Part shown: positions 1-64,000 of the stretch, piece by piece
How positions within the stretch are numbered: the stretch's first letter is position 1
How the letters are laid out: each line of letters opens with the position of its first letter
NCBI GenBank assembly: GCA_964016885.1
Contig: OZ024745.1
Location: forward strand, 12,152,001-12,216,000
From: Eledone cirrhosa
Lineage: Eukaryota
DNA: 64,000 nucleotides
Direction: 5' to 3'
Notes under the pieces: model-generated
Database searches by the model: none
What the model saw: the letters and a program-made list of their open reading frames with translations, nothing else
What the model was told of the DNA's origin: nothing
Program-made: the position numbers and the translations under genes

Positions 1-871
1 GGTAGAGTGCCAGTGTTTGTGAAGCTTTACATCAGGTGTTTGTTACGGGGTCGGTAGAGTGCCAGTGTCTGTGAAGCTTTACATCAGGTGTTTGTTACGG
101 GGTCGGTAGAGTGCCAGTGTCTGTGAAGCTTTACATCAGGTGTTTGTTACGGGGTCGGTAGAGTGCCAGTGTCTGTGAAGCTTTACATCAGGTGTTTGTT
201 ACGGGGTCGGTAGAGTGCCAGTGTCTGTGAAGCTTTACATCAGGTGTTTGTTACGGGGTCGGTAGAGTGCCAGTGTCTGTGAAGCTTTACATCAGGTGTT
301 TGTTACGGGGTCGGTAGAGTGCCAGTGTCTGTGAAGCTTTACATCAGGTGTTTGTTACGGGGTCGGTAGAGTGCCAGTGTCTGTGAAGCTTTACATCAGG
401 TGTTTGTTACGGGGTCGGTAGAGTGCCAGTGTCTGTGAAGCTTTACATCAGGTGTTTGTTACGGGGTCGGTAGAGTGCCAGTGTCTGTGAAGCTTTATAT
501 CAGGTGTTTGTTACGGGGTCGGTAGAGTGCCAGTGTTTGTGAAGCTTTATATCAGGTGTTTGTTACGGGGTCGGTAGAGTGCCAGTGTCTGTGAAGCTTT
601 ACATCAGGTGTTTGTTACGGGGTCGGTAGAGTGCCAGTGTCTGTGAAGCTTTACATCAGGTGTTTGTTACGGGGTCGGTAGAGTGCCAGTGTCTGTGAAG
701 CTTTATATCAGGTGTTTGTTACGGGGTCGGTAGAGTGCCAGTGTCTGTGAAGCTTTACATCAGGTGTTTGTTACGGGGTCGGTAGAGTGCCAGTGTCTGT
801 GAAGCTTTATATCAGGTGTTTGTTACGGGGTCGGTAGAGTGCCAGTGTCTGTGAAGCTTTACATCAGGTGT
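1..871. repeat. 52-bp minisatellite, ~16.7 near-identical units, truncated by the window start
   Basis: Unit ggtagagtgccagtgtctgtgaagctttacatcaggtgtttgttacggggtc, with only rare c/t variants. Confidence 0.97.
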
Positions 872-973
872 TCAGATGTTCACTCAATTGAATCTACAAC
901 TGAGAAAGAAGGCCATCATCAGATTCTATGGACAACCATGTGTAAGCAAGTGTTTGTGCGCGTGTATACACAT

Positions 974-1089
<116 letters not shown>

Positions 1090-1444
1090 TTAGGTAGAGA
1101 GAAACTGAATGTAGTGGTTGATTTTCTCTACAGTTCCTCTGTTATTACCGACAATACGAAGTTTCTATGACAAAACGATTAACTGTGGTTAATAAAAGGG
1201 ACCAATCGGTAAATATTTTATCGTAAGTGAAGCTGGCCACTATATTGAATGAGTCAGCTGTCTTAGTGAGGAACAACCATAAACTTAGGGTGATCATTTC
1301 TAAACCTCTTATGATTCTAAACAAGGCAATGGGAACAACTTTAATACCATATCACTTACTGAACATTTAAGTGATTGTACCGTTCCATTTATCTAATTAT
1401 CTCTCGTGTATATACGTGTATAAACACACACACACACACACACA

Positions 1445-1482
<38 letters not shown>

Positions 1483-1547
1483 CACACAAGTGCACACAGG
1501 AGATCGTTGATTCAGATAGCTAGCTATTTAGATAGATAAGATAGATA

Positions 1548-1712
1548 TGTTTCTTTATTAGCCACAAGGGCACAAAAGAAGGGGACAAGTACAAATGGGG
1601 AGTTTACATACAGGTATATGAAAATAAAATTATTAATAAAATAACAAATAACAATTGAAATCCCCAATAGGAGGAGGCGTTACACAGGGGTTGTACACAC
1701 CCCGAAAAAATG
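1548..1712 (-). mobile_element. 3' UTR remnant of the Tx1/L1-like LINE, within (GATA)n
   Basis: tttctttattagccacaagg and tccccaatagg match the 3' end of the 51788-54312 element (tttctttattggccacaagg, ttccccaatagggg). Confidence 0.6.
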
Positions 1713-1867
1713 TATAGATAGATAGAGAGATTCAAAAGAATAAGGATTTATAGTTATTTATAAAGAAAGAGAGGGGTGGACTCGGTTGTTTGACTTTTCT
1801 GTGACCAGTTAAAAGCCTCCATTCAAATATATTCAACATCATTGACTTTTCTTCCCGAGAAATCTGT

Positions 1868-3430
1868 TACTCCCCAAGTTATACTAAACTAAATACTCCA
1901 CCAATACTCCCCAAATTATACTAAACTAAATACTCCACCAATACTCCCCAAATTATACTAAACTAAATACTCCACCAATACTCCCCAAATTATACTAAAC
2001 TAAATACTCCACCAATACTCCCCAACAAGTTATACTAAACTAAATACTCCACCAATACTCCCCAACAAGTTATACTAAACTAAATACTCCACCAATACTC
2101 CCCAACAAGTTATACTAAACTAAAAACTCCACCAATACTCCCCAAATTATACTAAACTAAATACTCCACCAATACTCCCCAAATTATACTAAACTAAAAA
2201 CTCCACCAATACTCCCCAAATTATACTAAACTAAATACTCCACCAATACTCCCCAACAAGTTATACTAAACTAAATACTCCACCAATACTCCCCAAATTA
2301 TACTAAACTAAATACTCCACCAATACTCCCCAACAAGTTATACTAAACTAAATACTCCACCAATACTCCCCAACAAGTTATACTAAACTAAATACTCCAC
2401 CAATACTCCCCAACAAGTTATACTAAACTAAATACTCCACCAATACTCCCCAAATTATACTAAACTAAATACTCCACCAATACTCCCCAAATTATACTAA
2501 ACTAAATACTCCACCAATACTCCCCAACAAGTTATACTAAACTAAATACTCCACCAATACTCCCCAAATTATACTAAACTAAATACTCCACCAATACTCC
2601 CCAAATTATACTAAACTAAAAACTCCACCAATACTCCCCAAATTATACTAAACTAAATACTCCACCAATACTCCCCAACAAGTTATACTAAACTAAATAC
2701 TCCACCAATACTCCCCAACAAGTTATACTAAACTAAATACTCCACCAATACTCCCCAACAAGTTATACTAAACTAAATACTCCACCAATACTCCCCAAAT
2801 TATACTAAACTAAATACTCCACCAATACTCCCCAACAAGTTATACTAAACTAAATACTCCACCAATACTCCCCAACAAGTTATACTAAACTAAATACTCC
2901 ACCAATACTCCCCAACAAGTTATACTAAACTAAATACTCCACCAATACTCCCCAACAAGTTATACTAAACTAAATACTCCACCAATACTCCCCAAATTAT
3001 ACTAAACTAAATACTCCACCAATACTCCCCAACAAGTTATACTAAACTAAATACTCCACCAATACTCCCCAACAAGTTATACTAACTAAATACTCCACCA
3101 ATACTCCTCAACAAGTTATACTAAACTAAATACTCCACCAATACTCCCCAATAAGTTATACTAAACTAAATACTCCACCAATACTCCCCAACAAGTTATA
3201 CTAAACTAAATACTTCACCAATACTCCCCAACAAGTTATACTAAACTAAATACTTCACCAATACTCCCCTACAAGTTATACTAAACTAAATACTCCACCA
3301 ATACTCCCCTACAAGTTATACTAAACTAAATACTCCACCAATACTCCCCTACAAGTTATACTAAACTAAATACTCCACCAATACTCCCCTACAAGTTATG
3401 TAAACTAGTACTCCACCAATACTCCCCAAA
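1868..3430. repeat. 37/40-bp minisatellite
   Basis: Two alternating units: tactccccaa(a|caag)ttatactaaactaaatactccaccaa. Confidence 0.97.
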
Positions 3431-3484
3431 ATGCCTTGCTGTGCCCAGTGGATCTTTATCCACTGTAAAGTATACTAATTTCAG

Positions 3485-4495
3485 TGAAGTTGCGTGGCTT
3501 TGTGGTTAGGGTATTCTAATCACAATCGTAAGGTTGTGAGTTCGATTCCCGGTGGCACTTTGTGTCCTTGAGCAAGACACTTTATTTCCCGTTGCTCCAG
3601 TACACTGTGTCCTTGACACTGTGTCCTTGATAAAGGCACTTTATTTCCCGTTACTCCATTACACTGTGTCCTTGAGCAAGACACTTTATTTCCCGTTGCT
3701 CCAGTACACTGTGCCCTTGAACAAGACACTTTATTTCCCGTTACTCCAGTACACTTTGTCCTTGAGCAAGACACTTTATTTCCCCTTGCTCCAGTACACT
3801 GTGTCCTTGAGCAAGACACTTTATTTCCCGTTACTCCAGTACACTGTGTCCTTGAGCAAGACACTTTATTTCCCGTTGCTCCAGTACACTGTGTCCTTCA
3901 TCAAGACACTTTATTTCCCGTTGCTCCAGTACACTGTGTGCTTGAGCAAGACACTTTATTTCCCGTTGCTCCAGTACACTGTGTGCTTGAGCAAGACACT
4001 TTATTTCCCGTTGCTCCAGTACACTGTGTCCTTGAGCAAGACACTTTATTTCCCCTTGCTCCAGTACACTGTGTCCTTGAGCAAGACACTTTATTTCCCG
4101 TTGCCCCAGTACACTGTGTCCTTGAGCAAGACACTTTATTTCACGTTACTCCAATACACTGTGTCCTTGAGCAAGACACTTTATTTCCCGTTACTCCAGT
4201 ACACTGTGTCCTTGAGCAAGACACTTTATTTCCCGTTACACCAGTACACTGTGTCCTTGAGCAAGACACTTTATTTCCCGTTGCTCCAGTTCACTCAACT
4301 GACAAAAATTAGTTGTACCTGTAATTCGAAGAGTGAGCATTGTCACATTCTATGTCCCTTTGAATCTCCCTGAGAACTACTTAAAGGATACACATGTCTG
4401 CGGAATGCTCAGTCACTTGCACGTTAAATACACGAGTAGGTTGTTCCGTTAATCATATCAGCTGGATCACTCGTCGTCGCAACCGACGGATTGCT
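3485..4495 (+). mobile_element. tRNA-derived SINE (family S2) with an internal 41-bp tandem expansion (~3560-4290)
   Basis: Head with A-box/B-box-like motifs (tggctttgtggttagg ... gagttcgattccc), then gtgtccttgagcaagacactttatttcccgttgctccagtacact repeated ~17 times, then the normal tail. An unexpanded relative lies at 39403-39575. Confidence 0.8.
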
Positions 4496-4497
4496 AT

Positions 4498-4688
4498 TAG
4501 TGAATTGGCAGTATCGGTAGAGGGTTGGACGCCATGCTTTCTAGCATAGTTACGTCCCTTTACGGTCTGAGTTCAAATCCCGTCGAGGTTAACTTTGCCT
4601 TTCATCCTTACAGGGTCGATAAAATAAAGTACCAGTAATGCACTGGGGTAATTTCTGGCCTTGTGCCAAAAGTAGAAACAATTATTAT
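4498..4688 (+). mobile_element. tRNA-derived SINE (family S1)
   Basis: ttggcagtatcggtagag head, B-box-like gagttcaaatccc, body ctttgcctttcatccttac-gggtcgataaaataaagtaccagt, tail agaaacaattatt. Confidence 0.85.
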
Positions 4689-4827
4689 ACTAATTTCAAA
4701 ATTTCAACTGCATCGCACACAATACTATGCTAAGCACAGCGACGGATTAAGAGGGGCTGATTGGGCTCTATACTAGGACCCCACAATATTTAAAGGTTTC
4801 TAACCTATTTTTCTGTTACCATATGTA

Positions 4828-5040
4828 ATGGTTTCTGATTTAAGCACAATTTCAAGGGAATGGAAAGTCAATTTAATCGACCCGAAAGAGTTACTGGTAC
4901 TTTATTTTATCGACCTTCGTATCGATGTAAGACGAAGCAAACATCGGGGAAATTTGAACTCAGAACCTAAACGATCATAACTCTATGCCACAAAGTATGT
5001 TGTCTGACACTCTAACGATCCTGCTGCTAATCCACTACCC
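4828..5040 (-). mobile_element. Diverged S1 SINE
   Basis: Reverse-complement body actggtactttattttatcgac ... atttgaactcaga. Confidence 0.7.
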
Positions 5041-5087
5041 TTCTGCTACCATCGGCAGAGAGCCCGAAAATGTTTCCAGCCAGTGAC

Positions 5088-8000
5088 CCCAATAAAACCT
5101 TTATCAACCCCTAGCTATATATCCAATAAAACCTTTATCAACCCCTAGCTATATATCCAATAAAACCTTTATCAACCTCTAGCTATATATCCAATAAAAC
5201 CTTTATCAACCCCTAGCTATATATCCATGAACGCTTTATCAACTCCTAGCTATATATCCAATAAAACCTTTATCAGCCCCTAGCTATATATCCATAAAAC
5301 CTTTATCAGTCCCTAGCTATATATCCATAAAACCTTTATCAGTCCCTAGCTATATATCCAATAAAACCTTTATCAGCCCCTAGCTATATATCCATAAAAC
5401 CTTAATCAGTCCCTAGCTATATATCCATAAACCCTTAATCAGTCCCTAGCTATATATCCAATAAAACCTTAATCATCCCCTATCTATATATCCAATAAAA
5501 CCTTAATCAGCCCCTATCTATATAACAATAAAACTTTTATCAGTCCCTAGCTATATATCCATAAACCCTTAATCAGTCCCTAGCTATATATCCAATAAAA
5601 CCTTTATCAGCCCCTAGCTATATATCCAATAAAACCTTTATCAACCCCTAGCTATATATCCAATAAAACCTTTATCAACCTCTAGCTATATATCCAATAA
5701 AACCTTTATCAACCCCTAGCTATATATCCATGAACGCTTTATCAACTCCTAGCTATATATCCAATAAAACCTTTATCAGCCCCTAGCTATATATCCATAA
5801 AACCTTTATCAGTCCCTAGCTATATATCCATAAAACCTTTATCAGTCCCTAGCTATATATCCAATAAAACCTTTATCAGCCCCTAGCTATATATCCATAA
5901 AACCTTAATCAGTCCCTAGCTATATATCCATAAACCCTTAATCAGTCCCTAGCTATATATCCAATAAAACCTTAATCATCCCCTATCTATATATACAATA
6001 AAACCTTAATCAGCCCCTATCTATATAACAATAAAACTTTTATCAGTCCCTAGCTATATATCCATAAACCCTTAATCAGTCCCTAGCTATATATCCAATA
6101 AAACCTTTATCAGCCCCTAGCTATATATCCAATAAAACCTTTATCAGTCCCAGCTATATAACAATAAAACCTTTATCAGTCCCAGCTATATATCCATAAA
6201 ACCTTTATCAGCCCCTAGCTATATATCCATAAACCCTTTATCAGTCCTAGCTATATAACAATAAAACCTTTATCAGTCCCTAGCTATATATCCAATAAAA
6301 CCTTTATCAGTCCCTAGCTATATATCCAATAAAACCTTTATCAGTCCCAGCTATATATCCAATAACACCTTTATCAGACCCTAGCTATATATCCATAAAC
6401 CCTTTATCAGTCCTAGCTATATAACAATAAAACCTTAATCAGCCCCTATCTATATATCCAATAAAACCTTAATCAGCCCCTAGCTATATATCCAATAAAA
6501 CCTTTATCAGCCCCTAGCTATATATCCAATAAAACCTTTATCAGCCCCTAGCTATATATCCAATAAAACCTTTATCAGTCCCTAGCTTTATATCCAATAA
6601 AACCTTTATCAGTCCCAGCTATATATCCAATAAAACCTTAATCAGCCCCTAGCTATATATCCAATAAAACCTTTATCAGCCCCTAGCTATATATCCAATA
6701 AAACCTTTATCAGTCCCTAGCTATATATCCAATAAAACCTTAATCAGCCCCTAGCTATATATCCAATAAAACCTTTATCAGCCCCTAGCTATATATCCAA
6801 TAAAACCTTTATCAGTCCCTAGCTATATATCCAATAAAACCTTAATCAGCCCCTAGCTATATATCCAATAAAACCTTTATCAGCCCCTAGCTATATATCC
6901 AATAAAACCTTTATCAGTCCCAGCTATATAACAATAAAACCTTTATCAGTCCCAGCTATATATCCAATAAAACCTTTATCAGCCCCTAGCTATATATCCA
7001 ATAAAACCTTTATCAGTCCCAGCTATATAACAATAAAACCTTTATCAGTCCCAGCTATATATCCAATAAAACCTTAAACAGCCCCTAGCTATATATCCAA
7101 TAAAACCTTTATCAGCCCCTAGCTATATATCCAATAAAACCTTTATCACTCCCAGCTATATAACAATAAAACCTTTATCAGTCCCAGCTATATATCCAAT
7201 AAAACCTTTATCAGTCCCAGCTATATAACAATAAAACCTTTATCAGTCCCAGCTATATATCCAATAAAACCTTAATCAGCCCCTAGCTATATATCCAATC
7301 AAACCTTTATCAGCCCCTAATTATATAACAATAAAACCTTTATCACTCCCAGCTATATATCCAATAAAACCTTTATCAGTCCCAGCTATATATCCAATAA
7401 AACCTTTATCAGCCCCTAACTATATAACAATAAAACCTTTATCAGTCCCAGCTATATATCCAATAAAACCTTTATCAGCCCCTAGCTATATATCCAATAA
7501 AACCTTTATCAGTCCCAGCTATATAACAATAAAACCTTTATCAGTCCCAGCTATATATCCAATAAAACCTTAAACAGCCCCTAGCTATATATCCAATAAA
7601 ACCTTTATCAGCCCCTAGCTATATATCCAATAAAACCTTTATCACTCCCAGCTATATAACAATAAAACCTTTATCAGTCCCAGCTATATATCCAATAAAA
7701 CCTTTATCAGTCCCAGCTATATAACAATAAAACCTTTATCAGTCCCAGCTATATATCCAATAAAACCTTAATCAGCCCCTAGCTATATATCCAATCAAAC
7801 CTTTATCAGCCCCTAATTATATAACAATAAAACCTTTATCACTCCCAGCTATATATCCAATAAAACCTTTATCAGTCCCAGCTATATATCCAATAAAACC
7901 TTTATCAGCCCCTAACTATATAACAATAAAACCTTTATCAGTCCCAGCTATATATCCAATAAAACCTTTATCAGCCCCTAGCTATATATCCAATAAAACC

Positions 8001-8524
8001 TTTATCAGTCCCAGCTATATAACAATAAAACCTTTATCAGTCCCAGCTATATATCCAATAAAACCTTAAACAGCCCCTAGCTATATATCCAATAAAACCT
8101 TTATCAGCCCCTAGCTATATATCCAATAAAACCTTTATCACTCCCAGCTATATAACAATAAAACCTTTATCAGTCCCAGCTATATATCCAATAAAACCTT
8201 TATCAGTCCCAGCTATATAACAATAAAACCTTTATCAGTCCCAGCTATATATCCAATAAAACCTTAATCAGCCCCTAGCTATATATCCAATCAAACCTTT
8301 ATCAGCCCCTAATTATATAACAATAAAACCTTTATCACTCCCAGCTATATATCCAATAAAACCTTTATCAGTCCCAGCTATATATCCAATAAAACCTTTA
8401 TCAGCCCCTAACTATATAACAATAAAACCTTTATCAGTCCCAGCTATATATCCAATAAAACCTTTATCAGCCCCTAGCTATAAAACCTTTATCAGTCCCA
8501 GCTATATATCCATAAAACCTTAAT
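5088..8524. repeat. 33/34-bp minisatellite with higher-order periodicity
   Basis: Unit ccaataaaacctttatcagcccctagctatatat and variants; rare variants recur at 503-bp and 496-bp spacing. Confidence 0.97.
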
Positions 8525-8744
8525 GTATGCAAAGCAGTGTATGTTTGGTATTACAATCCATCATTCGATAGAAATTAATGTTGAAACTATAGCAACCTTC
8601 TAACTCTAAACTATGTTGTGACGCGTTGTCTCCAGTCTCATTATTGCTTCTCAATGTTTTAGTCAATATTTCGTATTGTTAACATCTACGATATTTCTGC
8701 CAGAGTTGCAGTTTTCGACATATGATAGTTTACAGCAAAACATT

Positions 8745-9170
8745 TCACCACCACCACCCCACCTCACCATCACCACCACCAACAACAACAACAACACCAT
8801 CACCACCACCCCACTGCACCACCAACAACAACAACAACAACAATACCATCACCACCACCACCACTACCACCACCACTATCACCATCACTACATTCACCAC
8901 CACCTCACCATCACACCACCTCACCACCACCTCACCATCACACCACCACCACCACCTCACCATCACACCACCACCAAAATCACCACCACCCCACCACACC
9001 ACCATCACCACCACCACCTCACCATCACACCACCACACCACCTCCCCATCACCACCCCACCACCAGCAACACCACCACCACCATCACCACCACCGCCACC
9101 GCCACCAACACAAGCACCACCAACACAACCAACACCACCACCACCAACAACACAACCACCACCATCACCA
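8745..9170. repeat. Degenerate (CAC/CAA/CAT)n low-complexity tract, probably intronic
   Basis: Trinucleotide mosaic; it gives the poly-H/T/P parts of ORFs 8676 and 8722. Confidence 0.9.
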
Positions 9171-9324
9171 CGGCTTCCCCCTTCTCATTTTTTCTCTCTG
9201 TTTCTCTCTTGTGTTTTCTTCCTCTCTCCTCTTGCTTTCTTATTCTTATTTCTATCTATTTTCCTTCGATACTTGTATCTTTATTTGCCACGGATCACAG
9301 AAATTCTCATTTCTTTATTTCCAG

Positions 9325-9606
9325 GATCTTGTGACATGGTTAACCCTAGGAACTTACCATATCCCACGTTCGGAGGACCTACCCAATGTCCCTACACCAG
9401 AAACAGAACTCTCGTTTTTGCTGACACCCTTCAATTATTTTCCAGAAGACCCGTCCATCAGTTCCCGTAATGCTGTGCGATTGACTCCTAAAAAGAAGGG
9501 CGAGAAACTGAACGTTGAAACGTTTGGTACGCCAGACCCTCCTAGATGTGTGGCCCCTACTTTCTCTTTCAATTCAATAAAGAGTTCCACGATATTCAAC
9601 AGGTGA
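9325..9606 (+). CDS. Terminal coding exon of a copper-containing amine oxidase (AOC1/AOC3-like)
   Basis: Pyrimidine tract and acceptor tttatttccag|GAT (phase 0). Peptide DLVTWLTLGTYHIPRSEDLPNVPT..FLLTPFNYFPEDPSISSRNAV matches the animal CuAO C-terminal motif DLVAWVT.GF.HIP..ED.PN...F.L.P.N.F.EDPS, whose His is a Cu ligand. TGA at 9604-9606, with AATAAA signals just downstream. Confidence 0.9.
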   Translation, partial: DLVTWLTLGTYHIPRSEDLPNVPTPETELSFLLTPFNYFPEDPSISSRNAVRLTPKKKGEKLNVETFGTPDPPRCVAPTFSFNSIKSSTIFNR

Positions 9607-9932
9607 TAATACTCAATAACTAAAACATATAAACAAATAATAAACATATAAACAAATAATAAATAAATAAATGAAGACTGAAGAAACGTGGAAAAAAATG
9701 GAAGAAAGAAAAGAAAATAAGAAAGCAAGAAAACTGATGAAAACCATCGCTACACGTGTCTGTTAATGTTTTATTGAAACTATGTTCATTGTGATATCAT
9801 GAGGATATATGTACAGTTACATGTACATATACTATACATATACATAAATACTTGCATACTTTATATATAGAGATGATCCGAATAAGGTGGAACAATTGTT
9901 CTCGGTATGGTAAACTAACTGTTGTGGAACTA

Positions 9933-9982
<50 letters not shown>

Positions 9983-9989
<7 letters not shown>

Positions 9990-10206
9990 ATACTTTGGGA
10001 GGGTCATGTTGCCAATAAGAAACACACGCACCAGTTGCTTTCACTTCAATTTATTATATATTTATAAATTTACAAATTTATAAATTTATAAATTTCTGGT
10101 TGGTTGGTGTGTTTCTTATTGGCAACATGACCCTCCCAAAGTATAACAATATCGGTTTCAACACACGATTTCAGATAAAGAATCTTGCTAAACAAATTCA
10201 GAAACG

Positions 10207-10207
<1 letters not shown>
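9983..10207 (+). mobile_element. Palindrome-plus-tail insertion in (TA)n, family F (probable PLE 3'-end remnant)
   Basis: Arm tattgttatactttgggagggtcatgttgccaataagaaacacac with its reverse complement ending at 10151, then a ~55-bp tail. Relatives at 11961-12017 and 13352-13505. Confidence 0.75.
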
Positions 10208-10237
<30 letters not shown>

Positions 10238-10301
10238 TAACAGATTAAAGTTTAAGCAAAGAATCGCTGCTTTCACCCTTAGTCTTCAAATTTATTATTA
10301 T

Positions 10302-10343
<42 letters not shown>

Positions 10344-10347
<4 letters not shown>

Positions 10348-10764
10348 GAATATACAAGAGAGATAAACAAAAATATAAACATACATGTGTTCGAATTGTA
10401 AGGGACCAAGTTCGCTAATTTTTACACCCACTGAAGAGCAAAGAATTGGTAATTTCTTTCGCTAAAAATTACGGAACAGCTACCAAAGCTGTCTGGGTGT
10501 TCAAGCAGTTGCCCAATATAGGTTTGTTTTTCTTTTTCTTGATTTATTACTTTAAATTGAGCCTGGCAAACCATATTGTTATAGTTAGTATTTTTTTCAC
10601 CCTAGCGAACTTAGTCCCTTACAATTCGAACACATGTATGTTTATATCTGTGTTTATCTCTCTTGTATATTCAATTATATTACACGGCTCAGAAATATCT
10701 CTTTCTTTGAGTTATTTAATTGTAAGAGACTATTTTGTGTTTCTTACTCAATATATACCTTTGA
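10344..10764 (+). mobile_element. Inverted-repeat-plus-tail insertion in (TA)n containing an HHR-like motif
   Basis: Arms ~10344-10417 and ~10602-10678, tail to 10764. HHR-like motif acaccca-CTGAAGA...cagc-taccaaa-gctg-TC-tgggtgt at 10424-10500. Confidence 0.75.
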
Positions 10765-11105
10765 TATATATATATATATATATGGATGCATTCTACACAC
10801 ACACACTCAAATAAATATATGTTTATTATTATAAGTGGGGAAGAAGAAATAAGATACTTTAGTGTCCCGACTGCAGTTTCGCCGTGTGGTTTGCAACTTG
10901 GATACTTTAGAACATAGCATGTGACCTATCTAAGAAAACATTCTTTCATAAATATGTATATGTATATATATATGTGTGTATGTGTGTATGTGTATGTGTT
11001 TGTGTGTGTGTGTGTGTGCATAGGATGCCCCATAAACTACTATATGAACTACTATTACTAACAAACAGTACTTGTTTTTGAACATACAGTATATATATAT
11101 ATATG

Positions 11106-11285
11106 TAATAAATAACATCAGACAATTATTCTATTTACCAGACGTCTGTGTTGAGCTCGTCTGCCTTCGTGAAACCTTTGGTAAATGGAATAATTGTCTT
11201 TTGTTGTTTATTAGATAACTAAATAGCTCTGTATCTTACATAGAGCAATCTCCTTTCCTTTACCCTTCCTACGGAAATAATTCAT
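11106..11285 (+). mobile_element. Diverged inverted-repeat-plus-tail insertion with an HHR 3' half
   Basis: Arms agacaattattctatttacca / tggtaaatggaataattgtct; motif GAAA-cctttgg-TA-aatgg. The tail hairpin gctctgta...tacatagagc resembles the tail of the large PLE. Confidence 0.55.
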
Positions 11286-11294
11286 ATATGTATA

Positions 11295-11345
<51 letters not shown>

Positions 11346-11563
11346 GTGTGTACGTCAGTGTATGTGTATTTGTGTGTGTGAGTGTATGTGCGTGTTTGTG
11401 TGTGTGTTTCAGAGTGTATATGTGTGTATATATGAGAGGATGTCTGCGGATTAAACTATAAACAATTCTCTGTATTCACACTGGAAACATATGATATATG
11501 TTATATACATGTATTTTTATTTGTCTGTGATATGTTATATATAATATTTATATGATTTACATT

Positions 11564-11637
<74 letters not shown>

Positions 11638-11680
11638 GTAAGTATGTATGTACATATATATATACACATATATATATATA

Positions 11681-11916
11681 TAGCTTTCACCGTATTTTTG
11701 ACTAAAGGAATTTTAGCTTGATAACGGGTTTTAGAACCCTCAGACAAATGGAAAAAGATGAGTATTGACGTACATGTACGTCAATACTCATCTTTTTCCA
11801 TTTGTCTGAGGGTTCTAAAACCCGTTATCAAGCTAAAATTCCTTTAGTCAAAAATACGGTGAAAGCTATATATTTTCTAATTTCAAACTCGCTCACTGTT
11901 TCAAAACATACTTACT

Positions 11917-11920
<4 letters not shown>
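11681..11920 (+). mobile_element. Perfect 188-bp palindrome (centre 11774/11775) with a ~50-bp tail, in (TA)n
   Basis: 11681-11868 is its own reverse complement, which explains the duplicate [12 protein letters not shown] ORFs on both strands. A same-family fragment lies at 38337-38412 (-). Confidence 0.85.
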
Positions 11921-11962
<42 letters not shown>

Positions 11963-12015
11963 GTTTCGACACACGATTTCATATAAAAAAACCTCGTAAA
12001 ACTAATTCATCGCCG

Positions 12016-12090
<75 letters not shown>

Positions 12091-12497
12091 CATGTAGTTG
12101 ACCACCGAGAAAAAAGAGTAATATATTCATTTTATTCGGGCTAAATAGTGAGTCTTGGTACTCTGGAGTTTCACCTGCTTCTCACGGGTGTATGTATGTG
12201 TGTGTTTATACGTATGTATATGTGCGTGGATGTATTTGTGTCTGTGTGTGTATAAATATGTGTGTACATATATGTGTGTATGCGTATGTTTGTGCGTGTG
12301 TGTTTATGTTTAAACCTGTCTAAAACCTGATTTTGTCCTGTAACATATCACTGCTACAAATAGGTCGATAAAATAAGTACGACGCTGAAATACTAGGGTC
12401 AATGTGATCGATAAAATCGATTGAAGGTGATGTCCCATCATGCCCTCAGTCCCATGACTGAAACCAGTAAAAGAATTTTTTTTTAAATGAAGTATGC

Positions 12498-12587
<90 letters not shown>

Positions 12588-13351
12588 TCGTTTTGTTTCC
12601 TGTTCTAACAAAAAGAAATTATACAGAATATATCTTAGAGGATTGCTTAAAATGTTTGAAGATCTGTAAATATGGATGATTGTGTAAAATATGTAAATAT
12701 GTGTTTAGACTGAGTTGAAGATGTCTGGCGATCACGTGTCTCTTCCAGAAGTTGTGAGCGATAGTTAGTATCAGTTGGAAAGACTAATGGAAACATTGTT
12801 TCCTTGGTCCGACGAGTTTCACCCCACTCTGTGATGTCTGGGGTCTGGTCTATCGTTTCATGAGTTGGTGTTTAGGATAGGGGGGTGGGGTGAAGATAAA
12901 AATATAAATGAAGGATTATGAAGACGTTCTCAGAAGGTGTGTGTGTATCTATGTATGTGTGTATATATGTGTGTAAATATATGTGTGTGAATGTTTATGT
13001 TTCCGTTAGTATGATTGTGTATATCCGTATATGTGTCCTGACTTGCTTTCAATGGTGAATATTCTTGGTGTGTATATATATATTTTTCTTTTTCAATCCA
13101 TAATAAATAATGTGTCATTGAGAATCCTTTAATTAGTCAAACAGTAAACCACATAAGGCCCTTGTCCCCTCATTGGAGCAGCAGTCATTTGTATCAAGCC
13201 TAAAGTTATGTCTCGTAAGTATTCCAACACCCCGAAACGCTAAGTAAAAAAAAATACTTTTACACTTTTAGTAATTTTGATACGTTTCATTCATGTGTGA
13301 GTGTATGTGTGTCTGTATGTGTGTATGTGTGTGTGTATGCGTATATATATA

Positions 13352-13499
13352 TATTGTTATACTTGGGGAGGGTCATATTGTTGTAATAATATTGCCAGAA
13401 ATAATAACAGAACACACTCACTGTGAGTGTGTTCTGTTATTATTACAACAATATGACCCTCCCCAAGTATAACAATATTTCATATCAAAAACCTTGCAA

Positions 13500-13505
<6 letters not shown>
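13352..13505 (+). mobile_element. Palindrome-plus-tail insertion, family F
   Basis: tattgttatacttggggagggtcatattg ... caatatgaccctccccaagtataacaata plus tail, flanked by TA repeats. Confidence 0.75.
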
Positions 13506-13536
<31 letters not shown>

Positions 13537-14249
13537 GTGTGTGTGTGCGTGCATAAGTGTGTGACCAATAGGTTTGTCGTTAAACCGGTCGCAATGGAGA
13601 CTTCTTGGGCCATCGGAGTTGACCACCTGCAGGAGTGAGTGAACCCCACCTATTGGAATGGTTATCTCAACATCTCTCCCTTGCTGTCCTCTGGGGTAAC
13701 ACCGTTCTCCATTCTGTTGTGACCATGAAGCGGCTTACTCCTCGGGTTCTGCGCAACATTCATATATAACTATTTTGATATCTATTGCATCTGTCGATAC
13801 ACACAAATTATTCACAACAGAAAGAAGTATATTACTGTTATTATTAGTGAGGAGAAGGCCAATGTCACGAGGTGTCAGTTCTTTATGTTCTGAGGTCAAA
13901 TCAGATCGTGGTTAGCTTTGCTATTAGGATCGATAAAATAAAGTACCAATCAAGTACTGGATTGATTTAATCATATTTGCCTTCCTCCACATTTGCGTCT
14001 TCTGCCTTAATTATCGTAAATAATATGAAGTCCGATAAAATACTTTGTGGATGTCAGTTAGACTATTAGTTATATTCTGGACCCCTGTTTATGGGGACAG
14101 GTTTCATACTCCTGGGGTCAACAAAATATGAGTCAACTGCTGGGGTCAAATTTATTGAGGGGATCTCTCCTTTAAAACCACTGGCCTTGTTCCCAAAAAA
14201 GAAAGTATTAGATTGTCATCATCATCATCATCATGGCCTTGTGCTAATA

Positions 14250-14450
14250 ATGGTTTCTGATTTAGGTACAAAGCCAACAATTTAGTGGGAGGGGAAAGTA
14301 GATTAAATCGATACCAGTGTATTACTGGTACTATATTTTATCGACCCATTTAAGGATGAAAAGCAAAGCTAACCTCGGCGAGATTTGAACTTAAAGGGAC
14401 GTAACTCTATGTCACAAAGCATTTTGCCAGATGCTCTACCACCCCGTGCT
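14250..14450 (-). mobile_element. S1 SINE
   Basis: Reverse-complement S1 body and head. Confidence 0.75.
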
Positions 14451-14479
14451 AATAATACTAATGATAACAATTTATCTTT

Positions 14480-15003
14480 TTGTGGAGACTTGTGTTTTTT
14501 AGTCAATGTATGTAGATCTCTGAACGGCTACCTTATTTTAGGAGAGAGGCGAGGCAAGTCTTTCTGTTTGGTAGCCATGGCGAAACAAAAGCTGTATGGA
14601 AGACACAAAGGTTTGAAGGCAGGAATCTTTCTCTCCGGCCAGGCCTTCATCAATTTCTTCAAATATCACATGGCGAGGCTTTTATGAAAGATCGATGAGA
14701 GAGACGAAACAAGGAGGGGCCACCTTCAATGCCCTTAACACAGTAATCCGGGCTTTTCTGTGGAGCTCTCCACGGAAGTACCCCTAAAAAGCAGTCCACA
14801 CCCTATTAGGGAACTGTTTCTAGTTGTTATTTCTCATTGTATTGTTGTAACTATTATTGTTAGTTATTGTTATTGTTATTCCTACAGTTTTCGCTTTGTT
14901 GCCCCCTTTTTCCTATACTCCATATAACACCCCCCTCTCTCCCGTGTTGATATTTGTTATTATCCCCAACGTCTTGGGTCCTGCTGGCTAATAAAAGAAA
15001 CCA
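14480..15003 (+). mobile_element. Degenerate 3' fragment of the Tx1/L1-like LINE
   Basis: Translation SFCLVAMAK..KGLKAGIFLSGQAFINFFKYH matches FICLVAMAK..KGLKTDTFLFVESLINSFKFH of ORF 52083-54158. Ends with ggctaataaaagaaa before a microsatellite. Confidence 0.75.
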
Positions 15004-15028
15004 TTGCTACTATTACTACTACTACTAC

Positions 15029-15077
<49 letters not shown>

Positions 15078-15080
<3 letters not shown>

Positions 15081-15262
15081 TGTTTCTACGTTAGGCACAA
15101 GGCCAGCAATAACCCAGTGCATTACTGGTACTTTATTTTATCGACGCCGTAAAGATGAAAGGCAAAGTGAATCTCGGCAGGATTTGAACTCAGACCGTAA
15201 AGGGACGTAACTATGCGTCAAAGCATGGCGTCCGACCCTCTACCGATACTGCCAATCCACTA
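15078..15262 (-). mobile_element. S1 SINE with (TAA)n tail
   Basis: Full reverse-complement S1 consensus. Confidence 0.85.
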
Positions 15263-15357
15263 CTACTAATAATAATAATAATAATGATGATGATGATGAT
15301 AATGACGATGATACCCCCACTACCACCATCATCATCAATATTATTACACACATCGAT

Positions 15358-15416
<59 letters not shown>

Positions 15417-15417
<1 letters not shown>

Positions 15418-15602
15418 CAAAGGAAATGTGGTAAGGAACTAAATGGACCATAACGCACCAGAGTACTCAATACTTGGAGTAGTAGAGTGGGAAATAGGAA
15501 AAAGTATGACCCCGACGGCAGAGCTCAAGCCGTTTCGACGGCTATTTCCAGAAATAGCCGTCGAAACGGCTTGAGCTCTGCCGTCGGGGTCATACTTTTT
15601 CC

Positions 15603-15604
<2 letters not shown>
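15417..15604 (-). mobile_element. Palindrome-plus-tail insertion, family C, with an HHR 3' half
   Basis: Palindrome 15495-15604, tail 15417-15494. Contains gccgtc-GAAA-cggc-ttgagctct-gccg-TC-gggg. Confidence 0.85.
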
Positions 15605-15635
<31 letters not shown>

Positions 15636-16474
15636 CTATATATATATTTATATATATATATATATATATATAAATTTTCACTCTACATGGCTAAATACAA
15701 TAAATGTAATCTGAGTTTTTCAAATATTAATAATTGTTTCTACTTTTAGGCACAAGGCCAGCAATCACCAGTTCATTACTGGTACTTTATTTTATCGACC
15801 CCGTAAGGATGAAAGGCAAAGTCAACATAACAGTCGATTCGTTTGCAATTATGCAAACAAGCCTCATTTTTAAAGCCATGGCAGTAGAATGAACCCCTCA
15901 TTCTTGCTCTTGTGTTGGCATGTAAACAGTTCTGTTTACATGCCAACACAACTTTGCCTTTCTTCCGAGATCAATTAAAATACTAGTTAAACTACTGGGG
16001 TCCATATAATCGACTTTCCCCGCCAAACAAATTGCTGGTCTTGTGCTTAAATTAGAAATCATTACTATTGTAGGACCACTGGGTAACAGAATTGGTAGAG
16101 CGCCGCACAGAATGTCTTCTGTTATGTTCTCATATCACGCCAAAGTTTTTCTGATTTCTGGGATTTTTCTTGTTGATGTTGTTTAGCTTCAAGTTAGTTC
16201 TGATCACAAGGCCCTATGATCAAAGACACTCCAACTGTGACCGTCCCATCTTTTTACTATATACAGAGCAATATCTAACATGTTCCTCTGTTAGTTGTCA
16301 TTAGAGCGAAATTTGGCACCTGGCTGCTATTTCTAGCAGGCAGGATTACCGCGTGGAGTCTCGTCCCTTCATAATAAAATGTGTATCAATGAAATAGTGC
16401 CATCGATTTCCACAACTACACTTCGCTACCAACACATTCATAGCGTTGTATTTGTATTACAAATCATTATTGTA

Positions 16475-16702
16475 AGAATTGGCAGTATCGGTAGAGCGTC
16501 GGGCAACATGCTTTGCGGCATAGTTACGTCCCTTTACGGTCTGAGTTCAAATCCCGCCGAGGGTAACTTTGCCTTTCATCCTTACGGGGTCGATAAAATA
16601 AAGTACCAGTCACGCCACGCACTGGGGTCGATTTAATAGACCCCCCCCACCCCACCCACCACCAAATTACTGGCATTGTGCCTAAAGTAGAAAGAATTAT
16701 TG
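16475..16702 (+). mobile_element. S1 SINE
   Basis: Full S1 consensus. Confidence 0.85.
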
Positions 16703-17439
16703 TTACCAACTTGATAAGGCGGCGAATTGACCGAAACGTTAGAAGGTCATCTCGTAATCTATAAAAAAGTCAATCTAATATTGAAATCAATTCTCTCTCA
16801 CACACACACGGAGAAATCGGCTGTGTTGAGATCAGGAGAAGAGATAGTCTCCTCTTAGGCTTTAAAATGCTCAAGACAAGCCGTATATCCCGACAGGGCC
16901 ACTACGACTCCATCAGGAGTTACCAGGTCCATACAAAAATACAATTATCATCATCATCATCATCATCATTGTTATCCATGTTATAGAGCAATATGTGGCG
17001 GCAGAATTGATGACATGCCAAACAAAATGTGGTGTGATATGCGTTATTAAGCTTTTAAGTTTTGTCTTTAATTATCGCCATTCGATTACATAAATGTAAC
17101 TGCCGGTCATGGCACAGGTATTTGTGTAGCACTTGCGCCACTTTTAGAATCATTTCTTTTATTAATGAAATATCTATAAAAATCATAGCTCCTACAACAC
17201 TATATAAGAAACCATTCTTGTCACTAAACCCCTTAGTATTATAACCATGATATATATATATATATATGACACAGATTTATTATGGATAATTGTTTTGTTC
17301 ACATATATATATGTATGAGTGTGTGTATATATATGTATATATGTCCATGCATATTCGAATGCATCTAAATATATGTGTGTGTGTGTGCGAAGTGTGTGTA
17401 TACATATATATATATGTATGTATATATATATATAATCAT

Positions 17440-17538
<99 letters not shown>

Positions 17539-17555
17539 TACATATATATATATGC

Positions 17556-17597
<42 letters not shown>

Positions 17598-17602
17598 AGG
17601 TG

Positions 17603-17637
<35 letters not shown>

Positions 17638-18037
17638 ACCTTCTATATGTAAAAACATGTTGTTCTATTAAGCTTTATGTCTACATGCATATCTGTTGCT
17701 ACAGGCAATCATGGAACAGAGTCCTACATAAGCAAATAAAAGTGTATTTCTATCTGGCTTCGTTTGACTTGATCAGTTTCGTTCTGTTTTATTGCAGTTC
17801 CTTTCGTTTTATACAGGTTTTTGTATCAACATTTCTATTTTCCATCATTGTCGTTCCTCTCTTAAATGTACTTTCTTTTTCAGTGAAAACTGATTAATAA
17901 TGATCATGAGGATTATTGTGTACAGTGCTCAGGTGCACTACAACTCATGAAAGGTGCATACATAGTACATAGAATAATGTAAAAAAGTTAGGAAAGTGAA
18001 CATTTATGAGTCATGATATACACACATACACATCCCC

Positions 18038-18113
<76 letters not shown>

Positions 18114-18125
18114 AAAATTTAGTTA

Positions 18126-18849
18126 AATTAAGGGTGTCATGTCAGAGACATGCGCCATATCCACCGCAGAATAAGCTCAAAGATTCCAATGAATAGATCC
18201 GAGCATTTTACATCAACTAGAAATTGATTGACATATATATATATATTTAAAATAAACACACGAAACAATCACAGGGGATAATTTGTACAGTGTTTAAGCA
18301 CACATAGCTAGGTAGGTAACTAATTAAAGTTTAACTAGAACTTCAAATATTACCTTTTAAAAATGATCATTTTTAAAAGGTAATATTTGAAGTTCTAGTT
18401 AAACTTTAATTAGTTACCTACCTAGCTATGTGTGCTTAAACACTGTACAAATTATCCCCTGTGATTGATTCGTGTGTTTATTTTAAATATATATATATAT
18501 GTCAATCAATTTCTAGTTGATGTAAAATGCTCGGATCTATTCATTGGAATCTTTGAGCTTATTCTGCGGTGGATATGGCGCATGTCTCCGACATGACACC
18601 CTTAATTCTAAACTCTTAGTGTGAAGTTTGGCTTTGAAATAAATCTTTTGTGACATTAGTCCTGGAACTTTTCTGACCCACCTCGTATATGTAACACGTT
18701 ACTCTACTCAAGTTAACTATTAACTTTTATCAATAATCTAATCGATAACATAAGTACTGAGGCCGATTACCTCCCCTCCTATTACCCCCCCTTCCGTCGC
18801 CAAATTAATATATAGCTCTGAGTCAGCTATATATTATATTAGCAATTTT

Positions 18850-18855
<6 letters not shown>
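18126..18855 (+). mobile_element. 482-bp near-perfect palindrome (18126-18607) with a ~245-bp one-sided tail, between (TA)n tracts
   Basis: Centre aaaatga|tcatttt at 18366/18367; about two mismatches seen between the arms. Confidence 0.8.
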
Positions 18856-18920
<65 letters not shown>

Positions 18921-18932
18921 ATATATATATTC

Positions 18933-19335
18933 AACTATATTTATAAAACCATATTTATTTTATTATACATATTTCAAGGGCAACCAAGGCAAATTATGAT
19001 GCGCTTTCATCAGATAAAATACAGATTTGTTTTATAAATAAATATTGACATACCCGGAAAAAAAGACAGCCTTAACGGTTGGAGCTTCCTGGATAGTTAT
19101 ATATATATTTTTTTTTTCCGGGTATGCCAATATTTATTTATAAAACAAATCTGTATTTTATCTGATGAAAGCGCACCATAATTTGCCTTGGTTGCCCTTG
19201 AAATATGTATAATAAAATAAATATGGTTTTATAAATATAGTTTCCATTTATTAATATATTGTATATTTAATACACTAAACTGTTGAGTGCTTTATATCAG
19301 TTATAAAAAATTTTAAATTAAATATAACCTCTGCA
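18933..19335 (+). mobile_element. Inverted-repeat-plus-tail insertion, family D, with an HHR in both arms
   Basis: Arms ~18933-19063 and ~19110-19243, tail to 19335. A relative lies at 43918-44158. Confidence 0.8.
19156..19217 (+). ncRNA. Minimal type I hammerhead ribozyme candidate (antisense copy at 18958-19019)
   Basis: Stem I ttttat/ataaaa, CTGATGA at 19162, imperfect stem II aagcgcacca/tggttgccctt, GAAA at 19200, short stem III, UA cleavage site. Confidence 0.65.
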
Positions 19336-20054
19336 TATATATATATATAGAGAAATTACATGAATCAAAGTTCAGTTTAAATCATTTATTTGCTTACAAT
19401 TGTTTCCTCCAAACCGAGGTTTGGATTCTTTGGAGCAATTATTTAGTGATTTTTTACATACTTGACCTCCTATTCAACACAAGAGACATATAGAAACATA
19501 TGTATATATTGACCCACAGTGGGTTAACATCCATCATAATAATATAGCATGGCAATTTACATACAAAGATTACATTCATATTAGAGGACAAAATTAAAGT
19601 TAAAATTAAAATTAAAATAAAATTAAAATAAAACATTGGCAGTTTATGAAGATAAAGCAAGAGGAAAGTTTGGAGTAGCCAGTGTATGCAACAGTCTCAC
19701 GTGTGGCATGCACGCGTGTCCTATTTATACAAGATTATAGTGCGGCAGATTGTTACATATAAAACAAGCAGTCAAAGCAGGCAATCAATAGCATCATGGG
19801 GTCTGTACTGTTAAAGCATTTTTCACACACACCTGTACGATATAGAAGCCCGTGTGTAGAGAAACACCAAAAATATTACAAATGAGAAGCAAAACAGCAC
19901 CACTGTCCTCGCACACACCACCACTCACACTATCCAGGAAACGTAATTTATAGACTACATGTCCATCACACAATCCACGATGATTCAACATTGGGTGCCT
20001 GGTGAACCATGTTAGAAATCATAGCTTGTCGTTCTCTATTCGATTCTATAGAGC

Positions 20055-21869
20055 AGTAAGAAAATTTTAGATAAAATCATCCCACAGATTAAACACAAGA
20101 TATACCTTAAACAATGGGGGGAAACGGGTGAAGTGATTGAATGGTTCAAAGATATCAAGGATAACAAGGATAAACAATTTATTCAATTTGATATCAATTC
20201 ATACTACACCTCTATTTCCCCTATCCTATTAAATAAGGCACTTATCATGGCCATGGACAATAGTGACCTGACTAGACCCCAGATTGATGTCATACTTGCG
20301 GCCCGTAAAACAGTAATCACCTTTGAAGACCAATTATGGACCCGCAAAGATACGCAAAACAACTTCGACATAACCATGGTATCTAGTGACTCGGCGCAGG
20401 TCACTGATTTAGTCGGCCTATATTTACTTAACGAAATCCATAAGGACCTTCCATACCTCAACGGTGGTTTGTACTGCGATGATGCACTTCTACTTATAGA
20501 TTATAAAAAATTCAATATAGAAAGAACTAGAAAACTATTGCACAAGACATTCAAAAACTATAACCTTAGTATTACCATGGACAAAAACACTAAAAACGTT
20601 AACTTCCTGGACGCAACCCTCTACCTAGACTCAAAGATATATGCACCTTTCCACAAACCTAATGAAAAACTCATTTACGTAGATACCAAGTCTAACCACC
20701 CTAGATCTATATTAAACTCTATCTCTAAGGGAGTATCTAATAGAATCTCTAATCTATCCTATGACGTAAACATATTTAGCAAAAACTCGCAATATTATAA
20801 TCAGGCATTAGCTAGATCAGGCCATAATATAGAGATCGAGTTCCTACCTACAAAAACACATAGCTACAACATTATTTCGCACAACATGTCCATGAGAAAA
20901 TTTAGCAATAGGAATAGCAACCACACACACACTAATAGGGAGGATACCAACAAAAGTAACCCACACCACAGAAATTACCATAGTACCATAAAAGGAAACA
21001 ACTCACCAGACATAAAAAACAAAAATAGAAGAAATAATACATTTTTCAACCCTCCTTTCAATCTAAACGTCTCTACCAACCTACCTAGGGCTTTCTTCTC
21101 ACTACTAGATAAAAACTTCCCATCCGGCCACAAGTACCATAGCCTTTTAAACAAAAACACTATTAAAATCTCCTACTCTACTACGCCTAACATAGCATAC
21201 CACATAGCTAGTAGCAATAAAAGAAAAATTAATTCTTACTTCCAACAAACTAAATCACAACAGACGATAAACCTTCAAAATAACATTATAGCAACTAACC
21301 CTAATATCAATAGAAATAATAGTAATAGCACTAGTGTAAACAATAACGCTGGGAACCACAACCCACATAACCATAACCCTATAGCTACCATCCAGACTTC
21401 TACACAACATAATAACCGGCAGACTAACACCCTGAATAATTGTAACTATAGATCAAATAGAACCTGCCCTTTAGATAAAAAATGCTTAATCAAGGATATC
21501 ATATACTCATGCACAGTCACAACTAACAACTCTTCTGAAACCTATATAGGCTCTACTTCTAACTGCTTCAAAACTAGATACAATTCGCACCTCCACTCTT
21601 TCAAAAAACACAGTCTATCCAACTTCACTTCACTATCTAGCTACATACACTATCTAAAAACTAAAAATAAACCATATACACTTAAACGGGAAGTGATAGG
21701 TAATGCGACATCGTACAAACCACCTAATAAATTTTGTAACCTCTGTCTACTAGAGACCCATACTATCATCTTCTCAAACCATAACCTCCTTAATGAAAAA
21801 TCAGAAGTGTTCGCGTCTTGCCAACACCGCTTCCGACACTCCTTCCAAAACTTTAAACCCAATATATAA
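20055..21869 (+). pseudogene. 5'-truncated PLE reverse transcriptase + GIY-YIG endonuclease ORF
   Basis: Frame open from the inversion junction (SKKILDKII..QW..VIEWF). RT motifs FDINSYYTSI, GLYCDD, VNFLDATL, SNHP. Endonuclease CN..CPLDKKC..IIY..YIGST..FKTRYNSH..CNLC..LLNEKSE..CQH, which resembles the Naiad-group layout. Confidence 0.88.
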
Positions 21870-23399
21870 CAATGTCAGACTTGAACCCGTCACCACCTCT
21901 AGCAACTAACATCAGGAGCACACCTTACACCTCATCTCCACACCCATTAATCCACTTTAACGCAAATAGTGACACCCTCATAGTACCTTTTACCCTAGAG
22001 ATATCCCCATGTACTTCTACTTTTGGTATATTGGCCTTAGATTACTTGGACTACATTGCACCAATATATAATTAATGTAAACTGTAAGCACTGAATTGGT
22101 TGTACTAACATTGTCCTGTGCATGGAGTGCCACCATTAGATAATTAGAAGATTAAGTAATTAATTTATTAACATAAAAGAGCTATATAATCTATATGCTG
22201 AGTGCAATGAATTGTGTACAGGTGATGTATGAGTTATAGGTACATGTATGGCTTGATGGTCAGATTAGTGTCCTTGTATGAGAGAATTGATCTCTGGACC
22301 ACCCTGGTGATATTTAACTTTGCCATGCATTCAGACATACAATGACCCAGAGCTTACCAGGAGTCGTATATAGAAGTGATTCTAATAAGACCCTGCCAGG
22401 TTCTGCGGGTAGACTACACTTACAAAGATCATTGATTTGGAGGTCTGACTCTTCGTGTAGAATGTTCGGTTGTGGCACTCCATGATAGAAGGTAATCATC
22501 CTAATATGAACACCTTTAGTACTTCTTGATAGACTACACTGTAATTTATAGATAAGATACTTAAATTTAAAAATTGTTTATAACCTTATATGATAGGGAC
22601 TCATTTGAAACACCATTAATGTACTTTAGGATAATAAATTTAACTATGGAAATCAGCTAGTTACCTCCCCTTACGCATTAACTCCCCTTACGCATTAACT
22701 CCCCTTAATCACACACACACTTCCGGAATATAATACGATGTCAACTCTCACAACAAAAACAACCTGCTCTATAGAATCGAATAGAGAACGACAAGCTATG
22801 ATTTCTAACATGGTTCACCAGGCACCCAATGTTGAATCATCGTGGATTGTGTGATGGACATGTAGTCTATAAATTACGTTTCCTGGATTGTGTGAGTGGT
22901 GGTGTGTGCGAGGACAGTGGTGCTGTTTTGCTTCTCATTTGTAATATTTTTGATATTTTTGATATTGTTGGTGTTTCTCTACACACGGGCTTCTATATCG
23001 TACAGGTGTGTGTGAAAAATGCTTTAACAGTACAGCCCCCATGATGCTATTGATTGCCTGCTTTGACTGCTTGTTTTACATGTAACAATCTGCCGCACTA
23101 CAATCTTGTATAAATAGGACACGCGTGCATGCCACACGTGAGACTGTTGCATACACTGGCTACTCCAAACTTTCCTCTTGCTTTATCTTCATAAACTGCC
23201 AATGTTTTATTTTAATTTTATTTTAATTTTAATTTTAACTTTAATTTTGTCCTCTAATATGAATGTAATCTTTGTATGTAAATTGCCATGCTATATTATT
23301 ATGATGGATGTCAACCCACTGTGGGTCAATATATACATATGTTTCTATATGTCTCTTGTGTTGAATAGGAGGTCAAGTATGTAAAAAATCACTAAATAA

Positions 23400-23448
23400 T
23401 TGCTCCAAAGAATCCAAACCTCGGTTTAGAGGAAACAATTGTAAGCAA
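23400..23448 (+). ncRNA. Variant or degenerate hammerhead in the pLTR (antisense copy at 19390-19438)
   Basis: ttgct-CCAAAGA-a-tccaaacc-tc-ggttt(a/g)ga-g-GAAA-caattg-TA-agcaa. All three stems form, but the core differs from CUGANGA. Confidence 0.55.
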
Positions 23449-23647
23449 ATAAATGATTTAAACTGAACTTTGATTCATGTAATTTCTATATAACTGCTCT
23501 GTAAAACAACTGATGTTGTTACATTGAGCTATTTATCTTACTGGTAATAAGATAGTAATGAATTACTGTCTTTCCCTATTTAGGGTTTAAAATATATATA
23601 ACTATAAAAGGTTTTAGTATATACATAACCATAAATAGTATCCTTAA

Positions 23648-23712
<65 letters not shown>

Positions 23713-23727
23713 CATATACATATATCC

Positions 23728-23840
<113 letters not shown>

Positions 23841-23871
23841 CACATATATATATATACATATACATATATCC

Positions 23872-23922
<51 letters not shown>

Positions 23923-24019
23923 GAAACACACAGATACATGCGGACACACACATATATACATGAATGCATCCGCACCCAACTGTGAGTTAAGGGTGCCAAC
24001 TTCACCGATGTTGCTCAAT

Positions 24020-24277
24020 GAATGACTGGGACAGACTAATTCAGTTTGAACCAGACTGAACCAGTATCAGAGTTAAAAATACATTATGAAGAGAGAAGAA
24101 ACATTTAGATATAATTAGTAATAAAATGTATCATACCCAAACTGTTCCTAAATTCCTTTGATATATTGTTTTTGTTTATGCCACGAAACTACGTAGTCGA
24201 GGAATTTAGGAACAGTTTGGGTATGATACATTTTATTACTAATTATATCTAAATGTTTCTTCTCTCTTCATAATGTA
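24020..24277 (-). mobile_element. Inverted-repeat-plus-tail insertion with an HHR 3' half
   Basis: Perfect arms 24080-24157 and 24200-24277. GAAA-ctacgtag-TC-gagg at 24185-24202. Left boundary approximate. Confidence 0.75.
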
Positions 24278-24332
24278 TATATATATATATATATATACAT
24301 ACATCCCTCTCTCTTCCCTCTCTCTCTCTCCC

Positions 24333-24363
<31 letters not shown>

Positions 24364-24900
24364 CCTTTCTCTATCTATTTACCTATCTATCTATTTTGAC
24401 CTCTCCTCTCCTTTCACTCCTCTCTATCATTTCATTTTGTTTGTTTCTCTTCTATTTTATGTCGTTTTTTTTGTTTCATTATTTTTTTAAATTGTGTTTT
24501 TTTCCTTTGTTTGTTTGTTTTTATTTTCTTTTGTTGTTGTTTATTTTATTTCTTAGAAATATGCAACACTTTTCTTTTGTTGTTGTTTATTTTATTTCTT
24601 AAAAATATGCAACACTTTCTTTTGTTGTTGTTTATTTTATTTCTTAGAAATATGCAACACTTTTCTTTTGATGTTATTAAATATTTTATTTTCAACAGGA
24701 AATCTAATTTAAAAGATGAAAAATAAACTCGAAAAAGACAATAGCTTCTAATAATATTATTTCTCTCACAAACATTACGGTAAAATTAAATTAATGAAAT
24801 TATTAAAATAAATAACAATAATAAAACCTGAAACTCGGGGAAAAAACAACAGAAAAAAAACCTTATCTGAGTTAATTGGTTGAAATAAGTGAAATATAAT

Positions 24901-25016
24901 TAATTGTTTCTACTTTTGGCACAAGGCCAGCAAATACCCAGTACATTACTGGTACTTTATTTTATCGACCCCGTAAGGATGAAAGGCAAAGTTAAGCTTG
25001 ACGGGATTTGAACTCA
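24901..25016 (-). mobile_element. Partial S1 SINE
   Basis: Tail and body up to the B box. Confidence 0.75.
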
Positions 25017-25044
25017 GTGAAATATAATTAATGTGTGCGTGATT

Positions 25045-25409
25045 GTATGTTTCTGTGTGTGTGTTTCTGTGTGAGTGTGTGTTTCCGTGTGTATGTTTCT
25101 GTGTGTGTGTTTCTGTGAGTGTGTTTCTGTGAGTGTGTTTCTGTGTGTGTGTTTCTGTGAATGTGTGTTTCTGTGTGTGTGTGTTTCTGTGTGTGTGTGT
25201 TTCTGTGTGTGTGTTTCTGTGTGAGTGTGTGTTTCCGTGTGTATGTTTATGTGTGTGTGTTTCTGTGTGTGTGTTTCTGTGAGTGTGTTTCTGTGAGTGA
25301 GTTTCTGTGTGTGTGTTTCTGTGAATGTGTGTTTCTGTGTGTGTGTGTTTCTGTGAGTGTGTTTCTGTGTGTGTGTTTCTGTGTGAGTGTGTGTTTCTAT
25401 GTGTGTGTG

Positions 25410-25440
<31 letters not shown>

Positions 25441-25680
25441 TTCTGGGCGTGTGTGTTTCTGTGTGTGTGTGTGTTTCTCTGTGTGTGTTTCTGTGAGTGT
25501 GAGTGTTTCTGTGAGTGTGTGTTTTTGTGAGTGTGCGTGTTTCTGTGTGTGTTTCTGTGTGTGTGTGTGTATGTATGTGTGTGCATGCGTGTGACGGTGT
25601 GCATGTGTGTTTGTGTGTAAGTGTGTGTGTGTAGGTGTGTGTATGCATATGTGCGTGTAAATGCATGTGTGTGTGTATGT
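25045..25680. repeat. Degenerate (GT)n / gtgtgtttct microsatellite mosaic
   Basis: Visible directly in the sequence. Confidence 0.9.
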
Positions 25681-26004
25681 AATATTTACGTTATCTGTGT
25701 ATGTTTATTCATATATATATATTGTCATCTTAGCAAATGCTGATGACTCTGTGAATAAGATGGTGATGTGGAGGTACAAGGCACTGGGTGTCTCGTAATG
25801 TCACCATTACTCCACGGGTTCAATAACCAAACATTAGGGTGAACTTTTACCCGTGTAGTCTACACATAGTTAAAATTAAATACATTTTTTGCATGGAACC
25901 CCGTAGGTGCTAATGGAGTCGTATGGGTACTGTTGCGTCATACGGCATGCCTGGGGTATTTTAAACCTGGTGTAGCCCCTCCCCCTCCCCAGGGCTGAAC
26001 ATAA

Positions 26005-26091
<87 letters not shown>

Positions 26092-26300
26092 GAAAAGAGT
26101 CAGAACCCCGACGGCAGAGCTCAAGCCGTTTCGACAGCTATTTCTGGACAGCTATTTGAGTCCAGAAATAGCTGTCGAAATGGCTTGAGCTCTGCCGTCC
26201 GGATTCTGACTCTTTTCCTATTACCCACTCTACTACCCAAAGTATCGAGTACTCTGGTGTGTTATGGTCCACCTGGTTCATTACCACACTTCCTTCGTTA
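26092..26300 (+). mobile_element. Palindrome-plus-tail insertion, family C
   Basis: Palindrome 26092-26217, tail to 26300; same sequence family as 15417-15604. Confidence 0.85.
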
Positions 26301-26689
26301 TATATATAAGAAAGAAAGTACTAAAGCGCAGAAATACTATAAAGATAGCCTATAAAATAGGGTGAGGCTATCTTTATAGTATTTCTGCACTTGAGCACTT
26401 CCTTTATATTTAATAATAATAATAATTAAATAAAACAACGAAGGAAAGGGGGAGGGACAGGCTTTATACCCCAATAGTGATGCCCCACAGACAGAATGGT
26501 AAACGTCACCGAGAAGAGCCAGCAACTCCCGCTACAACAGTCACCCCGCCTCACGGGGCTCCTTCTTCAAGTGAGCTTCTGTCTTTCCAGTTTTACTGAG
26601 GAAATCGGCAGTGGTGGTGGGTGGACACCATTGGTAATTTTAAATGATATGATACGTTAAATAACTTGACATTCTACAACTGAATCTAA

Positions 26690-26915
26690 AAATTGTTTCT
26701 ACATTTGACACAGGGACAGTAATCTAAAGGGAAGGGGGAAAAAGTCGATTAAATCGACCCTAGTGCATTACTGGTACTTTATTTTATCGTCACTGTAAGG
26801 ATGAAAAGCAAAGTTAACCTAGGTGGGATTTGAAGTCAGAACGTAAAGGGCCGTAACTACATGCCACAAAGTATGTTGTCCGATGCTCTACCAAATCTGC
26901 CAATCCGACACCCTG
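26690..26915 (-). mobile_element. S1 SINE
   Basis: Reverse-complement S1 consensus. Confidence 0.8.
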
Positions 26916-27834
26916 CAACTGAATGTAATGAAGAAAATTGTGCTAGAAAAAGAAAACTACTTCGAATGTAGGAAAAGGGTGAAAACGACGACATTTCTAG
27001 ATGAAGAACGAAATTAGAACAGAATTTAATTTATATAGGAATAACATTCGTGTTCAAGAATTAATGATCAGAAACAAAATAAGGGAAATGGATAAATTAG
27101 CTTCGCCAATAAGAAAGGAAAGTTTTACCGGATTAAATTAAAGATAAGTGATGTAAGAAAACTAGACGGAGAAATCAAATTAGGTTTCAAAAAGCACCAA
27201 AAAGCAGAGCCACAAGTAAACACAAATAGATTATATTTATGGAAGCTACAGGATAAATTAATGATGCTTAAAAACTACAATAAAACCACAAGGGAATATT
27301 TTCAGATAATAATATTTATGGATTAATACAAACAACTAAGAAAACTAGAAATACAGTTTAATATATATGAGGTTATTTATGTCATTAAAATATGCTAAAG
27401 AAACACAAATATGGATAATAAATCTTAATGCAAAAGAAAATTAGAAATTCTTGTTCAACAAGTGGTGAAAAACATTGATTTAATAGCAGAAGTTCAGAAA
27501 CATGTGGAGAGTGGACATTAGTTGGTAAGTATAGTACATACTATTGTCTGTTGTGTTCTTGAGCAACTAAGTGATGTTAGAGCTGTAGAATGTGTATATA
27601 TCACATTAACAATTCGTTGTGCATGTATGTATAAACATAGAGCTGAAGAATGTGTATATATCACATTAACATTTATACATGTATGTATAAACTTACTTTT
27701 TCATCTTTGTTACTCAAATATATTATTTCCATAAATAACGACATTTTCAAGGAGAATCACTTCATTTTAAGCATTATAGCAACAATGGGTACACTAATGC
27801 AATCTTCTTAACTTCGATGATAAAACCAACTATA

Positions 27835-27907
<73 letters not shown>

Positions 27908-27913
<6 letters not shown>

Positions 27914-28607
27914 AAGAATTCATATCTAGTAACATATATATACATACAGATGCATATCAATGCTAGCAAATATATAGGTTTTGTCTTAATAACAGTGTGG
28001 TTCAATGCATGGGGTTGCAGAACAATAATATAAGAGACGTAAAATAAGAAAATTATAAAATTAACTTACTTACTAAAATATCACTTCCAACTAATTAGTT
28101 TCTGGAATGGAGTGAATATATTTTCCGAAGAAGATATAGTGAAGCATTACGTCGTCAGGAAAGTCTATTCTCATGTAAGTTTCCAGGCAAAGCGAGGACA
28201 CTGGAAACTTATTAAAAAATAATTCAGTGGATAGGAAATAGCAAAGCGTGGACTGAATTCCAAGCCATTGAGAAAATCACTGCCTCTACGTCTGTGGCAA
28301 ATTCAAAAAGAATCGAACACGTGACAACGAGGTCAATCGGTGGAAAATGGTTTGCTAATAAGACAGCGGCCTGCCTACAACCGTAGCAGCAGTCATGGCC
28401 AATATTGCTCAACAAATAATTTGGAGATAATAATAAAGAATTCATATCTAGTAACATATATATACATACAGATGCATATCAATGCTAGCAAATATATAGG
28501 TTTTGTCTTAATAACAGTGTGGTTCAATGCATGGGGTTGCAGAACAATAATATAAGAGACGTAAAATAAGAAAATTAAAAATTAACTTACTTACTAAAAT
28601 ATCACTT

Positions 28608-28610
<3 letters not shown>
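27908..28610 (-). mobile_element. Non-autonomous retrozyme-like or mini-PLE element with ~180-bp direct repeats, in (TA)n
   Basis: 27908-28089 is repeated at ~28430-28610. A minus-strand HHR spans the junction. No credible ORF. Confidence 0.8.
28084..28163 (-). ncRNA. Type I hammerhead ribozyme candidate
   Basis: Minus strand: ctttc-CTGACGA-(long imperfect stem II ...cattcca)-GAAA-ctaattag-TT-ggaag. Confidence 0.65.
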
Positions 28611-28665
<55 letters not shown>

Positions 28666-28667
<2 letters not shown>

Positions 28668-29027
28668 CCAAAGATTAATATGGTTCATTGATTACTCAAT
28701 GAATATAGTTTTACAATTGATTAAAAGCACTCTACAAAAAAGTTTTCTGGAGTTATTATTATTCAGAATAATAATAGATGAAGACATTCACATAATCAAA
28801 ATATGTTTTATTATATATATTTCGAAGGTGCTGTGGTGTTTTTTCAGTACGTCATCGTCAGATAAAGGTCTTGATGGTTCAATTGAACCATCAAGACGGT
28901 TGAGGTTATGTCATACATCAATTCATGTATTTTATCTGACGAGGACGTACTGAAAAAACAGAACAGTACCTTCGAAATATATATAATAAAACATATTTTG
29001 ATTATGTGAATGTCTTCATTTATTATT

Positions 29028-29032
<5 letters not shown>
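28666..29032 (-). mobile_element. Inverted-repeat-plus-tail insertion with an HHR in both arms
   Basis: Arms ~28763-28866 and ~28931-29032, tail on the left. Central mini-palindrome gtcttgatggttcaattgaaccatcaagac. Confidence 0.8.
28930..28991 (+). ncRNA. Minimal type I hammerhead ribozyme with canonical core (antisense copy at 28806-28866)
   Basis: ttttat-CTGACGA-ggacgtactg..cagtaccttc-GAAA-tatata-TA-ataaaa. Confidence 0.72.
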
Positions 29033-29114
<82 letters not shown>

Positions 29115-29365
29115 GTTTTTATCTCAGTTTCACAATCACCACCGACGAATGCGAGAAAGTTCTCCAGGAAAGTTAACCAGGAATCTTTAAAATTCTTCCC
29201 ACTGAAGTTAACAAAGAACTTACTAGATCTACCAACTCATAATATTATAATATTATAAAATTAAATCAAATTGTTTAGAACAAGTGAAGTCATTCTTTTC
29301 CTTTTTTCAAATATACCTAACTGTACCAAGGATTTCACACATTTTCCACAATATATATATATACA

Positions 29366-29403
<38 letters not shown>

Positions 29404-30259
29404 AGGTTTAGTAAAATCGAAGCTTCGGCTGTAGCCAAGCCAACGAGATACAATGAGGAATTGTGCAGCCAAGCACTCAAGGAATCTCAGAGTAATAACA
29501 TTCGTTAGACGGCATGACAAATTGAAAACTGTGGCTGGCAAGCCCAGTCATGACACCGAAGCAACGAGAAAACCAACAGGTTAATAAAACAAACCTGGAC
29601 CTTCTCAGAGGCAGATCGTCGTTTCTCCGATAGGTTTCTATGATCCCAACATCAACAATCCTACTTGCGCAAGTATGCAAGTTTTTGATGTTTGAAGACC
29701 GAACTGAGGATTCATGTTATCAACAGGTTTCCGTTCTGTGCCTATATATATATATTTACCTATACTGCGCTTCTGTTTTTTTCTCTCTCTCTCTTACTGC
29801 TCCCTCTGTTTCTCCTACTTTCTTTCGCCCCCTCTGTCATGTCCGTTAACTCTTCCTCACACTTCCACTCACTCACTCACTGTTTCTCCTCTTCTCACTT
29901 CACCCCGTTCGCGACGAAATCATTTTCTCTCTCACTCACATTTGAATTCGCTGCTGAAAGGTCTATTTTCTAAGCGCTCATATATTCACCTAGCTTACGC
30001 TAACAGAATAACTATGAAGCTTGTCTCCTTCTTTCTACGGTTAGCTATCCTCTTTGTTGTTATCTCGTCTCACTCGCTTTACGCGTTTTAATTGTCCTAA
30101 TAACTTAATTTAGTTATTATTGCACCGACGTGGGGTATATGATTTTTAATGCAATGAAATATCTATGATCGTCGGCAAATCACTGATGAGGGACTTATAT
30201 TATTTTATTACATGTTATCCATGTGCAACCAGCAGTATTCTTCTCCCCATTTTTTCACG

Positions 30260-30290
<31 letters not shown>

Positions 30291-30574
30291 CGTTGCCTAT
30301 CAAGCAGATTGAGATCGTGGAAACTGTTATAACAGTCCTGGTGCCATCTTACCGACACGAAGTCGCCTTCCTAACTGATTAACGAAAGTGTCCACTCTGG
30401 TCAGCTGGGTTTCACATTAGTTGTCCGTCGAGTGAGTGAGGAAACAGCCGAAGTTATGTCTGTTTACTTGCTTCGTCTCCTAAGTATGTGTGCGTGTGTG
30501 TTAAATCGGAGGTAACCGCAGTAAATAAGGTACTCAATACATTAGTAGAGTGAGGACATCATTATTTAATGTAA

Positions 30575-30779
30575 GAAGGGCGGTGGATCGGCAGTATCGG
30601 TAGAAGGTCGAACGCCATGCTTTGCAGCATAGAGTTACGCCCCTTTATGGACTGAGTTCAAATCCCGCCGAGGTTAACTTTGCCTTTCATTCTTACGGAG
30701 TCGATAAAATATAGTACCAGTAATGCACTGGGATAATTGCTGGCCTTGTGCCAAAAATAGAAACAATTATTTAATGTAA
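30575..30779 (+). mobile_element. S1 SINE with a 14-bp target-site duplication
   Basis: attatttaatgtaa at 30561-30574 and again at 30766-30779. Confidence 0.85.
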
Positions 30780-30889
30780 AAATGGATTCTAAAGGACTAG
30801 AACCTTTTCATTCGTATGAAACTATCAGCATTACTAATGATTTTATACGAATAAATCAGTTCTAATCCTGTAGAAGCCATTCCTATATT

Positions 30890-30960
<71 letters not shown>

Positions 30961-32049
30961 GGAGGTATGTATATGTATATGTATATATCCGTAACCCCTG
31001 ATGGAGTCGTAGGGGCACTGTAGTGATACACAATATGTCTTGGACATGTTTAAAACCAGACGGACCGACCCTATGTCTTCCGGAGAAGGAGAGAGAAAGT
31101 TTGAGAGAGGGCGATATAGAAAAAGTGAGTAAAAATATAGAGGAACTGGACTGGTACATTTTTTATCGACCTCGAAAGGAAAGAAAATCAACCACGTTTA
31201 TACCTTAAAACATCAAGATAAATGACAATCTTGAAGCCAATATACAGACTAGGGTGAAATGATATAGCAGCAATATAAAAGATACAATTTACTGTAGATA
31301 AGTAATCTAAAGTAAGATTTAAAATAAGGCTATCAAATACAAAAGAATTACATTTCCTAGATTATTTGAAGCATTGTCATTCTGAAAGCAAAAATACAAT
31401 TATTTGTGAACTGAATAATTCGAAATGAAAAGTTAATATTAAACCGCAAATTCGTTATGACACGCAGAGAAATCGTAGCGAAAAGATGGGCAGGTTGTGA
31501 CATTCAACTAAGAAAGAATTTCTGACAGTGAAGAAGCTTCTAGTGATTGTTGATGTGGGGTTGCGTCTTGTGAGTATAATTTTTTTCAACACGCGACATA
31601 CTAATGTTCTTATAAAATACATCCATTTAAACTGTAACTTCTGTATTCGGAATTAAGTCTAGAATGTGAGACTTTCATGTTTGTGAACATTATAATATAA
31701 ATATATTGATTTCAAGATATTTCAAAATATATTGAGGTACAAGACCATCAACTTGACTGGGACTTTATTTTATCGACACCAGAAGAAGAAAGGAGAAAGT
31801 GAAATGAGAGCATAGAAGTTGTAACTAGATACCACAAAGTATGTTGTCCGACGCTCTACCCATTCTGCCAATGCGCCGTACTTGTTAATATGTATGTTAC
31901 AAACAGATTGTACTGACTATTTAAATTGTATATATTGTATATATTGTATATATTTTATCTGAATCATAGTACTTCATTTAAATAGATAACCCCTTATAGA
32001 AAGTTCTAATAAAGTAAAGTTCATGTGCAGCTCCTCTGTTTACTTGGTA

Positions 32050-32690
32050 TGGTTCCATAACTTCTGAGGCAGTCGTAGGGGAACCATATTCCACTAGCAT
32101 GTTACTAGGGCATTTCTAAACCTGTTGGAGCCCCTCTTCTCTTCCAGAGAACGATAGAAAGTGAGAGAATAGAAGTGAGAAAGAGATACAGAGAAAGAAC
32201 CAAGCCCAGTACTAGACTGTTGCTTTTTTATAGACCTCGGAAGAATGAAAGGTAAAGTTAACCTTAGAGAACCGAAACGAATACCACCAAGTATTCTATC
32301 TGACGTTCTAACCACTCTACTATTCTATCTGACGTTCTAACCACTCTACCATTCTATCTGACGTTCTAACCACTCTACCATTCTATCTGACGTTCTAACC
32401 ACTCTACCATTCTATCTGACGTTCTAACAACTCTACCATTCTATCTGACGTTCTAACAACTCTACCATTCTATCTGACATTCTAACCACTCTACCATTCT
32501 ATATGACGTTCTAACAACCACTCTACCATTCTATCTGATGTTCTAACAACTCTACCATTCTATCTGACGTTCTAACCACTCTACCATTCTATCTGACGTT
32601 CTAACCACTCCGCCATTCTATCTGACGTTCTAACAACTCTACCATTCTATCTGACGTTTTGACGACTCTGTCAACACGCCGCTCCTGACA
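32050..32690 (-). mobile_element. Diverged SINE whose head region is tandemly amplified (29-bp unit, ~32290-32660)
   Basis: Unit attctatctgacgttctaaccactctacc (reverse complement ggtagagtggttagaacgtcagatagaat) lies between the SINE head and body. Confidence 0.65.
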
Positions 32691-33337
32691 TTGAAAATAT
32701 GATCGTTTCAGTAACTTTACTTCACACCGAGAATCTTAAACAGCCAGATTTTCAGGAAGTTTCCCTTATGTTCCCTCATTGTATATTCCCATCATATCCC
32801 AGAAACTACGTAGTCTGAATGTCATTGAACCTCTTAATGTTACAATCTCATTCTATACATCGTTACTCTTTTACTCTTTTACCTGTTTCAGCCATCCGGC
32901 TGAGGCCATGCTGGGGCACCGCCCTTACATTAACTTTTCAAATCTATTACTCTTAATCTCACTGTTAACAAACGATTTAACACGAGCTGATAAAGCTGAC
33001 TTTCAAACGGAAAACAGTTGAGAAAGAAATCCCAATATTGATGGAGGTTGAAAGTTTAATTCTATTTTAATATTAACTCAATAGTGAAAGTATTTGAAGA
33101 TGGTTATATATATATTTATTTATGGCAGAATGGAGATGATCATCTTCAACATATGAGATCTATCAACATGTTATGAGTCATGATAGACATCCTCCTCAAA
33201 AGGAAATGGAGACTTAACAGTATGAAAGAACGGGATGTCAAGAAAGTAAATCTAAGTTAAAATATCGTCAATCCATACACATACGATAAAATAAAGTATA
33301 ATCAATTAAAAAGAATGGACATTGGAAGATAGATACA

Positions 33338-33374
<37 letters not shown>

Positions 33375-33384
<10 letters not shown>

Positions 33385-33940
33385 TGAGGATGTCTGTCTG
33401 TGTGTGAGTTTGAATCCCTAAAACTAGAGAAGCACCCAACCGACTGTTTTTAAATTTTACACATGTAATACTTATGTTTCATGGAGTGTTCTGAGCAAAA
33501 CAAAATTCAAATTTCCAATGCCCTAGTGACCGCATTAGGCGATTTAGCGATATCTCTCTATAATTCTTAGTCTTTCTCTTTTTAGACAGATACATTCATA
33601 TAACGTCGCGCCCTTATAATATCTGTCTGCATTACGTCACTTCCTACAATTCGCTCTGCGTCCAGAACGCGCCCTTATAACATCTGTCTGTATGTCTGGC
33701 TGTCTGCTGCCTCCGGTTATTCCGCCACCCTTGCTCAAGACAAATCTCACACTCATTCTCCAAACAGTTGGTAAGTGCACACAACTTCTTCCTCACGTTT
33801 TAAACCACAGTGTCGCTTACTTACGTACCACCAGACCCTTACTTCTTTGCCAGCTGTGGTTGTGGCAATACTAAGCTTAGCTAAGGAGGTTATATATTTC
33901 ACAATACCTTATCCCGTGTAACGCCGGGTACCACTGCTAG
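33375..33940 (+). mobile_element. Non-autonomous Helitron
   Basis: 5' tatatataaaac..tgtctgtctg and caaccgactgtttttaaattttacac; 3' GC hairpin cccg-tgtaacgc-cggg followed by terminal CTAG and then T. Confidence 0.7.
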
Positions 33941-33979
33941 TATATATATATATATGTTATTCTTCACTCTTTCAAAATT

Positions 33980-34288
33980 ATTACTCCAAGATAAACTTAC
34001 ATAGGAATTTCCGAGAAATCACAAACTCGCCACCTACGGAAAACCCTTGCTGAGTCACTTTCGAGCTGACTTTTGGGAGGCCTTCGTAAAGACCTGAAGA
34101 TCCGTTTCTTTTCTTCGTTGCTGTAGTGGAGTCTGCGCTGCTGTACGGGTCTGAGACTTGGACACTGACCAAGAAACTCACCCAGAAGGTGGATGGGTGC
34201 TACACGAGAATGCTGAGGATGGCTCTGAACATTAATCAGTATACACTGAGGATGAAGAACTCAGAGATATACGGGAGCCTCCCAAAAG

Positions 34289-34290
<2 letters not shown>
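33980..34290 (+). pseudogene. RTE-like LINE RT C-terminal fragment with an inverted continuation
   Basis: + strand VESALLYGSETWTLTKK..DGCYTRMLRMALN..YGSLPKV. The - strand piece near 34040-34095 encodes YEGLPKVSSKVT. Confidence 0.65.
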
Positions 34291-34371
<81 letters not shown>

Positions 34372-34379
<8 letters not shown>

Positions 34380-34873
34380 ATTGAGGTTGGTAATGGCACA
34401 TGGAATATATAAGAGACAGAATACTTTTTTGTGAAAAAACATATAATTTTATAAGGTAAGGAAATAATAAAGGGTATAAAAAATGACCGGTTTAGATGGG
34501 TCTGCAAAAGCCATCTTTTCAAATGTTGATTAATATTAAGAAAAATTAATAATACGAAGAGTTAAAATTTGAGATTTGAAAATTCAAGTATAAAATTCAT
34601 TGTGGGATTTCATAGTAGTTTTCATCTAGGTAGCAACAACAGGTTGACTGCTGTGTCCCTTTCTGGTAGTGAATGAGAAGTTATTTGGGGTGTGGGTTAT
34701 TTTATAAAGGTCAGATTTAGCAATGGCCAACTGGCCAGCTGCTGGTCAGTGAGAGGGTGGAAGCAATATACATACACATATCTTCCTGTGGTGGGTAGGA
34801 GAGTGGAGTGTGATAGAAAGGGATTTAGTGCACTTACACCTATATATACACACATCCCTTCATCCACACATAC

Positions 34874-34906
<33 letters not shown>

Positions 34907-34991
34907 TATATATATATACATATACACACATACATACACACACACATACATATACATACACACATACACACACACACACATATATACACAT

Positions 34992-35034
<43 letters not shown>

Positions 35035-35099
35035 TATATATACATACACATACATGCAGATACACACATACATACACACACACACACACATATATATAT

Positions 35100-35149
<50 letters not shown>

Positions 35150-35259
35150 CCACACACATACATACACACACACACACATATATATATACATACACACATA
35201 CAAACATACACACATATATATACACATACACACACATATATATACACACACACACACGC

Positions 35260-35290
<31 letters not shown>

Positions 35291-36365
35291 CGCATACATC
35301 CAGATACACACATACATACACACACACACACACACGCACACACAATACATACATCCACATGCACACACATACACACATACACACACCCACACATATGCAC
35401 ATACATACACCCACACACAGAGAAATGGCCTCCAAATATATATATATATACATACAGACACATATATTTTTTCCATAATATAAGAAGTTGGGACAGTGAA
35501 ATTAAAATACAAGTCATTCTGATCACATTGGGTTCTTCATGTAGATTGGGCCCCGCAACCGACAGTGGTGAATTCTGTGTGCGCATATATATATAGAGAT
35601 ATATGTGTGTGCACGTGCAGGGTTTAACATGGATGTGTTGGTCACACAAAGGCATGGTCTGTCAACGAATAAACCTGATTCTACAGAATTGGTCTCTGGT
35701 CTTTAATAGTAGTGATTCCGTGCGTATGTGTGTTTATATTTTATGACAATTCTATTGGGGTGATAACCCGTTTAGTTTAGGTTTAAATTTTTTTAAGGAA
35801 TAGATTTTCTTTGTTTATTCTTTGTTGCTGTGTGAACGAATCTGAGCACTTGTAGAAGGGGAAGATTTTAAAGTTGGGTAGTGTCATTCCTGCGCAGTTC
35901 GCGATATGGCTGCTCAAGGGGATTTTTCTTGTGTTAGCGTCCCGGATTTGTTGGCGGTGGATGGTCATTCTTTTGCGTAATGAGGTGCCCGTCTGTCCTA
36001 TGTAGTTGTGTTTGCACCCACCGCAAATTATTGCGTAAATCAAGTTCTCCGAGTTGCAGGTGAAATTGTTTTTTACTGTAAATGTTTGGCCATCTTTGAA
36101 TGTAAATGTTTGTCCTTCAGTGAGGTAGAGGCACGTTCCACAGTTTGTTCTACCACATTTGGTAACTGTAGGGTTGAGGATTGGTTTGGGTATATTTGGT
36201 CCAGTGAGAATGGATATATACCCTTTATTATACCCTTTATTATTTCCTTACCTTATAAAATTATATGTTTTTTCACAAAAAAGTATTCTGTCTCTTATAT
36301 ATTCCATGTGCCATTACCAACCTCAATTTTCTCTATAACCTTCGTTTTGTGTAGAAAATTACACT

Positions 36366-36370
<5 letters not shown>
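34372..36370 (-). mobile_element. Second 5'-truncated Penelope-like element (Neptune-like endonuclease) with an inverted terminal copy
   Basis: GIY-YIG fragment on the - strand. 34375-34477 is repeated in inverted orientation at ~36229-36332. A CA/TA microsatellite lies inside the 3' UTR. Degenerate HHR-like motif at 34480-34525 (gatgg..ccatc-taaa-ccgg-TC). Confidence 0.8.
35765..36170 (-). pseudogene. PLE GIY-YIG endonuclease fragment
   Basis: KCGRTNCGTC..FTCNSENLIYAIICGGCKHNYIGQTGTSLRKRMTIH..RINKENLFLKK, with a frameshift near the end. Confidence 0.82.
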
Positions 36371-36434
<64 letters not shown>

Positions 36435-36437
<3 letters not shown>

Positions 36438-38049
36438 TGGCCCGCAAAAGTTTACAACACATTAGGAAAAATGCGGTTTCAGGTATTTATAATAAAGTTA
36501 CGGTAATGAAAATTTAACTACTGATAGAACATATAATGAGGCATTTAATGATACAATCATATTTTTAAAAAGATAACAAGGAAATAACTCATGAAGAGAA
36601 ATCAATATTTTTATAACGCAAAAGTTTACAACACATTTATTAAATCATCTCTTAATATTTCGTAGCGTAACCTTTGTTGCTAATTACAGCCTGTGGGCAT
36701 TTGGAGTAGCCTCCTACAAACTTCTTGCATGTTTCTTGTCTAATATTTTTCTATTCTTCACAACAAATTTTCTTTAGTTCAGGGATGTTTTGGGGTTTCC
36801 TTTTTTGATTTCTGAGTTTCAGTTCTCTCCACAAATTTTCGATCGGGTTAAGATCTGGACACTGACTTGGCCATTTTAGAACATTTATTCCATTCGTACT
36901 TAACCAAGATTGTGTTAGCTTTGCAGTATGCTCTGGATCATTATCTTGTTGAAAAAAACCAACCTGGCTTTAAGCTGAGAGAATGTGCACTTTGATGTAA
37001 ATTCCTTTGCAAAATACCTCTATATTAAGCGCCATCCATTTTCCTTCTATTATTTCAATATTTCCTACACCTGTGGCACTAAAGCAACCCAAGACCATGA
37101 TTGATCCACCTCCAAATTTTACAGTTGGAATAGTATTCTTTGGCGAATATTCAGTACCTTTCTTTCTCCAGACTTTTGCCACAGCATTTCGACCAAAAAG
37201 TTCAATTTTTGTTTCGTCCGACCAAAGTACATCTTCCCAAAATGACGCAGGTTTGATGAGATGCTCATTTGCAAAGTTTAATCAACGAACAACTTGTTTC
37301 CTCGTAAGAAGTGGTGTTTTCCTTGGAGATCTCGAGAAGATATCATATCGACGAAGTGAACGACTAATTGTATCTGAGCTCACTTTTACTCCACTTCCTT
37401 CTAGGTCATCCTGAAGATTTTTAAGAATACACCGGGGTTCGTTGCCAACCTTTCTCATCAATAACCGAGCTGCACATTCCGTTATCTTTCTAGGACGACC
37501 AGAACTAATTAGAGGACAGATGGAATGATGAGATTTCCAGTGACGAATTATAGTACCTACTGAACTCAATGGCACATTTAACTGACAAGATATCTTTCTA
37601 TAACCAACACCGTTTGTATGAAGGTCTACAATGCGTTTACGGAGGTCTTGATCAATCAGTTTATTTTTCCCCATATTGTCAATGTTTACAGGACGGTTGT
37701 CAATGTTTACAGGAGGGTTGTCAGACAAATAATGACGTAATGTTTTTAATAGTCCTTAGAAGTTACCTTAAACCTAATCTAGAACATTCTACTGAAATTT
37801 AAATCTGAAATTTTAAGAATTTTCTTGAAAAGAAAGCGATAAATATAGAATGTGTTGTAAACTTTTGCGTTATAAAAATATTGATTTTTCTTCATTAGTT
37901 ATTTCCGTTATTTTTTTTAAAATATGATTGTATCATTAAATGCCTCACTATATGTTCTATCAGTAGTTAAATTTTCATTACCCAAACTTTATTCAAAATA
38001 CCTAAAACCGCATTTTTCCTCATGTGTTGTAAACTTTTGTGGGGCACTG
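36435..38049 (-). mobile_element. Full-length Tc1-family DNA transposon (IR/DR type), inserted at TA
   Basis: Ends TA-CAGTG...CACTG-TA. ~200-bp inverted repeats, each with two aaaagtttacaacacat direct repeats. Confidence 0.95.
36652..37674 (-). pseudogene. Tc1 DDE transposase, disrupted
   Basis: MGKNKLIDQDLRKRIVDLH..GYRKIS paired-like HTH; motifs [40 protein letters not shown]-terminus GYATKY*. Contains stops and frameshifts. Confidence 0.92.
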
Positions 38050-38059
38050 TATATATATA

Positions 38060-38310
38060 TAGGAAAATGTATTACCCCGACGGCAGAGCTCAAGCCGTTT
38101 CGATGGCTATTTCTGGACTAAAATAGAATTTTTTTATTTTAAAGTGAAAAAAAAAAAGAAAATTCTATTTTAGTCTAGAAATAGCCGTCGAAACGGCTTG
38201 AGCTCTGCCGTCGGAGTCATACATTTTCCTATTACCCACTCTACTACCCTAAGTGTTGAGTACTCTGGTGCGTTATGGTCCATCTGGTTCCTTACTACAA
38301 CTCCTTCGTT
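38060..38310 (+). mobile_element. Palindrome-plus-tail insertion, family C
   Basis: Palindrome 38060-38231, tail to 38310. Confidence 0.85.
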
Positions 38311-51788: not shown

Positions 51789-54312
51789 TTCTTTATTGGC
51801 CACAAGGACTGACATCAAGAAAAACATTACAGACGGTACAGGACGGTTCGATGTGGGTTTTGTGCGTGTAAAGATTTTTATTATTTATATAAGAAAAGAA
51901 AAAAAAAAGGACATAGAAACATATATATATATAAACAATAAAAATGAAAATTGAAACAATGAAAAATTCCCCAATAGGGGGGAAACCTCCGAGGGTTACT
52001 CGTGGCGAAAACCACACAAAAGACCACGGCCACTCTGACCACCAGGGCAAGCACCCTCTCTCAATTTTTTCCATTCCTCAAGCTACAAGCGTATATTCAG
52101 AGCGGTCCCGTTCACTCGGACCATTCTCGCTACATTCACCCACCTTTCAACAAACTTGCTAGAAGGCAGCACTTGCCTCTCCACCCTGATTTTCCTCTTC
52201 AAGTGAAACTTGAAAGAGTTAATTAGGGATTCAACGAAGAGGAAAGTGTCTGTCTTTAACCCTTTTAACCTTGTCCACCACACAATCTCTTTCGCCATAG
52301 CCACCAGGCAGATGAAAACCACCTGCCCTTCCTCCTCGAAGGAAGACGGCGAGACCATCTGCACAATGGACTCAGTCGATAACCGGATCAGTCCTACACG
52401 CGACAGCAACTGTTCGACATAGCTCCACAAGTCAGCAATGCTCGGGCACTCAACGAGTGCGTGCACGACGGTTTCGTCGCTCTGCGCGCATCTCGGGCAG
52501 GCTCGGGTGACAACACTTCCGTGCCTGTAGAGATTATCTCGAACCGGCATCGCTCCCCGGTAGCACTGCCAGGCCAGGAATTTTTGGAAATTATCCATAG
52601 GCCCTGGGCTGAAAGTTCTCCGGAAGATAGCAAACAGCTGATCTTCTTCGACGCCCAGGATCTCTCCGAGAACGTCGTCGCTCTTCCCCTCCACTATTCC
52701 TCTATAAAACGCCGAGGTGGATGTTCCACCGATACTGGTGCCCAGCTGGCAGAGGGCAGTGAGCGCCTGGAGGCATTCCAGTTTCCAAGCGCTATCCCTC
52801 GGTCTTTTCCTGACCCAGGACTGCAGATCCGTCAAGGAGACGAGCTGTGGGAAAACGTGCCTGGCGAACGGCGAACACACCTGTTCACCGTCAAGGGAGC
52901 ACCAGAGATGCCGCAGCCTCAGCACATGTTTGCGCATCATCAGCCATGGCATGCCCAGTCCTCCACGCAACGGGTGTTGACAGCAGATGGATCGTCTGAC
53001 CATGGGAGCGCGTCTCTTCCACAAAAAGCGGAAGAGGGGGCGCTCCATTTTTGTGAAAGTTGGGCCGGGGCAAGGGACGACGGTGAGGCGGTAACAGATG
53101 ACGGATGCGATGTACGCATTCGCCACCTCCGCCCGGCCTTTCAGGGACAGCTTCCTCTCGGCCCATTTCTGGGTGAGGGAGGCCACCTTGCTCGTCACCT
53201 CGCTCCAGTTTTTCTCCATCTGGAGGTCCAGTCTGAACCAGACGCCGAGAAATTTAACCGGTCCATCCGTCCAACGCCCCACGACGCTGTCGGACGGCAT
53301 GGACTTGCCTCTCCAGGTGCCGAGCTGCAAGCCCACCGACTTTTCCTGGTTTATCTTTGCTCCTGTCATCGCTTCGCATTCCTTGAGAGCGGTGCCGAGC
53401 ATCTGGACGTGTCTGGTACTCGACACCACCACGCTGACGTCGTCGGCGTAAGCCGATTCAGATTTCCCGCATCCTAGTTCACGTGGGACGCCCCTCATCG
53501 CCCCCAGTTTGTGCAGTAACGGCTCGAGAGCCAATACGTACAAGAGGGACGAGAGGGGACAACCCTGGCGGTCCGAGCGCATGATGCTGAACGGCTGCGA
53601 CAGGTGACCGTTCACCCTTACAACTGAGCAGATGTCTCTGTACATCGCAGCGATCCAACCACTGAAAACGGGCCCGAAACCGGCTGCCTCGAGGACCGCC
53701 GCCAGGTACCGATGGTCGACCCTATCGAATGCTTTGGATTGATCCAAGTTGATCAGGGCCCCACTCGTGCCAGGTTCCTTAACCACCCTCTCTATGATGT
53801 ATCGCATGAGGTGGAGGTTGTCGTGGATGGATCTGTCCGGAATGGCGCATGTCTGCGCCTCTCCCACCAGACCACCAACGACAAGCGCCAACCTCGTTGC
53901 TAACACCTTGGCCAAAATCTTGAACTCTGCGTTCAGCAGGGTTATGGGCCTGAAGTTATCGATAACATCCCCCTTGTTCGGATCTTTTCTCAGCAGCGCC
54001 ATCGCTCCCCGGCTCACAAAACTGGGAATGCTCCCGTTCTGCTGCCAGTTGCAGTAGACGTCTGCCAAGAGGTCACCGAACAAGTCTGGCATAAATGCAT
54101 AAAGTTCGTAGGGCAGACCATCCAAACCTGGCGATTTACCCCTCGTGCAGTTAGCCATCGCTTCCCGTATTTCAATGGCTGTTATTGGCTTTTCGCAACA
54201 CTGTGCTGCGGTCGTCGAGAGCCGAGGCAGTCCGTCGAGGTATGCACTGAAGTCTATACCCCGATCCGGCCCGCCGCTGCTCCCTAACAGTTCAGCAATG
54301 TGCTGCTGAAAA
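51788..54312 (-). mobile_element. 5'-truncated Tx1/L1-like LINE (RT and C-terminal Cys-rich region; ORF 52083-54158)
   Basis: KSPGLDGLPYE, NFRPITLLNAEFKILAKVLA, LDQSKAFDRVDH, RQGCPLS, AYADD, GGLG, CPRC..ETVVHALVEC. 3' AATAAA followed by (ATT)n. Confidence 0.92.
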
Positions 54313-54460
54313 GATTAAATCGACCCCAGTACATTACTGGTGCTTTATTTATCGACCCCGTAAGGATGAAAAGCAAAGCTAACTTCGGCGGGAGTTGAAC
54401 TCAGAACGTAAAGGGACGTAACTCTATACCACAAATCATGTGACGCTCTACCAATTCTTG
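54313..54460 (-). mobile_element. S1 SINE abutting the Tx1 5' truncation point
   Basis: Reverse-complement S1 body; tail missing. Confidence 0.75.
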
Positions 54461-54999
54461 CCCACAACACACCTCCTCTATACAACTGTAAAGGTGTGTG
54501 AGCTACTCATTTCAGATATCCGCCTCGGTCTCCGCTTGACCCAAAACTGAAGTTTAGTCAACGAGACGAACAAGGAAAAGATATGGCAAATATTTTCAAA
54601 TGCCATAACCTCAGTACTTGTTTGTGCAACAGTCACTTCTTCCACTTTTATTTTCTCACAAATTTGTGGCCGAGCGATAAGATTTTTATCTTTCTCCCTG
54701 AAGTGTTCGAAACTTTAGTCCTCTCCTTCCTCGCGATATAAAATATATTTTATTGTTAAAACTATTTTTATTACTTTTGCTGACGTAAAATATCACTAGT
54801 TTCTTGATATTCGGTTGTTTTATTTTTTTTTTAAATGACTTTGTGCCAAATCAAAAGAAATCATTATTTGAGTAACAGTCAGATTTCTTAATAAAAGCCA
54901 GTGAACTCGGCTGTCAAATATTTTCCACTCAAGAAAACAAAGCGAATAATTGCAGAAAGTGATATATAGAGAGAAGAGAGTAAGAAAAAAATGTAGAAA

Positions 55000-55120
<121 letters not shown>

Positions 55121-55667
55121 TTAAATCTGTTAATAGATTTGTCTTCATTCTTTTATTATAAATTCTTTCTCTTTGCCGTTTCTTTCTCTGATTGCTGGAC
55201 TATTATTATATAGGCTTTTGTGAATGTTTACTTAGCCCAAACACATCTGCTTGTACAAACTCTTATCTAGCATCCAATGCACACCTGTCACCTCAAATGA
55301 TGACTTTAAGAAACTACAGGCCCTTGACAAATTTATTCGTCTGTTTTCTTATAAATTGGAAATCCTTGCTAATTCTTGTGTACCTCCAAAAAGCTATTAT
55401 CAATAACAGTCTCATTACTGATATATATATCGTTTGCTGTTCAATAGACAAATATATTTGTTCAGTAATGATACTGTTTGTTATGAAATTGCGTTCTTTC
55501 AATTTATTTTCGTTTTTTAATAATTTTTTTTCTTTTAATTTTCGAACATTGCTCTGCGATGTTTTGGTTTTCCGGCAAAATATTTCAAGTAGGAATTTAT
55601 AAAATATATTAAAATACAGAAAAAAAAGTTGGAGGTGCATTAGATATCCCCAAGAATATCAATGAAG

Positions 55668-56134
55668 TTTGAAGATAATACCAGTCTTTTAACTTTGAAG
55701 ATAATACCAGGTTTTTAACTTTGAAGATAATACCAGTCTTTTAACTTTGAAAATAATTGTTTCTACTTTTGGCACAAGGCCAGCAATTACTCAGTGCATT
55801 ACTGGTACTTTATTTTATCGACCCCGTAAGGATGAAAGGCAAAGTAAACCTCGGCGGGATTTACCAGTCTTTTAACTTTAAAAATAATTGTTACTACTTT
55901 TGGTACAAGGCCAGCAATTATCCCAGTATATTACTGGTACTTTATTTTATCGACCACGTAAGGTTGAAAGGCAAAGTTAACCTCGGCCGGATTTGAACTC
56001 AGACCATAAAGGGACGTAACTGTGCTGCAAAGCATGGTGTCTGACTCTTATGCTTTAACTTTGAAGATAACACCAGTCTTTTAACTTTGACGATAATACC
56101 GGTCTTTTAACTTTGAAGATAATACCAGTCTTTT
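55668..56134. repeat. 26-bp minisatellite interrupted by two S1 SINE copies (55755-55862 and 55884-56050, both -)
   Basis: Unit tttgaagataataccagtcttttaac occurs on both sides of and between the SINEs. Confidence 0.85.
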
Positions 56135-56539
56135 CAATACAGATATGTAAGAAACCTAGCTGTCAAAGTAAAATAAAGTTATGGCAACTAGGGAATGTAT
56201 CTATCATCCTATTTGTAATTGGGATAAATTCTGTAACACAAAAGCAGTTCTGTAAAGGTAATAACAAATTATCTATCAGTATAGACAAAAGAACATTCCA
56301 GAAAATAATAATACTAAGATTTACAAACGTTGTTAGGGTATTTTCATGCAGTATCTATTAAATTTAGACTTACCAAATTCAGAGTATTTCATTAGAAATA
56401 CGGTGATAAAAGACTACATCATCTTTACATGTGGAAGATTCAGCAGTTTCCATAGGTTCTACCTAATTCATGTTATACAAATTGTAACTCTTCATATATT
56501 TACTAAACCATGAATTATTATTATTCATTTCTTCTAAGA

Positions 56540-56762
56540 CCGGTAGATTGGCAGTAGAATCGGTAGAGCGTCAGACTACATACTTTGCGGCATAAAGTTA
56601 CGGTCTTTTATGTTCTGATTTCAAATCCCGCCGAGGTTAGCTTTGCCTTTCATTCTTATGGAGTCAATAAAATAAAGTACTAGTAATGCACTGGAGTCGA
56701 TTTAATCGACTTTCCCCTCCAAAAAACATTGTTGACCTTGTGCCTAAATCAGAAACCATTAT
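56540..56762 (+). mobile_element. S1 SINE
   Basis: S1 consensus. Confidence 0.8.
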
Positions 56763-56879
56763 TCATCTCTTCTATTTGCTCGGCATTTCGTTGTTCCTCT
56801 GTCGTTGAGTTTCTAGACCTCAAGCTGTTTCCTGCAGTCATAGGTATCTACTACCTTTCCATGAGACTTGCTGTGCCAA

Positions 56880-57560
56880 GCAAATATCATGAAATTCACG
56901 TCTATATCCAACATCTTCAGCCAACCATCCAAACCTCTGGCCATTGTCTATATCCAACATCTTCAGCCAACCATCCAAACTTCTGGCCATCATCCCTATG
57001 GTGTCCAATTGGGATAACAACTTCAGAAAATAATTTCAGATATCGTATTTCAAGTCTTTCTACTTTTATATCTTCTCGCTTTCTTTGTATCTCGAATGAA
57101 ATAGGCAAGCAACAACGAATAACCAACACACACTTTCGTCTTTATTGGGTATAACAATATCTGGATTTGAACATTCCATTTGCCTCTGCTTTTGTATCTT
57201 CGTGTCCCATAATACTTTTACGCAATTGTTTTCAAGAACACCTTCTGGTTTGTGGCTATATCACTTCTTCGTATGTTCAAATTCAAACTTTTTATACATT
57301 CGCCATTGTAAGATTGTAGCAACTTTGCCGTATCTCCAGTTTTATAATGTTTTATCTTTCGTGTTTTTAATTACAATGTCTGAGATGTTTGCTTTGATTT
57401 CCCAAAGTTCTACCTCCTTCTACTCTTCCTCAGTAAATTCTATCAATAATCTTTGGATGATGCATCTTCACTGTTGTCAGCATTTTCCTTGTTTTAGTAT
57501 CTTGTTTCTTTCACTCATTGTCCAGTTGCTGTTGAAACTGTACCTTACTACAGGTATAAC
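56880..57560 (-). pseudogene. Old degenerate Dong/R4 RLE-domain relic
   Basis: The - strand reads SHKPEGVLENNCVKVLWD..NPDIVIPNKDESVCWLFVVAC..KDLKYDI, with stops. Confidence 0.65.
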
Positions 57561-57580
57561 CAGATTAGAGAACATTATTA

Positions 57581-57775
57581 TAGGTGGTGGATTGGCAGTA
57601 TCGGTAGAGAGTCGGACACCATGCTTTGACGCATAGGGTTACGTCCCTTTATGATCTGAGTTCAAATCCCGCCGAGGTTAACTTTGCCTTTCATCCTTAC
57701 AGGGTCGATAAAATAAAGTACCAGTAATACACTAGGTAATTGCTGGCCTTGTGCCAAAAGTAGAAACAATTATTA
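57581..57775 (+). mobile_element. S1 SINE
   Basis: Full S1 consensus; its (ATT)n tail runs into an R4 3' end. Confidence 0.87.
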
Positions 57776-57783
57776 TTATTATT

Positions 57784-59360
57784 ACAGTTGCATTTATCTT
57801 GCTTTATGTTCATACGAGCTATCACCAAGTCACAACCAGTGACGTCAAGAGACAACAAGGTCCGCCATGTTCAAGAAAGAACACACACACACATGCATCT
57901 TTAGGTGTTTAGACTTGTGATGTACTTATATTGACAGAATATTCCTTAGTATATGGGCAGTACCCATTAGTACTATCTTTTGTATTTCTTCTATACGCGT
58001 GTTTCCTGGGATTTGGGATAAGTAATCATTAGACCCCTTAGGTATCATTCCCAGAGCGCCTACAACCACTGGTATTGTTTTAGTTCTCAATTTCCACATT
58101 TTTCCAATTTCTATCTCCAGGTCCGTATACTTGCTCAATTTTTCAAATGTTTTTATAGATACATTCTTGTCTATTGGAACGGACATATCAATTAGCAGGC
58201 ATAGCCTCTTTTTAAAGTCCTTCAGTATTATATCACGTCTATTTGCATCTATTTTTCGGTCTGTTTGGATGCTAAAGTTCCACAAGATTGAGATGTGATC
58301 TTTTTCAAGTACGGGGGGTGGTTGATGCTCCCACCAATTCTTTTGATGGGGCAGATCAAAATGCTTACACATTATCCAATGTATGTATTGTGCAGCTCTG
58401 TCGTGCCTGTTTAGGTATTCGGTTGGAGCTATAGGACTGCACATTGAAATTATATGATCAATGGTCTCTGGTTGTTTTTTTACATACACGTCATAATGGG
58501 TTGCATCCATTTTTTATTATGTTGGCTTGGTAATTTTTTGTTGGCAGACACTGATCTTGTGCTGATATAATCAGTCCTTCAGTTTGCGATTTCAGTCAAG
58601 AGGATGCCAACCATTGATGGGTTAAAGTTTTGTCAACATCAGGATTGTTAGCTCTTTCTGGGTATTTTCCATACAGAGGCTTTTCTTGCCATTTCTTAGC
58701 CAGTTCTGTAGCAGTTCTTTCTTTGCAGTTACTTTTACCTGCTTTGCTTTTTCTGTGTTTTTCATTTCAGCAGTAAATGGAACTTCTGAAATTTGTAGTT
58801 CATAACTGTATCTTTGTGCATTTTTGTAAAGAGTTCGATCATCCAATTATGTGATTCCCTTAGATATGTAGATAATCCAATTGTTGCAGTTTTCAACGCA
58901 ATGTCTAACTGGATTAACCCACGTCCTCCTTCTTTCCTAGGGAGATATATTCTATCTATATCTACCTTAGGGTGATGCATTCTGTGCATGATTAAGAATT
59001 TTCTAATTATTGTATCGAGCGTACGGATCTCTGTGCTTGACCAGTTGATGACATTGTAACTGCAGGTTACTACTGGTATGGCAAGCGTGTTTATGGCATC
59101 GATCCTATTCCTTGCATTCAATTCCGTTCTTAAGATTGCTCTTACTCTGCGGTAACATTCCTTCCTTATCGATTCCCTCATTGTCGAGTGCTTGATTCCG
59201 TCTCCTTCACAAACACCTAGATATTTGTAAGTTTCCTCTTGATCAAGTTCTCTTATCACATTCCCCCGATCAAGATTAATGTCTGAATTTTTCAGCAGCT
59301 TTCCTCTGGTGAACGTTGCTTTGGCGCATTTATCTGGTCCAAACTCCATTTTAATGTCAA
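57784..59360 (-). mobile_element. 5'-truncated, disrupted Dong/R4 LINE (family B)
   Basis: Close homolog of 61556-64000 with frameshifts and a small deletion (ORF pieces 57926-58510 and 58762-59412). Confidence 0.9.
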
Positions 59361-59392
59361 ATAATGTTATTATTATTATTATTATTATTATT

Positions 59393-60965
59393 GTTCTTTG
59401 AGTCTCAGTCATTGATGTTAGTTAACTGGAAAGTTTGTTGAAATGAATATCAAGCCATTACCTGCAGCCTCAGATATTCAGGACGTATCGGAGGGTTCTT
59501 GCTGTTCCCAGCAAGCATGCCTTTTGAAGTGTTCCAAAAAGCGTGGCGGGGCCAATTTTCTTTAACCATCCCTGGAAACTTTTTGAGATAGTACTTAGTG
59601 CGCCTATGACAATCGGGACCACTTTGACTTCATGGCAGTTCCAAATCCTTTTTACCTCCCACTTTAAGTCCTGGTATCGGTTAATTTTCTCCCTCTCCTT
59701 CTCTTGCACTCTCGTGCTGAATGGGCAGGCCACATCCACAATCAGGCACGATCTATTTTCCTTGTCCAAAACCACCAGGTCAGGTCTATTGTATTCTAGT
59801 TTCTTGTCCGTCTGTATCCTAAAATCCCACAGCACCTTCACCTGATCGTTTTCTATCACCGACTCTGGCTTATGCTCATACCACTTCTCAGAATGTGGTA
59901 AATTGTTTACTCTGCATAGGTGCCAGTGGATCACCCTGCCCATCACATCATGTCTCCAGCCCTTATAGTGAGTCTGGGCTAGGTGTTTACACGCGGATAC
60001 AATGTGAGCCACAATCTCCTCTCTCTCTCCACAGATCCTGCACAGTGGGCTAGCCTCCTCCTTGTAAATATGGTGTTTCAACCACTTCGTTTTGAGGGCC
60101 TGCTCTTGCGCAGCCATTAACATTCCTTCTCTAGCCTTTTTAAGGTCTCCTCTTTTCAACCAGTTCCATGTCTGTGGATCTCTGAATTCAGTTTTCTCAA
60201 AGAAGGTACTATGAAGGGATTTTTCATGAAGGCTGCTCTTTCTCCTTGTTGATATTTCCTCCTTGGACATCCCCTGGTCTATTGTTCTCTCCTTCAGTAC
60301 AAATCTGAGCATTGGCTCCTTACGATCAGTCACGTATTTGTGTAGGTTGTTTTTCTCCATCTGAACACAGTCCTCTATGCTGATAAGACCTCTTCCACCT
60401 TCAGATCTCTTTAAGTAGAGTCTATCGACATCACTCCTCTTGTGGAACATGTTGTAGATAGTCAATAGCTTCCTAGTCTTCCTATCCATTTCTTTTTGTT
60501 CAGCAACATTCCATCTCAGAATTCCCGCACTGTACCTAATAATAGACACAGCTCGGGAATTTACTACACTTATGGCATTCCTACTGTTCAGATGTGACTT
60601 TAATACGCTCCTTATTCTCCGAATGTATTCAAATCTTATCAATACATTCATTTTGTTGTTCTTGATGTCATCGGGCTCCAGAACACCCAAATACTTGTAC
60701 CCTTCTTCAGTGTCAATTTCCTTTATCATCTCACCTGTTGGTACCTGGATTCCGTTGCTTCTGCTCAATTTACCCCTCTTCATCACAAGGACTCCACACT
60801 TACTAATACCAAATTGCATACATATATCATTGCTGAAAATACGGACAGTGTCAACAAGCACATCCAACTCCACCTCACTCTTCACGAAGAGCTTAAGATC
60901 GTCCATGAGAGGAGGTGATTGATGGTAAGCTCTCCCTTTCCCAACTTGTATCCTGCTCTCACTTT
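59393..60965 (-). mobile_element. 5'-truncated Dong/R4 LINE (subfamily A2; ORF 59470-60906)
   Basis: MDDLKLF RT motif, YKYLGV, CCHC knuckle, RHD, PD..D RLE motifs; (TTA)n flanks. Confidence 0.92.
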
Positions 60966-60966
60966 A

Positions 60967-61020
<54 letters not shown>

Positions 61021-61034
61021 GTTGTTGTTGTTAT

Positions 61035-61533
61035 TCCTTGAATCTCAGTCATTGATGTTGGTTAACTGGAAAGTCCGTTGGAATGAATATCAAGCCACTA
61101 CCTGCAGCCTCAGATATTCAGGACGTATCGGAGGGTTCTTGCTGTTCCCAGCAAGCATGCCTTTTGAAGCGTTCCAAAAAGCGTGAAGGGGCCGATTTTC
61201 TTTAACCATCCCTGGAAACTTTTGGAGATAGTCCCCAGTGCGCCTATGACAATCGGGATCACTTTGACTTCATGGCAGTTCCAAATCCTTTTCACCTCCC
61301 ACTTTAAGTCCTGGTATCGGTTAATTTTCTCCCTCTCCTTCTCTTGCACTCTCGTGTCGAATGGGCAGGCCACATCCACAATCAGACACGATCTTTTTTC
61401 TTTGTCCACAACCACCAGGTCAGGTCTATTGTGTTCCAGTTTCTTGTCCGTCTGTATCCTAAAATCCCACAGCACCTTCACCTGATCGTTCTCCATCACC
61501 GCCTCTGGCCTATGCTCATACCATTTCTCAGAA
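61035..61533 (-). mobile_element. Short Dong/R4 3' fragment (subfamily A1)
   Basis: RLE domain and 3' UTR nearly identical to those of 49886-51060. Confidence 0.9.
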
Positions 61534-61555
61534 TTATTATTATTATTATTATTAT

Positions 61556-64000
61556 TACAGTTGCATTTATCTTGCTTTATGTTCATACGAGTTATCACCA
61601 AGTCACAACCAGTGACCTCAAGAGACAACAAGGTCCGCCATGTTCAAGAAAGAACATACATATTCACACATGCATCTTTAGTGTTTAGACTTGTGATGTA
61701 CTTATATTGACAGAATCTTCCTTAGTATATAGGCAGTTCCCATTAGTACTATCTTTTGTATTTCTCCTATACGCGGGTTTCCTGGGATTTGCGATATGTA
61801 ATCATTAGACCCCTTAGGTATCATTCCCAGAGCGCCTACAACTACTGGTATTGTTTTAGTTCTCAATTTCCACATTTTTCCAATTTCTATCTCCAGGTCC
61901 TTATACTTGCTCAATTTTTCAAATGTTTTTATAGATACATTCTTGTCTATTGGAACAGACATATCAATTAGCAGGTATACCCTCTTTTGAAAGTCTTTCA
62001 ATACTATATCAGGTCTGTTTGCATCTATTTTTCGGTCTGTTTGGATGCTAAAGTTCCACAAGATTGAGATGTGATATTTTTCAAGTATGGGAGGTGGTTG
62101 ATGCTCCTACCAATTCTTTTGATGGGGCAGGTCAAAATGCTTACACATTATCCAATGTATGTATTGTGCAGCTCTGTCATGCCTGTTTAGGTATTCGGTT
62201 GGAGCTATAGGACTGCACATTGAAATTATATGGTCAATGGTCTCTGGTTGTTTTTTGCATACACGGCATAATGGGCTGCACCCATTTTTTATTATGTTGG
62301 CTTGGTAATTTTTTGTTGGCAGACACTGATCTTGTGCCGATATAATCAGTCCTTCAGTCTCCGATTTCAGTCCAGAGGATGCCAACCACTGATGGGTTAA
62401 AGTTTTGTCAACATCAGGATTGTTAGCTCGCTCTGGGTATTTTCCATACAGAGGCTTTTCTTGCCATTTCTTAGCCAGTTTCTGTAGCAGTTCTTTCTTT
62501 GCAGTTACTTTTATCTGCTTTGCTTTTTCTGTGTTTTCCATTTCAGCAGTAAATGGGACTTCTGAAATTTGTAGTCCATTACTGTATCTTTGTGCATCTT
62601 TTGTAATGTAATATGATCTTTTGATGCTTTCGTGTTTCAAAACGAGTTTGATCATCCAATCATGTGATTCCCTTAGATATCTAGATAATCCAATTCTTGC
62701 AGTTTTCAACGCAATGTCTAACTGGATTAACCCACGTCCTCCTTCTTTCCTAGGGAGATATATTCTATCTATATCTGCCTTAGGGTGATGCATTCTGTGC
62801 ATGGTTAAGAATTTTCGAATTTTTGTATCGAGCCTACGGATCTCTGTGCTTGACCAGTTGATGACATTGTAACTGTAGGTTACTACTGGTATGGCAAGCG
62901 TGTTTATGGCATCGATCCTATTCCTTGCATTCAAATCCGTTCTTAAGATTGCTCTTACTCTGCGGTAACATTCCTTCCTTATCCTTTCCCTCATTGTCGA
63001 GTGCTTGATTCCGTCTCCTTCACAAACACCTAGATATTTGTAAGTTTTTTCTTGATCAAGTTCTCTTATCACGTTCCCCCGATCAAGATTAATGTCTGAA
63101 CTCTTCAGCAGCTTTCCTCTGGTGAACGTTGCTTTGGCGCATTTATCTAGTCCAAACTCCATTTTAATGTCATCACTGAACTGCTTCACAGTGGATAATA
63201 GTCCTTGCAATTGTTCATCATTTTTTGCAAATAGTTTCAGGTCATCCATGTAGAACAGGTGATTAATGGTTTTGTCATAGACTTTATATCCATGTTTTGT
63301 TTCATTGAGCATTTTACTTAATGGTATAAGTGCGATGCAGAATAAAAGCGGTGATAAAGAGTCACCCTGAAAAATTCCACAATTAATATTAACTTCTCCA
63401 GCTTCCAGTGATTTTGTTTCACTATTCAAAAGGAGTGTCGTTTTCCATGTCTTCATACTGAATGACAAAAACCTCCTGACAACGGGGGATACTTTGAAAA
63501 TTTCTAAACATTTTTCAATCCAACTGTGTGGCAAACTACCAAATGCTTTTTTATAATCTATCCAAGCAATCGATAGATTTTTGTGTCTATTATGACAATC
63601 TTCCAGTATCATTTTGTTAACCAGAAGCTTATCCTTACAGCCATATGAACCTCGTTTACACCCTTTCTGCTCAATGGGAAATAGGTCATTTGTTATCAGG
63701 TGGTCATATGTGTATTCAGTTAGGACTGATGTTAAAATTTTATACATTGTGGTCAAGCAAGTTATCGGTCTGTAATTTTTGGGATTGTTTGTCTCATCAT
63801 TCTTCGGTAGCAGGAATGTAATGCCGTTAACTAGCCATGAAGGTATCTTTTCTGGCTCCTTAACTATTTCATTGTAAAGTTGGGCTAACAGCTCATGAGA
63901 CTCTGTGAAGGCATTTATCCAAAAGTTTTGTATTTTGTCTTTTCCTGGGGATTTCCATTTGCTGGTTTTTCTTAGAGCCAAGCGCAACTGTTCAACTGTT
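61556..64000 (-). mobile_element. Dong/R4 LINE (family B) running off the window end; ORF broken by one nonsense codon
   Basis: WKSPGKD, NYRPITCL, WIDYKKAF, GIFQGDSLSP, FYMDD, CRVC..H..C, RHD, RPDIVL. ORFs 62107-63987 and 61702-62061 share a frame, separated by a TAG where the 57784 copy has TGG. Confidence 0.93.

Follow-up and report, generated by a model that had tools for sequence, protein, structure and literature searches.

Three palindromic hairpins in a 64,000-nucleotide stretch of the Eledone cirrhosa genome (the window) are almost certainly stubs of a Penelope-like element (PLE). The parent unit is 3.1–3.5 kb long and possesses an ORF with reverse transcriptase (RT) and GIY-YIG endonuclease regions, together with a complete predicted hammerhead that has a U3-A8 core; the family is new, and its insertion layout is one already known for PLEs. 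The two arms of each stub probably derive from two separate cDNAs made from the same source lineage.

The three copies, located at positions 15415–15604, 26091–26300 and 38059–38311 of the window, share one layout: two (TA)n runs enclose an inverted arm and then a direct arm that carries an 80-nt tail. Both arms of each copy, inverted relative to each other, read GAAATAGC..GTC-GAAA-stem-GAGCTC loop-stem-GTC, with a stem of 4–5 bp beside the GAGCTC loop and GTC next to it. An earlier note on this DNA had described the three inverted copies, with arms reading GAAA-stem-GAGCTC loop-GTC and CTGANGA absent, as stem II, GAAA, stem III and the GUC of a hammerhead; the copies are confirmed, and so is the identification of the arms as a hammerhead's 3′ half, with stem II represented by its 3′ strand. 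The accompanying claim that only the spacer differs stands for the distances between paired GAAATAGC starts, which are 2, 20 and 64 nt in copies 1, 2 and 3, and fails for the arms: private variants are present on both arms of each copy, and in every copy part of the apparent spacer is additional arm sequence. The left TTTC-gacggctatttc is the reverse complement of the right arm and not the native 5′ strand of stem II, which in the complete form is GNTCGGCTATTT.

Positions along the element are given as q1–420, the final 420 nt of the natural long copy L009 serving as the reference, with the core at q235, GAAA at q298, the predicted cut after q320 and the arm ends at q340 and q420. Copy 1 fills 15415–15604 between its (TA)n runs. 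On the minus strand it carries an 80-nt tail (q341–420, 15415–15494) on one arm only, which the earlier range of 15495–15604 had left out, and the tail-bearing arm (q286–340, 15495–15548) with the stem II 3′ strand, GAAA, stem III, GUC (15514–15536) and the stem I 3′ strand. Its tailless arm (q284–340) follows on the plus strand at 15549–15604, with a half hammerhead at 15563–15585 and a terminal TA that joins the (TA)n run. Copy 2 begins with the tailless inverted arm on the minus strand (q281–340, 26091–26149; half hammerhead 26110–26132), followed on the plus strand by a junction filler (26150–26158) consisting of a short re-copy of the arm and one non-native G, by the tail-bearing arm (26159–26220; half hammerhead 26177–26199), which starts directly at A280 of an initiator-like motif, and by the 80-nt tail (26221–26300). 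We infer that this G, directly before A280, is a candidate cap-derived G. Copy 3 has a tailless inverted arm on the minus strand (about q266–340, 38059–38133; half hammerhead 38079–38101) that extends past q280, an A/T-rich junction filler (38134–38158), and, on the plus strand, the tail-bearing arm (about q267–340, 38159–38231; half hammerhead 38190–38212) and the 80-nt tail (38232–38311). The constant feature of the three copies is the pair of outer arm ends, q340 and q420.

The 5′ half of the hammerhead core and the 5′ strand of stem I are missing from all three copies, none of which contains CTGANGA or TTGANAA. No CTGANGA was found upstream of the stubs, and canonical cores occur in the window only at 28861 and 28936, in another family. 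An Rfam scan of the window (76 matches at E up to 1) returned no hammerhead family; the matches on the copies were hairpin-driven, sub-threshold miRNA and sRNA hits. An assembly artefact was rejected as the origin of the palindromes, as the arms differ by 0–3 of 35–51 letters, fillers stand at the junctions, and there are tens of thousands of copies.

The window holds other repeats of related form. A second Hydra-type element at 19346–23492 includes an ORF remnant (20052–21866) with 36% identity to the 719-aa protein described below; inverted arms of 538 bp frame it, the tail lies on the right, and there is a degenerate hammerhead-like end. The canonical cores belong to a palindrome of the other family at 28760–29037, in which two complete cores (CTGACGA) stand head to head. 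Further long inverted repeats adjoin (TA)n at 9982–10152, 10340–10680, 13351–13478, 18126–18607, 24079–24278, 26311–26405 and 38792–38925, several of them with a one-sided extension, and 103 more such palindromes, of other families, were seen in the genomic loci examined. A long 23/26-nt minisatellite runs from 44240 onwards, and 49819–63999 contains ORF fragments of other non-LTR retrotransposons.

A 23-mer from the arms has 20,798 exact matches in the 3.0-Gb genome and its reversed control has none, so the palindromes are not chance products. Read by eye, 13 of the 30 best-matching loci extend upstream through a complete hammerhead-like region, and in two loci (L009 and L031) the stub sequence leads on into frames for endonuclease and RT. 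Tandem arrays carry intact ORFs of 717–719 aa in units of about 3.53 kb (3,118 bp at locus L158), and in these tandems the tail runs on into the 5′ leader and then the ORF; the window copies match the end of an intact unit at 83–91%. The 719-aa ORF has YRDD and, C-terminally, a GIY-YIG endonuclease with VIY..YIG, in addition to DKT at 117, CNCPDRSIC at 572, CNLC at 670, CKH at 698 and, at 37, RWR in place of RWK; GxKF/Y and CX2-5CxxC are both absent from this protein, and a single cysteine lies within the GIY-YIG core as judged by inspection rather than by alignment to CCHH-bearing clades. Among 7,998 scored candidates, 2,018 homologues were found at E up to 1e-10, mostly near 40% identity. 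Pfam gave no match for the whole 719-aa protein, a weak GIY-YIG match for a fragment of it (E 0.023), and GIY-YIG at 1e-05 for the top homologue.

Matching these motifs to the published clade description places the parent as a Hydra-type PLE; we write ‘Hydra-type’ because the hammerhead core departs from the clade trait and the placement follows a description, not an RT tree. The canonical core, a described trait and not the basis of the clade, is replaced here by U3-A8. The family is distinct from Hydra-1_oBim, as the hammerhead listed for the latter has a different sequence. Features of the EN+ Penelope layout are all present: a partial-tandem pLTR, an inverted 5′-truncated copy and a one-sided tail. 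Two other classes were rejected. A MITE or palindromic DNA element disagrees with the one-sided tail, the copy-specific junctions and the continuity with the RT ORF, and the window copies are not direct tandem units with a complete type I hammerhead, as a non-LTR retrozyme would be. Elsewhere in the genome, locus L241 (G000:C2:356029700-356032400) is a retrozyme-like array of about seven 299-bp units that belong to the present family, with the U3-A8 core in each.

Complete hammerheads, which the earlier note had anticipated, do exist in the long copies, with TTGANAA and not CTGANGA as their core. These copies consist of stem I (ACCCC with GGGGT), TTGANAA, stem II with an upper hairpin, GAAA, stem III and GTC; stem II comprises G, two unpaired letters, CGGCTATTT with AAATAGCCG, T and C. 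A loose hammerhead pattern has 5,343 matches, and among the first 100 listed, 88 have T and 12 have C at position 3 of the core, all have A and none has G at position 8, and N7 takes all four letters between fixed flanking positions. The long copies thus have three helices, a core with a 3-8 pair, a free N7, GAAA and UH, as in type I hammerheads. Unconstrained folding gave a three-way junction in all four natural copies folded, with z-scores of −3.16, −1.71, −1.69 and −0.55, strong in only one of the four. Of the alignment cells, 90.9% are paired; two of 21 pairs change on both sides, the copies being too close, and the covariation scores were matched by 31–53 of 500 shuffles. We regard the long copies as carrying a complete predicted hammerhead with a U3-A8 core, for which self-cleavage after GUC is putative. 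A subfamily with C3 and A8 (for example at loci L162, L165 and L213), in which the 3-8 pair is broken, has many copies (12 of the 100 listed). Hammerhead searches that depend on CUGANGA overlook an entire high-copy family.

To describe the insertions genome-wide, the first 100 places of the 23-mer listed on contig 1 were taken, unselected for their ends, yielding 81 loci and 67 head-to-head pairs that include a few internal palindromes or doubled calls. The shorter arm stops at q340 in 46 of the 67 pairs and the longer at q420 in 52; both outer ends finish in TA joined to (TA)n. Under a strict pattern, TA repeats follow the tail end in 49 of 57 cases and the q340 end of the non-tail arm in 46 of 57. 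The copies form a continuum of lengths that rises from stubs to intact ORF-bearing tandems, and most of them are short and palindromic. The three window copies had been thought to invert at one hammerhead position; their inner arm starts are q284/q286, q281/q280 and about q266/q267, and the claim retains a statistical basis, as 90 of 134 arms start within q277–287, which is 40 nt upstream of the predicted cut. At the base of stem III, q315–325 holds a smaller group of stops. The EN+ PLE units described in two reports likewise have a head-to-head inverted truncated copy and a one-sided tail (PMC8557442; PMC3846280). For an Anolis element studied in vitro, both target strands are described as cut and extended, and the tail as the stretch between two internal RT start sites (PMC11167929). 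By analogy, q340 and q420 may be two internal RT start sites that bound the 80-nt tail; (AT)n stands behind q340 and q420 at loose ends in four contig sets, although contigs cannot show RNA ends.

Whether the arms are made at each insertion or inherited from a palindromic master bears on how they agree with each other. Of 111 unique pairs, 68 have q290–335 on both arms; among these, arm distance is 0.051 within pairs and 0.091 between pairs, a value as low as the former arising in none of 2,000 permutations. Four subfamily sites agree in 65/65, 67/68, 65/68 and 64/68 pairs, as compared with chance expectations of 0.78, 0.80, 0.59 and 0.46. At site q323 the arms agree no better than by chance (53 of 68 pairs, 0.77 expected); its G/A difference shows A in 11 tail arms and in three tailless arms of the 68. 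A nearest-neighbor test, limited by the shortness of the arms, recovered the own partner among the nearest for just 25 of 68, and we relied on the site concordance and the permutation rather than on trees. Arms do group within copies, as one branch of the earlier note had predicted. A palindromic master with two back-to-back half ribozymes, spreading as a unit by retrotransposition or as a MITE, was also put forward there, and the predominance of short palindromic copies and the recurrence of some junctions (one in 12 of 47 sampled arms) would suit it. Nonetheless, left and right arms share subfamily alleles within a copy, the junctions vary among copies, one junction type occurs on different subfamily backgrounds, the length continuum reaches intact ORF-bearing tandems, and, with a tail on one side only, the ends do not qualify as terminal inverted repeats; the chance that a master explains the family is very small. 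Beside arms made at each insertion, minor re-copying of stubs may occur.

Concordant arms would also follow if one cDNA, or an antisense RNA, snapped back at stem II and were self-copied anew at each insertion, and self-priming of this kind has been proposed for the inverted arm of PLEs in an account that leaves alternatives standing (PMC3846280). Many nearly symmetric junctions, fillers that are re-copies of arm sequence, and the symmetric arms past q280 of window copy 3 and locus L027 point the same way. The repeated fold-back at stem II of the earlier note thus accounts for the concordance of the arms; it does not account for copies in which neither arm lies inside the other, and fold-back requires one arm to be nested in the other. 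Asymmetry was counted on re-checked pairs, as an initial list of 21 pairs contained BLAST break artefacts. For 138 arms that reach q285, the partner is cut short (start beyond q295) in 21, and the shortened partner is the tail arm in 20 and the tailless arm in one, leaving the extra sequence on the tailless arm 20 to 1. Seven of the 20 shortened tail arms begin beyond q340 and have zero overlap with the other arm; within q296–325, where both arms are detectable, the split is 10:1 (p=0.012). Solo tailless arms occur (5 of 138), and long insertions can have very unequal arms, as at locus L033 with 220 nt and 1.3 kb. Deletion on one side after insertion could be the source of some asymmetric copies, but would not be expected to prefer one arm. 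Taken together, we judge fold-back improbable and two separate cDNAs the better account of the arms. In the open-access literature, covered mostly as titles and the beginnings of abstracts, we found no two-cDNA or capped run-off origin for Penelope inverted arms.

If the arms are two cDNAs, the pile-up of their starts calls for a cause. The native context at q280 is TTAGTC or TCAGTC, with A at q280, inside stem II; a Drosophila initiator is given as TYAGTY (PMC6483594), and TYAGTC at q280 is initiator-like by a consensus that is short and from Drosophila. Genome-wide, the letter before A280 is G in 6,140 arms, A in 1,013 (G:A 6:1) and T or C in 24,428; a non-A letter precedes G281 in 8,372 arms, with G, at 18 of the first 100 listed, the rarest non-A letter. 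Of 30 G loci sampled, 29 could be classed; 11 are readable from the partner arm, and the partner does not explain 16 of the 29 G cases or 13 of 20 A cases, which scales to about 3,400 and 660 arms. A pattern with 6,361 matches was kept out of the rate, as it missed upstream letters of an older subfamily. Copying of the cap has been given as the source of an untemplated G found at a 5′ end (PMC3287187). Among 47 T/C arms from 40 places within the first 100 listed, a sample richer in C (19/47) than that listing (28/100), five are native for at least 8 nt, 16 are partner-derived, and 26 have one to seven further letters, T-rich in 20, that may be native or added; a single recurrent junction, with a short stretch of homology to the native upstream sequence, accounts for 12 of the 47. 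Because T or C is commonest before A280 and the one to seven T-rich letters are ambiguous, the boundary of arm starts is q276–281 and not a single base. Window copy 3 and several others continue 10–30 nt past q280 on both arms.

A transcription start is, in our estimate, the likely cause of this pile-up, on the strength of these sequence patterns. Alternatively, two separate cDNAs could end there because the upper stem II hairpin, or protein bound to it in the primed copy, makes the RT stall, as might be expected with q277–284 being the 3′ strand of that predicted hairpin, with the minor stop cluster at the base of stem III, and with full-length copies deriving from RNAs that extend upstream. 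We examined 30 loci in which the tail continues into the leader (227 matches): 21 run through the ORF and 20 of these extend upstream past q300, only one of the 20 ORF-crossing copies (1/16 with tandem arrays counted once) ending near the upstream q280, and two more of the 30 loci pass q280. In 19 of 20 copies the same structure is thus crossed at its second encounter, and this read-through argues against a fixed structural block; it also means that a second class of RNA is needed, since full-length copies start at q280 in only one of 20. Seven direct re-start copies, with a piece from q482–1238 followed by a segment that begins at q277–283 in all seven, suggest jumps after run-off. A stall does not predict the position-specific excess of G, and the array of 299-bp units, in which the upper stem II hairpin is lacking, also begins at q279.

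A sister family (L306–L335; 22,832 matches, about 50% protein identity) shares the layout of two ends, tail and (TA)n, and its hammerhead-like core reads CAGAAGA, with A at position 4. Its TTAGTT lies at the edge of stem I, and most arms run past the site; in a listing of 100, the A of TTAGTT is preceded by a non-native G in six cases, by a non-native C in one and by a non-native A in none. The G signal tracks the initiator-like motif and not the helix, the numbers for the sister family being small, and a G excess at the edge of stem I again disfavors a stall, which we hold to be unlikely. T-runs before the sister-family start were considered as added letters and proved to be native variants. 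At L319:1506-1640 (oriented), a sister-family arm is directly joined to a main-family arm starting at about q279, possibly by a jump between RNAs of the two families. The hammerhead-cleaved RNA end at q320 is a further candidate for the source of arm ends. A few tail arms start at q318–325, and among 13 matches for direct jumps to that end, four end exactly at q320, a weak hint in the genome of hammerhead cleavage, and five at q325–326. The main pile-up, however, precedes the cut site by 40 nt, and the GUC and stem III, which would be lost on cleavage, are still present in the arms; as the origin of the main class the cleaved end is refuted, it may serve a minor class, and as a general explanation it is extremely improbable.

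Given these observations, we propose, with confidence somewhat above even, that priming at two internal sites yields two cDNAs, each of which runs off the RNA at a capped start, and that the two are then joined head to head. The endonuclease would cut both strands of a (TA)n target, and each 3′ end would prime reverse transcription at an internal RNA site, q340 or q420. Most cDNAs would end at about q280, likely the capped 5′ end of the RNA at the initiator-like TYAGTC in stem II; as this start lies inside hammerhead stem II, the RNA would begin with only half a ribozyme. Joining of the two cDNA ends would then involve trimming, short homology or filler, unless one of them jumped to another RNA, and long copies would come from RNAs that reach further upstream, such as tandem read-through. 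Three further ideas are speculative: a start inside stem II may keep self-cleavage from removing the priming sites, long copies may be built by strand transfer, and two RNAs may pair through the GAGCUC loop. More tentatively still, a promoter start within the element's own hammerhead might leave at the 5′ end a half ribozyme unable to cut off the two priming sites, with a complete copy only at the 3′ end, with strong-stop-like cDNAs and the stubs as failed transfers; we find this possible and rather doubtful.

If that last reading is true, tens of thousands of palindromic stubs would record missing steps of Penelope transposition, including the origin of the inverted arm and the pseudo-LTR; priming would occur near the RNA 5′ end on both target strands, and more copying would need a jump or strand transfer. 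The origin of the PLE inverted arm is stated as open in two reports (PMC3846280; PMC8557442), the in vitro PLE study describes the steps after priming as unvalidated (PMC11167929), and an internal promoter of Penelope has been described (PMC2377424). To this mechanism the family brings about 40,000 arms and intact source copies: the asymmetric insertions argue for two cDNAs, and the start cluster predicts an RNA start at one base. High RNA editing is reported for octopus (PMC5625713), and a transcribed stub, being a ready-made hairpin, may bear on it. The layout itself was known and the three window copies are inert remnants; what is added is a variant ribozyme core and genome-scale evidence on an open mechanism.

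In retroviruses, priming near the RNA 5′ end yields minus-strand strong-stop DNA, a short run-off cDNA. Should the model hold, the stub cDNAs would resemble it by analogy, not by membership, and would differ in having no tRNA primer, integrase or LTR and a strand transfer that is hypothetical. The EN+ PLE insertion units, as far as they are described (PMC8557442; PMC3846280), share with the present family a head-to-head inverted arm, a tail restricted to one of the arms, partial tandems, strong truncation at the 5′ end and an AT-rich or (TA)n target; tail length is 80 nt here and 30–40 nt there, and most copies here are stubs of 60 + 140 nt with a sharp start cluster inside the hammerhead. The Hydra clade in its published description (PMC8557442) has the same C-terminal GIY-YIG, DKT, CxCX5C linker, CxxC, CxH and (TA)n target, and the same lack of GxKF/Y; our family differs in RWR for RWK, in a unit of 3.1–3.5 kb against generally under 3 kb, and in U3-A8 against the CTGA.. 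of every Hydra hammerhead in part 2 of that report's supplement. A U3-A8 swap is described for the hammerhead of the Schistosoma Cercyon PLE (PMC4209133), as are a type I layout, a long helix II, a G10.1-C11.1 pair and a palindrome in loop III; the present family belongs to a different clade, has a stable helix III of 5–6 bp, and is dominated by U3-A8 (88 of the 100 listed, with 12 C3-A8 and no G8). In Anolis Poseidon, the tail is reported to be bounded by two internal RT start sites that lie downstream of the hammerhead, both target strands to be extended and the target to be AT-rich, features shared with the family as interpreted here (PMC11167929); the sites lie in the ORF there and here in the 5′ leader, upstream of the first ATG.
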